Program-made: the position numbers and the translations under genes
The notes under the pieces: model-generated
The model's input: only the letters and a program-made list of their open reading frames with translations
The model's database searches: none
What the model was told of the DNA's origin: nothing
In this document: positions 1 through 64,000 of the stretch, piece by piece
Position numbering within the stretch: position 1 is the stretch's first letter
How the letters are laid out: the number at the start of each line of letters is the position of its first letter
NCBI GenBank assembly: GCA_002317355.1
Contig: DCJC01000056.1
Coordinates: 7,307 to 71,306, forward strand
Source: Prevotellaceae bacterium UBA1710
GTDB lineage: Bacteria; Bacteroidota; Bacteroidia; Bacteroidales; Bacteroidaceae
Reading direction: 5' to 3'
DNA: 64,000 nt

Positions 1-9
1 GAAATCGAA

Positions 10-579
10 TTACTTCTTGATAGCAGCGCTGATCTCAGCGTAGATCTCGTCGATAGAGCCAACGCCATTGATCTTAGCGTACTTACCCTGCTGGATGTAG
101 AAATCCTTGAGAGGGAGAGTCTGAGAATAGTATGTATTGAGACGCTTCTTAGCTGTCTCCTCGTTGTCGTCAGCACGACCTGAAGTCTGACCGCGAGCAA
201 TGATACGCTTGATGAGCTCCTCGTCGTCAACCTCAAGACCGATAACTACGTTAACCTCCTGACCACGCTCCTTGAGCATAGCGTCGAGAGCCTCTGCCTG
301 AGCGATAGTACGTGGGAAACCGTCGAAGATTACGCCCTTGATATCCTTACCCTTTGAATCGAGTGTAGAAGCGAGCATGTCAACGATGAGTGAATCTGGA
401 ACGAGCTTACCCTCGTTGATGTAAGCAGAAGCTGTCTTACCAAGCTCTGTGCCAGCCTTGATCTCACCACGAAGCACGTCACCTGTAGAGATGTGCTCTA
501 CGCCGAATTCTGCGATAATCTTATCGCTCTGTGTACCCTTGCCTGAACCAGGTGCACCGAAAATAACGATGTTATTCAT
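10..579 (-). CDS. adk: adenylate kinase (short-LID type)
   Basis: GAPGSGKGTQ P-loop, HISTGD, FDGFPRT and GRADD motifs. Confidence 0.97.
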   Translation of the reverse strand: MNNIVIFGAPGSGKGTQSDKIIAEFGVEHISTGDVLRGEIKAGTELGKTASAYINEGKLVPDSLIVDMLASTLDSKGKDIKGVIFDGFPRTIAQAEALDAMLKERGQEVNVVIGLEVDDEELIKRIIARGQTSGRADDNEETAKKRLNTYYSQTLPLKDFYIQQGKYAKINGVGSIDEIYAEISAAIKK

Positions 580-659
580 CTTTTTTACCTTTGTTTGATT
601 TATTTTGTATGTTTAAAATAATTCCTATTGAGAGTTATGGTTGATATCCTGACTTTGGC

Positions 660-1199
660 TTATTCCTGGCAAAGTGTATAAACGTCTTTGAGTTGTCTGC
701 CTTCTCCGTCATAGTCAAGTCCATAGCCTACGATGAAGTCGTCAGGTATGATCATAGCTGGATAATCTACTTTTATGTCAGCTTGCAATTTTGCTGGCTT
801 GAAGAACAGAGAGCATATTCTTGCAGATGCAACATTCTTGCTGTCGAGGATGTTCTTCATCTTCAAGAGAGTGTTGCCGCTCTCCACGATGTCTTCAACG
901 ATGATGATGTCTCTGCCTGAAATGTCAGAATTTACACCTATCAATTCCTCAACCTTACCAGTAGATTGTGTGCCGCTGTATGAAGAGAGTTTCACGAAAT
1001 TAACTTCGCATGGAATGGTCAGTTCGCGTACAAAATCTGCACAGAACATGAACGAACCGTTGAGCACGGCAAGGATGACAGGATGCTTGCCTTCGTAGTC
1101 CTTGTTGACTTTCCCGGCAACAGCCTTCACGCTCTTGAGAATTTCTGCTTCAGGAATACTCAATTCGAACGTCTTGTCGTGTAGTTTAACTCTATTCAT
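660..1199 (-). CDS. hpt: hypoxanthine phosphoribosyltransferase
   Basis: VLNGSF, PRPP-binding IIIVEDIVESGNT, FIVGYGLD. Confidence 0.96.
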   Translation of the reverse strand: MNRVKLHDKTFELSIPEAEILKSVKAVAGKVNKDYEGKHPVILAVLNGSFMFCADFVRELTIPCEVNFVKLSSYSGTQSTGKVEELIGVNSDISGRDIIIVEDIVESGNTLLKMKNILDSKNVASARICSLFFKPAKLQADIKVDYPAMIIPDDFIVGYGLDYDGEGRQLKDVYTLCQE

Positions 1200-1274
1200 C
1201 GTGACAAAATGCTAAATTTGGTACAAAATTACTAAAAAAAAAGGAGAAACTGCCCAATAATGACTAAAATTTAG

Positions 1275-1282
1275 TATTTTTG
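1275..1282 (+). promoter_or_regulatory. Bacteroidetes primary-sigma -7 box (TATTTTTG) upstream of nnr
   Basis: matches TAnnTTTG, 17 nt before the ATG; a divergent TAATTTTG (1224-1231, minus strand) serves hpt. Confidence 0.6.
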
Positions 1283-1299
1283 CACTCATAATTCACAAA

Positions 1300-2814
1300 A
1301 TGATGAAAATATTTACGAGTTCACAGATCCACGAACTGGATAAATACACTATAGAGAACGAACCGATTGCTTCTATTGACTTGATGGAGAGGGCTGCCAA
1401 AGCACTCACCCAAGCCATTGTTGATACATGGGATTCTGCAACTCCTGTTGTTGTCTTGGCTGGTCCTGGAAACAATGGAGGCGATGCTCTCGCAGTAGCA
1501 AGAATGCTTGCTGACAGACATTATGAAGTGGAGGTCTTCTTGTTCAATACAAGCGGCCGCCTTTCACCTGACTGTGAGGAGAATCGCGACAGACTCAAAA
1601 AACAGCATAATATCAAGTCGTTTACTGAGGTAGTGCAGGAATTTGATCCTCCTGTGCTCACTAAGGATGTGCTCGTTGTTGATGGCCTTTTCGGTTCTGG
1701 CATCAATAAACCTCTCAATGGTGGTTATGCTGCTCTCGTCAAGTATGTGAATTCATCAAATGCACAAGTTGTGAGTATCGATCTTCCATCAGGGATGATG
1801 GCCGAGGATAACACTTACAATGTCAAGGCAAACATCATTCGTGCAGATGTTACTCTTACTCTTGGAAGCAAGAAACTCTGTATGCTGATGCCTGATCTTC
1901 ATCCTCTCTTCGGACATATTCGCGTGCTCGACATAGATCTGAGTCAGGAGTTTATAGAAAAGACCGAGACTCAGTATAGCATCATTGATGAGAATGAAAT
2001 ACGCAGAATGTTCATCCCTCGTGATGAGTTCGTTCACAAGGGAAATATGGGTCATGCGCTTATCATTGCAGGCTCTTATGGAATGGCTGGAGCTGCTATT
2101 CTTGCCACTCGTGCATGTCTTCGTTCTGGTGTAGGAAAGGTTACGGTGCATACTCCAAAGCGTAATTATGACATCATGCAGATATCAGTTCCTGAGGCAA
2201 TCATGCAGATGGATAAGGAAGAGACTATCTTCACCCAGCCTGAAGATTATCAGGGATATGAAGCTATTGGAATTGGCCCTGGACTCGGTCAGAACGAGAA
2301 TACTGCAATTGCCGTAATAGCTCAGATTCGTAGTAATAAGACACCAATGGTTATTGATGCTGATGCGCTTAACATTCTGTCAAGTCACAGAGCATGGATG
2401 CAGCAGTTGCCTGAAGGTCTTATCCTTACTCCACATCCTCGTGAGTTGGATCGTCTTGTAGGAACATCATCAAGTGATGATTTCGAGCGCCTTACAAGAG
2501 CTCGTGAACTCTCTCAGCAACTTCAGGCATACGTTATACTCAAGGGGCATTACTCTGCTCTCTGTATGCCAAACGGTCATATTATATTTAATTCAACTGG
2601 TAATGCAGGAATGGCTACTGCAGGTTCGGGTGATGTGCTTACGGGTATTATTACTGCACTTCTTGCACGTGGCTATTCTCGTGAGAATGCTGCAATCATG
2701 GGTATGTATCTCCATGGCCTTGCAGGCGATCTTGCAGCAAGTGATCTCGGTGAGGAAAGTCTCACGGCCAGTGACATAATCAATTATCTACCAAAGGCTT
2801 TCTGCCAGTTATAG
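1300..2814 (+). CDS. nnr: bifunctional NAD(P)H-hydrate epimerase/dehydratase (YjeF family)
   Basis: LMERAA, GPGNNGGD, DGLFGSG, HKG..G, DADAL, TPHPRE, TAGSGDVLTG motifs. Confidence 0.95.
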   Translation: MMKIFTSSQIHELDKYTIENEPIASIDLMERAAKALTQAIVDTWDSATPVVVLAGPGNNGGDALAVARMLADRHYEVEVFLFNTSGRLSPDCEENRDRLKKQHNIKSFTEVVQEFDPPVLTKDVLVVDGLFGSGINKPLNGGYAALVKYVNSSNAQVVSIDLPSGMMAEDNTYNVKANIIRADVTLTLGSKKLCMLMPDLHPLFGHIRVLDIDLSQEFIEKTETQYSIIDENEIRRMFIPRDEFVHKGNMGHALIIAGSYGMAGAAILATRACLRSGVGKVTVHTPKRNYDIMQISVPEAIMQMDKEETIFTQPEDYQGYEAIGIGPGLGQNENTAIAVIAQIRSNKTPMVIDADALNILSSHRAWMQQLPEGLILTPHPRELDRLVGTSSSDDFERLTRARELSQQLQAYVILKGHYSALCMPNGHIIFNSTGNAGMATAGSGDVLTGIITALLARGYSRENAAIMGMYLHGLAGDLAASDLGEESLTASDIINYLPKAFCQL

Positions 2815-2826
2815 TACAACTTTTAT

Positions 2827-3882
2827 ATGAAAGGTTTTATCTCACTTTTTGTCATTGCATTTGCAATGTTGCAATCGGTATTCGCTCAGGATGTTGTAAA
2901 TGAAGGTGTGTCATATTATCTTCCAAAGACAGCTTTTAAGTTTCGTATTCTCGTTGAGAAGACGTCTTTCACTCCTGGAGAGTATGCCGAATATGCTTCA
3001 CGCTATCTCAAGCAGTCGGATGCAGTTCTGACTCCAAAGACAGTCTATAAGATTCTTGATATCAAGATGCAGGCTATCGGTGTGCCTGATCAGACTAAGC
3101 ATTTCACTACCAAGGTAGGACCTAAGCTTAATATCCAGAAGGTGTATGTCAATGAGAATGGTATTCTTGCGTCAATTAATACAGAGCCTGTTATTAATAA
3201 GGAGGAAGGAATGTTCGTGCCAGCTTTGAAGTCTGCTCCACTCAATCCACGCGACTATATGAATGAGGATATTCTTGCTGCGGGAAGTAAGGCTAAGATG
3301 GCTCAGCTTTGTGCAGAGGAAATCTATACTATCCGTTCTTCACGTAATGACCTTACTCGTGGAACTGCAGAAACAATGCCTAAGGACGGTGAGCAGCTCA
3401 GACTGATGCTCGCTTCGCTCAATACTCAGGAAAAGGCTCTGCGTCAGCTTTTCGAGGGTGTAACAGTTACTGATACAACAGAGCATGTGGTGACGGTTAT
3501 GGCAGATGCCCAGACTACTGGTCAGTTGGCTTTCCGTTTCTCTGATGCATTCGGTATGACAACTGCTGACGATTTCTCTGGTTCACCTTATTATCTTAGT
3601 GTGACAGATCTTCATCAGACTCCAGAGGACACTCGTACCGAGAAGGAAAAAATCGTGCAGAAGGATGATCCAGGTCTCTATATCAATGTTCCAGGTAAGG
3701 CACATGTTGTGCTTTTCAATGCTAATAAGACTGTCAAGGAGATGGATGTGTTCTACCCACAATTCGGTAGGGTAGAGGCTCTGAATGCCAGCTTGTTCAA
3801 TAGGAAAATCATGACTTCTTTCCAGTTGAATCAGATTACTGGTAAGACAATGCGTCTTGAATCACAGGAAGTTGGCAAGTGA
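2827..3882 (+). CDS. exported protein, DUF4831-like family
   Basis: signal peptide; YYLPKT, PGEYAEYA.RYL, MPKDGEQL and PQFG motifs recalled from this Bacteroidales family; sits next to nnr. Confidence 0.75.
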   Translation: MKGFISLFVIAFAMLQSVFAQDVVNEGVSYYLPKTAFKFRILVEKTSFTPGEYAEYASRYLKQSDAVLTPKTVYKILDIKMQAIGVPDQTKHFTTKVGPKLNIQKVYVNENGILASINTEPVINKEEGMFVPALKSAPLNPRDYMNEDILAAGSKAKMAQLCAEEIYTIRSSRNDLTRGTAETMPKDGEQLRLMLASLNTQEKALRQLFEGVTVTDTTEHVVTVMADAQTTGQLAFRFSDAFGMTTADDFSGSPYYLSVTDLHQTPEDTRTEKEKIVQKDDPGLYINVPGKAHVVLFNANKTVKEMDVFYPQFGRVEALNASLFNRKIMTSFQLNQITGKTMRLESQEVGK

Positions 3883-3902
3883 GAAATGAAAAATGAAAAA
3901 TA

Positions 3903-3946
3903 AAAAATGGGAAAATGCTGCCTGATGGTAGGGTTTTCCCATTTTT
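3903..3946 (+). terminator. intrinsic terminator of the nnr-DUF4831 unit
   Basis: AAAAATGGGAAAA...TTTTCCCATTTTT stem followed by a T-rich tract. Confidence 0.7.
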
Positions 3947-3951
3947 CTTTC

Positions 3952-4079
3952 TTCGATAAATCGACAATTCGATAATTCGAGTTTTCGAGTATTCGAGTCT
4001 TCGAATTATCGGGTTTTCGAGTTGCCGAGTTTTCGAATTATCGATAGCTCGATCTATCGAAACTTCGAATCTTCGAGAG
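3952..4079. repeat. degenerate 8-bp tandem repeat, 16 units, consensus TTCGA(G/A)TT
   Basis: units ttcgataa atcgacaa ttcgataa ttcgagtt ... ttcgagag read directly; CG invariant at unit positions 3-4. Confidence 0.9.
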
Positions 4080-4084
4080 AAACG

Positions 4085-4129
4085 GGAAAAAAGAAATAGG
4101 AGATAAACACCATTGGCGTTTATCTCCTA
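4085..4129 (-). terminator. intrinsic terminator of fba
   Basis: TAGGAGATAAAC/GTTTATCTCCTA 12-bp stem with a U-tract on the minus strand. Confidence 0.8.
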
Positions 4130-4157
4130 AATTGTTTTGTGTGTATGAAGAATACTC

Positions 4158-5156
4158 TTACTTAGCGAGCTTGTCGTTAGAACCGAGTACGTTTACGATC
4201 TTGTGGATGTACATCTTCTTCATGTTCTCACGAGCTGGCTTCAGATACTGACGTGGATCGAAGTCGCCTGGGTTCTCAGCGAGGTGCTTGCGGATAGCAG
4301 CAGTCATAGCGAGACGTGAGTCAGAGTCGATGTTGATCTTACATACAGCAGACTCAGAAGCCTTGCGGAGCTGCTCCTCAGGGATACCGATAGCTGCCTC
4401 GAGCTTACCACCGAACTGGTTGATTGTGTTAACCTCGTCCATAGGAACTGAAGAAGAACCGTGGAGAACGATTGGGAATCCAGGAAGCTTCTTCTCGATC
4501 TCAGCGAGAACGTCGAATGCCAATGGAGGTGGAACGAGAACGCCGTTAACCATCTTACACTGTGCAGGAGTGAACTTGTGAGCACCGTGTGAAGTACCGA
4601 TAGAGATAGCGAGAGAGTCACAACCTGTGCGTGTAGCGAAGTCGATAACCTCTTCTGGCTTTGTGTATGTAGACTCAGCTGCAACAACCTCATCCTCAAC
4701 ACCAGCGAGGACACCGAGCTCAGCCTCTACAGTTACGTCGAACTGATGAGCGTAGTCAACAACCTTCTTAGCGAGAGCTACGTTCTCCTCGTATGGGAGG
4801 TGTGAACCGTCGATCATTACTGAAGAGAAACCGTTGTCGATACAATCCTTACAGAGCTCGAAGCTATCACCGTGGTCGAGGTGAAGAACGATCTCTGGAG
4901 CCTCACAACCGAGCTCCTTAGCGTACTCTACAGCACCCTTAGCGAGGTTACGGAGGATAGTACCGTTAGCATAGTTACGAGCACCCTTAGAAACCTGCAT
5001 GATAACAGGTGACTTTGTCTCTACTGCAGCCATAACGATAGCCTGCATCTGCTCCATTGTGTTGAAGTTGAAAGCTGGGATTGCGTAACCACCAGCAACG
5101 GCGCGCTTAAACATCTCACGTGTGTTTACGAGGCCGAGATCTTTGTAATTTACCAT
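4158..5156 (-). CDS. fba: fructose-1,6-bisphosphate aldolase class II
   Basis: LHLDHG, SSVMIDGS, VEAELG, IGTSHG, VLHGSS, KINIDSD. Confidence 0.97.
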   Translation of the reverse strand: MVNYKDLGLVNTREMFKRAVAGGYAIPAFNFNTMEQMQAIVMAAVETKSPVIMQVSKGARNYANGTILRNLAKGAVEYAKELGCEAPEIVLHLDHGDSFELCKDCIDNGFSSVMIDGSHLPYEENVALAKKVVDYAHQFDVTVEAELGVLAGVEDEVVAAESTYTKPEEVIDFATRTGCDSLAISIGTSHGAHKFTPAQCKMVNGVLVPPPLAFDVLAEIEKKLPGFPIVLHGSSSVPMDEVNTINQFGGKLEAAIGIPEEQLRKASESAVCKINIDSDSRLAMTAAIRKHLAENPGDFDPRQYLKPARENMKKMYIHKIVNVLGSNDKLAK

Positions 5157-5209
5157 AGTTACTTAAAAATGTTTATTGAAAAATTTTAAAATTATCCTTT
5201 TTCGCTATG

Positions 5210-5240
5210 CAAAGGTAGCATTTTAATCGCGTATGACAAA
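5210..5240 (-). promoter_or_regulatory. primary-sigma promoter of fba
   Basis: TTTG-N19-TACCTTTG on the minus strand. Confidence 0.8.
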
Positions 5241-5395
5241 GTTTTCATTGGAAAAATTTTCTAAATGCACTAAATTTCTTTCAGTTTGCTATAATCACTT
5301 TACAATTTTTTGAGAATAAATGTGTTTTTATTACCTTATCCTTCCGCTTTGTAAGCATGCTCGGTGCTATAATCGTCAACGACCGTCACCCCCAT

Positions 5396-5539
5396 ACCTG
5401 CATTATTCATGCAGGAATTGATAATTGAAAATTGATAATTAAGTGGTTACAAAAATCCCCATCAAATAATTTTCGGATTACATTGCCCGCATAAATTATT
5501 CATTATCAATTAACCTGAATTTATGAATAATTCAGGTTA
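5396..5539. repeat. gene-less cassette with palindromic termini and inverted AATTGAT heptamer arrays
   Basis: 14/15 terminal inverted repeat ACCTGMATTATTCAT; AATTGAT-type x4 (5416-5443) opposite x3 inverted (5491-5511). Confidence 0.7.
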
Positions 5540-5640
5540 CGTGCTTGTTTTGGTCTCTTTTTCCTTAAAAATAAAATGCAACATTGCAACATTGCTAATA
5601 AAAACTGGATTTATTAGTGAGGAATTAACACCTATCATCC

Positions 5641-5749
5641 TTTTACCATACACGTACCAATGTCTTACTTTTTTCTTACCATAGGTAAGAGTCACGTAAG
5701 AGGAAGGTAAGAGTCACGTAAGAGGAAGGTAAGAATTACGTAAGAGCCA
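5641..5749. repeat. 11-bp-period back-to-back array (TCTTAC x4 degenerate / GTAAGA x6)
   Basis: ggtaagagtca cgtaagaggaa repeated, centred on the palindrome TCTTACC-ATA-GGTAAGA. Confidence 0.85.
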
Positions 5750-5760
5750 GTTTCTCTTAG

Positions 5761-5792
5761 CAAAGATACTATTCTAGAAAGGACTTGTCAAA
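5761..5792 (-). promoter_or_regulatory. orphan primary-sigma promoter with no adjacent ORF
   Basis: TTTG-N20-TATCTTTG on the minus strand. Confidence 0.55.
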
Positions 5793-6024
5793 AGTTTTGA
5801 GGGAGAAACTGCTTTTGTAACCACTTTCAGAGTGGTTACAATGTTGCATTTTTCTTTTTAGGGAAATGCCCCCTTGAAAAAATAATAATATATTGATTAT
5901 TACGCGAACCTTAATTATATAAGGAAATTTTTCAAACACCCTTCTTTTTCCTTAAAAATAAAAATGCAACATTGCAACATTATTCAATCTGCGACTAAAC
6001 GAATTCGTTAGCCGCTTGATTGGT

Positions 6025-6157
6025 GAACCCCGAAGCGGGCGGCATCTAAAAGGGCTGTCCGTGAGGGCTGTTAATAAGGGATATTTGATTGATGAGCGCC
6101 GTAGGTGCGAAACCTAAAAACAGAAAATACAATAGGTGTCGAACTTTCAGCCCTCAC
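6025..6157. repeat. REP/REPIN-like GC-rich palindromic element
   Basis: GTGAGGGCTG/CAGCCCTCAC 10-bp inverted repeat enclosing small hairpins such as GCGCCGTAGGTGC. Confidence 0.5.
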
Positions 6158-6173
6158 TTGAGGTACTTTTATT

Positions 6174-6205
6174 AAAGAAACAGGGAGTGGGCTCCCTGTT
6201 TCTTT
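6174..6205. terminator. intrinsic terminator after the 186-aa gene
   Basis: perfect 14-bp stem AAAGAAACAGGGAG/CTCCCTGTTTCTTT. Confidence 0.85.
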
Positions 6206-6216
6206 GTGAAAACTAT

Positions 6217-6777
6217 TTAGAATCCGTCGTAAACTGTTTTTGATTGGGATTTTGCTTTGCAAATTGCGTCATACATTTCTTTTATGGCTTTTGCGAATTT
6301 CTTTGGCTTGATTTCTCTATCTATATTTTCAATATTAGTTTCTATGCGAATCTTTACAACATTAGAAGAACATAATTGTTTGATTTGTTCTTCTGAAATA
6401 TTGTATCCTGGTTTTATGTAATAGTCTGTGCCGTATCGTGTAACATTGTACTCGTAATCAGCTGGTCCAATTACTTTATAATTTTCTAGTTCAATAATTT
6501 CGTCTTTATCTGTTTTTATCAGTAATTTACGTCCTTTGTCCATAGTGTACTTACCTTCGTTTAAAGTTAATTGGATGTACCAGAATTCGTTACCTGATGA
6601 AAGAAGTACATATGATAAATGAAATCCAGCTGCGCTAACTAGTTTTCTGTACAAGTTGGAAGCCTCAGATGTGATTACTCGTGAACCATCATTTTCCATT
6701 TTGTCTATAGATACTTTCTGTGCGTAAGTTGCTGTATAAGTAAAAAGCACGATGAATATGAAAAGTATTTTTCTCAT
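6217..6777 (-). CDS. hypothetical exported protein
   Basis: Sec signal peptide ending TYA-Q; AT-rich; own terminator; no recognised motif. Confidence 0.8.
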   Translation of the reverse strand: MRKILFIFIVLFTYTATYAQKVSIDKMENDGSRVITSEASNLYRKLVSAAGFHLSYVLLSSGNEFWYIQLTLNEGKYTMDKGRKLLIKTDKDEIIELENYKVIGPADYEYNVTRYGTDYYIKPGYNISEEQIKQLCSSNVVKIRIETNIENIDREIKPKKFAKAIKEMYDAICKAKSQSKTVYDGF

Positions 6778-6789
6778 GATTGTTTTTAT

Positions 6790-7344
6790 TTAAATATCAT
6801 TTTGTATTTCAGAATCGTTTTCTCTTTCTTTCTTTTCTATATTAGCAGTGTCTTCATATGTAACGGCTATGCATCCTGTTTTTGAAATGTATAAATGTAT
6901 ATTGCCGTATTGTGCTTTGTAAAATGCGGAATATCTACATTTATCATTTCTAACAGCAGAAAATTCGTAACCATCCCCCTCGTAATATGGATCAAGAAAG
7001 AAATGGAAATCTTTATCCAGAGTGTATTTTGCCGAATAACTTTCCTTTAGTTTGTTAAACTGAGCTTTTAGGGATTGCCACGATGTTTTTTTATCGAAAA
7101 CTACGATAACACGACATACGCTTTGTGACATTGTAGAGAGAACGCCAATGCTTACATCTTCACCTGCAAATTTCCCATTCAAAAACATAGTATTGTCTCT
7201 TGTACTTTCAATTTTGAATCCTTTTGCCTGCAATTGTTTTCCAAAATTATTAAGATTTCCATCTATTGGTATTCCCATAAATGTCATATGTTGTGCAAAT
7301 GCAATTGTTGGGAGTAATAGTAGAAATAAAATTATTTTTTTCAT
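6790..7344 (-). CDS. hypothetical exported protein (HMTFMGIPIDG family)
   Basis: start moved to ATG 7344 (MKKIILFLLL..AFA-Q); H.xFMGIPIDG N-terminus recalled from uncharacterised Bacteroidales proteins. Confidence 0.8.
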   Translation of the reverse strand: MKKIILFLLLLPTIAFAQHMTFMGIPIDGNLNNFGKQLQAKGFKIESTRDNTMFLNGKFAGEDVSIGVLSTMSQSVCRVIVVFDKKTSWQSLKAQFNKLKESYSAKYTLDKDFHFFLDPYYEGDGYEFSAVRNDKCRYSAFYKAQYGNIHLYISKTGCIAVTYEDTANIEKKERENDSEIQNDI

Positions 7345-7527
7345 GATTTCTGTTTTTTGCATTAATTATTAAGTCTATATTTCAAGGCTGTAAAATAAGT
7401 GTAATTAAGGCCATACTTTCTATGAAAGCTGTCCTTCACGATAGTTTTACTGTGTTTTTTGCATAGGCATATATTTTTTATATGCGTCAGTTAGATACTC
7501 TCAAAACCAATAAGTCCAAACACCTAT

Positions 7528-7680
7528 AAAAAAGAAACGTGAACGAACTAGTTCGTCCACATCCTAGGTGCTTGGCCTTACCTTACAATCAGACAAACCA
7601 GACGTCCACGTATAGTGAACATCTGCTCTTTATTCTGATTGTATATCCCTTCAGCGGCCAAGCTTTTGGATGTCGTCGAA
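7528..7680 (-). ncRNA. candidate structured cis-regulatory leader RNA with terminator
   Basis: four nested helices with G-U pairs valid only on the minus strand, plus an overlapping terminator hairpin and U-tract. Confidence 0.55.
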
Positions 7681-7749
7681 TAAATAGCAAACGCTAATTT
7701 ACTAATATGTTATATGATATAGCACTCGTAATGAGTGGTATCATGATTG

Positions 7750-7781
7750 CAAAAGTACTTATTATTTTTTTATTATCCAAA
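7750..7781 (-). promoter_or_regulatory. primary-sigma promoter for the leader RNA and two-gene islet
   Basis: TTTG-N20-TACTTTTG. Confidence 0.75.
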
Positions 7782-7982
7782 TTTTCTTGTGTATTTTTGT
7801 TATCCTCTTTAATTTTTTGTGCGAGGAAAGAAAATTTGATAAAAAAGTTTGAGGCGAATTATTTGTCCATTTTGTTATTTTTGAGACATTAATAGTTGTT
7901 TATACCATATTAATTTTCCATTGTTTTCTTCATGTATTCCATTGTTCATTCCCCCTATATCAACCGATGTAAATTCGCTCAA

Positions 7983-8069
7983 AGTCCAATTAAACTCCAA
8001 TTAAAGTCCAATTGAAGTCCAATTCAATCTAGAAATAATTGGAGGTGAATTGGTATTTAATCGGGAATG
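7983..8069. repeat. 11-bp-period back-to-back array (TCCAATT x4 / AATTGG x2-3)
   Basis: agtccaattaa actccaattaa agtccaattga agtccaattca ... aattggaggtg aattggtattt. Confidence 0.85.
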
Positions 8070-8307
8070 AAATGTGGATAGAGGCGATGTTCTTCTTAGG
8101 GAAAAAGGATGAGTCATGGAGAAGGGTAGGGGAGATGCCTCGTTTATTGATTTTTGTTAAGAAATGCCGGATGTAAATAGAAAAACCGTTTAAAAATATG
8201 GAAATAACGAACAATTGTTGTAATTTTGCACCCTGGAAATAGAAGAGTAGATATTCTATAAGCAGACTAATATATCAATATAGGTATTCATCGGAATAAC
8301 ATAACAA

Positions 8308-9864
8308 ATGAATTTGAAAAAGAATTTCCTTGCAGTTGCCATTGTTTGTGCTGCTGCTTCAAACGTAAATGCTGGTGGTATTCTCACAAATACCAACCAG
8401 AGCGTTTCTTTCCTTCGTAACCCTGCTCGTGAGGCTGCTATCGGTATTGATGGCGTCTATTCAAATCCTGCTGGTGTTGCATTCATGAATAATGGTTTTC
8501 ACCTTGGATTGAACTGGCAGGCAGGCTGGCAGACACGTACTGTGGAAACTACAAGTCCATTCCTTGACCCAACTCTTCAGGCTGTAATGGGTAAGGCTGA
8601 GGCTCCAACAAAGAGTTATAGGGGACATACAGCTGTTCCTTGCATTCCTTCTCTTCAGGCAGCATACAATACAGACAAATGGTCGTATCAGTTCAACTTT
8701 GCTGTTGCTGGTGGTGGCGGTAGCTGTGAGTTTACTAAGGGTATCGGTACATTCGACAATGCAGTTGGACAGATTGCTGCACGTATGGCTCCACTCGGTG
8801 TGATGGGTTATGGCGCAGATAGTTATATGGAAGGAAAACAGTACTATTTCGGCGTTACTATGGGTGCTGCCTATAAGGTGAACGAGAATCTCTCTGTTTA
8901 TGGAGGTCTTCGTGGAATGATTGCTTCTGCTAACTATATTGCAAAGATCAATGATATTGTGGTTTCTTCAGTTGATGGTCTTGAGCACATGGGACAGTTC
9001 ATGGATAAGAAGAACGCATATCTCTCAGGTGTAATCGCTCAGACAAAGCCTTACTATGATGCTTATGCTACCCAGTATCCTGCACTCAAGGCACTTGTTG
9101 AAAGCGGCAAGGCTACAGCAGAGCATAAGGCTCTTGTGCAGGCTATTGAAGGCTATCAGACAGCCGTAGGCGCTCAGGCAGCTCTCGGTCAGCTTGATGG
9201 TTACAGAAACGGTATCAACCTTGAGAGTGATCAGAGTGGTTTCGGTATTGCTCCTATCATTGGTGCTGACTATAAGATTGGTGCATTCAATTTTGCTGCA
9301 AAGTATGAGTTCCGTACTGCTATGAGCCTTGAGAACTCTTCAAATCTTCCAGAGGCAACACTTGCTGCTACAGGTACTTTCGTTGATGGTTCAAAGGTTC
9401 GTGAGGATGTTCCTGCTTTCCTTGCTGTAGGTGCTCAGTACAGTCCGATAGATATTGTGCGTATCAATGCTGGCTATCATCACTATTATGACAGAAAAGC
9501 AAAGAAGACCTATTACTACACAGACGAGGCTGGTGCTGCCGTAAGATCAGATTTCAAGAATTGTCTTCTCAAGCATGGTACAAACGAGTATCTCGGAGGT
9601 GTGGAGGTAGATCTGACAAAGCGTCTTACCGTATCTTCAGGTTTCCAGATTACACGTTACGGCAACACAGAGGAGTATATCTCAGATATCTCTTTCGTTG
9701 TTGACTCATGGTCATTCGGTTTTGGTGCAAGCTATCAGGCAAATGATAACGTGAAGCTTGAGGCTGCCTATTTCCAGACAACATACGACCATTTCAAGAC
9801 TACATCAAGTGATTTCACTCGTACTGCAAGTGTTATCGGTGTAGGATGTGAGATTAGTTTCTAA
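8308..9864 (+). CDS. OmpP1/FadL family outer-membrane transporter
   Basis: signal peptide, GGILTNTNQS..RNPAR..IDGVYSNPAG N-terminal motif, beta-strand pattern, C-terminal F; -7 box TAATTTTG at 8221-8228. Confidence 0.88.
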   Translation: MNLKKNFLAVAIVCAAASNVNAGGILTNTNQSVSFLRNPAREAAIGIDGVYSNPAGVAFMNNGFHLGLNWQAGWQTRTVETTSPFLDPTLQAVMGKAEAPTKSYRGHTAVPCIPSLQAAYNTDKWSYQFNFAVAGGGGSCEFTKGIGTFDNAVGQIAARMAPLGVMGYGADSYMEGKQYYFGVTMGAAYKVNENLSVYGGLRGMIASANYIAKINDIVVSSVDGLEHMGQFMDKKNAYLSGVIAQTKPYYDAYATQYPALKALVESGKATAEHKALVQAIEGYQTAVGAQAALGQLDGYRNGINLESDQSGFGIAPIIGADYKIGAFNFAAKYEFRTAMSLENSSNLPEATLAATGTFVDGSKVREDVPAFLAVGAQYSPIDIVRINAGYHHYYDRKAKKTYYYTDEAGAAVRSDFKNCLLKHGTNEYLGGVEVDLTKRLTVSSGFQITRYGNTEEYISDISFVVDSWSFGFGASYQANDNVKLEAAYFQTTYDHFKTTSSDFTRTASVIGVGCEISF

Positions 9865-10142
9865 ACACTCTTCAATATAATTACCCAAATTTCGTTTGCA
9901 AGGGCCTGTTTGCAAGAGGCAGAAACCCTTGTAAATTCTCTTTCAAGTCCTGTGTGGCTCACGCCTGTCTTTATCGCGCTTTCTTTCATCGGTGGGCGCT
10001 TAACAGATAGATAGTGTATGCCTCATAGGACTTTCTATTTGTTGCAATTTGGCCTTTTTATTGCATTATTTGAAGAAAATGCTTGCAATAGTGAGAGAAA
10101 ATGTGTAACTTTACACCCAAAATAAAAATACTATTCCGTTTG

Positions 10143-12485
10143 ATGTGTCGTAAATCCTACAAATATCTATTATTTCTTATAGCCTTTGTGTGCGCTTTTG
10201 TGTCGTGCAACAAGGGTAAGGAAGATGCGTCCAAGCCGAAAAGCGAAGAACTCCAGAATTTTGAGAAGTATGTTTATGACACTCGTATGCGATTGCTGTA
10301 CGAGCATACTTACGACCCTGCCAATATTCCTGTTGCTGATTCTATTTATGAAGAGGCAGAAAGACTGCATTCTGACTGGTGTAAGCTTAGGGCTCTTGAG
10401 CTGAAATACTATGTGTATGTAGCTGATTCGTCAAAGCAGGAAGAGTTCTTTGAGGCTATTGATGAGTATCTGAAGATTGCATCATCAAGTGAGGAATACA
10501 AGCAGGAAATGCTTGATGGCACTTATGCCAAGGTACAGTATCTCATTTCTCAGAAACGTTACATCTCGGCTCAGGAGATCGTAAGGGATCTGATGAAGGA
10601 CTATGAGAAGACGAAATATACGGAGGGTATGTACACGTGTAATTATCTGATGGGTGCTATCTATCAGAACCGTGGAGATTACTCTATGGCAATTCCGTAT
10701 CTTAATAAGTCGGCTCTATATGCTGAAAATGACAGTATGCATCTGTCGCTTGTTTCGCGTGAGCTCTCTCTCTGCTATCAGAATATCGGAAAATATGATG
10801 AGGCTCTTTCGTATGCAAGACAAAGTTGGAAGTATGCAACCAACAGAGTCTATAAGATATGGGGTGAATATACTTATATTGGTGCACTCTATGAGGCTGG
10901 TCGTGAGAAAGAGTTTATTCTGGCTTATGAGAATTCCGTAATTTCGGTGGAGAATGTGGATGACGTATTGCCTGATTATATGAAGTTCGGTCTTGATGCC
11001 CGTGTTGCTTCTGCTCGTAAGGAATGGGATAAGGCAGAGGCTATTGCCCAGAAAATACAATATGAGAAGTATAGACATGGGGAACTTCTTTCCATTTATC
11101 TGAATAAGGGAGATTTTCGTAAGGCGTATGAGACCAAGAAGAAAATCGACCTGCTGAATGACTCTGTTAGATCCAAGATGCAGACGGAGGATCTCAACGA
11201 AATGGAAGTAAGGCTTGGAAATACTCACCTTAAGCTTGAAGCCGATGAACTGAAGATTGCCAATCAACGCTATATGATTACAGCCATTGCCGTTGCCTTG
11301 CTTCTCGTGATTGTTACTATCGTCTTTAGTGCTGTCTATATCATACGCCGTCGTTCTGCTCGCTATAAGAGAAAATCCATGGAGGAGCGAGAACTGTTCT
11401 ATAGAAACGTAACCCACCAGTTGCGTACCCCTATGACTGTGGTTCTTGGTATGGTGGAGCAACTCAAGCAGCATATTCCGCAAGATGATGTAATAGGTCA
11501 TGAGAGTCTTGCGGCTGCTCATAGACAGAGTGATAATCTGCTTGAACTTATCAAGAAACTTATTGCTGCATCAAAGGAAGGTGTTACGGTTGACTTGAGT
11601 GACATTAATACTCATCCTTCTGCTGCAAATCCTATTGATCCTGCTACAGCACCAGCAAGTTCGGTAGTAAGACCTCTTCCAACTGGTCGTGCCGTGCCTT
11701 ATGTAGCTAATGCCATTTCTTCATCTTCTATCCTTGTTGCCGAGGATAATGATGATGTGGCGATGCTTATTTGCAATATGCTTCGTGATAAGGGTTATGT
11801 GGTTAGTCGTGCTGCTGATGGTCAGGAGGCGTTGGAAATGCTTCATGAGGAGCTTCCAGATATGCTTATAACGGATATTGCCATGCCGAGAGTGGATGGT
11901 CTTGAACTCATGCGAAAGGTGCGTGGTGATGAAACGATGTGCTGTCTGCCTATCGTTGTGGTATCTGCCCGTGTTGAGGATCATGAGCGTCTTGATGGTA
12001 TTAGTGCAGGTGCTGAGGTATATCTTGCTAAGCCGTTTATTAATGAGGAGTTGCTTCTTATTGTCAGCAGACTACTTGAGCAGCGTAAGAGACTCAAGCA
12101 GATGTTTACTAATAGTAAGTCGGATGCAGAGACCAGTCGTCAGGTGCCTGAGGCAGATGTTTCGTTCTTCAACGATATCAATAAGCTTATCGATACAAAC
12201 CTTATCTCGGGTGATGTTTCCACTTCGTTCCTTGCGGATAAGCTCAATACATCTGTCTCTACTCTCAACCGCCGACTTAAGAATATGAGTGGTCTTACTG
12301 CTACCACATATATCCGTAACCGCAGAATCCTTATGGCAAAGCGTCTGCTTGAAACTACTGATCAGCCTATCAGCGAGATTGAGGTTCAATGTGGTTTTAA
12401 CACCTCTGGTCACTTCTCTCGCGTGTTCAAGGCGGAGACTGGTATCTCGCCATTGGATTATAGGAAACAGCAGGCCATGGGGTAA
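10143..12485 (+). CDS. hybrid sensor/regulator with lipoprotein-like signal, TPR region, TM helix, HisKA, REC and AraC HTH, but no HATPase domain
   Basis: FVSC lipobox-like, THQLRTPM H-box, ILVAEDN/DIAMPRVDG/AKPF receiver, CGF..SGHFSRVFK AraC; start moved to 10143 because a -7-like box (TAACTTTA, 10106-10113) overlaps the ORF-finder start. Confidence 0.85.
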   Translation: MCRKSYKYLLFLIAFVCAFVSCNKGKEDASKPKSEELQNFEKYVYDTRMRLLYEHTYDPANIPVADSIYEEAERLHSDWCKLRALELKYYVYVADSSKQEEFFEAIDEYLKIASSSEEYKQEMLDGTYAKVQYLISQKRYISAQEIVRDLMKDYEKTKYTEGMYTCNYLMGAIYQNRGDYSMAIPYLNKSALYAENDSMHLSLVSRELSLCYQNIGKYDEALSYARQSWKYATNRVYKIWGEYTYIGALYEAGREKEFILAYENSVISVENVDDVLPDYMKFGLDARVASARKEWDKAEAIAQKIQYEKYRHGELLSIYLNKGDFRKAYETKKKIDLLNDSVRSKMQTEDLNEMEVRLGNTHLKLEADELKIANQRYMITAIAVALLLVIVTIVFSAVYIIRRRSARYKRKSMEERELFYRNVTHQLRTPMTVVLGMVEQLKQHIPQDDVIGHESLAAAHRQSDNLLELIKKLIAASKEGVTVDLSDINTHPSAANPIDPATAPASSVVRPLPTGRAVPYVANAISSSSILVAEDNDDVAMLICNMLRDKGYVVSRAADGQEALEMLHEELPDMLITDIAMPRVDGLELMRKVRGDETMCCLPIVVVSARVEDHERLDGISAGAEVYLAKPFINEELLLIVSRLLEQRKRLKQMFTNSKSDAETSRQVPEADVSFFNDINKLIDTNLISGDVSTSFLADKLNTSVSTLNRRLKNMSGLTATTYIRNRRILMAKRLLETTDQPISEIEVQCGFNTSGHFSRVFKAETGISPLDYRKQQAMG

Positions 12486-12613
12486 GTGAAGAGCGAAAAG
12501 TGAAGAGAGAAGAATTTAAGTTACTAAGGTAAATGCGAAAGCCTTGCCGGAAACGGCAATGAACTGTGACAGCCTATCGAGAAGACCTACCGCGAAAAAA
12601 GGTGTCTTTTTTT

Positions 12614-12642
12614 CTCCTCCCCTCGGGGAGGTTGGGAGGGGC
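12614..12642. repeat. GC-rich REP-like palindrome
   Basis: CTCCTCCCCTCGGGGAGGTTGGGAGGGGC abutting the priA stop; T-tract on its left. Confidence 0.6.
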
Positions 12643-12643
12643 C

Positions 12644-14950
12644 TTACCCTGGATCCACATCATAATGCACCAGCAATGACTTATAATTTGCATCTGTCAT
12701 CATCTGCTGAACGCAGAACTTGATGTTGTCCCTAACTGTTTTTAGAGGAAGTGAGAGATCGAGTTTAAGCACAATCTTACGAATACAAAGCGTCTTTACA
12801 CGGGCAACAGCAGGTTTGTCCGGGCCTAATATCATTGTGCCAGCCTTTCCCTTTAGCGCTGGTGCCTGACGTAAACGATTTGCTAATTCGATACCTGCAT
12901 TATTCACTATCTGGTTATCCCTATGCTTCAGGAATATATAGATGAGGCGTGTGAAAGGAGGGTAGCAGAAGGCACGGCGCTCTTGTACCAAGTCGCGGAA
13001 ATAGCCCGTGAAGTCATTGCTCACGATTTGTCGGATGATAGGAAGCTCTGGGTGGTTTGTCTGAAGTATCACCTTACCTTGCTTTCCTTTTCTGCCAGCA
13101 CGACCAGACACCTGTGTCATCATCATATATGCAGTCTCCCATGCTCGGAAATCAGGATAGTTGAGCATGGAATCTGCAGAGAGAATACCAACAACACTAA
13201 CGTGATCGAAATCCAAGCCTTTTGTTACCATCTGCGTGCCAATCAGCAGGTTGGTCTTCTGCGATGAGAAATCACTTATTATTCTCTCGTATGCATTTCG
13301 TGTTCTGGTGGTGTCGAGGTCCATTCTGCCGATACGAGCTTCTGGAAACTCATCGCGTATTATATCCTCAATCTTCTCCGTGCCATAGCCGCGATCTTTC
13401 AGTTCGGCATTATGGCAATCAGGACATTCGGTAGGCATACGATACGTGTAGCCACAATAATGGCACGTGAGCGAGTTCATGTTTTTATGATATGTGAGAG
13501 ACACATCGCAGTTGGTACAACGAGGCACCCAACCGCATTGATGGCATTCTATCACAGGCGAGAACCCTCGTCTATTCTGAAAGAGAATAACCTGCTCACC
13601 AGACTTCAGAGCTTCGCCAACTGCCATCTTCAAATCAGGTGACAGAACGCCTCTCATCACCTTGCGATGGCGAAGATCCTTGATGTTTACAACCTTTATC
13701 TGTGGAAGTTTGATGTCTTGATAACGCTGTGTGAGCGTCACATAACCATATTTTTCTTGCGATGCGTTGTAGTATGTTTCTGCACTTGGAGTCGCTGTGC
13801 CAAGAAGTGTCTTTGCACCATACATCTGAGCGAGTACGATGGCTGCAGAGCGACCATGATAGCGAGGAGCAGGGTCTTGCTGCTTGAACGAACTCTCGTG
13901 CTCTTCATCGACAATCACCATACCGAGGTTATGGAATGGCAGGAATACTGCCGAACGTGCACCGAGAATGACATCGTATGGCTGGTCGGAGAGCTGTTTT
14001 TGCCATATCTCCACACGCTCGGCATCCGAGTATTTTGAGTGGTAGATGCCGAGTCGGTTGCCGAAGACACGATGCAGACGCTCTGTGATCTGCACGGTAA
14101 GGGCAATCTCTGGAAGCAGATACAGCACTTGCTTGCCTTCGTCAATGGCACGCTGTATCATCTTTATGTAAATCTCTGTCTTTCCGCTGGATGTAACACC
14201 ATGAAGCAGACAGACATTATGCTTTTCCCATTCCTTATAGATACTGTCGTAAGCCTGCTGTTGGGCTTCAGACAGATTCTTTGTGGGATGGGTGATGGCT
14301 TCAAGACTTCTGTCGCGCATCAGTCGGCTTACTTCCTTGTCATAGAGATACAGAAGTCCTCTGTCACAAAGTGCCTTGATGGTAGCAGCATTTGCGTGGG
14401 CATCGTTCATGAGCTCGTCTCGGGTAACCTCTATGACCTCTTCCCTTGTACTATCACCTTCAATGGAATCCCAATGGCTGAGAGAAAGGAATGAGTTGAA
14501 TGCCTCCAACTGCTTGGTTGCCCTTACAAGTGTGTTGAGAGCTATGTGAAGTGCGTTCTCATTCTGAAACTGCTGTGCTAAGCCAATGTATGTCTCGGTC
14601 TTTGGACGATATGTGCCTTCAGCCTTCATTCCTGAGGGAAGAGCAGCACGAAAGACGTCGCCAAGAGGTGACATATAGTATTCGGATATCCATGTCCAAA
14701 GTTTGTATTGTTGTGGCAGAAGGACTGGTTCTGTATCGATAATAGCGATAATATCACGTATCTGAACTCCCTCTTTTATGGATATCTGATCGGTAGGTGC
14801 GTTTACTACAAGTCCTGTGTATGTCTTTGAAATACCCAATGGCACCTTTACACGGATAAATGGCACAATGTCTTTCTCCATGCTTTCTGGCACAGAGTAT
14901 GTGTAAAGTCCATCAATTCCGAGGGGTAAGATTACATTGACGTATTTCAT
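12644..14950 (-). CDS. priA: primosomal protein N' (replication restart helicase)
   Basis: GVTSSGKTE, DEEHE, NRRGFS, four CxxC Zn motifs, QVSGRAGR. Confidence 0.97.
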   Translation of the reverse strand: MKYVNVILPLGIDGLYTYSVPESMEKDIVPFIRVKVPLGISKTYTGLVVNAPTDQISIKEGVQIRDIIAIIDTEPVLLPQQYKLWTWISEYYMSPLGDVFRAALPSGMKAEGTYRPKTETYIGLAQQFQNENALHIALNTLVRATKQLEAFNSFLSLSHWDSIEGDSTREEVIEVTRDELMNDAHANAATIKALCDRGLLYLYDKEVSRLMRDRSLEAITHPTKNLSEAQQQAYDSIYKEWEKHNVCLLHGVTSSGKTEIYIKMIQRAIDEGKQVLYLLPEIALTVQITERLHRVFGNRLGIYHSKYSDAERVEIWQKQLSDQPYDVILGARSAVFLPFHNLGMVIVDEEHESSFKQQDPAPRYHGRSAAIVLAQMYGAKTLLGTATPSAETYYNASQEKYGYVTLTQRYQDIKLPQIKVVNIKDLRHRKVMRGVLSPDLKMAVGEALKSGEQVILFQNRRGFSPVIECHQCGWVPRCTNCDVSLTYHKNMNSLTCHYCGYTYRMPTECPDCHNAELKDRGYGTEKIEDIIRDEFPEARIGRMDLDTTRTRNAYERIISDFSSQKTNLLIGTQMVTKGLDFDHVSVVGILSADSMLNYPDFRAWETAYMMMTQVSGRAGRKGKQGKVILQTNHPELPIIRQIVSNDFTGYFRDLVQERRAFCYPPFTRLIYIFLKHRDNQIVNNAGIELANRLRQAPALKGKAGTMILGPDKPAVARVKTLCIRKIVLKLDLSLPLKTVRDNIKFCVQQMMTDANYKSLLVHYDVDPG

Positions 14951-14955
14951 GAGGA

Positions 14956-14987
14956 CAAAGGTACAAACTTTTCTTTATACTCACAAA
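14956..14987 (-). promoter_or_regulatory. primary-sigma promoter of priA (probably leaderless)
   Basis: TTTG-N20-TACCTTTG ending 5 nt before the ATG. Confidence 0.7.
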
Positions 14988-15089
14988 TTTTATCCGTATA
15001 ATTCTGATTTTTCCTTGTTGTTACCTGTTACTTGTTACCGAACATGCAATCTGCTATATAATCCTTATATGAAGCATCGTTGTAAAAAG

Positions 15090-15154
15090 GTAGTAAACTC
15101 AGTGAACCTCCGCTTTATGTATGTTCAAAAGCGGAGGTTCACTGAGTTTACTAC
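15090..15154. repeat. perfect 27-bp inverted repeat with 11-nt loop; probable terminator or processing stem of the por operon
   Basis: GTAGTAAACTCAGTGAACCTCCGCTTT / AAAGCGGAGGTTCACTGAGTTTACTAC. Confidence 0.9.
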
Positions 15155-15255
15155 GGAGGTATAACGAAGGATGAGCGAATGTACGTCCTATGGAGTAAGG
15201 CTTATCAGCCTATTGGATTTCTTTGTCAGAGGTGACGGCAGAAATCCATAGATGA

Positions 15256-15855
15256 TTAGAATATGTATGTCAAACCTATCTGCCAGGCATTTGACTTTGG
15301 CTCAAGCTTTAACTCATCGATGTTGGTAAGAACATTGTTTGGAATCTTAGCTTCAGCTGTTTTTCCGAAAGCTGTGTTGTAATTCACTCTTACCTCAATG
15401 TTGTTTATACGAACACCTCCACCAACGTTGAAACTGAAGTCACTATCCTTCCAACGCCAGTCTTTGACATAGTCGGTTACCTCACCGATGTTCTTTGCGC
15501 CAATATTGAAAGCGAATTGTGGACCAGCAAATGCAAAGATACTTGTGCCGCTGACGATTTCTACGCCCTTACGAATGTTAGCCTGAAGATCAAGATTCTG
15601 TCTTCTGACTGTTTCGCCATCAACCTCCAAACTTCGTACATCATAGATGCCGGATGCTTCTATGTCGAAGTTGGCAAGAGTGATGAAGAATGTTGGACCT
15701 ACGTAGAAACCTGCCTGGTTGCTTGCGTCAATCACGCTTGTGTCGATGACGAACTTGTTGATGTTCAATCCTCCCTGAATGCCGAACTTGACTTGTGCGT
15801 TAGTTGGATGCACAAGCATAAGGATTGCGATGGCAATGAAAAGAATTTTCTTCAT
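15256..15855 (-). CDS. small outer-membrane beta-barrel (porin/PorT-like, OMP_b-brl family)
   Basis: start moved to 15855 (MKKILF..TNA-Q); FGIQGGLN, FAGPQFAFN, C-terminal WQIGLTYIF. Confidence 0.8.
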   Translation of the reverse strand: MKKILFIAIAILMLVHPTNAQVKFGIQGGLNINKFVIDTSVIDASNQAGFYVGPTFFITLANFDIEASGIYDVRSLEVDGETVRRQNLDLQANIRKGVEIVSGTSIFAFAGPQFAFNIGAKNIGEVTDYVKDWRWKDSDFSFNVGGGVRINNIEVRVNYNTAFGKTAEAKIPNNVLTNIDELKLEPKSNAWQIGLTYIF

Positions 15856-15871
15856 ATTATCCTCCTTTGTT

Positions 15872-16960
15872 TTAGTGTCTCTGACGACGTACACTTACTC
15901 GTGCTGAGCCAGATGAAGAAGATGAGGTAGACTTTGTCTTGGTCTTCTTCTCCTTAACTTCAGTAGAAGAGGTTGTAGAGCGACGGTTTGTCTTCTGAGC
16001 TTTTTTCTTTGAGCCCTTATTGTCCTTCTCAACCTTAGCAATGCTATCGAGTGAGTCTTTGCGAGCCTGATTGCCCCAGATATTCTTCTCGAAGGCTTTC
16101 ATCTCCTTTTCAATCTTGACTTGTGCCTGCTGCATCTTCAAAGAGTCACCTTCGTATTGCTGAGAGAGGGTCTGACCGAGCATGTTATTTGTCTTATAGA
16201 CTTCTCCCTTGTACTTTGTCTTTACGAAGTAGTCGTCAATGCTCATCATGGCTGCATTGTTGATGTTACTTGTCATGATCATCTGCTTAGAGAGGAAAGG
16301 CGCAACATCGTCGTACTTTACCCAAAAGAGAGGGTAGGTGGCAGGCTGACCGCCAAAATCATCTTCACGGGTCATGATTGGACAGAGAGCTACAACCTTT
16401 GTGTGGTAGGTAGCTGTGTACTGATCGTAGTAGGATGATTCCTTGATGTAATATGATTTAACCTCGCGGCTTGGGATGTCTGAGTTGTCGATTTTCAGTT
16501 TGCCATCTTTCTTCTCATAGTAGATGTGATAGTTGTCGAGAAATGACAATGGCTTGATCTTTGCATCTGCTGTGAAAACCTCATTGCCGTCAAGTCGATA
16601 TTCGTAGGCAGTTACCTGACCTGATAGAATTAATTTGAAGAGGTATGTGAAGAGGTTCATTTGTGAGCCGACAGATTCAACGGGATAGTATAAACCTCCG
16701 TTTTCGTCTTTTGTGAGATCGAGAAGACGATACAAGTCACGACGCCAAACCACATCCTCTGGCATCTTCTGCTGAGTAGGGAAAGCGATCTTGGCACGCT
16801 CAGTCATATTGTTGGCATTGCTCTTTGCCTGAGTCTTCTGAGCCTGCTGTGCACGTCGTGCTGCTGGTTGAGCTATGGCTGTTGAGGCAAAGAGGGATAG
16901 GGTAACAAATGCTGTTGCTACCAAGATTCTCCTATATGTCATATTGATATTCATACTCAT
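15872..16960 (-). CDS. porN: T9SS ring protein PorN/GldN
   Basis: DVVWRRDLYR.LDL, ALCP, YPLFWV motifs; position after porM; exact start uncertain. Confidence 0.92.
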   Translation of the reverse strand: MSMNINMTYRRILVATAFVTLSLFASTAIAQPAARRAQQAQKTQAKSNANNMTERAKIAFPTQQKMPEDVVWRRDLYRLLDLTKDENGGLYYPVESVGSQMNLFTYLFKLILSGQVTAYEYRLDGNEVFTADAKIKPLSFLDNYHIYYEKKDGKLKIDNSDIPSREVKSYYIKESSYYDQYTATYHTKVVALCPIMTREDDFGGQPATYPLFWVKYDDVAPFLSKQMIMTSNINNAAMMSIDDYFVKTKYKGEVYKTNNMLGQTLSQQYEGDSLKMQQAQVKIEKEMKAFEKNIWGNQARKDSLDSIAKVEKDNKGSKKKAQKTNRRSTTSSTEVKEKKTKTKSTSSSSSGSARVSVRRQRH

Positions 16961-18510
16961 TATTTTATTATTACCTCCATAGATGTTGGGAGTGTGCGTG
17001 ATATTCCGTCAGGTCCGATGGCTTTCACCTTAGAGATGTAGAAGCGCTTTGAACGGGATAGCTTGCGGAAGGTGTCAATCTGTCGGGCAGAGAATGAAGA
17101 GCCATCGCTTACGATAGGAACGGCATTACCCATGTTGTCGAAGAATACAGCCTCGAAGCCAGTGACCTTGAACTCGATGTCAAGAAGTCCGTCGTCGATG
17201 GCTGCCTTGATACCGTTGGCTCCAAGGAGGGAAGCTTTGGCAAGACCACCACCACGGAAACGGCTGTCGCCTACAACAATATAAGGTGTTGGATCAGGAA
17301 GCTTACGTACATGGAAAGTGAATTGTCCCATCTGGACAGGTTTTCCTGTCTGTGTGCTCGCAACCGATATCGTTACATCTTTTCCAACGGCAGATGGACG
17401 AGCGATGTATTTGCCTGGTCCAACAGGAGTGAGTGTACCGCCTGACATTGTAGCACTAACCTTGTTGAGAGGTACTCCAGGGATAGAAACACTCATTGGG
17501 TTGCTGAAACCAGCATAGAGCACGTTCATGAGGTCGGCAGATACGGTAGCCGATGGATCTACGACGGTGTATTTCTGCTCGAATTCACGCTTGATTGTCT
17601 CACCACCACCATTGGTAACGGTCATGTAGCCAGAGAGTGTGAAGTCGCCTGTCTTGCCTGCTATGAACTCGTATGTGCTATTCTCGAGATTAACCTGCTT
17701 ACCACCGATGAAAATCTGGGGTTGCTGGGTTGTATCGACTGCCGCCATTACGATCTTTGCAGAGAATTTATCGCCTCTAACAACTGTCTGGGCATTAGGA
17801 ATTACGAAAGCAGAGAGCTTGTTCACACGGATATCCTTAACGTCAATGTTGCTTACGAGATTGTGTAGAACCTCTCCTTCTGCATAACGGATGTCACTCT
17901 GGAGCTTTGAAAGCATGGTGATGGCAGCAGCTACAGGCATGCCTTCAAACATATACTCTTCCCAGTTCTTGTTGAGAGGATTCTTGCGACCTGTTATCTT
18001 TGTAGTGAGGTTTCCTGCTATGATTCTGCGCTTGTCTTCGTCTGTAATCATTGTGAGGATATGCTCACGATAGTTATCAATCGCCTTACGAAGCTTAGCA
18101 CCCTGTCCAGTTCCAGGAGCGAGCATTACGTGGTTAGCAGCCTCAAGGTCGTCAACTCTGTCAATGTTGTTCACATCGCCATCAGAGCCATCAGCATCCT
18201 TTACGATTTCCACCTTGAGTTGCTGGGCATAGTTGTAGAGGGAATCGCTCATGCGCTTGACAAGGGTAGCCTTGTCAAACCATTCGCGAACCTTCTGTGG
18301 GTTGGCTTTGAGTTGAGCCTCGAAGTCGTCGTATATTGTGGTGTTCTGTTTCTCTGTGTTGGCAGTTGATTGCATCAAACTTTCATCCACGATGCTGAAG
18401 CCATCAAGGACTTCGCTGGAGATATTCATCGCCAGCATTGCCATGAGGACCACGTACATCAGGTTGATCATCTTCTGACGTGGAGAAACGGGTTTCTTCT
18501 TTATTGCCAC
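16960..18510 (-). CDS. porM: T9SS motor protein PorM/GldM
   Basis: SPRQKMINLMY.VL.AMLAMN signature, MNVLYAG..NP. Confidence 0.96.
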   Translation of the reverse strand: MAIKKKPVSPRQKMINLMYVVLMAMLAMNISSEVLDGFSIVDESLMQSTANTEKQNTTIYDDFEAQLKANPQKVREWFDKATLVKRMSDSLYNYAQQLKVEIVKDADGSDGDVNNIDRVDDLEAANHVMLAPGTGQGAKLRKAIDNYREHILTMITDEDKRRIIAGNLTTKITGRKNPLNKNWEEYMFEGMPVAAAITMLSKLQSDIRYAEGEVLHNLVSNIDVKDIRVNKLSAFVIPNAQTVVRGDKFSAKIVMAAVDTTQQPQIFIGGKQVNLENSTYEFIAGKTGDFTLSGYMTVTNGGGETIKREFEQKYTVVDPSATVSADLMNVLYAGFSNPMSVSIPGVPLNKVSATMSGGTLTPVGPGKYIARPSAVGKDVTISVASTQTGKPVQMGQFTFHVRKLPDPTPYIVVGDSRFRGGGLAKASLLGANGIKAAIDDGLLDIEFKVTGFEAVFFDNMGNAVPIVSDGSSFSARQIDTFRKLSRSKRFYISKVKAIGPDGISRTLPTSMEVIIK

Positions 18511-18536
18511 AGGCTATAATTGTATTTGACTATTTG

Positions 18537-19430
18537 TTACTGCTTAGGAATGTTTACGGTCATTGCATTGATCATTCGTGCATAGACGGCATTGAGTTCC
18601 TTGATCTCTTCTGCCATCTTGCGTGTCTCTGCATTGATTTCATCTTGAGTCGTAATCTGCTGAGAAGCAGACTTGAGCTGCATCTCGTAAACTCGTGCAA
18701 TACCAGTGAGTGTACGGTTGAGGTTCTCCATCTCCTGAGAGTCGATAGAGAGTCGCTCGCTGACAGCACCAATCTTGAGGAGAAGCTCGTTGAGCTCGTT
18801 GAGGCGGTCAACGTATGTAGATGTAGCCTGCTCCATTGCCTGTGCTGTTTCTGGAGTAACAGCAGGTGCAGGTGTTCCGATCTGTGGAGTTGTAGTCTTT
18901 TCTTCAGAAGAACTTGCTGCAAATGTGATTGCCTCTGAAGTTGACTGAGGAGCTTGAGCTGCCTGACTGCTACCGCCAATGGTTCCACCACCAATAATGA
19001 TAGTCCCGCCAGCAACAGGAGAAACAGGTGTGCTACTGATGTTGCCTGATTGGATATTTACGGCAGCGGTTGTCTTGCTTTCGAGTACGCTTTCAGGAAC
19101 AACGGCAGAAGTAACGGCAGGAACGTTTCCTGTAGCAGCCTGAGCTGCGAGTTCTGCAGCTAACTGGCTGTCGGTTGCGAGGTCACGACCTTCTTGTGTC
19201 TTGTCGAATGGACGGTCGAAGGCAGAGATAAAGAACACGAATACCTCAGTACCCATACCGATGAATAGCATGAAGTTGGCTCCTGGGAGGTGGGTGAGCT
19301 TGAACAATGTGCCGAGGATTACGATAGCTGCACCCCATGAATATGCGTAATTCATGAATGTCTGTCCAGCTACGCTATCCATCCATTTCTGAAGTCGATA
19401 TACTATATTGAATTTACTGTATTTTGCCAT
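18537..19430 (-). CDS. porL: T9SS motor protein PorL/GldL
   Basis: YSWGAAIVILGTLFKLTH, GMGTEV, C-terminal LNAVYARMINAM. Confidence 0.96.
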   Translation of the reverse strand: MAKYSKFNIVYRLQKWMDSVAGQTFMNYAYSWGAAIVILGTLFKLTHLPGANFMLFIGMGTEVFVFFISAFDRPFDKTQEGRDLATDSQLAAELAAQAATGNVPAVTSAVVPESVLESKTTAAVNIQSGNISSTPVSPVAGGTIIIGGGTIGGSSQAAQAPQSTSEAITFAASSSEEKTTTPQIGTPAPAVTPETAQAMEQATSTYVDRLNELNELLLKIGAVSERLSIDSQEMENLNRTLTGIARVYEMQLKSASQQITTQDEINAETRKMAEEIKELNAVYARMINAMTVNIPKQ

Positions 19431-19441
19431 AATAGTCGTTT

Positions 19442-20899
19442 TTATCTTTTCTTCTTTCCCTTGCCATTTTGGCTAGAAGGACTTGCCAATGAACGTACGC
19501 AACGGAATCCAATGTATGCCCTTGGCTGATTCTGATACTCCCATGAGCGCCATGCAGAGCGTATGAAGCTCTCAGGGTCTTTCCATGATCCACCTCTTAC
19601 GCTCTTCTTCTTGAGTCGGTAAGGGTCTTCTGTAGCAGCGTTGTACTCAAGTTTAGGGTTGAGGTCGTTCATTGCCTCTACACCTGCCTCTGTGTAGATT
19701 GTGGAAGTCCATTCTGCTACATTGCCAGCCATGTCATAGAGTCCGTGGCTGTTTGGAGAGTATATGCCTGTCTTGGATGTGATGAGGTTTCCATCCTTGG
19801 TGTAGTTACCTCTGTCAGGCTTGAAGTTGGCATAGAAGCATCCATCGCCATTCTTCACATCTTGATTCTCCCAGGGGAATTCGGTTCCATCCTTACCGCG
19901 AGCTGCATATTCCCATTCTGCTTCAGAAGGAAGACGGTAGCGCTGAACGTATTTTGCCTGACCTGATAGTCCTTTCAGAAGGAAGTCGGTACGCCAAGCG
20001 CAGAACGCATTTGCCTGCTCCCATGTAACTCCAACTACTGGATAGTCATTGTAAACAGGGTTGCTGAAGTAGTTGCGGAGGTACATCTCATTGTCGGAAT
20101 TTGGGAAATCGTTAACCCAGCATGTTGTGTCAGGATAGATGTTGACGATGTAGGTGTGTAGGAAGTCCCAAGGTCCAGAGAGAGGTCGGTTGATGGTTTC
20201 TCTTATGATCTTTCCTTCATCATTGATGTATGCTGTATCCTTAGTGATCATTACAACCTCATCAGGATTCACAATGACGTCGGTGTTGAGATTCCTTTCT
20301 TCTGCCCTCATGCGGTTACGACGGAGAGCGGCTGTTGTGTAGTCGTAAATCTCATAGCGGTATGTGAGCTGTGATGCGTCTATGAGTTTCTCTCCTGTAA
20401 CTGGATTTGTGTTGTACAGACTTTCGTATGCACGCATCTGGTCCTCGTTAGGCTTACGTGGGAGAGGCTTCTTCCAGTTGATGACAGGTGTTATAGGGTC
20501 GCCGTTCTTGTCTTCTGTGATAAGATATGATTCGTCACCTCCGTAAGCAGGATCTGCCAGACGAGTACGAAGTATGCTGTCACGCACCCACATTACGAAC
20601 TGACGGTATTTTGAATTGGATACCTCTGTCTCATCCATCCAAAAGCCGTCAACGCTTATGTCTTTGACTGGAGCAACATTTCCCCAAAGGGAATCACCAT
20701 TCGCAATTCCCATTTTCAAAGAACCGCGATTTACCATTGTCATTCCGTATGGAGTAGGCTCGGTAAATCCTCGTCCGCTGCCTACGCCAGTTACCTCACC
20801 ACCGTATGCAGAGGATGTCATCTTGCCTCCAAAGCAAGAAGAGAGTAGAAATGCCGCATTTGTAATCGCAAGTGCAAATATAATATTCTTAATCTTCAT
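19442..20899 (-). CDS. porK: T9SS lipoprotein PorK/GldK
   Basis: LSSC lipobox, FGE-sulfatase fold motifs RLPSEAEWEYAARG, DMAGNVAEW, RGGSW, GFRCV. Confidence 0.96.
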   Translation of the reverse strand: MKIKNIIFALAITNAAFLLSSCFGGKMTSSAYGGEVTGVGSGRGFTEPTPYGMTMVNRGSLKMGIANGDSLWGNVAPVKDISVDGFWMDETEVSNSKYRQFVMWVRDSILRTRLADPAYGGDESYLITEDKNGDPITPVINWKKPLPRKPNEDQMRAYESLYNTNPVTGEKLIDASQLTYRYEIYDYTTAALRRNRMRAEERNLNTDVIVNPDEVVMITKDTAYINDEGKIIRETINRPLSGPWDFLHTYIVNIYPDTTCWVNDFPNSDNEMYLRNYFSNPVYNDYPVVGVTWEQANAFCAWRTDFLLKGLSGQAKYVQRYRLPSEAEWEYAARGKDGTEFPWENQDVKNGDGCFYANFKPDRGNYTKDGNLITSKTGIYSPNSHGLYDMAGNVAEWTSTIYTEAGVEAMNDLNPKLEYNAATEDPYRLKKKSVRGGSWKDPESFIRSAWRSWEYQNQPRAYIGFRCVRSLASPSSQNGKGKKKR

Positions 20900-20907
20900 A
20901 TCAATTG

Positions 20908-21870
20908 TTATAGATGTCGTACACTTTGATGCCTGTTCTTTCCCTTAGGCATGAAGTTGATATCTGTTTGGTAACCTATATGTAGTTCGTGTGAACTATT
21001 CTCTATGTTTATTCCATTTGTGAATAACTCATAGGTGTAGCCTATCATTATTCCGTGGAAATTGCCTGCGAGATATACCGTTGCCGAGCTTGTAGGATTT
21101 AATCCTGTACCTGCTGTATATCCAAGGCCTGCACTCATTGTTCTTCCTTCGTATGTATAAAGGAGTCGTGCTGTGAGATCTCCTCTGTATGCTGTAAGGT
21201 CGGTTTTTATGAGAGTTGAAGTTGCTATGGTTAGCAGTGGGTTGTTCAACTTGAAGTTGTATCCGCCTGTAGCGTACAGAATCGGATTTGCGTTTATCTC
21301 ATTTGTTTCGCCTAATGTGATTGTAGGTGAAGTGATGTGCTGTGCAGAGACTCCTACGTACCATTCGTCTTGAAGGTATTGTAAACCAAAGGCGAAGTCG
21401 ATAGAGTTGCCTTTCAACTCGCTCTTGCTGAGTGCCTGGTCGTTGGTGTCTTCTACATCCAGTTTTGAACCGTTGTAGGATTCGCTTAGAAGACCTAACT
21501 GAACTCCGATAGATAATCTTCCTTCTGCAAATTTCCTTTGGTAGCTGTATTGGGCTGATATCTGCTGATGGGAGAGCAAACCTAACTTATCGTTCATGAA
21601 ATAGACTCCTACGCCGTTTCTTGTGTTTAATGCGTTGAATGGCATGTCGGCAGAAACGTATGCTGTTTGAGGGCTGTTTTTGTATCCAACCATACTCATC
21701 GCGTAGGCAGCGTTTATATTCAGTTTGTCAAACTTTCCTGCTGCTGCAGGATTGAATGATGTCTGCATATCGAAATAGTGAGAAAAATGCGCGTCATATT
21801 GGGCTCTGCCTTTTAAAGGAACCAGCGCCATGGCTATGAGGATTATTTTCACTATTCTGTTTGATTTCAC
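20908..21870 (-). CDS. porP: T9SS outer-membrane protein PorP/SprF family
   Basis: GTG start, QYD.HFSHY..FNPA.AG, SHE near the C-terminus, first gene before porK. Confidence 0.92.
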   Translation of the reverse strand: MKSNRIVKIILIAMALVPLKGRAQYDAHFSHYFDMQTSFNPAAAGKFDKLNINAAYAMSMVGYKNSPQTAYVSADMPFNALNTRNGVGVYFMNDKLGLLSHQQISAQYSYQRKFAEGRLSIGVQLGLLSESYNGSKLDVEDTNDQALSKSELKGNSIDFAFGLQYLQDEWYVGVSAQHITSPTITLGETNEINANPILYATGGYNFKLNNPLLTIATSTLIKTDLTAYRGDLTARLLYTYEGRTMSAGLGYTAGTGLNPTSSATVYLAGNFHGIMIGYTYELFTNGINIENSSHELHIGYQTDINFMPKGKNRHQSVRHL

Positions 21871-21878
21871 TTTTATAT

Positions 21879-21904
21879 AACGAATAATATCCTTGTTTAT
21901 TACA
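21879..21904 (-). promoter_or_regulatory. candidate ECF-sigma promoter of the por operon
   Basis: TGTAA-N17-CGTT, 8 nt before the porP GTG; no TAnnTTTG box in this intergenic region. Confidence 0.5.
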
Positions 21905-21914
21905 AATGTGCAAG

Positions 21915-21949
21915 AAAAAAAGCTCCACCCTTTTCGGATGGAGCTTTTT
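21915..21949 (-). terminator. intrinsic terminator of the OmpA-family gene
   Basis: AAAAAGCTCCA..TGGAGCTTTTT stem with a poly-U tail. Confidence 0.85.
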
Positions 21950-21969
21950 CTTATTTTGTTGAGTTTTAA

Positions 21970-23133
21970 TTACTTCTCGAAGAACATCATTGCTACACGG
22001 TTGTTCTCGTAAGTCTCATACATATCCTTTGTTGTACCGCAACCCTCAGCTGTGATACGGCTCTCGTCGATACCGTACTTCTTAACGAGGAGATCCTTAA
22101 CAGCATTAGCACGACGAACAGAGAGGTTCTGGTTCTTCTTTGCGTTGCCTTCTGGTGAAGCGTAACCCTTGATGTTGAGCTTGAGCTCTGGGTGGTTCTT
22201 CAAAACCTGAGCTGCAACTGCAACGTTTTCAGCCTGCTGCTTTGTGATGAGAGACTTGTTTACGTTGTAGAATACGTTTGGAATAACAGGAGCCTCGAAT
22301 GGACACTCAGGAGCTGGCTTGTTCTCACAGTCACGGAGAGCCTTCTGGAGACGAGCGATCTCTGCCTGAAGCTGAGCAATCTTAGCCTGATCTGCAGCAT
22401 TCTTGTCGCGGAGGCTATTGATTGTGTTGTTGAGAGCATCAATCTCGCGCTGGTCACACTCTGTGATGTTCATGAAATGACGTGTGCCATTGCTTGTCTT
22501 GAAATAGTAGTTAACACCTGCTGCCAACTGAAGGTTAGAGATGTTTGAGTTATACTGAATCTTCTGTACTCTCTTTGCGCCACCAATTTCGTAAGTGATA
22601 GATGGCTCAATATAAACCTGCCACTGCTTCTCTGCACCAAGATTGAATGCGAAGTCAAGACCGAGCTTAGAGTTGAAAGTGTTAATCTGCCAGTTAGTGC
22701 CTTGAGTCTTGTCTGTTCCTGAGTTCTTGCCGAAGCCGATACCTGCAAGACCGATGATTTCAAATGAACGTGGTGAACCTGTGTAACCACCGAAAGCATT
22801 CATGAAATTAACTGTACCAAGAAGGTTGAACTGGAAAGCACGAGGGAAACTGCCATCTATGTAGCTTGCACCGTGTACTTTGTTGTCGAAAAGGAAAGTA
22901 CCTTCTGCTGCAATACCGACACTTGGAGTGAACCACTTACCAAGACGGAGACTGAACTCTGGGTTCAGGTTCTTCAATACTGCCTGATCTGTAGTCTTAG
23001 ATGCAACACCAAGGTTTGCGCCTAAGTACCAGTTGTCCCAGAACTTGTTGTTTCCGATGCCAGTCTGTGGTTCCTGTGCTGATGCAGACATTGCTGATGC
23101 TGCAACAGCAAGCATTAAGAAAAACTTTTTCAT
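21970..23133 (-). CDS. OmpA family major outer-membrane protein (Omp40/41-like)
   Basis: N-terminal barrel (GKWFTP), coiled coil, OmpA_C motifs GYASPEG and NLSVRRANAV. Confidence 0.93.
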   Translation of the reverse strand: MKKFFLMLAVAASAMSASAQEPQTGIGNNKFWDNWYLGANLGVASKTTDQAVLKNLNPEFSLRLGKWFTPSVGIAAEGTFLFDNKVHGASYIDGSFPRAFQFNLLGTVNFMNAFGGYTGSPRSFEIIGLAGIGFGKNSGTDKTQGTNWQINTFNSKLGLDFAFNLGAEKQWQVYIEPSITYEIGGAKRVQKIQYNSNISNLQLAAGVNYYFKTSNGTRHFMNITECDQREIDALNNTINSLRDKNAADQAKIAQLQAEIARLQKALRDCENKPAPECPFEAPVIPNVFYNVNKSLITKQQAENVAVAAQVLKNHPELKLNIKGYASPEGNAKKNQNLSVRRANAVKDLLVKKYGIDESRITAEGCGTTKDMYETYENNRVAMMFFEK

Positions 23134-23208
23134 TTTGTTTATGATTTTAATTGTTTATATCATGCAATTACCCCTAGATTATTATTTGTTTATCTAGATA
23201 TTTGTTTG

Positions 23209-23239
23209 CAAAAGTAATATATTTTTGCTAAACAACAAA
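23209..23239 (-). promoter_or_regulatory. primary-sigma promoter of the OmpA-family gene
   Basis: TTTG-N19-TACTTTTG. Confidence 0.8.
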
Positions 23240-23321
23240 ATATTCTTGCGTTTTTTCGTCAGAAAAATTGAAAAAAAGTGATTTTTATCATATTTTAATT
23301 GAAAAATGCCGTTTTTTTATG

Positions 23322-25340
23322 TTAAAATTTGTATTTTACGCTAAAATCTATGTCTGTTTGATGCGAAGAGTCAATCATTCGAAGTCCCGAAGAAATGCTT
23401 TTTCGGTTAAAGTATTTCGTGAAACCAAACTTGAAATTTGCTATAACATTGGAAGTTAGCGTTCCTTTTACGATAGAAGAAAATCTTATGCCCTCATCAT
23501 AAAATGAGGACGCCGAAAAGATTCCTGGAATATTTCTCTCGTTAATATAGATACTTGAACTACTGTCATCCGTATTAAAATAAGATGCAAAAATGTATAT
23601 AGATGTTTTTTTGTGCGGCTGAAAACTTATATTTTCAGAGATAGAATAACCGATTGAAGTGTTATCATTAAAATTTAAGCTTGCTAGATCTACTGTTGTT
23701 GTGAAAGTGAATTTTTCAGACTGTTTTATTGCTGAAATATGTAGTTTGTTGTTGTAGCGATTTATAATAGCTGTTTTTTCTGAATTGTTACGTTGTCTTA
23801 TTCTGAAATTGTATTTAGCTAAGAAAGACCATTCCTTTAATTCATATTTCAAGGATATACTGTTATCGAATGAATATGATGATGCGTTTGTGTAATATTT
23901 TATCCAAGGGAAATAGCAAATATCTGAATATGCGTCAAGAGACAATCTTTTGGTAATTGTCCACTTTATGCCTGTAAGGAATCCACTTTCGTTTTGTGTG
24001 TATCCGCCGTCACTAAATGATTTCGCATTTATAGCGTAATATTTGTAAGAATAAAATCTTTGCACTACATGTAATGATATGGATCTGTTGACTCGTCCTC
24101 CTGCATAATTAATTGTTGCAATAGAACCGCAAGAGCCAGTTGCGGTTTCTCCAGAAAATGAATATTTTCCGGAATTATATCCGTAGTTGATACTTACATT
24201 CCAGAAGTCGTATCCTTTTGCATAATATGTTCGATAGGAACTCTGACTATTTGATGAATTTGGATTGAGGAGTCTATTAAACCGATTATATACCGCTGAA
24301 GTTCCTATGTAAAGCCCATTTCTTTTATAGTTGAGGTGGGCGCCAAGGTTCAAGGAGGAAGTATTGTTTTTCTTCTCCATTTCGGTTGGGGTTCTGTGGT
24401 ATCCGCTGTTTATAATAGTTGAGACGCTGCCATCTTTGTTCAATGTCGCGTCTATGTTACGATATGACCAAAAGGTTGTAATTGTCCATTTGGAATCAGA
24501 TTTCGCTTTTCCAATTTCAAAAGTACTTGCCAAACCTTGAAAATGATTTGCATCTGACCTTGTTGCATGGCCAGATATGGCAGCATCATACGAATTCATA
24601 GACGATAGCATCATTCGTTTTCCATATCCAAAACAGTTATTTTGGATGAGACCAAGTCCAAACTTTATATTGTATTGTCCTATGATGATATTCTTGAGTC
24701 TTCCGATATTACTCACTTTAACATAAAATGAATAATTATCCATTCCCCATTTGTTCTTGTTTGCAAATAATGGTTCGCCTGCATCTTGAGCTCCACAAAA
24801 GCCATACTTGATATTATCTGAGAATTTGCCAGATATCTTTATGGTATATTTGTATTTATAGCCGAGATAACCATTCTTATCTCCTTCTCTATTATATAAA
24901 GGTATGTTAGCATTAGCTTGTATTTCACCATGACCTTTTTTCATTATAGAATCAAGTATTGGTCTTGAATACCATTTGCCTTTCTTTTGTGGTGCAGCAA
25001 TTAAGAAGTTGCATAGAAAGAGTCTGAGTCGTCTGTCTATTGACTCAATAAGTGCAAGTTCCTCAATTGTTTTGAATTCGCCATATCTATCTCTATACTT
25101 GATTATGTCGTCAATATGGTCGTTGTTCAACCCTGGTATCAGATATAAATCCTCTGGATTCAGAGTATTAATGTTTAGAGGCGATGATTCTAATTCGCAA
25201 AGATACTCGTAATCATTCTCTATTGAAGTTTCATCAATTTCTTCATTCGCATAGATTTCATGAAAATACTCTTCCCATGTTTTTTCTTGTGCCATGGAAA
25301 GAATTGGAAAAAGTGCTATTATAATAATGATTGCGCGCAC
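23322..25340 (-). CDS. helix-hairpin-helix (ComEA-like) domain protein with a predicted C-terminal beta-barrel
   Basis: signal peptide, PLNINT...L..IPGL...II.YR..YG.F.TIEEL HhH motif, QDAGEP, C-terminal KYKF. Confidence 0.8.
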   Translation of the reverse strand: MRAIIIIIALFPILSMAQEKTWEEYFHEIYANEEIDETSIENDYEYLCELESSPLNINTLNPEDLYLIPGLNNDHIDDIIKYRDRYGEFKTIEELALIESIDRRLRLFLCNFLIAAPQKKGKWYSRPILDSIMKKGHGEIQANANIPLYNREGDKNGYLGYKYKYTIKISGKFSDNIKYGFCGAQDAGEPLFANKNKWGMDNYSFYVKVSNIGRLKNIIIGQYNIKFGLGLIQNNCFGYGKRMMLSSMNSYDAAISGHATRSDANHFQGLASTFEIGKAKSDSKWTITTFWSYRNIDATLNKDGSVSTIINSGYHRTPTEMEKKNNTSSLNLGAHLNYKRNGLYIGTSAVYNRFNRLLNPNSSNSQSSYRTYYAKGYDFWNVSINYGYNSGKYSFSGETATGSCGSIATINYAGGRVNRSISLHVVQRFYSYKYYAINAKSFSDGGYTQNESGFLTGIKWTITKRLSLDAYSDICYFPWIKYYTNASSYSFDNSISLKYELKEWSFLAKYNFRIRQRNNSEKTAIINRYNNKLHISAIKQSEKFTFTTTVDLASLNFNDNTSIGYSISENISFQPHKKTSIYIFASYFNTDDSSSSIYINERNIPGIFSASSFYDEGIRFSSIVKGTLTSNVIANFKFGFTKYFNRKSISSGLRMIDSSHQTDIDFSVKYKF

Positions 25341-25384
25341 GCGTATGAAATAATGATGTAAGATTAATGTTGGAAGGCTTTACG

Positions 25385-26074
25385 TTATTGTAAAGCCTTC
25401 TCTACTTGCTGCATGAGCCATTCGTTTTGCTCTGGAATAGTCATATTGCTATTATCTAACAAAATGGCATCTTCTGCCTGACGTAATGGAGATACCTCTC
25501 TATGGGAATCGAGATAATCGCGTTCCTCTACATTTTTAAGGATCTCTTCAAAATCTGCAGGCATACCCTTCTGCTGAAGTTCGTCAAATCGTCTTTGTGC
25601 GCGAACTTGTGCACTTGCTGTAACGAATATCTTAAGTTCTGCATCAGGGAAAACGGTTGTGCCGATATCTCTTCCGTCCATTACAATCCCCTTTTCAGCG
25701 CCCATTCTTCTCTGTTGATCAACCATTGCTTCTCTTACGAATGGAATAGCTGCAATCTTTGAAACATGATTGCTGACTTCAATTGAGCGGATTATTGTTT
25801 CAACAACCTCATCGTTAAGGCAAGCGTCTGGTTTGCCAGTCTCTTTGTTGAGGCAGAATGAAACCTTTATGTCAGACATCTTTTTCTCTAACTCGTCAAC
25901 CATCACCTCGCCATCTGAAGTGAATAGATTGTTACGCATCGCATATAAGGTTACTGTTCGATACATTGCGCCTGTATCTACATAGATATAACCTAATCTG
26001 CGAGCGAGTTCCTTGGCCATTGTGCTCTTTCCGCAAGAAGAGTGACCATCTATTGCTATCGTAATTTTTTTCAT
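25385..26074 (-). CDS. cmk: cytidylate kinase
   Basis: [28 protein letters not shown]. Confidence 0.97.
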
Positions 26075-26083
26075 TATTCTTTT

Positions 26084-26941
26084 TTATTTGAAGTTGTTGC
26101 GTATTCTATCTGCTACCTGCTCCATAAGCCACTTTGGTGTTGAAGTTGCTCCGCAGATACCTATACTATTTACGTTTGAAATCCATTCTGGATTTATCTC
26201 TTCAGGACCTTCTACAAGGTATGTGTGAGGATTCTGCTCTTTACAAGCGTTGAATAAGACCTTGCCATTACTGCTCTTTCTTCCTGAAACAAAAAGAATC
26301 AAGTCATGCTTTGTTGCAAAGGTGCAGATGTTTGGCATTCTGTTAGCAACTTGTCTGCAGATTGTATCAAACCATTGGAAGTTTGCACCTTCTGATATGT
26401 GAGCCTGAATATAATCGATGATAGAATGGAATTCATCAAGCGACTTTGTTGTTTGAGAATAGAGGTAGATGTCGTGTGAGAAATCCAATCTTGTAACCTC
26501 ATCAGCATGCTCTATTACGATTGCACGTTGCTTTGTCTGTCCAACAAGTCCAAGAACTTCCGCATGTCCGTTCTTTCCGAAGATTACAATCTGAGCATCA
26601 GGATTTGTTGTGAACTGCTTCTTTATCCTTTTCTGCAGCTGAAGAACGACAGGACATGTTGCATCAATAATCTCGATGTTGTTTTGTTCTGCAATCTTAT
26701 AGGTCTCAGGTGGCTCACCATGTGCTCTAAGCAATACCTTTGCATTATGAAGCTGCGCAAACTGCTCGTGGTCAATAGTGATAAGTCCCATTTCACGAAG
26801 CCTATCACACTCCATTCCGTTATGCACGATATCTCCGAGGCAATAAAGAGTAGAACCTTTTGCAAGTTCTTCCTCTGCCTTATTGATAGCTGTTGTAACA
26901 CCAAAGCAGAAACCTGATGAAGAATCTATTTCTATTAACAT
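26084..26941 (-). CDS. ispH: 4-hydroxy-3-methylbut-2-enyl diphosphate reductase
   Basis: GFCFGV, IVHN, RAHG, DATCP, DTIC, SSN, GATSTP. Confidence 0.97.
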   Translation of the reverse strand: MLIEIDSSSGFCFGVTTAINKAEEELAKGSTLYCLGDIVHNGMECDRLREMGLITIDHEQFAQLHNAKVLLRAHGEPPETYKIAEQNNIEIIDATCPVVLQLQKRIKKQFTTNPDAQIVIFGKNGHAEVLGLVGQTKQRAIVIEHADEVTRLDFSHDIYLYSQTTKSLDEFHSIIDYIQAHISEGANFQWFDTICRQVANRMPNICTFATKHDLILFVSGRKSSNGKVLFNACKEQNPHTYLVEGPEEINPEWISNVNSIGICGATSTPKWLMEQVADRIRNNFK

Positions 26942-26953
26942 ATCTTCTTACTC

Positions 26954-28051
26954 CTATTTTAATCCTGCATAAAACTCATCCAATAGACCATAAGCTGCCA
27001 TGAAGCTTGTTTTTTCACCATTTTGAACGCTTTGTTCAGCTTCCTCAAGTCTTTTGGCAATGATTGGGTCATTATAGAACTTGTTCCTTAGACTTGCCTC
27101 GATGGTTTCGTACATCCAGTATTTGTTCTGTCTATGGCGACGAGTGTCGAAATATCCGTTCTCCTTTACGAAGTCCACGTATTCAAAGATCATATCCCAG
27201 ACTTCCTTAACGCCATATCCATAGAAACCAGAGTAGCAAAGCACCTTAGGCAGCCAACCGCTTTCTGGCATTGGGAAGAAATGAAGTGCGTTGCGGAAAT
27301 TAGTAGCAGCCATCTGACATCTATCCACATTATCTCCATCACATTTGTTCACAACGATACCATCTGCAATCTCCATGATTCCTCGTTTGATGCCTTGAAG
27401 CTCGTCGCCTGTACCTGCTACCTGAATGAGCAGGAAGAAATCCACCATGGAATGACACGCTGTTTCACTCTGGCCTACACCTACAGTCTCAATAAAGATC
27501 TTATCATAGCCTGCAGCCTCGCAAAGAATAACGGTTTCACGAGTCTTTCTTGCAACACCACCAAGAGAACCTGCTGATGGTGAAGGGCGTATGAATGCAT
27601 CTTGTCTCGTAGATAATTTCTCCATTCTTGTTTTGTCGCCAAGAATACTTCCCTTGCTCCTTTCTGAAGAAGGGTCGATAGCAAGAACTGCAAGTTTACC
27701 TCCATAGGTGTCCAGGACGTGTGTACCAAACAGATCGATAGAAGTACTCTTGCCTGCTCCAGGAACACCACTAATGCCGATTCTTACAGACTTTCCGCTG
27801 TAAGGGAGGCATTTCTCGATTACTTTTTGTGCCTTAGCCTGATGGTCTGGGTTGATGGATTCGATAAGCGTAACTGCTTGTGAGAGAATGGTGACATCAC
27901 CTCGTAAAATTCCTTCAACCATCTCGTCAACGCTATATTCCTTATGACGAAAACGACCGCGTTTCAGATATGGGTTTATGATAGAAGGCTGAGCAACGCC
28001 ACTATTGACTGTAAGACCTGCAAACTCGCTACTATTTTCTGGATGTTCCAT
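26954..28051 (-). CDS. meaB: methylmalonyl-CoA mutase-associated GTPase
   Basis: GVPGAGKST, DPSS..SKGSILGDKTRM, ETVGVGQSE, NKCD. Confidence 0.95.
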   Translation of the reverse strand: MEHPENSSEFAGLTVNSGVAQPSIINPYLKRGRFRHKEYSVDEMVEGILRGDVTILSQAVTLIESINPDHQAKAQKVIEKCLPYSGKSVRIGISGVPGAGKSTSIDLFGTHVLDTYGGKLAVLAIDPSSERSKGSILGDKTRMEKLSTRQDAFIRPSPSAGSLGGVARKTRETVILCEAAGYDKIFIETVGVGQSETACHSMVDFFLLIQVAGTGDELQGIKRGIMEIADGIVVNKCDGDNVDRCQMAATNFRNALHFFPMPESGWLPKVLCYSGFYGYGVKEVWDMIFEYVDFVKENGYFDTRRHRQNKYWMYETIEASLRNKFYNDPIIAKRLEEAEQSVQNGEKTSFMAAYGLLDEFYAGLK

Positions 28052-28069
28052 AATGGAGATATTATAAGT

Positions 28070-29131
28070 TTACTTCTTTATTTCAATTATAACTTTCTGC
28101 TGCTTAAAATCGTTGGTGATCATAAGGATACGTGGACGGGTTTTTACCTTTGCCAAGTCCTCAGCATAACCAGTTATCTTCATCTTGGTACTTTCGCCTG
28201 CAGCCAAAGCCTTCTTGCCTAGTGTTATTTCTATACCAGGAGTAAACAGCTGCATAGAGCGAATCTCAAGTGGAGTCTTTCCCTTGTTCGTTATCACGAT
28301 TTCTGCCTTCTTTTTAGTGCCTTTTATGTTTGAAAGGTCAACGGTTGTAGAAGATAGCTGAATACGTGGGCTTCGATACATTGCTGCCTCGTCAAGGTTA
28401 GGCTCTGGAGGGAGTAGTACCGCTGAAACCATGATTTCCTTATCTTCGGATACATTCTCACCCATGCCTTTTGCCAGATAGATGCTTGACTGAGTCAGAC
28501 CAAGTGAATGAAGCTTACTTGTGTTGAGCACAAGATGTATTACACCTTCGTCCTTAGGACCGATACGCTTCGGCAGAATCTCTGCTCTGAGATAGTTAGG
28601 TAGATGCATAACGACAGGCTCTACATATTGATTGTTAGGGTTCATGATGTGAATGTCCTGAACAACCAATACTCCACGATTCACATCATCAAACTCAATC
28701 GTATTTACATCTGTAAGCAAACCTCCGATAGAGTAGGGGTAGTTGCCTGGATGTGTCTCAACCTTAGTAACTACAATTCCCTTAACGGTAACGTATGTTG
28801 GCTCTTTCTCGCCTTTTACGTAGATAGCTACATCACGTTGGAAGTGTCCAAGTTGCTTTGCATCATATGTTGCGCTCACCTTGAAATCAGCACCTGCAGG
28901 CAGACTTCCTACTGGGAATCCAACCTGTGTGCAGTTACATCCAGAGTACATGCTGGATATTTCGATAGGATTTGCAGAAACATTCTTTACATCAAAAGTT
29001 GCTGTGACAGGCTTCATGAATTGCACCTGCCCCAGATCTACAACATTATTTATTACCTGCAATGTCTGTGCCGAGGCAAAGAGCGGAAATGCAAGTAGAA
29101 GTGATAGTGATATCTTTTTCATTTGCTTCAA
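28070..29131 (-). CDS. DUF1573 domain (Ig-like) exported protein
   Basis: TTG start (ATG 3 codons later), SGCNCT motif, ITND near the C-terminus; adjacent to meaB as in other Bacteroidales. Confidence 0.85.
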   Translation of the reverse strand: MKQMKKISLSLLLAFPLFASAQTLQVINNVVDLGQVQFMKPVTATFDVKNVSANPIEISSMYSGCNCTQVGFPVGSLPAGADFKVSATYDAKQLGHFQRDVAIYVKGEKEPTYVTVKGIVVTKVETHPGNYPYSIGGLLTDVNTIEFDDVNRGVLVVQDIHIMNPNNQYVEPVVMHLPNYLRAEILPKRIGPKDEGVIHLVLNTSKLHSLGLTQSSIYLAKGMGENVSEDKEIMVSAVLLPPEPNLDEAAMYRSPRIQLSSTTVDLSNIKGTKKKAEIVITNKGKTPLEIRSMQLFTPGIEITLGKKALAAGESTKMKITGYAEDLAKVKTRPRILMITNDFKQQKVIIEIKK

Positions 29132-29135
29132 TATT

Positions 29136-32100
29136 TTATTTTACCACATAGTTGGAACCAGGAGTTCTTCCTGTAAAGACTGGTGAATACGTACAGGTTG
29201 CTGTTGCAATACCTGATGTGTAGTTACCTGTTCTTGCTACATAATATGATGTCTTTATCACATGAGTACCTTTTCTCATCATATTATAGCAGTATTCTGT
29301 CTTTGTGTCACGAACTATCTTGTAGGTTCCGTTGCTATAGCCAGAAAGTTGTTCTACAGGTTCAAGGCAAGCAGGACGATTATCTGTTACCGTTACGAAG
29401 TCGTAGTCGCGATCTGCTGTAATGGTAATAGTAACCTCTACCTTGTCTCCAACCTTAAGTTCCTTGCCATTGGTCTCTACTTTTCTTGTTATAGAAAGAC
29501 CTGTAGAAGATTCTGAACTTTCTGTTGCTGCCTGTTTATATTCGATAAATACATTTGCCCATGACTCGCCATTGGTATGTTTTGTGAAAGAAAGGACCTT
29601 GTCTTTTGATGTAATGTCCTTTGACGTCTTCACATAGCCAAGAGCAGATGTGTATTCTTGTGCCTCAAGTCTTGTCTTTCCTAATGCGATATCTGCAGGA
29701 ACGCCTTTCCTTAGTGATGTTGTTGTGCCTTGTGATGGGCAGAGGAAAGCGTAGATAGCATCAATAGCATTAATTGGAGTATCCCATGACTGGGTCCTCT
29801 TGCTTTGTAGGAGCCAACGCTTCATCTCAACAATCTCCTTTGCAGAATTATTACTGTCGATAAGTTTGAGCGCCTCTATTACTGAAACCTGAGTCGGAAT
29901 CTTATAATCACACCATGAGTATGCTGCACGCTTTGAGTCAAAGTATCTGCCGAGGTCATCACGATATACGGTATGCTCTTTTATACTCTTGATGAATTCT
30001 TCAGCCTTGCTCTTTTTACCTCCATAATAGAGAATTATTGCTGCCTCTGCCTTTGTCCTCATATCGTCATAACGACTTTCCTCATATACGAACTTGAGCA
30101 GTTTTTCGGCCTTACTGTTGCTGCTCAATTTTGTGCCATTAGCCTTTGCCAAAGCTCTGCAATATAGATAGTCGAATACATCAGAAGGCAGATACTTGTA
30201 TTCCTTCATGTCTGCATATCTTTCTCCGATCTCCTTGTCAAGGAATGTGCAGGCACGCTTTATCAGTTGTTCATTCTGCTTCTTTATCTTCTCGTCATTA
30301 GTCATGAGGTTAAGACGAAGAAGTGTCTTAAGAACATATACGGTCATGTATGAACTACCATCCATACCATACCACCAACTCCATGAACCATCACTATTCT
30401 GCAATGAAGAGAGACGCTCCAAGGCATCTGTATTGCGATAGTTCAAAGAGATAGAATCGAATAGTTCTGTCAATTCATTTGACTTCCAATCCTTAACGGC
30501 ATTCCTAATCTCTGGGTTTGAACGTGCAATTTCTGAGGCAATAGAGTTAGCATAATATGCTGCTGCAAGGCAGATAGCACATTGATCGTTTGCCTTTAAG
30601 ATTGATGGCAATGACTTTATCATCAGCCACTCTGGATTGTCTGTATATTCCACCTTGAGGTGCTTCTCATTTACAGAAGGCATAATACTCTTCAGATCAA
30701 ATTGCTTTGTGCCTGCCTCTGTAAGAATGAAAGTCTTGGTATTAACCATAAACTCTTTCTGTGAAAGTATAGGCAGGTCTTTTTGCTCGCCATCAGAGAA
30801 TGTACCCTCGTCGCTCTTGCCTGAAACGCTATAACGAACGATGATAGATTTATCCTCCTGATTCTTTGAGTCGTAAGAGAATGCTACTGCCTCTGTTTCA
30901 CCAGCCTTGATAGTTACTTTCTTGTTCTTTGTATAAAGAACCTTTTCTGTCTTGGCATCAAGTATAGTAAACTTAACCGTAGCATCAATATCCTTTTCTG
31001 TAAGGTTAGAAACAGAAGCTGGAATATCTGTAATGTCACCTTCGCGTAGGAATCGAGGTAAGCGAGGTTGAATCATCAGTTTCTTCTGAGCTACGACCTC
31101 ATCTGTCATTGTTCCGAATCTGATATCCTTATCGTGAGCAAATGCCATGAACTTCCATGTTGTTACGCTCTCAGGAAGTGTGAATGATAGTGTGGCAATA
31201 CCCTTGTCGTCAGTTCTCAACTGAGGCATGAAGAAAGCCGTCTCGTTGAGGTTTGTGCGGATTGGGACTTCTTCTTGGTTATCTTCTGTTTCTTCTAAGA
31301 CAGCATCATTGGCCGATTCTATATTCGCGAAACCAACAGCTACAACTGGTGCTTTTGCCATTTTGACCTCTGACAAAGAATGTGTCATAGATGATCCTGT
31401 AAGACTTCTTTTCTTTTGAACTCCGTATCCCATTACCACAAAATCATTCATGATGTTATACCCTGGATAATAAGGATCGAATGTAGAGAACTCGAACGAT
31501 TTGAGACTTGCTTTTTTGCTGTATTTTGAATACCAGATACTTGTATATGAATCTTGACGTGAAATCTTCCATTCATTTAAAGGGATATAAGGACTTGAAA
31601 TTCCATTGAAATGCCATGAGTGAGACTTCAACGCATCAAGTGACTTGTCGTAAAGTACTGCCATTACGTTTGCGTTGGCAGGTGTCCCGTTATTGTCCGT
31701 AATGGAAAGTTGCCATTCTTCTTTCTGTCCTGGTTCAAGCTTGTTACGGAATGTTGTCCAATTCAACTTGAGGGTTTTGTCTGGTAATGGTCGTTTAATG
31801 ACAGTACTGTGATTATACCATTTTCCGTTACGAACCCATGCTATTGTATAGCAGATACCATCGCCATACTCTTCCTTGTACTCAAATTTACGTGCTACAA
31901 CAGATGAGTCAAGCGTTAACGCTCCTGATTCAATAATTTTATTGTCGCAGAATATTGAATAAACAGCATACACATCTTTGTCACAAGTACCAAACTGGAT
32001 TGTAGCAGGGAATTCCTTACTTGTCTCATACCACCAATCGCGAGTTTCGGTTGCTGGAACCTTGTCCTCAAGGCTGAAGAGTACGAATTTCTTCTCTATA

Positions 32101-34493
32101 GTATCATTACTACAAATGGCCTTTATGAAATGGGAACCAGATGGGAGGTACATAGGAATCATATAGGACTTACCACAGACGGCTTTCTCCTGTTCTTTGC
32201 CGTCAATCTCTATAGACACTTCTCCTGCAATTTCTGTACCAGCATTATTCCTACGAGTGAATGTTATCTCAATAGGCTTTTCGCCTTTGAGATATTTATC
32301 CTTGATGTCGCTTGTGAGAGCTGTTGAACGATTGCTAAGAGGCATAGATAATTGCGCTTCGTGTGATTCTCCTGCAATATCGGTGACTACGGCTGTTGCC
32401 TTTATGTCGTAGAATTGTGGATGCCACCAATAGCGAAGAGGACTTATTCCATTGTCCTTGTTCTCCTTTGGAAGAATCATTGGCATTTTCATTACGAAAT
32501 TGCCTGAAGCATCTGTCTGTATTGTGTCCTCGAGTAGTATAGCACTATTGTTGTCCATACTTCTCCACCACCATGAGTTGTTACGCTGGATAGTATAGCA
32601 AACCTTGGCGTTGCTAACTGCTACACCACTATATGTTTTTGCTGTACCCTTAACCTCGATAGTATCACCATCCTTGTATTCAATCTCGGGTTTGCTAATA
32701 GTTACTTCGAAGGTAGGGCGCACATATTCCTCTACATTAATTGTGGTAGAAAATTTGTCGTTTGCTCTAATCGTGAATCTTCCGTTCTTTGTGTTCTCTG
32801 GGAGAACGAAGTCTGTTGTAGCTACGCCGAAATCGTCAGAGACTACCTTGACATTCGCAATCTCTTTGTATTCTGCATTCTTAAGGGTAACGGTTAGCTC
32901 CTTATTTGGAGCAACCTTTGTTTCTTTGTTACCAATCAGATTGTATGTAAGGAAAGATACGTGAACTGTTTGCCCAGGGCGATATAATGCACGATCGGTG
33001 AATCCTTTCACTTTGAAGGATACGCTATTGTCTTTTTTGTAATCATAGAAACTGGAGTAATATTGATAGTAAAGCATTGCTTTATCTGTATCGGTTGTTG
33101 CATAAACCGATCTACGACCAGTTTCCTTGATATGGTTATGGATGTATTCTCCTTTCTCGTTGGTTGATACTGTTTTTTTTGTATATTCTTCCAGTATATT
33201 TTCATCTAGATGTAATTGGGCACCCGCAACAGGTTGACCAGAGATGGCGTTTACTACGACATAGCGTACTTGTCGCTTGTCTTGTTGTTGGTAAATAACC
33301 TTAAGATCGCTTACCATGAGCATGATTTTCTCATCGCTCTTTATGTTCTTTCCATCGCATTTTACTTCTACGAGATATAGTCCAAGAGGCAGATTACCTA
33401 TTGATAGGCTATCTTCAAAGTACTCGTAATTTTCATGTTTAGCCAATTCTTTTGTGAGATTAATAACCTTGCCCTTCTGGAGGTATTTATTCATACTTGG
33501 CCATTCTGACTGATCGTCCCAGTCTAAGTCTTCGAATTTCTCGTGATAGGTTGGTAATATGGGAGTAATGGAAACATCGACATTTTTGATGTTTCTTACA
33601 TCTTCAAAAAGAAGTTTTGCCTCTTGTTGGGTGTTCAGAGTACTTTCTTTTGCCCTTATGTTGGTTCTTGGAGCAATAAGTTCGCTTTGCTCGTATTTTA
33701 GGAATTCTACATCTTGCCATTGAGGCCAACGCTTAATCGCTTCGTCAATCCATTCTATCTGTTTTTTTGCAACTTCATTCCTATCGCCTGTAAAGAAATT
33801 CAACTTTCTTGAGGCAATAGCACCACACTCATTAAGATCGCCATAAATAGCAATTAATGAGTCGGCTTTTTTCATTAAATCATTTTTGTCGTATTTCCAT
33901 CTGTAGCTGTCAAGCATTTTTGCAGCTGCTATACAAGCTGCTTTTCTATTCCCTTTCTCGGAATAGAAACGTGCTAATGGCTCATAGTCGTTCTGAAATT
34001 CTGCTATTACGCTGATCAGGTCGTGGCAGAAATACTTACTGTCTTGGCCTTTCTTTACCAACGGAACATATTTCAGAGCTCCATTTTCCTTTGTGAGTTC
34101 GTTGACGAGTTCTAGATTTGTGTGATAGAGAAGACTATCTACCAACTTTGCTTTATCACCCCTAGGAATGAGTTTATAGATGCATCCTGCTACAGGATCA
34201 ACCTTTGATATGTTTCTGTATTTTTCCTTAAGGCGCTCTCGCATAACGGCAATAGAGTCGTCGGAGAGTTGTTTTAGTACAATGGCCTCTTTATAGAGTG
34301 CAGAAATAAGATGACCATACAGCTTTTCCTTTTCTGCCTTTTCTTCTATCGTTTTGAGATGAGAAAGGGCAGTTTGAGGATAGTCATTATCCATAGCTTT
34401 CTCATACTTCTTCCAGAGTGAAGTGTAGTCTCCCTGTGCTGACAATCCTAATGCCAGCATAGAGAGTAGCAATATGGTCAATAGTTTCTTCAT
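29136..34493 (-). CDS. bacterial alpha-2-macroglobulin family protein
   Basis: FTDRALYRPGQ, EEYVRPTFEV, RTNLNETAFF.PQL, PRFLREGD, LQNSDGSWSW. Confidence 0.93.
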   Translation of the reverse strand: MKKLLTILLLSMLALGLSAQGDYTSLWKKYEKAMDNDYPQTALSHLKTIEEKAEKEKLYGHLISALYKEAIVLKQLSDDSIAVMRERLKEKYRNISKVDPVAGCIYKLIPRGDKAKLVDSLLYHTNLELVNELTKENGALKYVPLVKKGQDSKYFCHDLISVIAEFQNDYEPLARFYSEKGNRKAACIAAAKMLDSYRWKYDKNDLMKKADSLIAIYGDLNECGAIASRKLNFFTGDRNEVAKKQIEWIDEAIKRWPQWQDVEFLKYEQSELIAPRTNIRAKESTLNTQQEAKLLFEDVRNIKNVDVSITPILPTYHEKFEDLDWDDQSEWPSMNKYLQKGKVINLTKELAKHENYEYFEDSLSIGNLPLGLYLVEVKCDGKNIKSDEKIMLMVSDLKVIYQQQDKRQVRYVVVNAISGQPVAGAQLHLDENILEEYTKKTVSTNEKGEYIHNHIKETGRRSVYATTDTDKAMLYYQYYSSFYDYKKDNSVSFKVKGFTDRALYRPGQTVHVSFLTYNLIGNKETKVAPNKELTVTLKNAEYKEIANVKVVSDDFGVATTDFVLPENTKNGRFTIRANDKFSTTINVEEYVRPTFEVTISKPEIEYKDGDTIEVKGTAKTYSGVAVSNAKVCYTIQRNNSWWWRSMDNNSAILLEDTIQTDASGNFVMKMPMILPKENKDNGISPLRYWWHPQFYDIKATAVVTDIAGESHEAQLSMPLSNRSTALTSDIKDKYLKGEKPIEITFTRRNNAGTEIAGEVSIEIDGKEQEKAVCGKSYMIPMYLPSGSHFIKAICSNDTIEKKFVLFSLEDKVPATETRDWWYETSKEFPATIQFGTCDKDVYAVYSIFCDNKIIESGALTLDSSVVARKFEYKEEYGDGICYTIAWVRNGKWYNHSTVIKRPLPDKTLKLNWTTFRNKLEPGQKEEWQLSITDNNGTPANANVMAVLYDKSLDALKSHSWHFNGISSPYIPLNEWKISRQDSYTSIWYSKYSKKASLKSFEFSTFDPYYPGYNIMNDFVVMGYGVQKKRSLTGSSMTHSLSEVKMAKAPVVAVGFANIESANDAVLEETEDNQEEVPIRTNLNETAFFMPQLRTDDKGIATLSFTLPESVTTWKFMAFAHDKDIRFGTMTDEVVAQKKLMIQPRLPRFLREGDITDIPASVSNLTEKDIDATVKFTILDAKTEKVLYTKNKKVTIKAGETEAVAFSYDSKNQEDKSIIVRYSVSGKSDEGTFSDGEQKDLPILSQKEFMVNTKTFILTEAGTKQFDLKSIMPSVNEKHLKVEYTDNPEWLMIKSLPSILKANDQCAICLAAAYYANSIASEIARSNPEIRNAVKDWKSNELTELFDSISLNYRNTDALERLSSLQNSDGSWSWWYGMDGSSYMTVYVLKTLLRLNLMTNDEKIKKQNEQLIKRACTFLDKEIGERYADMKEYKYLPSDVFDYLYCRALAKANGTKLSSNSKAEKLLKFVYEESRYDDMRTKAEAAIILYYGGKKSKAEEFIKSIKEHTVYRDDLGRYFDSKRAAYSWCDYKIPTQVSVIEALKLIDSNNSAKEIVEMKRWLLQSKRTQSWDTPINAIDAIYAFLCPSQGTTTSLRKGVPADIALGKTRLEAQEYTSALGYVKTSKDITSKDKVLSFTKHTNGESWANVFIEYKQAATESSESSTGLSITRKVETNGKELKVGDKVEVTITITADRDYDFVTVTDNRPACLEPVEQLSGYSNGTYKIVRDTKTEYCYNMMRKGTHVIKTSYYVARTGNYTSGIATATCTYSPVFTGRTPGSNYVVK

Positions 34494-34539
34494 TTCTGAA
34501 TTAATCCATTGGGTGAATCGGTAATTAGTAACTTGTACT

Positions 34540-35637
34540 TTATTTCGTCTTAACGATCTTTGTCTTTTCCTGCTCCTGGTTTCTTCTGTTCACTACGGTT
34601 ACAACGCTCTGGGCAAGAGAGAGGAATGCCTGACCAGTTACGGTGTTCTCGTCTAGAGCTGCAGGTGTACCCGCATCTCCCTTTTCACAAATGCCCTGAA
34701 CGAGTGGAATCTGAGCGAGAAGTGGCACATTCATTTCCTTGGCGAGATTCTTACAGCCTTCCTTGCCAAAGATGTAGTACTTGTTTTCTGGAAGTTCGGC
34801 GGGTGTGAACCAAGCCATGTTCTCGATGAGGCCAAGGATTGGCACGTTAACCTTGTCATTGGTGTACATGTCGATACCCTTGCGAGCGTCTGCCAATGCC
34901 ACCTGCTGTGGAGTACTTACGATAACGGCTCCTGTAATGGCGAGTGTCTGAAGAAGAGTGAGGTGGATATCACTTGTGCCAGGAGGTGTGTCGAGAATGA
35001 AATAGTCGAGCTCACCCCAATCAGCATCAGCAATAAGCTGCTTCAAAGCAGAACAAGCCATGCCGCCTCTCCAGAGAGTAGCTGTGTCTCTTCCAACGAA
35101 GAAACCGATAGAGAGAAGTTTTACTCCGTATTGCTCAACTGGTACGATAAGCTGACGGCCGTCTTTCTCTATTGCGTATGGACGCTCATCTTCTACGTTG
35201 AACATCTTTGGCATGCTTGGGCCGAATACATCGGTGTCAAGAAGTCCTACCTTATAACCGAGGCGTGCAAGTGCGATAGCGAGATTTGCAGATACCGTGC
35301 TCTTGCCAACGCCACCCTTACCAGAACTTACGGCAATAATATTCTTTACACCAGGAAGAAGGTTCTCAACCTCTGGACGTGGAGCTGACTTGTATTCCAA
35401 CTTGATGTTTACCTCAACATCCTTGCCTACATGATAGTGGATAGCTGCTTCTGCTGCCTTTACTGTTGACTTGAGGAATGGATCTGTCTCACGTGGGAAG
35501 ATGAGTACGATAGTAACGCTATTGCCGTTGATGCTTGGTGTATCAGCAAGCATTTCTGACTCGATGAGGTTCTTCTTTGTGCCAGCGTAGATAACTGTTG
35601 CCAGCGCGTCTGTTATGAGTTTTGGGTATATGTTCAT
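34540..35637 (-). CDS. apbC: Mrp/NBP35 Fe-S cluster carrier ATPase
   Basis: SGKGGVGKST, LDTPPGTSD, ENM motifs. Confidence 0.93.
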   Translation of the reverse strand: MNIYPKLITDALATVIYAGTKKNLIESEMLADTPSINGNSVTIVLIFPRETDPFLKSTVKAAEAAIHYHVGKDVEVNIKLEYKSAPRPEVENLLPGVKNIIAVSSGKGGVGKSTVSANLAIALARLGYKVGLLDTDVFGPSMPKMFNVEDERPYAIEKDGRQLIVPVEQYGVKLLSIGFFVGRDTATLWRGGMACSALKQLIADADWGELDYFILDTPPGTSDIHLTLLQTLAITGAVIVSTPQQVALADARKGIDMYTNDKVNVPILGLIENMAWFTPAELPENKYYIFGKEGCKNLAKEMNVPLLAQIPLVQGICEKGDAGTPAALDENTVTGQAFLSLAQSVVTVVNRRNQEQEKTKIVKTK

Positions 35638-35679
35638 TGTTTGATTTTTTGCTGTTTAAAATTTATAATTTTAGAATAC

Positions 35680-35746
35680 AACGTGCGTAGCATCCTCGCA
35701 CGAATAACATAGTGCTTGTCAGCCCATAAAAGGGCTGGCGCACGTT
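35680..35746 (-). ncRNA. candidate structured 5'-UTR (three-helix junction) of mrp/apbC
   Basis: AACGUGCG/CGCACGUU, CAGCCC/GGGCUG, AGCA/UGCU helices just after the predicted TSS. Confidence 0.4.
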
Positions 35747-35761
35747 TATAATGTTAGAGTG

Positions 35762-35793
35762 CAAAGATACTAAAAAAAACATACATTTCCAAA
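35762..35793 (-). promoter_or_regulatory. primary-sigma promoter of the mrp operon
   Basis: TTTG-N20-TATCTTTG. Confidence 0.8.
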
Positions 35794-35822
35794 TCTTTCG
35801 AGTGAAAAGAATTTAAAGCAAC

Positions 35823-35852
35823 AAAAAAGGCTCGCAACCGAAGTTGCGAGCC
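35823..35852 (-). terminator. intrinsic terminator of the 175-aa barrel gene
   Basis: GGCTCGCAAC-TTCG-GTTGCGAGCC followed by TTTTTT on the minus strand. Confidence 0.9.
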
Positions 35853-35880
35853 AATATTTAATCGAGTTGTACTCTAAATA

Positions 35881-36408
35881 TTAGAGGTCGAAGTAAACAC
35901 CGAAAGAGAGGTCATTGCCGTCGATGCCAAGACCGAACATGTCCTTGTTGCCAGCATCCTCGCTATATGACTTCCAACCGAAGTAACCGAACTTAGCAAC
36001 GAGGCTAACTGTGTCACCTACCTTGTAGCAGAGACCTGGCTGAACACCGATACCGAAAGAGTTGCCTGCGTTCTTACCGTAAGTTGTGTAGTCGATACCA
36101 CCGTCAATGAAGAAAGAGAGCTTGTCCATCTGGCAGAAAGTATAACGAGCGTATGGATTTACCTGGAAACCCATTACTGCATCAGCATCACCATGCTTTA
36201 CAGACTCAACACCGAGCTTGATAGCTACTGCCCAGTTCTCGTCGAGGTTGTAACCGAGCTCTGGAGCAATACCCCAAGAAGTTGTAGCCTTTGCACCATC
36301 TTTCTTTGACTTAGCCCAATCAAAACCGAATGAACCACCAAGCCATGTCTGAGCATTTACTGTGATAGCCATCATAGCTACTACAGCGATTGCGAAAATC
36401 TTTTTCAT
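35881..36408 (-). CDS. small outer-membrane beta-barrel (porin family)
   Basis: signal peptide, WLGGSFG, APELGY, VNPYARY, C-terminal GVYFDL; codon usage like highly expressed genes. Confidence 0.87.
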   Translation of the reverse strand: MKKIFAIAVVAMMAITVNAQTWLGGSFGFDWAKSKKDGAKATTSWGIAPELGYNLDENWAVAIKLGVESVKHGDADAVMGFQVNPYARYTFCQMDKLSFFIDGGIDYTTYGKNAGNSFGIGVQPGLCYKVGDTVSLVAKFGYFGWKSYSEDAGNKDMFGLGIDGNDLSFGVYFDL

Positions 36409-36515
36409 AATTTTTTTAGTTGATTGAATTTGTTGTATCGTTCCTACTCTATCCTGAATACTGAGGTTTTCGGATTCCCCTCATTTGCTTTCTATTGTTA
36501 TCTGATTTGCGGTTG

Positions 36516-36547
36516 CAAAATTACGTTGAGAAATCTAAATTGGCAAA
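36516..36547 (-). promoter_or_regulatory. primary-sigma promoter
   Basis: TTTG-N20-TAATTTTG. Confidence 0.8.
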
Positions 36548-36725
36548 TTTTTCTGGTTAATTTGGCTGAATTGGTCGCTTTTCCTTGATGATAGTCAAGA
36601 AAAATTGCGAAAATGTAATGGATTACACTAAAATGTTCCAGAACTCGGAATTTATCTTATTTTGTGGTACTTAACTCTTTTACTTGAATCCTTCTTTACT
36701 GTATGTTGATTATAGCATTATTCTA

Positions 36726-36820
36726 AATCCAATATAATTTCAATTTATCTCCAATCTGGAATTGGAGTTGAATTGGACTTAGATTGGAGCTGAATTGGAC
36801 CTGCATTGGAGTTGCATTGA
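36726..36820. repeat. 11-bp-period back-to-back array (CCAAT x3 / ATTGGA x5-6)
   Basis: tctccaatctg gaattggagtt gaattggactt agattggagct gaattggacct gcattggagtt. Confidence 0.85.
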
Positions 36821-36941
36821 CGGAAAGACGAGGAGGAAATGAGGAAAAAGCGAACCGGGTTTGCTGATTTCATTCGAATCTCAAACTACCTACAAAAACA
36901 TAGTTCGCCATGAATTTGGAATTTCTGTTATATTTTTTTTT

Positions 36942-37257
36942 GTTCTTCAGAAATTTGGAGTGATAGATATTTATGCTATCGCTGGAAAATGCCTTACGGC
37001 TAAGAAAATTGACTATGTCATAAAATTGCTTCTTTGAAGCATAAAATAGTTGATTTCAATTGTGTAAAATGGACTTTGTCCTTAGAAAATGCTGACGCGA
37101 GAAGACTGCACCCGGATGGATTTTCCATTGCGAAGCAATATTTTCCTCAATTGAATGATTGATAATATTTTATGCGACAACGGAGCAATTTTACTTATTT
37201 TCTTAGGCGTAAGCCATTTTCCTGAATATTTTATATCACTCCAAATCTCTGATGAAC
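36942..37257. mobile_element. MITE-like long imperfect palindrome, arms about 120-130 bp
   Basis: 36942-36965 vs 37234-37257 match 22/24 inverted; 36984-37009 vs 37197-37222 match 24/26; further inner blocks; no ORF. Confidence 0.55.
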
Positions 37258-37273
37258 CATTTTTTTTCTATGA

Positions 37274-39493
37274 TTACGCAAAAGGCTTTCGGTAGGTGCA
37301 ACCGTTCTTCCATTCTGAACAGCCGTAGGCAGTCTTTCCTTTTATGATAGTGCCTTTTCCGCAGAGTGGACATGTGGTTGGTGCCTTTTCTGCTTGTGCT
37401 CTTTGAGAAGATACAGGAGCTGTAGAAGCACTATTGCTCTCTTTCTTGGCAGAGGACTTCTTTGTGGTCTTCTTCTTTTTCTCTTCTTCTGGATCAATAA
37501 CGGTAACTCTTCGGTTCGTGTTGTCTGCAAGTACCTGATTTACAATGCTGTTGATCTGCTCCTTGAGTTCGGAGATGAACATTCCTGCATCGTACTGTCT
37601 ATGCTCGATATCACGAAGTTTCTTTTCCCATACACCAGTTAGCTCAGGGCTCTTAAGTATGTCCTCGTGTATGAGGTCGATGAGCTCGATACCTGTTGGA
37701 GTAGCAACAAGATTCTTGCGTTCCTTCCTGATGTAATGGCGCTTGAAGAGGGTTTCTATGATAGAAGCGCGAGTAGATGGACGACCTATGCCGTTTTCCT
37801 TCATGGCATCTCTTAGTTCGTCGTTGTCAACGAACTTACCCGCTGTCTCCATAGCACGAAGTAGGGTTGCCTCTGTGTAAGGCTTTGGAGGCTGTGTCCA
37901 TTTCTCTGATAGAGAAGGCACGTGTGGACCTTTCTCACCCTTTGAGAATGAGATATTTGAAGAAGTGTTGTCTTCGTCCTCGTTATCGTTATCTGCATCT
38001 GTGCTTGCGCTGTCTCGCTTGAAGACAACTTTCCAACCCTCGTCAGAAACGATGCGTACGGATGTTCTGAACAATATACTATTAGTATCGTTCAGTTCTC
38101 CTGCATTAGGTGCTATTTCGCCTTCTGTGGCGTTTTCTGGAGTTTGATATACTCGTCCTAATATAGTTGTCGTTTCGAACTTCAAATCAGGATAGAAAGC
38201 GGCAATAAACGCTCTTGCTACGAGGTCGTACACGTTACGTTCCAAATCTGAAAGTCCCTGAGGTGGTACTCCCGTTGGAATGATAGCGTGGTGATCGGTC
38301 ACCTTTGAAGAGTCGAATACCTTCTTGCTCTTCTTAAGTGGTTTTCCGCCTATAGCCTTAACGAGTTCTGCATAAGGCGCTACACCACTAAATTGTGTCT
38401 TGTACAAACCATTGAGAGTCTGAGGACACTTGCTGTAGATGTCGTCAGAAAGGAATGTGGTATCAACACGAGGGTAGGTGGTGTATTTCTTCTCGTAGAG
38501 CGATTGGATAAGCTGAAGTGTCTGGTCGGCAGAATATCCGAACTTTCTATTGCAATCTACCTGAAGAGATGTGAGGTCGTAAAGGCGTGGAGGTGCTTCC
38601 GTACCTTTCTTCTTCGTGATATCTACAACGTTGAAGTCATTGTCCTTGATTGCATTCAGAACCTTTGTGCCTTCCTCTTCGGTTGTGTATTCTATCTGAC
38701 GATAGATAGGGCCTTTCGGCTTCTGTGTCTTGCCGTTCTTGGCTGCTTCTGCTACCTCTGCAGCATCTTCTGCTTCTGCCTCTTCATCGTGGGCAATAGC
38801 AGTAAACTTTGACTCTTTGTAAGTGGTAGCGAGTACCCATGACTGATGAGGCTCAAAGCTGTCGATTTCCTTCTGACGGTTTACGATCATCGCAAGGGTA
38901 GGGGTTTGAACGCGACCAATTGAAAGAACTTGACTTGTGCGTCCCTGTGGACGATATTTCAGGGTGTAGAGGCGTGTAGCATTCATTCCTAAGAGCCAGT
39001 CGCCTATGGCACGCGAAAGTCCTGCAAGATACAATGGTTCGTATTCCTGCTGATCCTTGAGTGACTGAAATCCTTCGCGTATTGCTTCTTCTGTAAGTGA
39101 AGAAATCCAAAGTCTCTGAACTGGGCATTTCACGCCTGCTTTCTGCATCACCCATCGTTGGATGAGCTCTCCTTCTTGTCCGGCATCACCGCAGTTGATG
39201 ATGTAATCGGCTTCCTGCATCAGTTTCTCGATAGTAGCAAACTGAGCCTTGATGCCTTGGTCGTCTTTCAGTTTGATGCCGAAGCGTTGTGGTATCATAG
39301 GTAATGTCCCCAATGCCCACCTCTTCCACATTGGGGTGTAGTCATCGGGGTCCTTAAGCTCGCACAAGTGACCGAATGTCCATGTCACTTGATATCCATT
39401 GCCTTCCATGTATCCCGTTTTTGAGGTTGTTGCCCCAAGTACATTGGCAATATCACGAGCTACGCTCGGTTTCTCGGCTATGCAGACAATCAT
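37274..39493 (-). CDS. topB: DNA topoisomerase III
   Basis: IAEKPSVA, DAGQEGELIQ, GRVQTPT, catalytic TYPRVD, GIGRPSTR, C-terminal CPLC..YGC Zn ribbon. Confidence 0.96.
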   Translation of the reverse strand: MIVCIAEKPSVARDIANVLGATTSKTGYMEGNGYQVTWTFGHLCELKDPDDYTPMWKRWALGTLPMIPQRFGIKLKDDQGIKAQFATIEKLMQEADYIINCGDAGQEGELIQRWVMQKAGVKCPVQRLWISSLTEEAIREGFQSLKDQQEYEPLYLAGLSRAIGDWLLGMNATRLYTLKYRPQGRTSQVLSIGRVQTPTLAMIVNRQKEIDSFEPHQSWVLATTYKESKFTAIAHDEEAEAEDAAEVAEAAKNGKTQKPKGPIYRQIEYTTEEEGTKVLNAIKDNDFNVVDITKKKGTEAPPRLYDLTSLQVDCNRKFGYSADQTLQLIQSLYEKKYTTYPRVDTTFLSDDIYSKCPQTLNGLYKTQFSGVAPYAELVKAIGGKPLKKSKKVFDSSKVTDHHAIIPTGVPPQGLSDLERNVYDLVARAFIAAFYPDLKFETTTILGRVYQTPENATEGEIAPNAGELNDTNSILFRTSVRIVSDEGWKVVFKRDSASTDADNDNEDEDNTSSNISFSKGEKGPHVPSLSEKWTQPPKPYTEATLLRAMETAGKFVDNDELRDAMKENGIGRPSTRASIIETLFKRHYIRKERKNLVATPTGIELIDLIHEDILKSPELTGVWEKKLRDIEHRQYDAGMFISELKEQINSIVNQVLADNTNRRVTVIDPEEEKKKKTTKKSSAKKESNSASTAPVSSQRAQAEKAPTTCPLCGKGTIIKGKTAYGCSEWKNGCTYRKPFA

Positions 39494-39497
39494 TGTA

Positions 39498-39525
39498 AAT
39501 TACGAATTACAAATTACAAATTACC
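39498..39525. repeat. heptamer array (AATTACN)x4, left arm of the four-helix-bundle cassette
   Basis: aattacg aattaca aattaca aattacc. Confidence 0.9.
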
Positions 39526-39614
39526 AGGTTACGTTTTGTTGATTACAAATTACCTGTTTGCGGATTATTAATTGCAAATCACCAGTTTGCAGAATGTAGA
39601 TTTACAATTGCATA

Positions 39615-39974
39615 TTATTTTCTTCTTTCTTTAGTTTTTAGAATTATTGATGTCAATAATTTGATGAGTTCACCACAATCTGCGTTTATCGATTCAAATT
39701 CTGTATTTGTTAAAAGACCGAGATTGAGTAGTAGGTCGATCCAGAATTTTGTTTCGTTGGCTTCTTTTCTCGCAATTGAGAGTTTGTGGATAAAATCATC
39801 TGTTGATTCGGCAAACTCTGACTCTGCTCTATTGGCTCCGATAGAAGTTCCAGATCTAAGAATTTGTTTGCTTATTATAAACTCTTTCTTTTCTTCCGTG
39901 AGATATTTGTAAAGCTTATATATCCTTACTGCGAAGAACATGCATTTCTCTTCAAGAAGGTTGTCTTTTGACAT
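39615..39974 (-). CDS. four-helix-bundle protein (TIGR02436 / 23S rRNA IVP, Avd-like fold)
   Basis: FAVRI.KLY, SKQILRSGTSIGAN..E, DFIHKL.IA.KEA.ET..W. Confidence 0.93.
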   Translation of the reverse strand: MSKDNLLEEKCMFFAVRIYKLYKYLTEEKKEFIISKQILRSGTSIGANRAESEFAESTDDFIHKLSIARKEANETKFWIDLLLNLGLLTNTEFESINADCGELIKLLTSIILKTKERRK

Positions 39975-39986
39975 AAATACTAAATA

Positions 39987-40014
39987 GGTAATTAGTAATT
40001 CGTAATTTGTAATT
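39987..40014. repeat. heptamer array (NGTAATT)x4, right arm inverted to 39498-39525
   Basis: ggtaatt agtaatt cgtaatt tgtaatt; 25/28 complementary to the left arm. Confidence 0.9.
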
Positions 40015-40019
40015 ATGAA

Positions 40020-40790
40020 CTATTTATTAGTCACAAGACTGCTTCTTTTATCTCTATGGTAAGAACGGTAGTCATCAAGTTCTATTTCCTTTTCTGACTC
40101 TGTTAGAGTCTTGGTGCGTGGAAGAAGGAACTTCATGTACTTGATGTTAAGTCCGCGCTCAATCCACATTGACTCGTAGTAAGTCTGGATGGAGAGAATC
40201 TTCTTTGTCTCTTCATCAAGACCTTCTGTATGGTAGAGGTCTGTTGTTCTGAAAAGGACATCAAGATTATTATGCTCCACCATGTATGTTGTATAGGTGA
40301 AGAGGAAGTTAGAGTCTGTCTTGAGGTGAATAATGCCGTTATCCACGAGGAAATGACGGTAACGCTCGAGGAAGAAGGTAGAGGTGAGACGCTTGTGCAC
40401 GTTCTTCATCTGAGGGTCGGAGAATGTGAGCCAGATCTCCTGCACCTCATCTTCTGCGAAGAAGCGGTCTATTATCTCGATGTTAGTACGGAGGAAGGCA
40501 ACATTCTTGAGATTAGCCTCAAGGGCCTGTGTCGCGCCTGTCCACATACGAGCGCCTTTGATGTCAACACCGATGAAGTTCACGTTAGGGTAGAGGCGAG
40601 CCAGTTCCACGGTATATTCACCCTTACCGCACCCTAATTCGAGTACGATAGGATTATCGTTGTGAAAAAACTGTTCTCTCCAGTGGCCTTTCATTTCGAA
40701 AGGAACGTTATCCACTACGGAGTATGGATATTGGAACACATTCTCATAGCGTTCCATGTCTGCGAACTTCGCGAGTTTACCTTTTCCCAT
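40020..40790 (-). CDS. trmB: tRNA (guanine46-N7)-methyltransferase
   Basis: [32 protein letters not shown]. Confidence 0.96.
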
Positions 40791-40815
40791 TAAATCAATA
40801 TTTAAATTCCAACTG

Positions 40816-40846
40816 CAAAATTAATCAAAAATTTTCAGTTCTCAAA
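40816..40846 (-). promoter_or_regulatory. primary-sigma promoter of trmB
   Basis: TTTG-N19-TAATTTTG. Confidence 0.75.
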
Positions 40847-40850
40847 ATAA

Positions 40851-40902
40851 AACAAAAAAAAGATGAACGAGCACCATTATTTGTTGTAATGATACTCGTT
40901 CA
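40851..40902 (-). terminator. intrinsic terminator after small peptide 1
   Basis: TGAACGAG...CTCGTTCA stem followed by a long U-tract on the minus strand. Confidence 0.7.
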
Positions 40903-40940
40903 ACTATAGTTCGTTTTTTATAGAATGATTCTAACCCTTA

Positions 40941-41084
40941 TTAGTTAGCGTCTTCCACTTCTTCATTTGAGAAACCACCGCCGAATGGATCTGTTGGCTT
41001 GTCTGGCTGGCTTACCATGAGAGGTGCAACCGCACTTACGAATCGAGGACGGAAGTATGGAGCTTCGTATGCTTTCTTTTTCAT
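40941..41084 (-). CDS. unannotated 47-aa YxxP peptide MKKKAYEAPYFRPRFVSAVAPLMVSQPDKPTDPFGGGFSNEEVEDAN
   Basis: hand-translated; ATG after an A-rich leader 27 nt behind the upstream stop; TAA TAA stop followed by a terminator; same motif as 43090-43245. Confidence 0.8.
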   Translation of the reverse strand: MKKKAYEAPYFRPRFVSAVAPLMVSQPDKPTDPFGGGFSNEEVEDAN

Positions 41085-41111
41085 ATTTTTGTTCCTTTCT
41101 TTTTCTTTAAA

Positions 41112-42824
41112 TTAATATGTAACCTTAGATGTCTCTACTGTACCATCAGCGTATGTCTTCTTAACGAGGTTCATACCCTTAACTGGCTCGTTAGAAACCT
41201 GACCGTTTACAGAGATATACTGAACTGAAACAACGTTGCTGTTTGTGATGATACCATCAATGTCTGTAGCCTCTTCACCGTCGAAATTTGGTGTGATGAT
41301 GTCAATTATAGAGCCTTCTTCGTCCATGAATTCGATGGTTGCATTGTCAATCTTTGCACTTGCGATTGTTCCTGCGTAGTTGAAGTAGCAACGACCTGGC
41401 TTAAGTGTTGATGTCTGCTTAAGTTTGCCAAATACACCTGCTGTGCTTACAACGTATGCATTTGCGAGAGTGCTGCTGTTGCCTGAGATTGGCTGGAATG
41501 TTCCAATGAACTGTGCATTGTTGAAAGTTCCTGACTTTGGAGCGCCAGTTGGTTGAACAGTAGCGTTTGTCTCGTTAATCTCAGTAGCATCGGTGCTGAT
41601 TTGAATAAGGTAAGGAACGTTAGCGGACATTGTTTCTGCTAATGTGCATGAAATCTTATTCTCTGCAGGGTCATATCCTGTAAATCTTCCCTGTCTTTCG
41701 AATAACAGACCTGTGTTCTCTGATTTGAATGGCAATACAAGCGTGCCGTATGTTCCAGCGCTGAAATTACGCTCGTAGGTTGCTTCATCTGCTGTGAATG
41801 CTTTGCTTACGTATATCTCTTCACCATTGTCTTTTATGAGGTATTTGTCGCTTAGTGCTCCGTATACGACATTTGTTCCTGCTGCTGTGGTTGTTTTGGT
41901 AAAGTATGCAAGCTTATTTGCTGGCACATCAACGTTAACTTCGCCGAGAATGGTGGCTCCTGTGAAATCGAAGTTTCTTTCACCGCGTGCTACTGCTTCT
42001 GCGATACGCTTGTTATTTACAATGCCTGTAACCATTCCAATTTTTCCGCTAGTTGTAACATTCCATGCGATATCATTTGCAATCTCGGTTGGAGTGTAAA
42101 TGTCATAGCAGCTTGTCAGTTCTTGTTTCTCGTAGATACCTCCATTTGTATTCTCGATAAGACGATAGACGGCAATCGCTACTTGGTAAGGTTCATTTGT
42201 TTCTGGATTGATTACTGGCTGACCACCGATAACCAAGTCTCCCATCTCAAAGTCTTTGTAGTAATAGAGATCAGGATGGATGTTAACTTTTCTGGTGTCT
42301 AATTTTCCAGAAATTTCATCTCCTTTGAATAGCTTGTCACTGAATTTGCTCTCTTCTCTAGCCTTTAGGCAGACTTTTTCGTATATTTTGTATTTTTCGG
42401 TGTTTTTATTTATGACATACTCACTAGTTCCGTTTTGTAGAGGAGATGTTCCAAAATCGGAAAGAGAAGTTGCGAAATCCTCTATGAGTGTTGTTTGAGG
42501 ACGTGGGGTGGCACTCTCCCAAGACAAGATCTGACCTGGTTTTACCTTGCTTGCATCATTTATTGCAATAGCTTTTACGTTTACACGTCTTTGCTGATTA
42601 GAAATGTATTTGTAAGTCTCATCCTGAATGACAATACCATCGTTTGCAGAATATGTGATATTGACAGGTCTTTCGATTATAACATCGCCTTCTTCTTCAA
42701 TCTCAACATTATTTGATCCTTCCAAAATCTGGTAGGTGATACCAGAACGATTTACCGTTTGTTGTGCAAACGCAAAACCTGCACTTGCCAACATTGTTGT
42801 TAAGAGTAAAATTTTACTTTTCAT
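41112..42824 (-). CDS. secreted protein of unknown function with a Prevotella-type T9SS C-terminal domain
   Basis: signal peptide AFA-Q; TLVLPF/ANVPYLI/FIGTF pre-CTD domain; ATDIDGI..YISVNG..KGMNLVK..DG..SKVTY. Confidence 0.8.
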   Translation of the reverse strand: MKSKILLLTTMLASAGFAFAQQTVNRSGITYQILEGSNNVEIEEEGDVIIERPVNITYSANDGIVIQDETYKYISNQQRRVNVKAIAINDASKVKPGQILSWESATPRPQTTLIEDFATSLSDFGTSPLQNGTSEYVINKNTEKYKIYEKVCLKAREESKFSDKLFKGDEISGKLDTRKVNIHPDLYYYKDFEMGDLVIGGQPVINPETNEPYQVAIAVYRLIENTNGGIYEKQELTSCYDIYTPTEIANDIAWNVTTSGKIGMVTGIVNNKRIAEAVARGERNFDFTGATILGEVNVDVPANKLAYFTKTTTAAGTNVVYGALSDKYLIKDNGEEIYVSKAFTADEATYERNFSAGTYGTLVLPFKSENTGLLFERQGRFTGYDPAENKISCTLAETMSANVPYLIQISTDATEINETNATVQPTGAPKSGTFNNAQFIGTFQPISGNSSTLANAYVVSTAGVFGKLKQTSTLKPGRCYFNYAGTIASAKIDNATIEFMDEEGSIIDIITPNFDGEEATDIDGIITNSNVVSVQYISVNGQVSNEPVKGMNLVKKTYADGTVETSKVTY

Positions 42825-42920
42825 ATTCGTATACTTTTTTATTATTTTCTTAAATAGTTAATAGATACATCTTGCCCCTCCCAATGTTTTCATGGGGGTG
42901 TAACAAAGTAAATTTGTGTG

Positions 42921-42952
42921 CAAAATTATGAAATTTCTTTGTAACGACCAAA
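42921..42952 (-). promoter_or_regulatory. primary-sigma promoter of cargo/peptide unit 1
   Basis: TTTG-N20-TAATTTTG. Confidence 0.8.
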
Positions 42953-43036
42953 TATTTAGAGAGAAAAAAGGGAAAAATTAACAAAATAACTATTTGGCAT
43001 CAAGATAAATGCTTGAAATTGATTAGTATTATACGG

Positions 43037-43070
43037 AAAAAGAAGAGAAAGCATAACTTTCTCTTCTTTT
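43037..43070. terminator. intrinsic terminator after small peptide 2
   Basis: AAAAGAAGAGAAAG-CATAA-CTTTCTCTTCTTTT. Confidence 0.75.
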
Positions 43071-43089
43071 CCCTAGATGATTTTCTTAA

Positions 43090-43245
43090 CTATTCTTCAT
43101 CCTCGTCATTATCAAACCATTTAGTTGGTTTTGATGATAGTGGGTCATCACCGTCGATTTCGTCGATGTATGAAACGTCAGCGAGGAGAGATGTCGATAA
43201 GAAAGATTCTACTTCGATCTCTGGTGAGAAATATTCCTTTTTCAT
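43090..43245 (-). CDS. unannotated 51-aa YxxP peptide MKKEYFSPEIEVESFLSTSLLADVSYIDEIDGDDPLSSKPTKWFDNDEDEE
   Basis: hand-translated; ATG 8 nt after the upstream TAA; followed by a terminator; same motif as 40941-41084. Confidence 0.82.
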   Translation of the reverse strand: MKKEYFSPEIEVESFLSTSLLADVSYIDEIDGDDPLSSKPTKWFDNDEDEE

Positions 43246-43253
43246 TTTTATAT

Positions 43254-45284
43254 TTATTTTATAATTTTCTTTGTTGTGCCATCAGCATACTTCACGAAGT
43301 TGATGCCCTTAGCAAGGTCGTTGAGCTTGTGACCGTTGAGATCATAGATGCCAACAACAATGTCAGAACCTGTTGACTCAATTGTGTTGATGCCTGTTGT
43401 CTCACCGTCCTCTTCACAGATGATAGAAATCTTTGAGGCGTCGATAGAAGTTTCCTTGCTTGCGTTTCTGTGGTTGATCTGAAGTCCCCAACGATAACCC
43501 TTGAGCTTGTCAGTTACTTTTGTTGCTCTGTAACCACCATTTGACATAGCGTAATAGTTGTTTGCTACAAGTTCAGGACCTTCCATTGTGCTATAGAAGC
43601 CAGTGAAGACGAATGTTGTGTTTACAGAAGAACAATCAAGCGTATTTGTCTCTGCCTTCTTGAGAACAACATCAGAAACTTCAATCTCCTGTGCTGTAGT
43701 ACTTGGGTTGAGTGCCTTGATTACGCATGGTGTATGAGCCTTGAGAGTTTTGCCGTCCTTGACTTTGAGTACCTCAATGAGAGTGCGGTCAACTGTACCA
43801 TTGTCATCATCGTCGTACTGATGGATGTTGTTGATGATGGCAATTTCGAAGCTTTCTTTCCAATCCTCATATTCCATGTCGAATGGAAGATAGAGAGGCT
43901 GCCATTTATTGTCTTTATATGTACGTGAATAGATAACCTTCTTCACAGACTTGTCAATGCTGTTTGTGTAGTCAACACCATCAATCAATGTGATGATGTC
44001 ATCCTGTGCACCATTATATTCTACATCATCAACAATATAATCCTTGTAGTTGTTCCAGTTTTTTGCATTCTTGAATTCGTCAGCTAAGCCTTGGAAGACG
44101 TGAATCTTTATTCCTGGGATAGCCAAGAATGGATTCTTTGCACCTAACTCAATCTTGTCAGATGTCGTATGTATGTAATAATTGAAGACAAGTGTGTTTG
44201 TAAATGCATAATCATTGATGTTTGTTATGCTCTCAGGGAAGGATACTTCCTGAATGGTGCTTCCGATGTTGCCGAAAGCAGACTGGTCAATAATCTGAAC
44301 GCCTTCATTTATTTCTATAGAAGTGAGCTTTGTGTTTGCAAAGGCTGCACTTGAGACGGTTTTGACACTTCCTGGAATTGTAATAGAGGTAAGTCCTGTT
44401 CCAAAGAATGCCTTTGGGCTGATTTTTGTTAGGCTCTGTGGAAGTGAAATTGTTGCCAGAGATGCGCATCCATAAAATGCTTCTGTAGCGATGCTTGTCG
44501 TTGAATTGTGGAGCTTAACATTCTTGAGCTTGTTACAATTGTAGAAAATGCCCTGTGGAACTTCGTGGATGTTCTTAGGGAGTGTGAAATCTGTAGCGAG
44601 TTTACTGCAATTGTAGAAAGCGTAGTTGCCAATTGATGTGATGTTTGCGGGGATATTGATGCTTTCCAAATTGCTGCAGTTGCCAAATGCGTAATTGCCA
44701 ATTGACTCAAGGGAAGCTGGAAGGGTAATTTTTGTGATCTTTGTACAACCATCAAAAGCGTAGTCGCCAATTCCTGTAATTGTTGTAGGGACGGTGTATT
44801 GGCCATTTGTGAATGTCTTTCCAAGTGGCATAGCGATAAGCTCACTTGAATTGCTGAAAAGGATGCCGTCTTTTGAATAGAAATAATTGTTGTCTTCTTC
44901 TACTTCTATTACTTTCAAATTAGAAGATCTAGAAAACACCTGCTGTCCAATTGTAGCGATAGAATTTGGGATGATAACCTTTGTTAATTCTGGGCAATTA
45001 TAGAATGCATAATCCTGAATGCCGACTACAGGCACAGTCTGACCTTCATAAACTATTGTGGCAGGTATTGTGACGATGCCATCATATGCACCAGCACCAC
45101 TTGCACTACCAGTTTCAGACATGTTTTTGTTTGTTATGGTTGCTAAACCATTCTCTATGAAATAGTAGTACAATCCAATTCTTCCACTCCATTTTCCCTC
45201 TAGGACATTAGGTACGCCTGCCCAAGAAGCGCATGTAACTGCGAGCATGAAGATAATGCTCAGAATTCTGCTTGATTTAATCAT
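43254..45284 (-). CDS. BspA-type leucine-rich repeat (LRR_5) surface protein with T9SS C-terminal domain
   Basis: repeats of IG.YAF.NC..L..I.IP; TTGINTIE..IYDLNG..KGINFVK..DG..KKIIK CTD; -7 box TAACTTTG at 45487-45494. Confidence 0.9.
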   Translation of the reverse strand: MIKSSRILSIIFMLAVTCASWAGVPNVLEGKWSGRIGLYYYFIENGLATITNKNMSETGSASGAGAYDGIVTIPATIVYEGQTVPVVGIQDYAFYNCPELTKVIIPNSIATIGQQVFSRSSNLKVIEVEEDNNYFYSKDGILFSNSSELIAMPLGKTFTNGQYTVPTTITGIGDYAFDGCTKITKITLPASLESIGNYAFGNCSNLESINIPANITSIGNYAFYNCSKLATDFTLPKNIHEVPQGIFYNCNKLKNVKLHNSTTSIATEAFYGCASLATISLPQSLTKISPKAFFGTGLTSITIPGSVKTVSSAAFANTKLTSIEINEGVQIIDQSAFGNIGSTIQEVSFPESITNINDYAFTNTLVFNYYIHTTSDKIELGAKNPFLAIPGIKIHVFQGLADEFKNAKNWNNYKDYIVDDVEYNGAQDDIITLIDGVDYTNSIDKSVKKVIYSRTYKDNKWQPLYLPFDMEYEDWKESFEIAIINNIHQYDDDDNGTVDRTLIEVLKVKDGKTLKAHTPCVIKALNPSTTAQEIEVSDVVLKKAETNTLDCSSVNTTFVFTGFYSTMEGPELVANNYYAMSNGGYRATKVTDKLKGYRWGLQINHRNASKETSIDASKISIICEEDGETTGINTIESTGSDIVVGIYDLNGHKLNDLAKGINFVKYADGTTKKIIK

Positions 45285-45737
45285 AATCGTTCTTTGACTG
45301 ATTTAGCTATCCCTGAATAATCAGCACACAATGTTTAAAAGTTGTTGTTTATAGTCGTTGGGTACTCTACACACTTTCGTTGCAAACCGTCTTTCTCTTT
45401 ACTTGTTTCCTGATTTCCCGCAATCCTCAAGGTGTAAACGCTATCTTTTTTGTCTTAATGTATTTTCGTTAATACGAATTTGGAGGCAAAGTTAAGATTT
45501 TTTTTTCAAAAAGAGAAATGTTAAAGCGGTTTTTTGCTAAAAAGTAACATTTTTTTATAATTCAATGGAAAAACGATGAGTTTTGAGGAAATGGGGAAAG
45601 GAAATCTAGATTTTGGAAAGTAAAATTGGAGTTTTTTTGTGGAAAGTAAATTGGGGGTAAATTAAATCAGTAAATTACGTAGGCGGCATTCGCCGCTGGG
45701 AAATTAAAAAAGAAGAATAAATATTTTCAGAATTAAT

Positions 45738-45976
45738 TTAATGTCAGTTCGACGAATTGATTATTTGGCAGCAAGCTGCTTTTAACTGACAAAAATTACC
45801 AATCTTCACAATCTTTACAATCTTTATTTTTTTTGAAACTTTGGACTCCGCATCCCAATATTTGTTGGGAAAAGATTGGTAAGATTGGGACTCCACGTAG
45901 TGCCTGAGCTATGCGAAGAATTATTGTCAGTTCAAGCACCAAAGGTGCAGATTCGAATAATTCATTAGGACTGATG
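45738..45976. repeat. composite inverted-repeat cassette (TGTCAGTT hairpin modules flanking inverted CAATCTT 9-mer arrays)
   Basis: TGTCAGTT..GCAGCAAGCTGC..AACTGACA at 45742-45791, related inverted module from 45919; CAATCTT x3 opposite AAGATTG x2. Confidence 0.65.
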
Positions 45977-45983
45977 TCGCTAT

Positions 45984-46022
45984 AAAAGTAGAAGGATGTT
46001 CCAACTGGTGAAACATCCTTCT
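45984..46022 (-). terminator. intrinsic terminator of ilvE
   Basis: AGAAGGATGTT..AACATCCTTCT stem followed by TTTT on the minus strand. Confidence 0.75.
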
Positions 46023-46031
46023 GTATGAGTA

Positions 46032-47048
46032 TTAGTCGATAACGACGCGAGTCCAGTTGTGGGTGTCTGGCTCGATGCCGTACTGAATGTTGCGAAGCTT
46101 GTTGAAGAGCTTTTCAGAAACAGGTCCTGGCTTCTCTCCGAAGACATAGCTCTTGCCAGTCTCGATGTCGTCAATGCGAGAGATAGGAGAGATAACGGCT
46201 GCTGTTCCACAAGCACCTGCCTCCTCGAATGTCTCAAGTTCCTCTTCTGGAATCTGGCGACGCTCAACCTTCATTCCGAGATCCTCAGCCAACTGCATGA
46301 GTGACTTGTTGGTGATAGATGGAAGGATAGATGTTGACTTCGGAGTGATGTAGGTGTTGTTCTTGATACCGAAGAAGTTAGCTGCGCCAGCCTCGTCGAT
46401 ATACTTCTTCTCTTTTGCGTCGAGATAGAACTCGCAAGCATAGCCGAGTTCATGAGCCTTGTTGTTTGCCTGAAGAGAAGCAGCATAGTTGCCACCTACC
46501 TTATATATACCTGTGCCGAGAGGTGCGCTACGGTCGAATTCACGAACGATAACGTATGGGTTAGCGAAGAAACCACCCTTGAAGTAAGGGCCTACCGGAG
46601 TAACGAAGATGAGGAAGAGATACTCGTTGGCTGGATGAACGCCTACCTGAGCACCAGTACCAATGAGGAGAGGGCGAACATAGAGAGTTGCACCTGACTC
46701 GTATGGTGGGATATAATCCTGATTCAGACGGACCACCTTGTCCACCATCTCATTGAAGAGTTCTGTAGGAACCTCTGGCATGAGAATTCCGCGACTTGTT
46801 GACTGCATACGAGCAGCATTCTCGTCGGTACGGAACACACGCACCTTGCCGTCTGGACAACGATAAGCCTTGAGACCCTCGAAAGCCTCCTGGCCGTAGT
46901 GCAGACATGTTGCAGCCATGTGCATGTTGATGTACTCACCGGAGCAAACTTCAATTTCGCCCCACTTGCCGTCACGATAGTAACAGCGAACGTTGTAATC
47001 TGTTGGTCTGTAACCAAACCCCAGATTAGACCAATCTAAATCTTTCAT
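46032..47048 (-). CDS. ilvE: branched-chain amino acid aminotransferase
   Basis: LHYGQEAFEGLKAY, LYVRP, KVGGNY (PLP lysine), ILPSIT, GTAAVISP; promoter CTTG-N20-TACTTTTG at 47089-47120. Confidence 0.97.
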   Translation of the reverse strand: MKDLDWSNLGFGYRPTDYNVRCYYRDGKWGEIEVCSGEYINMHMAATCLHYGQEAFEGLKAYRCPDGKVRVFRTDENAARMQSTSRGILMPEVPTELFNEMVDKVVRLNQDYIPPYESGATLYVRPLLIGTGAQVGVHPANEYLFLIFVTPVGPYFKGGFFANPYVIVREFDRSAPLGTGIYKVGGNYAASLQANNKAHELGYACEFYLDAKEKKYIDEAGAANFFGIKNNTYITPKSTSILPSITNKSLMQLAEDLGMKVERRQIPEEELETFEEAGACGTAAVISPISRIDDIETGKSYVFGEKPGPVSEKLFNKLRNIQYGIEPDTHNWTRVVID

Positions 47049-47231
47049 ATTGTTATTTTTTGGTTTGGAAAAATCAAATTTCGAAATGCAAAAGTATATA
47101 TTTTCTTTGAAATTTGCAAGAAAATAGACTTTTTTTTCCGTTTAAGTCCAAAATAATTGTTTTTGCGAAGAAAATGATATGTATTTGGGTTTGCCGATGG
47201 GTTGCTGGAGGTAGGTCTTGAATCCGCTCTT

Positions 47232-47341
47232 GGTCCGAAGCTTCTCCATCGCATGTCCATCGCATCTCCATCGCTGCTCCATCGTTTCGATGGACTATCG
47301 ATGGAGTAACGATGGAGTATCGATGGAGTATCTACGGAGGA
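47232..47341. repeat. 11-bp-period back-to-back array (TCCATCG x4 / CGATGGA x4)
   Basis: tctccatcgca tgtccatcgca tctccatcgct gctccatcgtt | tcgatggacta tcgatggagta acgatggagta tcgatggagta. Confidence 0.9.
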
Positions 47342-47346
47342 AAAGC

Positions 47347-47378
47347 AAAAAAATAAGGAAGGTTTTGCCTTCCTTATT
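47347..47378 (-). terminator. intrinsic terminator of xseAB
   Basis: AATAAGGAAGG/CCTTCCTTATT stem with a U-tract. Confidence 0.75.
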
Positions 47379-47571
47379 ACTTGTCGTTTTCGAGGATTTT
47401 CTTGATTTCCTCGTCAGTCTTGGTGAGTTTGTCCTTGCATAGTTTGATGAGTTGCTGGGCATTCTTGAGTTCGGTACTCATCATGTCGATGTCGAGTTCT
47501 CCACTCTCCATCTTCTTGACAATCTCCTCAAGTTGGGTGATTGCCTCTTCGTAATTCGGTATCTTTTTCAT
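47377..47571 (-). CDS. xseB: exodeoxyribonuclease VII small subunit
   Basis: YEEAI.QLEEIV..ME.GELDID; start moved to ATG 47571; downstream of xseA. Confidence 0.93.
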   Translation of the reverse strand: MKKIPNYEEAITQLEEIVKKMESGELDIDMMSTELKNAQQLIKLCKDKLTKTDEEIKKILENDK

Positions 47572-47584
47572 ATTTTTAAATTTT

Positions 47585-47731
47585 AAGGAGTTCAAGGAGT
47601 AATGAGGAGTACAAGTAGTACAAGACGAATGATTGGATATAACGACCTACATGAAATTCAGTGATAATGACTATCGTCTTGTACTACTTAAGCGACTTTG
47701 GGAGCGTTACTCCTTGTACTTCTTGTACTTC
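47585..47731. repeat. gene-less inverted 9-mer cassette (AAGGAGTAC-type) between xseA and xseB
   Basis: perfect 16-bp inverted repeat 47613-47628 / 47674-47689 plus outer AAGGAGT and ACTCCTT/ACTTCTT units. Confidence 0.75.
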
Positions 47732-47733
47732 TT

Positions 47734-49020
47734 TTAGTTTTTAACAATTGTTTCAATAGCGCCGGAAGCGAGAACAATGGTTACTTCGTCGCCTTTCTTC
47801 AGTGTCTTTGGGTCTTTGATTGCGATTCCGTCGTGCAAGGCGATGCTGTAACCTCTCCTCAGAATGTGGATAGGGTCAACGGCATTTGTTCGTTGAGCCA
47901 GCATGTCGAGTTTATAGGAAGCACGTTCAAGTCGGTTGCTTATGATAAGCGGAAGTCGTTGCTCAATCGTAGAGATACGATTCTTCTCAATGTTAATGGC
48001 TTGTGTGACAGATGTTTGTAACCTTGTGGAGATGTTTGCGAGTCTTGCCTCTTCCCTTGTCTTCTTGAGGGAAAAGGCAACGGGAAGGAAACTCTGAATC
48101 CTGCTAAGTCGCAATTTCTCTTGCTCCATTCTCGAACGAACACAATCGGTTATTCTCCGTGAGGCATCCTCTATCCTTTCGAGAGTTTCTAAGAGGTTGT
48201 CTATGAGCCATGTAGCAGCTGCCGTTGGGGTTTTGACTCTCACGCAAGAAATCATATCGAGGATACATTCGTCACGATCATGCCCGATACCAGTAATGAT
48301 AGGCAAAGGGAAGTTGGCTACATTCTCTGCGAGTTCGAGGGTGTCGAATCCAGAGAAATCGCTTGTAGCACCTCCACCTCTGATGATGACTACAACATCA
48401 AAATCCTCGATGGAATCGTTGATTTTGTTGAGTGCGGCTATGATTGTCTCCTCAACTTGCTCGCCTTGCATAACGGCAGGGAAAAGTCGTGTGGTGAACT
48501 GAAATCCGTACTCGTTGTTGAGGAGTTGGTTGCAGAAATCGCCATATCCAGCAGCTGTCTGAGAGGAAATGACGGCAATTCGTTGGGCGAACATCGGAAT
48601 CTCCAAAGACTTGTTGAGGTCGAAAATGCCTTCGCGCTTCAAGGTTTGGATGATCTCCTGACGTTGTCGAGCCATGTCTCCGAGGGTGTAGTTAGGGTCT
48701 ATATCCTGGACAATCCAAGAGAACCCATATGTCTCATGGAACTGGGCCTTCACCTTCAGAAGCACCTTCATTCCAGGATGAGGGCGCTCACCCGTAACCT
48801 TCATGAACTTTGGCAGTACGTAACTCCAAGTGCTTCTCCAACAGCGAGCCTGTGCCCTTGCCACTAATGAATCTTCATCTTTCTGAATCAAATCCATATA
48901 GCAATGCCCACCTGACTCACGGCATTCCGCGAGTTCGGCTTCCACCCAATAGGTATCGTTGAGTGAATAATCCACAACCTGTCTTACGAGATTGTTCAGT
49001 TGGTAGAGCGTTAGATTCAT
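47734..49020 (-). CDS. xseA: exodeoxyribonuclease VII large subunit
   Basis: WVEAEL..SGGHCY, IIRGGG, TGIGHDRD, KTPTAAA, ILRRGYS. Confidence 0.96.
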   Translation of the reverse strand: MNLTLYQLNNLVRQVVDYSLNDTYWVEAELAECRESGGHCYMDLIQKDEDSLVARAQARCWRSTWSYVLPKFMKVTGERPHPGMKVLLKVKAQFHETYGFSWIVQDIDPNYTLGDMARQRQEIIQTLKREGIFDLNKSLEIPMFAQRIAVISSQTAAGYGDFCNQLLNNEYGFQFTTRLFPAVMQGEQVEETIIAALNKINDSIEDFDVVVIIRGGGATSDFSGFDTLELAENVANFPLPIITGIGHDRDECILDMISCVRVKTPTAAATWLIDNLLETLERIEDASRRITDCVRSRMEQEKLRLSRIQSFLPVAFSLKKTREEARLANISTRLQTSVTQAINIEKNRISTIEQRLPLIISNRLERASYKLDMLAQRTNAVDPIHILRRGYSIALHDGIAIKDPKTLKKGDEVTIVLASGAIETIVKN

Positions 49021-49039
49021 TATAATGTTGATTTTGGCA

Positions 49040-49119
49040 CAAAGTTATGAGAAAAAACTGATTTGGCAAAACAAATTGTTCATTTTATTTTGAGATGACT
49101 AAAAAAAACACTATCTTTG
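49040..49119. promoter_or_regulatory. divergent primary-sigma promoters for xseA (-) and the MATE operon (+)
   Basis: minus: TTTG-N19-TAACTTTG (49040-49070); plus: TTTG-N19-TATCTTTG (49089-49119). Confidence 0.8.
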
Positions 49120-49144
49120 CATCCTAAATAAATAATGTACGTAA

Positions 49145-50485
49145 ATGGATAATAAACAAGCCACTTTGGAGTTGGGAACTAAACCCGTAGGAAGATTGCT
49201 GATGCAGTATGCGCTACCAGCAATCGTTGCTATGGTTGCAGCCTCGCTCTACAATATGGTGGACAGCATCTTTATCGGCCAAGGCGTTGGCGTTTTAGCG
49301 ATTTCAGGATTAGCAATCACCTTCCCATTCATGAACCTCTCTGCTGCATTTGGAGCGGCTATTGGAGTAGGTTCGTCAACTTTCATTAGTGTAAAACTTG
49401 GTCAGCGCGACTATGCCATAGCCAATAAGGTGCTTGGCAATTGCGTGATGCTCAATATCATTGTCGGTATTCTCTTTGGAGGTATCTGCCTGTTGTTCCT
49501 CGATCCTATACTTGGATTCTTTGGCGCTTCAGAAAACACCATACCGTATGCAAGGGAGTATATGCAGGTGATACTTGTGGGAAATGCTTTCACGCATCTC
49601 TACTTCGGATTGAATGCCGTATTGCGTTCGGCAAGTAAACCACGTCAGGCGATGTATGCCACAATCTTTACGGTTGTGATCAATTCGATACTTGACCCAA
49701 TCTTCATCTATGTGCTAGGCTTGGGCATACGTGGAGCTGCATACGCAACTATTCTGTCGCAGATACTCGCGCTTTGCTGGCAATGGAAACTGTTCTCTAA
49801 TAAGGACGAACTTCTGCATTTCGACTATAGTCTTTTCCGTATCAATAAGCAGATCGTGAAGAATATCGTAGGCATAGGAATGTCGCCATTTGCCATGAAT
49901 TCATGTGCTTGTCTTGTGGTGATCTTCATCAATAAATGCTTGATGGCGCATGGAGGAGACCTTGCCGTTGGTGCCTATGGAATCGCAAATAGAATAGCCT
50001 TTATCTTCGTGATGGTGACTATGGGTGTGAACCAGGGTATGCAACCAATAGCTGGTTATAACTATGGTGCCCAGAACTATGACCGATTGCGTAAGGTTGT
50101 GAAACTCGCTATCCTTTGTGCTACGGTGGTTTGTACTGTCGGTTTTCTTGTGGCTATGTTTGGTGCCTATCCTTGTGCTCGTCTTTTCACAAAGGATGAG
50201 AGCCTGATAGAGATTGCAGAAACGGCAATCAGAATGATGATGATGGTGTTCCCGATTGTGGGGTATCAGATAGTAGTAACAAATTTCTTCCAGAGTATCG
50301 GTAAGGCGAAGGTGAGTATGTTCCTCTCGCTCTCTCGCCAGTTGATATTCCTTGTTCCTGCCCTCGCTATCTTCTCGGAGATATGGGGACTTTGGGGCGT
50401 ATGGGCTTCGATGCCGTTCTCTGATGCCTTGGCTACGATTGTGGCTGCGGTAATGATGAAAAGGAGTAGCGTATGGAAAAACTAA
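49145..50485 (+). CDS. MATE family efflux transporter (MepA-like)
   Basis: LYNMVDSIFIG, N.ILDPIFI, GAAYAT, QGMQPIAGYNYGA; about 12 TM segments. Confidence 0.93.
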   Translation: MDNKQATLELGTKPVGRLLMQYALPAIVAMVAASLYNMVDSIFIGQGVGVLAISGLAITFPFMNLSAAFGAAIGVGSSTFISVKLGQRDYAIANKVLGNCVMLNIIVGILFGGICLLFLDPILGFFGASENTIPYAREYMQVILVGNAFTHLYFGLNAVLRSASKPRQAMYATIFTVVINSILDPIFIYVLGLGIRGAAYATILSQILALCWQWKLFSNKDELLHFDYSLFRINKQIVKNIVGIGMSPFAMNSCACLVVIFINKCLMAHGGDLAVGAYGIANRIAFIFVMVTMGVNQGMQPIAGYNYGAQNYDRLRKVVKLAILCATVVCTVGFLVAMFGAYPCARLFTKDESLIEIAETAIRMMMMVFPIVGYQIVVTNFFQSIGKAKVSMFLSLSRQLIFLVPALAIFSEIWGLWGVWASMPFSDALATIVAAVMMKRSSVWKN

Positions 50486-51087
50486 TCATTAACATCGGAC
50501 GACAGATAGGCTGTGGCGGTTATGAGATAGCTCGGATGCTGGCAACGGAGTTTGATGCTCGTCTGCTTGACAAGGAACTTCTCGACCTTGCGGCTAAGGA
50601 GAGTGGCTTCTCTGCCAAGCTCTTCAAACAGCATGATGAGCATAGAGGTTTCCTTAATCACTTGTTCCATTTCCGTGGAGCTGTTACTTCGGGTAACTTC
50701 TATGAAGACAGAATATCTCCAGAGGCATTATTCAAATTCCAAAGTGATGCTATAAGAAAGGCTGCATCCGAGGGATCTTGTGTCATTATCGGCAGATGTG
50801 CCGACTATGTGCTCAGGGATATGGGAAATGTGGTGAATGTATTCATCACGGCAAATATGGAAGATCGTGTTGCCCGCATCTCAAAGATTAAGATGTGTGA
50901 TGAAGAGACGGCTCGTAAGCTCATAGAGAAGAAAGAAGAGGAACGAGCTGGCTACTATAACTATTACACAGGAAAGAAATGGGGCGACTCAAAGAGCTAT
51001 GATCTCTGTGTCAATTCCTCTCTGATGGGGTTGGAAGAGACGGCAAAGTATATTGCAGAGTTCGTTCGTAAGGTTAGTTCAAAGTGA
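50473..51087 (+). CDS. cytidylate kinase-like family protein
   Basis: INIGRQIGCGG, CVIIGRCADYVL, YYNYYTGKKWG..SYDL. Confidence 0.88.
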   Translation: MEKLIINIGRQIGCGGYEIARMLATEFDARLLDKELLDLAAKESGFSAKLFKQHDEHRGFLNHLFHFRGAVTSGNFYEDRISPEALFKFQSDAIRKAASEGSCVIIGRCADYVLRDMGNVVNVFITANMEDRVARISKIKMCDEETARKLIEKKEEERAGYYNYYTGKKWGDSKSYDLCVNSSLMGLEETAKYIAEFVRKVSSK

Positions 51088-51114
51088 ATAAGAATATTTT
51101 AAAACAGATAATAT

Positions 51115-52293
51115 ATGAAAAAGATTTTGCTTTTAGGTTCTGGTGAACTTGGTAAGGAGTTTGTTCTTGCTGCAAAGCGTAAGGGCGTGTATGTAATAGC
51201 ATGTGACAAGTATGATAATGCTCCTGCTATGCAGGTTGCTGACGAGCGTGAGGTATTCTCTATGCTCGATGGCGATGCACTTGAGGCTGTTGTGAACAAG
51301 CATCAGCCAGACATTATCGTGCCTGAGATTGAGGCTATCCGTACAGAGCGCCTCTTCGACTTTGAGAAGAAAGGCATTCAGGTTGTGCCTTCTGCACGTG
51401 CGGTGAACTTCACTATGAATCGTCAGGCTATCCGTGACCTTGCTGCCAAGGAACTTGGTCTCAGAACTGCAAAATACTTCTATGCTACAACATACGAGCA
51501 GCTCGTTGAGGCAAGCAAGGAGATTGGTTTCCCTTGTGTCATCAAGCCTTTGATGTCTTCTTCCGGTCATGGTCAGAGTACCGTTAAGAAGTTTGAGGAC
51601 CTTAAGCCTGCATTCGATGCTGCTATGGAAGGTGCTCGTGGTGATGTGAAGGAGGTTATCATCGAGGAGTTCATTCACTTCACCTCAGAGTTCACTCTTC
51701 TCACCGTTACCCAGAAGGATGGTCCTACACTCTTCTGTCCTCCAATCGGACACGTTCAGGAGGGTGGTGATTATCGTGAGTCTTGGCAGCCATATCAGAT
51801 TTCTGAGAAGGATCTGAAGGATGCTCAGCACATGGCTGATGAGGTTACAAAGGCGTTGACTGGCTATGGCATCTGGGGTGTAGAGTTCTTCTTGACAGAT
51901 ACTGGTGTTATCTTCTCTGAGCTCTCACCACGTCCACACGATACTGGTATGGTAACTCTTGGTCACACAACAAACCTCTCAGAGTTCGAGCTTCATCTTC
52001 GTGCTGTTCTCGGTTTGCCAATCCATGACATCCGTCTTGAGCATGCAGGTTGTTCTGCCGTAATCCTTGCTGATAAGGATTATGATGAGGCACCAGAGTA
52101 TAACCTCATGGATGCCCTCAAGGAAGAGTGTACCCGTGTTCGTATCTTCAGTAAGCCAGGCGGTCATTTCGGTCGTCGTATGGGTGTTACCCTTTGCTAT
52201 GGTGAGCCTGATGCTGATATCGATGCACTCCGTGATAAGGCAAAGCGCTTGGCTAAGACCGTACTGGGTACTGACCCTTACATGGAGAAGTAG
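51115..52293 (+). CDS. purT: formate-dependent phosphoribosylglycinamide formyltransferase
   Basis: [42 protein letters not shown]. Confidence 0.97.
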
Positions 52294-52340
52294 CATTTTT
52301 TATTCTTGTAGATTCATATCTTTAGTCGAAAGTAGGAAAA

Positions 52341-53375
52341 ATGAAAGATAAGATTTACGGAATATTCCTTATAACGGTTATGAGTGTTGTGGCATGGCAT
52401 CTTGCAATGGTGCCAGCCATAAAGGCATTATCGCTCAGTTCGCTGATTATGGGCATTCTGCTCGGTATGATATTTGCCAACACTCTTCGTTCAAAGGTGC
52501 CGGCATCGTGGGAACCCGGACTTAAGTTCTGTTCCAAGCGTATGCTTCGCACGGGTATCATCCTCTATGGTTTCCGACTCACATTCCAGGATGTGGTGGA
52601 GGTTGGAGCCGCAGCATTGGTGGTTGATGCTATTGTTGTTGTTGGTACCATCTGCTTGGGCTATTGGCTTGGTAAGCTTATCGGACTTGACAGGGATAGC
52701 ACACTTCTGACATCCGTGGGAAGTGCTATATGTGGTGCTGCTGCCGTGCTTGGTGCGGAACCGATCGTTAAGGGTGAGGCTCATAAAACAGCTGTCGCAG
52801 TGAGTACCGTGGTGATATTCGGAACTATAAGTATGTTCCTTTATCCTATAGCTTATCGCGTAGGCATTCTTGATGGACTCTATGCTCAGCAGATAGGTAT
52901 CTATACCGGTTCGACGCTTCATGAGGTTGCCCATGTAGTGGGTGCTGGTAATGCAATGGCAAATGATATAATTGCCCCAACTGCCCTTATTGTGAAGATG
53001 GTGCGTGTAATCTTGCTTGTACCTGTTCTTCTTGTTATGAGCTGGTGGTTGTCGAAGGGTGCTCCTATGGGTGGTGAGAAAGGTAAGATAAACGTTCCTT
53101 GGTTTGCATTTATCTTCCTGTTGATGATAGGTGTGAATAGTGTACTTCAGAGTATGTATGGTATGGAGGAATGGCTTGCAGATGTCCGTGGTATCATAAA
53201 TGTCGTATCTACCTTCATGCTCACTATGGCGATGACAGCACTCGGTGCAGATACAAGTTTTGCGAAGTTCAGACAGGCAGGAGCCAAGCCATTCTACCTT
53301 GCAGGTATGATATATGTCTGGCTCGTTGTAGGCGGATATCTCATGGCGAAGTTCTTAGTGCCTTTGATGCGATAG
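52341..53375 (+). CDS. YeiH/UPF0324 putative sulfate exporter family membrane protein
   Basis: LR.GIILYG, GSAICGAAAV, STLHEVAHVV, VKMVRV, VPWFA. Confidence 0.9.
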   Translation: MKDKIYGIFLITVMSVVAWHLAMVPAIKALSLSSLIMGILLGMIFANTLRSKVPASWEPGLKFCSKRMLRTGIILYGFRLTFQDVVEVGAAALVVDAIVVVGTICLGYWLGKLIGLDRDSTLLTSVGSAICGAAAVLGAEPIVKGEAHKTAVAVSTVVIFGTISMFLYPIAYRVGILDGLYAQQIGIYTGSTLHEVAHVVGAGNAMANDIIAPTALIVKMVRVILLVPVLLVMSWWLSKGAPMGGEKGKINVPWFAFIFLLMIGVNSVLQSMYGMEEWLADVRGIINVVSTFMLTMAMTALGADTSFAKFRQAGAKPFYLAGMIYVWLVVGGYLMAKFLVPLMR

Positions 53376-53436
53376 GTCGCTGTGCTTTATATAAGCATCG
53401 CAAGTGCCAAAGTTAATTTGTAGAACCAACAAATAA

Positions 53437-55305
53437 TTGGATATAAGAAATAACATAATAAGCAAATTGGGAAAGGTATGTGGCTCTGTGAATCATAATC
53501 TCATATTCTTCCTGTTCATGTATGTACTTGGCATAGTTGAGAGCTATGCCGTACTACCAGAATGGAAGGGCGCGAAGGTATATGATAATCTGTACTTCGA
53601 ACTCTTCTTTGACTTATTTATCCTTACTCTTCTTGTGGCGTTGGTGCCTCAGAAGATAAGGAAATTCCCGTTGCGTGCAACCGTAAAGGGCATTATCTAT
53701 ACCATAGCCTATTCACTTGCCATAATAGATACGTTCTGTATGGTGAAGTTTGGTAACACGATAAGTCCTTCAATGCTCCTTCTTGTAGGAGAGACAACGG
53801 GAAGTGAGACGGCAGAGTTCCTCGGAACCTACGTAAACCTTGATGTCATCTTTACGACCAATCTCGGTTGGGTGCTTCTGGTGTTGCTTGGGCATCTGCT
53901 TGTGGAGGTTATCAAGTGCAAAGTGAAAAGGATAAGGTGTAATGTTGTTTGGTGCAATCGCCTTTTGCCTTTTGTCTTTTGTCTTTTGTCAATCGTAATG
54001 CTGATAATTGGCTGGAACGATACCATAACCAATAAGCAATGCCTGATTCGTCATTTCGAGTGTAAGACGGTTGGAGATGTGGAGAAGGACATGAATCTTC
54101 ACCCTTGTGTGGTTATGTATCAGCCAGTTTATCGTCTTGCTGATGCCTTCTTCTCAAATCATCTTATCTCCCTGCAGCTTGGCAGACTGAAAGATAAGGC
54201 GCAGGAGGTAGAGGCAATGACTCCTAATCAACTCGGAATACCTGACTCGCTCCTTGCTTCAAAGCCATCGAATATCATCCTTATCATAGGCGAGAGTTTC
54301 AATAAGTATCACTCTCAGTTGTATGGCTATGAGAAGAAGAACACCCCTCAGCAGGTAGCACTCGAGAAGAGTGGAAAACTTGTTAAGTTCTCGGATGTGA
54401 TGGCTCCGTGGAATCTTACGAGTTTCGTCTTCAAGCATCTTATGACAACCTATACGGTAGGCGATGAAGGCGATTGGTGCGATTATCCATTGTTCTGTCA
54501 GTTGTTCAGAAAGGCAGGCTATCAGGTTAACTTCCTCACGAATCAGTTCCTTCCTCATGCCAAGGATGCCATCTATGATTTCAGCGGTGGCTTCTTCCTT
54601 AATGACGAACTGCTGAGTAAGGTGCAGTTTGATATAAGAAACGAGCAGACGCATCTGTGGGATGAGGAATTGCTAAAGGACTATGCTCGTTTGGTAGCAC
54701 CACCTGAGGAATATGCAGATAGCGTTTCAACTCCTTCGCTCACTATCTTCCATCTCATGGGACAGCATGTGAACTATCGCATCAGGTGTCCGAAGGCAAA
54801 GATGAAGTTCTTTACAGGAGATTACGATTGTCCGCAGAATACTCTGAAGGAGAAGAAGAATATGGCATATTATGATTGTGCCGTATGGTATAATGATTCT
54901 GTCGTGGGTGCTATCGTTGACCGCTTCAAGGATGATGATGCCGTGATCATCTACTTCCCTGACCATGGTGATGAGGTATATGGACCAGGTTCCTTGCATC
55001 ATTGTGGACGAAACCACACCACGAACATCACGAAGAATATAGCCCAGCAGGAATATGAGATTCCGATGTGGTTCTACTATACGGATAAGTATGCTAAAAG
55101 GCATCCCGATGTCGTGGCTTCTATCAAGAAGGCAAAAGATAAACCATTCATGACCGATGCGATGTCTCATCTGTTGCTCGGTTTGGCAGGTATAAAATGC
55201 AAGGACTATCGTCCGCAACTTGATTTGCTCAGTCCTCAGTATAATGAGAAGCGTCAGCGACTGATGCAGCATCTCGTGGATTATGATAAAGTAGTGAAAG
55301 AATAG
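53437..55305 (+). CDS. phosphoethanolamine transferase (EptA/CptA-like, sulfatase fold)
   Basis: about 5 N-terminal TM helices, IIGES, probable catalytic Thr in WNLTS, HLMGQH, YD.AV.YND, PDHGDE; TTG start uncertain. Confidence 0.88.
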   Translation: MDIRNNIISKLGKVCGSVNHNLIFFLFMYVLGIVESYAVLPEWKGAKVYDNLYFELFFDLFILTLLVALVPQKIRKFPLRATVKGIIYTIAYSLAIIDTFCMVKFGNTISPSMLLLVGETTGSETAEFLGTYVNLDVIFTTNLGWVLLVLLGHLLVEVIKCKVKRIRCNVVWCNRLLPFVFCLLSIVMLIIGWNDTITNKQCLIRHFECKTVGDVEKDMNLHPCVVMYQPVYRLADAFFSNHLISLQLGRLKDKAQEVEAMTPNQLGIPDSLLASKPSNIILIIGESFNKYHSQLYGYEKKNTPQQVALEKSGKLVKFSDVMAPWNLTSFVFKHLMTTYTVGDEGDWCDYPLFCQLFRKAGYQVNFLTNQFLPHAKDAIYDFSGGFFLNDELLSKVQFDIRNEQTHLWDEELLKDYARLVAPPEEYADSVSTPSLTIFHLMGQHVNYRIRCPKAKMKFFTGDYDCPQNTLKEKKNMAYYDCAVWYNDSVVGAIVDRFKDDDAVIIYFPDHGDEVYGPGSLHHCGRNHTTNITKNIAQQEYEIPMWFYYTDKYAKRHPDVVASIKKAKDKPFMTDAMSHLLLGLAGIKCKDYRPQLDLLSPQYNEKRQRLMQHLVDYDKVVKE

Positions 55306-55308
55306 GCT

Positions 55309-56379
55309 ATGGTAAATATAAGTAAGAATGAGTCTCAGGCGATGCGTGGAATTGCTATCCTCGCTATCGTGCTACATAACTACTGCCATTGGCTCGGTAA
55401 GATGGTGCAGGAGAATGAGTATCAGTTTACTGAACATAATGTCAGACGACTGATGGTAGAACTCTCGCATCCATCATGGGAGTTGATTGTTCACCTCCTT
55501 TCTTTCTTCGGACATTATGGTGTACCCGTTTTCGTGTTCCTTAGTGCCTATGGGCTTGTGATGAAGTACGAGAAGTCTTCCATGGTTTCTGAAGGAAACA
55601 AGGAAGGTGCCCTCTCTTTCATCTGGAAGCATTACAAGAAACTATTCTTGATGATGGTTGTGGGATATACGGCATACGTATTGGTTGACTATATGACTCC
55701 CGCTCCCCGTCGCTATGAGTTCTGGAATGTAGTAGGGCAGTTGGGCATGTTCAGCAACCTATATAAAGACCCTGATCACGATATCTGGCCTGGACCTTAT
55801 TGGTACTTCGGCTTGATGGTGCAGATATACATAGTGTATCGCCTGCTGTTCTATGATAGATATGCGCTGAAAAGCAGATGGCTGTTCGGAGGACTCTTTG
55901 CCGTAACATTGCTTGCTCAGTTGTTCTTCCTGCCAGAAGGCCTTGCACTACAATGGTATCGCTATAACGTGATGGGCTCTCTTCCTGTCTTCATAGCAGG
56001 AGTGATGTTTGCACGCTATAATCGCTTCAACGAGCCACCGAAGACCACTTATGTACTCTTGGCGGTAGCAAGCACCATGCTAATCTTCCTCTTCAGCCTG
56101 TGGTTCGCAACGTGGATAATAGTGCCGTTCTTCATTTGTATTGGTACGGTGGCAATAGTGAAGATACTTCCTGAGCGCCTTCTTAACCCACTCGCTTGGG
56201 TAGGAAGTATCTCTGCTGCAATGTTTGTTTGCCACCCGATAACAAGAAAGGTTATAATCCCGATATCCCGTCATGGAGATATCTTCGCAGGCTTATTGCT
56301 CTATATCGTAGCAACCATCGTGTTGGCTATTCTCTTCAAGAAACTGCTTGCTGTGGTTTCGGCAGAGAGGATGAAGTAG
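55309..56379 (+). CDS. acyltransferase family 3 (O-acyltransferase)
   Basis: MRGIAILAIVLHN, GVPVFVFLSAYGL, PYWYF. Confidence 0.87.
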   Translation: MVNISKNESQAMRGIAILAIVLHNYCHWLGKMVQENEYQFTEHNVRRLMVELSHPSWELIVHLLSFFGHYGVPVFVFLSAYGLVMKYEKSSMVSEGNKEGALSFIWKHYKKLFLMMVVGYTAYVLVDYMTPAPRRYEFWNVVGQLGMFSNLYKDPDHDIWPGPYWYFGLMVQIYIVYRLLFYDRYALKSRWLFGGLFAVTLLAQLFFLPEGLALQWYRYNVMGSLPVFIAGVMFARYNRFNEPPKTTYVLLAVASTMLIFLFSLWFATWIIVPFFICIGTVAIVKILPERLLNPLAWVGSISAAMFVCHPITRKVIIPISRHGDIFAGLLLYIVATIVLAILFKKLLAVVSAERMK

Positions 56380-56401
56380 AAAACATATACAATCAGCAGA
56401 T

Positions 56402-57418
56402 ATGAAGATAAAGGACATAGACCTCGTAAATGTCTCCCGATTCAGGGCGGAGCACATGGGAATGGCGATGCTATTCGTCATCCTCTTCCACGTTGGATTG
56501 CCAAGGTGGAGTGACTTCTATGGCCTTCGCCGAATGGGTAACTTAGGAGTGGATATGTTCCTCTTCCTTAGTGGTGTCGGATTGTGGTTTTCGTGGATGA
56601 AGGCACCGATGGAGAAGGGTAGTGGAGCACGTGTCTTCTTCAGGGACTGGGCGCAGTTCTATTGGCGACGACTGAAGCGCATCTATCCGGTATGGCTCGT
56701 TATTGCGTGTCTGTTCTATATCCCTCGGTTTGATGGCGTGCATTGGATAGATCTCTTCGGGGATATCCTTACCAACTGGGATTTCTGGTTGCATGACGAA
56801 CTCACCTTCTGGTACATCCCTGCCACTATGATGCTCTATATCTTCGCGCCTCCTTATATGGAGTTAATCCGAAGGCATCCTATCTATCATTGGCTGGTAC
56901 TGATAATGGTGATGTGGTGCATACTTGTGCAATGGGTAACACCAATCCATCGTGCCGTCGGTCATATCGAGATATTCTGGAGCAGAGTGCCAATATTCTT
57001 CCTCGGCATCAATATGGGAGAGATGGTGAGGCAGAAGAAGAGTCTTGACGGACAATGTATATGGATGGTGTGGATAATGTTCCTGATGTCGCTTTGCACA
57101 AGTATATGGCTTGAACAGGAGATACATGGTCATTTTCCTCTATTCATAGAGAGAATGCTCTACATACCTCTTACGGTAACAACGATAATCTTGCTCAACC
57201 GTTTGTTCAGAAGAACGCCTCTGTGGTTCAACAAGACGGTGGCATGGTTTGGCGCCCTGAGTCTTGAGGCGTACCTGATACATATCGAATTCGTTCTGAA
57301 GCCCCTTGAGAAGAATACCGACCTTGGATACTGGGCTACATTCCTCATCACCGTGGCTGCAACGATGCCATTGGCATGGCTCCTGCATTTCGCGTACAAA
57401 AAACTCACCCGACAATGA
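56402..57418 (+). CDS. acyltransferase family 3 (O-acyltransferase)
   Basis: G.AML.VILFH, GVDMFLFLSGVG, FYWRRLKRIYP, WYI, SLEAYLIH. Confidence 0.87.
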   Translation: MKIKDIDLVNVSRFRAEHMGMAMLFVILFHVGLPRWSDFYGLRRMGNLGVDMFLFLSGVGLWFSWMKAPMEKGSGARVFFRDWAQFYWRRLKRIYPVWLVIACLFYIPRFDGVHWIDLFGDILTNWDFWLHDELTFWYIPATMMLYIFAPPYMELIRRHPIYHWLVLIMVMWCILVQWVTPIHRAVGHIEIFWSRVPIFFLGINMGEMVRQKKSLDGQCIWMVWIMFLMSLCTSIWLEQEIHGHFPLFIERMLYIPLTVTTIILLNRLFRRTPLWFNKTVAWFGALSLEAYLIHIEFVLKPLEKNTDLGYWATFLITVAATMPLAWLLHFAYKKLTRQ

Positions 57419-58299
57419 AACATATCATCCAATTAACGAGGCCATATCAGTGGGTTAAGAATATATTCATTATTCTGCCACTCTTCTTCGGTGGAGCACT
57501 TACCGATAGAATGTCTGTCATCTACACCCTGATGGCATTCTTCGCCTATAGTTTTACTGCATCTTCCATCTATTGCTATAATGATATCATTGATGTGGAA
57601 GATGACCGTAGGCATTCCGAGAAGTGCAAGCGACCTATTGCATCGGGTGCTGTGAGCATTCGCCAGGGCTATTGCATCATGGTCTTCATGCTGCTGCTTG
57701 CCATATCTATCATTGCCTTCATGGGTGAGAGGGCTTTGATTGTAGGTGGAGTGGTGTTGGTGTATTTCATTCTTGATATACTCTATTGCCGACTCTTCAA
57801 GCACTATGCCATAGTGGATGTGTGTGTGCTTTCCTTCGGTTTTGTACTGCGAATACTTGCTGGTGGCTTTGCTTCTGACATCATGCCTTCCCATTGGCTC
57901 GTCATGATGACGTTCCTGCTTGCCCTTTTCCTCTCCTTTGCCAAGCGTAGGGACGATGTGGTTAGGATGATGAAGACGGGCGAGGCACCTCGCCATAACA
58001 CGGAACGATACAACCTTACGTTCATCAATCAGGCTGTTACCATTACTGCAACCGTAACCCTTGTGTGCTACATCATGTACACCATATCGCCTGCGGTCAT
58101 TGAGCGTACAGGTTCAGAATATGTCTATCTCACCTCGGTATTCGTGATACTCGGTTTGCTGAGATACATGCAGCTCACCCTTGTTGATGAGAAGACGGGC
58201 GACCCAACGAAGATGCTATACTCGGATCACTTCCTGCAGTTGGTCATCGTGATGTGGTTCGCTTCGTACCTTATTATAATATATAACCCATTTGATTAA
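57415..58299 (+). CDS. UbiA-family polyprenyl-phosphate phosphoribosyltransferase (DPPR synthase-like)
   Basis: RPYQWVKN, YCYNDIIDVEDDRRH.EK.KRPIASG, GFVLRILAG, AKRR; start moved to the ATGA overlap at 57415. Confidence 0.9.
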   Translation: MKHIIQLTRPYQWVKNIFIILPLFFGGALTDRMSVIYTLMAFFAYSFTASSIYCYNDIIDVEDDRRHSEKCKRPIASGAVSIRQGYCIMVFMLLLAISIIAFMGERALIVGGVVLVYFILDILYCRLFKHYAIVDVCVLSFGFVLRILAGGFASDIMPSHWLVMMTFLLALFLSFAKRRDDVVRMMKTGEAPRHNTERYNLTFINQAVTITATVTLVCYIMYTISPAVIERTGSEYVYLTSVFVILGLLRYMQLTLVDEKTGDPTKMLYSDHFLQLVIVMWFASYLIIIYNPFD

Positions 58300-58887
58300 A
58301 TGAAGAGATACTATTTCTCCGACTTCGATGGTACGCTGACCACTACCGACTCCATGATGTCTATCATCATACATCAGCGAGGAAAGTTCGGTTTGGCTCT
58401 TGCCATGCTTCGTATCCTTCCATGGGTGATACTCATGTTCATGGGAAGATACTCCAATCAGCGTACTAAGGAGCGCCTGCTTCATAACTGCTTTGGAAAG
58501 ATGACTGAAGAGGAGTTCAATGCCTTCTGTCAGGACTTTGCTGATAGGCATAGACATATCCTTCGCAAGAGTCTCTATGATAATCTCATGGAATACCAGC
58601 GTCGGGGCGATGAGGTGGTAGTGGTAACGGCAAGTCCTGAGAACTGGGTTAGTCGACTTGTGCCAGAGTTCAAGGTGTTGGGTACGAAGATGGAGTTCTC
58701 GCAACGCTTCACAGGCAGATTCCTCACCCCCAACTGCTATGGTTGGGAGAAGGTGAACAGAATACTCCGGGCTTATCCCGAACTTGAAAGCGATAGAGCA
58801 TCTTTCCACGTTACAGCCTTTGGAGACTCTCGTGGCGATAAGGAAATGCTTGAGTTTGCTGATGAGCAGTATTTTAAGCCTGTATAA
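58300..58887 (+). CDS. HAD-IB family phosphatase
   Basis: DFDGTLT, VVTAS, NCYG.EK, FGDSRGD. Confidence 0.9.
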   Translation: MKRYYFSDFDGTLTTTDSMMSIIIHQRGKFGLALAMLRILPWVILMFMGRYSNQRTKERLLHNCFGKMTEEEFNAFCQDFADRHRHILRKSLYDNLMEYQRRGDEVVVVTASPENWVSRLVPEFKVLGTKMEFSQRFTGRFLTPNCYGWEKVNRILRAYPELESDRASFHVTAFGDSRGDKEMLEFADEQYFKPV

Positions 58888-58893
58888 AAGATA

Positions 58894-60348
58894 ATGAAGA
58901 GTATAACAGATATATTCAAGATACACAAGGATGAACATTGGATGGCATTAGTGTCATTCCTACTCTTTGCGTTCCTCAATTTCCTTTCGGTGTATAAGTA
59001 CTGGGATAGGTTCAGCGCACTCTCTGACAACTATCACAAGCTCTTCGTGCGTTATTTCTCTATCTCAGGCTTCGACCCTCTCACATACGAGGTTGTGTCC
59101 GACTGGGATACAGCCTATAACGTATATCGCCATCCGTTGCTCGCATTCTTCATGTGGCCTTTCTATCTGCTGAATCAAGGACTGATGTCTCTTACAGGCA
59201 AGAACTTTGCAACGGTCATCACAGCCCTTATCATCATCTTCTGTGCCTTCTATTCAGCAATCTTCCTCTTCCGAATCTTCAAGAATATCATTAAGGTGAA
59301 GGTACGTGAGGCTTATCTGCTTACAGCCCTCACGTTCAGCATGTCGTTCATCATGCTCTCAGCTATGGTGCCCGACCATTTCATCATGTCGATGTTTGCC
59401 CTCACCCTCACGCTGTATCTTTCGGGAAAGAAACTGATTGGCGGTTCGGCACTCAATATGTGGCAGACCATCGCTATGTTCATCCTCACGGCTGGCATCT
59501 CCCTCAATAATGGTCTTAAGATATTCCTTGCAGGACTTGTTACTCGTCGCAAGCGTTTCTTCGAGTGGCGCTACCTGCTCTTTGCCGTTATCATCCCATG
59601 TGCCATGATATGGGGCTTTGCCCGTTGGGAATACCGCACCTACGTATGGCCTAAGGAAATGGCGCGTAATGAGGTGAAGGCGAAGAAGAACCGTGAATAC
59701 GTAGAGAACATACGTAAGCGGGTGCGTGACTCCATCGGCTCTGAGGATTCCGCTGCCGTTGAGGCTCTTACCAAGAAGATACAGAAGGAGAAGGCTAAGG
59801 CTAAGTATCTTCGTGACCGTAAGAAGATATGGAACAAGAATACAGGTAAGCCGATAGCGCAGGGAGAGTTCATGCGATGGACCGACAAGACCACCTCTCG
59901 ATGGGATGTTACCGTGGAATGTCTCTTTGGTGAAGGCATTCAGTTGCATCGTGACCATCTCCTTGGTGATGTCCTGCGTAATCGTCCGCTGATTGTTCGT
60001 TACGATATAGGTAGCATAACTGGCTATATCAACTATCTCGTGGAAGCCATCATCGTGGGTTGCTTCCTCATCGGAGTATGGATGGGCAGAAAGAAACTGT
60101 TCCTCTGGACGGCTCTCTCCTTCCTCTTCCTCGATATGGCTCTGCACATGGGCCTCGGCTTCGGTATCAACGAGATATACATCATGTCGGCTCACTATCT
60201 CTTCGTACTGCCTATTGCCATGGCGTATCTCTTCAAGTCTATAGAAGACAGGAAGAAGTGTTCTGATGTGATGTTTGCCGTGTGCACCGTTGCTACAGTA
60301 TGGTGCTTTGCGTGGAATATAGGTAATATAATATCATATTGTCTATGA
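58894..60348 (+). CDS. DUF6080-like polytopic membrane protein (candidate GT-C transferase)
   Basis: SGFDP.TY, RHPLLA, PDHF, LFGEGI.LH, YIMSAH motifs; multi-TM. Confidence 0.75.
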   Translation: MKSITDIFKIHKDEHWMALVSFLLFAFLNFLSVYKYWDRFSALSDNYHKLFVRYFSISGFDPLTYEVVSDWDTAYNVYRHPLLAFFMWPFYLLNQGLMSLTGKNFATVITALIIIFCAFYSAIFLFRIFKNIIKVKVREAYLLTALTFSMSFIMLSAMVPDHFIMSMFALTLTLYLSGKKLIGGSALNMWQTIAMFILTAGISLNNGLKIFLAGLVTRRKRFFEWRYLLFAVIIPCAMIWGFARWEYRTYVWPKEMARNEVKAKKNREYVENIRKRVRDSIGSEDSAAVEALTKKIQKEKAKAKYLRDRKKIWNKNTGKPIAQGEFMRWTDKTTSRWDVTVECLFGEGIQLHRDHLLGDVLRNRPLIVRYDIGSITGYINYLVEAIIVGCFLIGVWMGRKKLFLWTALSFLFLDMALHMGLGFGINEIYIMSAHYLFVLPIAMAYLFKSIEDRKKCSDVMFAVCTVATVWCFAWNIGNIISYCL

Positions 60349-61697
60349 AGAATTATCTGATAAGACATAAGGAATCGCTGTTAGTCGCACTTCTTGGACT
60401 TGTGATTGTTGTAGCACTCAATATTATGATGCTGCATTATCACTATCAGCCGTGGACAAATCCGAAGGTGGGTTTCTGGAGTGCCTTCTGGAATAGATGG
60501 GAGGTATCAGGCTTCGACCCATATACTTACATCGTGGTGTCAAAGTGGCGCCCTCTCTATGTCCTTTCACGCCATCCTCTTCTTGCTGGAATGATGTGGC
60601 CGTTATCAGAACTTAATGGCTGGCTGATGGAGAAAACGGGTGTCAACTGCGCAATCTTCATAGTAGGTGTGCTCCTCGTGCTGTTGAGCCTTAGTGCCTG
60701 GATGCTGATGTATAGAATCCAGCGACGATTATTGGAAATGAGCGCATGGATGAGTCTGTTGCTCACGCTCTTCTTTTATTCGTTCTCGCATGTCATGCTC
60801 ACCATCTTCGTTGAGGATCACATGGCAATGACACTTCCTCTGCTCCTTTTGAGCGTGTATCTTGCAGGAAAGGCAATAAAGCGAGGAAAGACGATGCCGT
60901 TATGGCAATCACTTCCCCTGCTCTTTGTCTCTACAGGTGTGACCACGACAAACTGCGTTAAGATCGGTCTCTCTGATATCTTTACCCAGTGGGGCAGGAA
61001 GTCGTTCGGTAGGATAGTCGTTCATTTTCTCGTCTATCTCATCCCGATGTCTGTGATAGCAGGATTCTATTTCTATCAGGAACATACCACGCAGATTGAG
61101 GAGAAACATAACATAGAGAGAACTGTAAATAAGCGTATGCAGCGTGATTCCGTTTTTGCTGTAAAGTGGAAGAAGGAACTTGCCGACAATGAGAGACGCA
61201 AGCATGAACAGCTTGTTCAGTTGTCATTTGTTACCAACACCGACTACAAGATAGATCGTCTGCCATCCCTCGTGGAAAATGTCTTCGGTGAAGGCTTTAT
61301 CTTGCATAATCGTTACCCGCTACGTGACTCGAACAAGAACCACCGTCCTGTGCTCGTGAAATATAAGTATTGGTGGAACTACCTCCTGGAAGGAATGATC
61401 GTGGTACTGTTCATTACAGGTGTGTTCTGTGGGAGGAAAGAGCGCCTTATGTGGATGGTGATGTCAATGTTCCTGTTTGATATGTTCCTTCATGTCGGAC
61501 TCAATTTCGCTTCTGCCGATGTGTATATCATGACAGCCCATTGGGCATTTGTCATCCCTGTAGCCGTGGCATATCTCATAAAGAAAACAATGGTGTCGCC
61601 TAAACTGAACATAGCAGTTGTGGCTGCAGTCATTTTTCTCACCATCTATATGTGGGTGCATAATCTTCAAATTATAATACCGCATATTATCCGATAG
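60345..61697 (+). CDS. DUF6080-like polytopic membrane protein, paralog of 58894-60348
   Basis: SGFDPYTY, RHPLLA, EDH, VFGEGF.LH, YIMTAH; start moved to the ATGA overlap at 60345. Confidence 0.75.
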   Translation: MKNYLIRHKESLLVALLGLVIVVALNIMMLHYHYQPWTNPKVGFWSAFWNRWEVSGFDPYTYIVVSKWRPLYVLSRHPLLAGMMWPLSELNGWLMEKTGVNCAIFIVGVLLVLLSLSAWMLMYRIQRRLLEMSAWMSLLLTLFFYSFSHVMLTIFVEDHMAMTLPLLLLSVYLAGKAIKRGKTMPLWQSLPLLFVSTGVTTTNCVKIGLSDIFTQWGRKSFGRIVVHFLVYLIPMSVIAGFYFYQEHTTQIEEKHNIERTVNKRMQRDSVFAVKWKKELADNERRKHEQLVQLSFVTNTDYKIDRLPSLVENVFGEGFILHNRYPLRDSNKNHRPVLVKYKYWWNYLLEGMIVVLFITGVFCGRKERLMWMVMSMFLFDMFLHVGLNFASADVYIMTAHWAFVIPVAVAYLIKKTMVSPKLNIAVVAAVIFLTIYMWVHNLQIIIPHIIR

Positions 61698-62804
61698 ATG
61701 AAGGTTCTGATCTTAAGCACATTCCAGTCCTCTGGTGGGGCGGCTATTGCTGCTGCCCGACTCATGCACGCCCTTCAGCAGAATGGTGTGGAGGTGTCTA
61801 TGCTCTGCCGAAAGAATATCGCCTTCGGTTCTGCCGCCCTTCGTAAGCAGTCATGGACCAGTATCTTCGAACGTGCATATATATGGATGTGTAACGGATT
61901 CTCAACCAAGAATCTGTGGGCTACAGACATAGCAGTCTTCGGGCAGGATATCACTCACACACGTGAGTATAGGGAGGCTGATGTCATCCATCTTCATTGG
62001 GTAAACCAGGGATTCATTTCCCTTTCCTCCATTCAGAAGATGCTCGATGATGGCAAGAAAGTGGTATGGACTATGCACGATGCGTGGAACTCCATGGGAG
62101 CCTATCATCTCAAGATTCTGCAGAAGCATGATTATCTTGAGCGCACCACCTATGAGCGCAAGCAGAAACTATATGCTGGGGCGAGGATTCAGTTCGTCAC
62201 CTGTAGCCAATGGCTTATGAACGAAGCCTTGAAGAGTACGCTAATGGCCGACCAGAAGGTCACGGCTATTCCTAATCCTCTCGACATAGGAATCTTCGCC
62301 CCTCAGCCGCATCCTAATCGTCGTAAGGTGCTGTTCGTTGCCCAGAATGTCAACAATGAGATGAAGGGAATGCGATACCTTGATGAGGCTGCGAGGATAA
62401 TCAATGCTGATGCCAGCCGTAAGGTGGAAATAATAGCATTGGGCAGGGACATCCCTTATATCTCAGATATCCATGAGATGGCTCGTCTCTATGCCTCTGT
62501 TGATGCCTTCGTGCTGCCTTCTCTCTCCGAGAACCTCCCTAACACCATCATGGAGGCAATGGCATGCGGAACGCCGTGCGTGGGCTTCCGTGTAGGTGGT
62601 ATTCCTGAGGAGATAGATCATCTTGAGAATGGCTACCTCGCCAACTATAAGGATTCTGAAGACCTTGCCAAGGGCATACTCTATGTGCTTGATGAGCAGA
62701 ACCATCAGCGACTTGCCGAGAATGCGCGGCAGAAGATAATCAATTGCTATAGTGAGAAAGCCGTAGCAGAGCGTTACATCGATATTTACACCAATGAGCA
62801 ATAG
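61698..62804 (+). CDS. glycosyltransferase family 4 (WcaC-like)
   Basis: GGAAIAA.RL, DVIHLHW, WTMHD, PSLSENLPNTIMEAMACGTP. Confidence 0.92.
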   Translation: MKVLILSTFQSSGGAAIAAARLMHALQQNGVEVSMLCRKNIAFGSAALRKQSWTSIFERAYIWMCNGFSTKNLWATDIAVFGQDITHTREYREADVIHLHWVNQGFISLSSIQKMLDDGKKVVWTMHDAWNSMGAYHLKILQKHDYLERTTYERKQKLYAGARIQFVTCSQWLMNEALKSTLMADQKVTAIPNPLDIGIFAPQPHPNRRKVLFVAQNVNNEMKGMRYLDEAARIINADASRKVEIIALGRDIPYISDIHEMARLYASVDAFVLPSLSENLPNTIMEAMACGTPCVGFRVGGIPEEIDHLENGYLANYKDSEDLAKGILYVLDEQNHQRLAENARQKIINCYSEKAVAERYIDIYTNEQ

Positions 62805-63600
62805 GAAATTCTCCATCATAACCGTCACGTGGAATAATGCTGACGGACTTCAGAGGACACTCCAGAGTGTGAGTGCCCTCGATTATCCGAGCCTTGAGGT
62901 TATCGTTGTCGATGGCGCAAGTACTGATAGCACCTCGTCTGTCGTCTCTTCCTTCGGCAACCTTGTCAGTGTCTTCGTTTCTGAGAAAGACAACGGCATC
63001 TACAACGCCATGAACAAGGGTATCACCCATGTCACGGGCGATTATGTGGTCTTTATGAACGCTGGCGACTGCTTCGCCGATGCCGATGTGTTGTCGAAGG
63101 TGGCTCAGGTTGATGCAGATATCATCCTTGGTGGTGCAAGGTATGGTGATTCCGTCCGACTTGTCCCTGAACGTATGTCGCTCTATGATGTCCTCTCACT
63201 CGGCATCAATCATCAATCCACTTACTACCGTGCCGACATCCTCCGTGAATATCGTTTCGATGAGAGTTACAGGTATATAGCCGACCTCAAGTCGGTTGTT
63301 GAGCCTATGGCTCGTCGTCATGCCTCCGTTGCTACCATCCCATCCATCCTGTCCGTCTGCGAGGGTGGGGGAGTAAGCAAGCAGCATTGGCGTGATACCC
63401 TCACAGAGAACCGCCGCATCGTGGCAGAGGTCGTGGAGCCATACTACCGTGACGACTACCAGCGCTTTTCTCGCATTAGTAATGCCATGCTCGATGACTT
63501 CATCGTGCTATCACATTTCCATAGCATCTTCCCATTGCTTCGCTTTATGGCAAAGGTAATGCGTTTCCTCAATTCCAAATTCAAGCATATCCCACTATGA
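62794..63600 (+). CDS. glycosyltransferase family 2 (WcaE-like)
   Basis: SIITVTWN, VVDGASTD, SEKDNGIYNAMNKG, FMNAGD. Confidence 0.92.
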   Translation: MSNRKFSIITVTWNNADGLQRTLQSVSALDYPSLEVIVVDGASTDSTSSVVSSFGNLVSVFVSEKDNGIYNAMNKGITHVTGDYVVFMNAGDCFADADVLSKVAQVDADIILGGARYGDSVRLVPERMSLYDVLSLGINHQSTYYRADILREYRFDESYRYIADLKSVVEPMARRHASVATIPSILSVCEGGGVSKQHWRDTLTENRRIVAEVVEPYYRDDYQRFSRISNAMLDDFIVLSHFHSIFPLLRFMAKVMRFLNSKFKHIPL

Positions 63601-64000
63601 CCATAACAATACTTGTTCCCGTCTATGGCGTGGAGAAATACATAGAAGAGTGTGCCGAATCCCTCTTTTCGCAGAAATATGATGATATTGAGTATATCTT
63701 CTGCGATGACTGTACTCCTGATCGGAGTATAGATATTCTGCGTAAGGTAGTTGAACGACATCCTAAACGTGAAGGGCATGTCAGAATTATCCGTAATGAG
63801 CAGAATAAGGGACTTGGAGGAACTCGATTGCACCTTATCTCGGAAGTCAAGACAGACTATTTCCTTATTGTGGATAGTGATGATGTTTTGCCATTGAATG
63901 CTGTTGCCGCTCTTGCAAGTAAGATGAAAGAGGCAGATACTGATATTGTGGATGGAGCATATTCTGTTTATGCAGATGAGAAGTCGGCAAAAGCAATACT
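63597..64000 (+). CDS. glycosyltransferase family 2, truncated by the window end
   Basis: hand-translated MTITILVPVYGVEKYIEEC..DDCTPDRS..NKGLGGTR..VDSDD; ATGA overlap with the previous stop. Confidence 0.9.
   Translation, partial: MTITILVPVYGVEKYIEECAESLFSQKYDDIEYIFCDDCTPDRSIDILRKVVERHPKREGHVRIIRNEQNKGLGGTRLHLISEVKTDYFLIVDSDDVLPLNAVAALASKMKEADTDIVDGAYSVYADEKSAKAI

What the first reader, a model, noticed from the sequence alone, without database searches (positions are those of the whole stretch)
40851..45494. Two tandem 'T9SS cargo + YxxP micro-peptide' transcription units
Seen: the same architecture occurs twice in a row on the minus strand: promoter, Sec- and CTD-bearing secreted protein, unannotated small ORF, terminator. 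The peptides are 43245-43090 (51 aa, 8 nt after the LRR gene stop) and 41084-40941 (47 aa, 27 nt after the 570-aa gene stop). They differ in sequence but share one layout: MKK(x)xYxxP, a roughly 12-residue spacer, a hydrophobic LL/LM..S segment and an acidic Gly/Pro-containing tail. Neither has a Sec signal. Known: YxxP is the RRE-binding leader motif of lasso-peptide and some other RiPP precursors, yet no RRE, peptidase or cyclase gene is in this window. Inference: these are a cargo-coupled small-protein family, acting as a chaperone or partner of T9SS substrates, or as dispersed RiPP-like precursors matured in trans.
Basis: partly seen in the sequence, partly recalled or inferred. Interest (0 to 1): 0.82.

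Follow-up and report, generated by a model that had tools for sequence, protein, structure and literature searches.

The report
Phosphopeptide precursors trailing secreted surface proteins
The two tiny genes are members of a large unnamed family that gut Prevotella-type bacteria place right behind genes for secreted surface proteins, and they are likely raw peptides that one distant enzyme set phosphorylates, trims and exports, a pathway so far described only in Bacillus relatives, which here would likely supply each surface protein with its own partner tag.

Summary
Observation confirmed. Both units exist. The genome holds 19 such peptide genes: 16 directly behind T9SS cargo genes, 2 directly ahead of pilin-like lipoprotein genes, 1 second in a tandem. 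Of 40 CTD genes, peptides follow 16 of 21 that carry an unnamed ~180-aa all-beta domain before the CTD, and 0 of 19 without it. The processing genes lie elsewhere: one HprK-like kinase / SpI-like peptidase / PqqD operon, an ABC exporter and five nucleotidyltransferases in polysaccharide loci. No lasso peptidase was found. This is the gene set of LPP phosphopeptides (PMC13381572, described as Bacillota-only). Peptides track the kinase in 100 genus genomes (85 both, 9 neither, 3 and 3 discordant), although all 10 kinase-lacking genomes tested keep T9SS. None of 10 RRE-lacking family genomes has them. The same leader profile finds precursors inside complete cis clusters (G266, G334, G157). Best reading: dispersed LPP-like precursors, matured in trans and tied to surface proteins. 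Peptide 2 is a weak member by profile. The scan noted this family before on other DNA.

The parts
45487..45494 (-). TAACTTTG, Bacteroidetes -7 promoter-like element of unit 1
   Evidence: motif meaning recalled; an RNA-library contig begins at 45456
43254..45284 (-). Cargo 1, 676 aa: signal peptide, BspA-type LRR, unnamed pre-CTD domain, short T9SS CTD
43395..43955 (-). Unnamed ~185-aa all-beta pre-CTD domain of cargo 1 (aa 444-630)
   Evidence: AF2 pLDDT 88.7; no clear fold match; 24,602 clusters at 50% identity with E<=0.001
43254..43394 (-). Short CTD of cargo 1, predicted cleavage T|GI
   Evidence: own-genome CTD profile; short CTDs with Ile at +2 described in PMC11969387
43090..43245 (-). 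Peptide 1, 51 aa: MKKEYFSP leader, Ser at Tyr+20, acidic core ending WFD..EDEE; LppA-like precursor (inferred)
   Evidence: counterparts in G003 and G182
43035..43073 (-). 18-bp hairpin ending unit 1
   Evidence: RNA-library contigs of X15 and X17 leave 42871-43037 uncovered
42921..42928 (-). TAATTTTG -7 element with TTTG 20 nt upstream, promoter-like for unit 2
41112..42824 (-). Cargo 2, 570 aa: signal peptide, unknown passenger, pre-CTD domain (about 41265-41825), short CTD (41112-41264)
   Evidence: (leave-contig-out E 7e-6)
40941..41084 (-). Peptide 2, 47 aa: MKKKAYEAP leader, Ser at Tyr+19, acidic core; divergent family member
   Evidence: syntenic counterpart in G182; weak in the partly independent profile test
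40864..40902 (-). Intrinsic terminator of unit 2

Best explanation
The two small genes sit directly behind secreted-protein genes and likely encode precursors of a Bacteroidales form of the linear polyphosphorylated peptide (LPP) pathway, which would be processed by enzymes encoded elsewhere and likely exported as a partner tag for the neighbouring surface protein. Shown: gene layout, family membership, presence of the kinase-peptidase-RRE operon (C72:49075-50918), an ABC exporter (C16:338-1993) and five nucleotidyltransferases in polysaccharide loci, co-occurrence across genomes, and cis clusters in relatives. Inferred by analogy with Paenibacillus LPP: the single RRE binds the YxxPx-hydrophobic leader, the HprK-like kinase phosphorylates the Ser at Tyr+19/20, the SpI-like peptidase removes the ~22-residue leader, and the ABC protein exports the acidic core. 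Most speculative step (about 0.3 on its own): the phosphoserine is joined by a nucleotidyltransferase to a surface polysaccharide, and the variable core is then bound by the co-expressed protein's pre-CTD domain as a cognate docking tag. The confidence below is for 'RRE-guided precursor processed in trans and functionally tied to the neighbouring surface protein'.
For: (1) Own genome: one PqqD over cut-off, in an operon with a kinase (weak HprK-related hits, E 1e-4 to 3e-4; Walker A and LxNDD kept) and an SpI-like peptidase (TIGR02228 E 8e-5; Ser, His and Asp motifs kept), with no precursor in cis. Its only two PDB hits are TfuB1 and LppB (9x8z, E 0.047), and the LppB residues N33, Y60, E61 and D70 that hold Tyr and Pro align with identical residues. 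ABC ortholog at 38% identity, E 2e-103. Five NTP_transf_5 genes, all five beside glycosyltransferase-type genes. (2) Genus panel, 100 genomes: peptide+kinase 85, neither 9, peptide only 3, kinase only 3; Fisher p 2e-8; median 6 against 0 peptides. All 12 kinase-lacking genomes lack PqqD, yet 10 of the 10 tested keep SprA. (3) Family panel, 90 genomes: peptides in 62 of 80 RRE+ and 0 of 10 RRE-; in 58 of 62 with RRE and SprA, 0 of 3 with SprA only, 4 of 18 with RRE only. (4) The leader profile hits the small ORF inside complete clusters: G266 K-S-B-N-D-A, G334 B-N-D-K-S-A-A, G157 T9SS cargo-B-A-K-S-D; also G115 cargo-B-A-K, G093 cargo-B-A, G159 A-K-S. (5) Ser at Tyr+19/20 in 61 of 75 peptides, and in 14 of 17 found domain-first against 16% expected; LppA has Ser at Tyr+18. 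(6) Tie to the neighbour: 16 of 21 against 0 of 19; 23 of 29 and 17 of 29 best loci in other genomes lie behind such cargo.
Against: No processing, phosphorylation, export or binding has been shown. The leader profile finds no PDB chain at E<=10, so no sequence-level match to the crystallised LppA leader; the Tyr-to-Ser spacing is 1-2 residues longer and the FET cleavage motif is mostly absent. G223 has 7 peptides but no kinase or RRE was found (92% complete); G183 and G193 have 1-2. The domain often has no peptide: 11 of 24 domain genes in kinase-positive genomes chosen for few peptides, and 5 of 21 here. Peptides also precede pilin-like lipoproteins that have no detectable likeness to the domain. 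In none of the 29 other genus kinase loci read (1.5 kb flanks) was an exporter or nucleotidyltransferase recognised, and the link of the five nucleotidyltransferases to the peptides is by analogy only. Kin are not independent, so the p-values overstate. The Ser count is partly circular, as the profile includes that column.
Confidence: 0.72

Rival explanations
1. The peptides are LPP-like products with their own role (signal, surface decoration or antagonism); they sit next to surface-protein genes for co-regulation or because the 3' cassette is copied as a unit, and never touch the neighbour.
For: Many domain genes lack a peptide. Two unrelated neighbour types, plus cis clusters without cargo (G266, G334). 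Domain and core similarity correlate only weakly (Mantel rho 0.10, p 0.002, 76 pairs), as shared descent would give.
Against: 0 of 19 CTD genes without the domain carry a peptide. The linkage survives while neighbouring domains diverge (29% identity between the window's two, 11-22% for many in the alignment) and while passengers change. In genus g10 only the SprA-positive genome has peptides (15, against 0 in six sisters).
Confidence: 0.2
2. The unprocessed peptide is a chaperone or partner of the T9SS cargo, and the YxxP motif is coincidental.
For: Tight linkage to one domain class and likely co-transcription.
Against: Lost with kinase and RRE while SprA and domain-bearing cargo remain: 1 of 7 domain genes in kinase-lacking genomes has a peptide. 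The same leader occurs inside enzyme operons in a genome without SprA (G266). Without a clear Sec signal it could not reach a Sec-exported cargo.
Confidence: 0.08
3. The peptides stay in the cytoplasm as a read-out of surface-gene expression; kinase, peptidase and RRE form a regulatory circuit.
For: In most genus loci read, the K-S-B operon lies behind a sigma-70 gene (RpoD-like in the one scanned) and a small exported protein, with no exporter in cis.
Against: An ABC exporter is in the operon in G205, G180, G212, G141, G106, G157, G266 and G334, and its ortholog is kept in this genome. The cores are hypervariable, which suits an outside partner better.
Confidence: 0.08
4. The peptide's C-terminal [AS]K..W/F-D/E segment acts as a donor strand that replaces the cargo's linker strand or the cleaved first strand of type V pilins.
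For: Resemblance by eye in some pairs; the linker strand has the lowest pLDDT; the lipoproteins carry the pilin-type TR site and match fimbrial proteins weakly.
Against: Cognate score 15.5 against 14.9 non-cognate (p 0.07) and 14.4 for shuffled linkers in 76 pairs.
Confidence: 0.05
5. Lasso peptide precursors.
For: The YxxP leader, and an RRE whose best PDB hit is the lasso RRE TfuB1.
Against: No B2 peptidase (PF13471) in the genome (89% complete). No cyclase in any cis cluster read. Cores are 15-50 aa, acidic and hypervariable.
Confidence: 0.02

Closest known systems
Linear polyphosphorylated peptides (LPP), lppA-K-B-S-D-N of Paenibacillus alginolyticus (PMC13381572; read abstract, sections 6, 7, 8, 11, 12, passages, and supplement rows containing 'Bacteroid')
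   Same: Same five gene types (HprK-like kinase, discrete RRE, SpI-like peptidase, MsbA-like exporter, NTP_transf_5), no cyclase, YxxP leader with conserved N-terminus and variable core, Ser early in the core, association of pathway genes with polysaccharide loci.
   Different: The paper calls LPP restricted to Bacillota, with 1-3 precursors inside the cluster. Here up to 33 precursor hits per genome are dispersed, each beside a surface-protein gene, and served by one operon. The leader is 1-2 residues longer and mostly lacks FET. The paper's supplement lists five Bacteroidota SpI-RRE loci with the precursor not determined.
Paeninodin-type phosphorylated lasso peptides
   Same: RRE, HprK-like kinase, nucleotidyltransferase, [Y/W]xxP leader (from PMC13381572).
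   Different: No B2 peptidase found, no cyclase in the clusters read, Tyr rather than Trp.
T9SS cargo with short CTD (Prevotella intermedia, PMC11969387; read outline and passages)
   Same: Both cargos end in a 46-51-aa short CTD with Ile at +2 of the predicted cleavage site; such cargo is anchored through a C-terminal glycan link.
   Different: The passages read mention no pre-CTD domain class and no linked peptide. Since the anchor is already a glycan, the peptide is not needed as the sortase acceptor.
T9SS type B cargo with a cognate PorP/SprF partner encoded alongside (recalled; also named in earlier scan notes)
   Same: A cognate partner gene next to a secreted protein.
   Different: There the partner is a beta-barrel outer-membrane protein; here it is a ~55-aa peptide with an RRE leader.
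Type V pilins / fimbrillins (BF1861, PDB 3sy6)
   Same: The second neighbour class: lipoproteins with lipobox, first strand and TR site (profile E 0.006 to 3sy6; Foldseek top rows are Bacteroides fimbrial proteins, E about 0.001-0.008 on a pLDDT 59 model).
   Different: They are neighbours of other family members, not of the two window peptides; only 1 of 15 reached the Pfam Mfa_like_1 cut-off.

Membership tests
LPP RiPP | Precursor with YxxPx-hydrophobic RRE motif | tested here: met
   Y and P fixed by selection; Tyr+5 is I/M/C/A/V/T/L/F in 75 of 75; window peptides have I and F
LPP RiPP | Full leader consensus YxxPxVLxHQxIxFETxxS | tested here: not met
   Ser at +19/20, not +18; His at +8 in 9 of 75; FET mostly absent; no PDB chain matched by the leader profile
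LPP RiPP | Discrete RRE with the Tyr-selecting N33/D70 pocket | tested here: met
   PF05402 62 bits; N33, Y60, E61, D70 equivalents in a weak alignment to 9x8z
LPP RiPP | HprK-like kinase and SpI-like peptidase next to the RRE | tested here: met
   C72 operon; family hits are below curated cut-offs but catalytic motifs are intact
LPP RiPP | MsbA-like exporter and NTP transferase in the cluster | tested here: inconclusive
   In cis in G266, G334, G106; only in trans in this genome
LPP RiPP | Precursor gene inside the cluster | tested here: not met
   None in C72 or in the 29 other genus kinase loci (1.5 kb flanks); met in G157, G266, G334
LPP RiPP | Serine (poly)phosphorylation and RRE-dependent leader cleavage | not testable with these tools
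   needs mass spectrometry
LPP RiPP | RRE falls in the LPP clade of the RRE tree | not tested
   no tree was built
Lasso peptide | B2 cysteine leader peptidase | tested here: not met
   PF13471: 0 matches in an 89% complete genome
Lasso peptide | Macrolactam cyclase beside the RRE | tested here: not met
   None in the C72 operon; two PF00733 genes elsewhere (573 and 360 aa frames) were not examined further
T9SS short-CTD cargo | Signal peptide plus 43-55-aa CTD with cleavage motif and Ile at +2 | tested here: met
   own profile, no library match at cut-off
T9SS short-CTD cargo | T9SS machinery in the genome | tested here: met
   SprA E 2e-221
Known fold for the pre-CTD domain | Structural match to a solved domain | tested here: inconclusive
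   Foldseek none at E<=0.001; best Z 2.9 (rmsd 3.7-4.1, 63-70 aligned), weak cupin-like rows for the first half

The most novel reading that the evidence does not exclude
Bacteroidales have turned a RiPP pathway into a modular surface-assembly code. Each adhesin or enzyme gene brings its own peptide barcode; one shared RRE-kinase-peptidase set activates it on serine, it is exported and linked to surface polysaccharide, and a new all-beta domain (over 24,000 sequence clusters, sometimes in tandem arrays) docks the cognate protein on it, like cohesin-dockerin but with a modified peptide.
Probability: 0.25. Interest if true: 0.92.

Novelty: new variant of a known kind. Interest (0 to 1): 0.74.

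Why it matters
It extends a RiPP class described in 2026 as Bacillota-only, with unknown function, to gut Bacteroidales, and in an unusual layout: many dispersed precursors served by one operon. It names substrates for an orphan kinase-peptidase-PqqD operon (kinase found in 88 of 100 genus genomes). It links a RiPP pathway to type IX secretion and pilin-like proteins, which makes the open question of what LPPs do directly testable. It also points to a very large unnamed domain family with no clear solved fold.

Tried and rejected
The ESM Atlas search gave no answer. Pfam and NCBIfam: no family for either peptide. A profile from the two window peptides alone found no other member below E 1. Homolog search with the peptide alignment gave 34 proteins, the three named ones 'hypothetical'. 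Fold searches of the domain gave no clear match. Donor-strand mimicry was not supported. No likeness between the domain and the lipoprotein N-terminus. Five of six cargos of distant families share a different unnamed pre-CTD module, and its homology to the Prevotella domain was not shown (best E 0.12; hhalign probability 0.2). dN/dS for the window peptides could not be estimated: the syntenic G182 copies are saturated (pS 0.82 for peptide 2). Three other pairs, picked for at least 50% identity and so biased low, gave 0.14 (leader) and 0.37 (core). Metagenome scans gave no useful locus. The leave-one-out test for peptides timed out and was replaced. Literature searches: seven term combinations each returned 0 papers; most subscription papers are not in the library. 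RNA runs were contigs only, so they show no strand, start or level; no silent control stretch was laid apart from the uncovered gaps.
Full report
Observation. Both small ORFs, their spacing, promoter-like elements and terminators are as described. The window lies in G000:C47 (3.28 Mb, 85 contigs, 89% complete). Neither peptide nor the 570-aa protein has a Pfam or NCBIfam match; the 676-aa protein is a BspA-type LRR protein. Contigs from metatranscriptome libraries of two studies cover cargo plus peptide as one piece (X17 40946-42809; X15 43105-45456) and leave the gap between the units empty, where a contig of X9 runs through. This fits two transcription units but cannot show strand or ends.

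A family, not two accidents. A regular-expression scan gave 114 small ORFs, from which I picked 19 by eye; their profile separates them from all other ORFs by more than four orders of magnitude, which is circular. A profile built only from other genomes' leaders ranks 17 of the 19 as the top 17 of 28,974 small ORFs. Peptide 1 is 6th, one member is 21st, and peptide 2 is not in the top 32. Peptide 2 is backed by synteny: G182 has the same two units between ilvE and trmB, with peptides 10 and 23 nt behind the cargo genes. There the flanking proteins are 93-97% identical, the cargo parts 35-57% and the peptides 33-39%, so cargo and peptide both change fast while the layout is kept. G003 keeps unit 1. 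In 75 peptides the layout is MKKxYxxP, an alternating hydrophobic strand, a hydrophobic pair, Ser at Tyr+19/20 (61 of 75), then a Gly/Asp/Glu-rich core of mean charge -5.5, with Trp or Phe in the last 12 residues in 65 of 75.

Where the genes sit. Sixteen of 19 start within -4 to 41 nt of the end of a short-CTD gene, one is second in a tandem, and two lie just ahead of lipoprotein genes. Of 40 CTD genes, 21 carry an unnamed domain before the CTD: 16 of these have a peptide, against 0 of 19 without (Fisher p 3e-7). The domain profile was seeded from the 16, but leaving out whole contigs recovers 13 of 16 at E<0.05. In other genomes, 23 of 29 best genus loci and 17 of 29 best family loci are behind such cargo; 4 and 2 precede lipoproteins; the rest are orphans, precede other exported proteins or lie in an enzyme cluster. 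The domain folds confidently as all-beta (pLDDT 88.7), has no clear structural match and hits 24,602 clusters, some with up to 8 matched stretches. After CTD cleavage at T|GI, as described for short CTDs (PMC11969387), it would be the anchor-proximal domain. The lipoproteins look like type V pilins (TR site; weak matches to 3sy6 and related structures).

The enzymes are elsewhere. The genome's only PqqD over cut-off ends an operon of sigma-like gene, small exported protein, HprK-like kinase and SpI-like peptidase, with no precursor. A similar operon without precursor appears in the 29 other genus loci read. The RRE's PDB hits are TfuB1 and LppB, and the LppB residues that grip Tyr and Pro are kept. 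An ABC exporter like those in relatives' operons lies on C16, and five NTP_transf_5 genes lie in polysaccharide loci. No lasso B2 peptidase was found. This is the lppK-S-B-D-N set of PMC13381572, where the kinase polyphosphorylates Ser3 of the core and the peptidase needs the RRE; that paper calls the class Bacillota-restricted and its role unknown. Its supplement has five Bacteroidota rows with no precursor determined.

Co-occurrence. In 100 genus genomes the first profile gave 79 both, 9 neither, 3 peptide only and 9 kinase only. The deeper profile gave 85, 9, 3 and 3 (p 2e-8). The 12 kinase-lacking genomes all lack PqqD, and the 10 tested keep SprA. In 90 family genomes, peptides occur in 62 of 80 with an RRE and 0 of 10 without, and in 58 of 65 with SprA and 4 of 25 without. 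In two SprA-negative genomes read (G281, G329) the peptides precede pilin-like lipoproteins, and in G266 the peptide ends a full K-S-B-N-D operon; the fourth, G263, was not read. G334 and G157 also hold complete cis clusters, the latter directly behind a T9SS cargo gene, and G115, G093 and G159 hold partial ones as far as read. At order level only 11 of 150 genomes scored, one or two of them doubtful, so the profile is narrow or the family patchy. Kin are not independent, so these p-values overstate.

Results against. G223 has 7 peptides, six behind domain cargo, with no kinase or RRE found. In genomes chosen for few peptides, only 13 of 24 domain genes in kinase-positive genomes had one, and 1 of 7 in kinase-negative genomes (p 0.09). 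The leader does not match the LppA consensus in detail. Linker mimicry failed. No binding or processing was shown.

Mechanism. Shown: layout, family, enzyme genes, co-occurrence, cis clusters. Inferred (about 0.8): RRE binding, serine phosphorylation and leader removal in trans. Inferred (about 0.6): export. Speculative (about 0.3): attachment to surface polysaccharide and cognate docking of the neighbour's pre-CTD domain. That step is chosen because it accounts for the need for both RRE and a surface protein, the tie to one domain class, the fast joint turnover and the place of the nucleotidyltransferases. It works like LPP. I do not file it as a plain member, since the leader consensus and the cis precursor are not met. 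Earlier scan notes reached both the LPP reading and the domain-partner reading on other genomes; the LPP paper came to me from those notes and was checked here.

Verdict: real; a new variant of a known kind; interest 0.74.

Noticed in passing
window ~45630-45960: An intergenic repeat upstream of unit 1 matches dozens of places in G182 (75 matches in all to the query region), like a REP-type dispersed element.
   Followed up: no
L020:189-629 (G000:C72:48588-49028) and L093-L120: A small exported protein with an FGF..SFNDSTVYF motif lies between the sigma-factor gene and the kinase in nearly all genus loci read; no family match in the two copies scanned apart from a weak Pfam hit (E 0.001). It may be a further pathway component.
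   Followed up: partly
L099:116-979 and sister loci: The kinase-peptidase-RRE operon usually follows an RpoD-like sigma-factor gene, which suggests housekeeping-level expression; in this genome and G182 it is a shorter 204-208-aa sigma-like gene.
   Followed up: partly
L121-L125: Five NTP_transf_5 genes, each inside a different polysaccharide-synthesis locus.
   Followed up: partly
L060, L273, L275, L276, L277: Peptide-linked cargos of distant Bacteroidales families share another unnamed pre-CTD module (GWNLxGNPY ... IPPMQAFWV ... DSEK) before a type A CTD.
   Followed up: partly
G000:C85:69391-69501: A 16-codon ORF starting MKKYKKP lies upstream of a domain-bearing cargo gene; possibly a decayed family member.
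   Followed up: no
window 39615-39974: A 119-aa gene between trmB and the topoisomerase gene, resembling four-helix-bundle / 23S rRNA IVP proteins (recalled), is absent at the syntenic place in G182.
   Followed up: no
window 29136-34493: 1785-aa bacterial alpha-2-macroglobulin gene (Pfam A2M, MG2, bMG10).
   Followed up: no
window 41244-42763, run X16 contig 8: A related strain's transcript contig keeps the two ends of unit 2 but has a largely different middle, consistent with passenger swapping.
   Followed up: no
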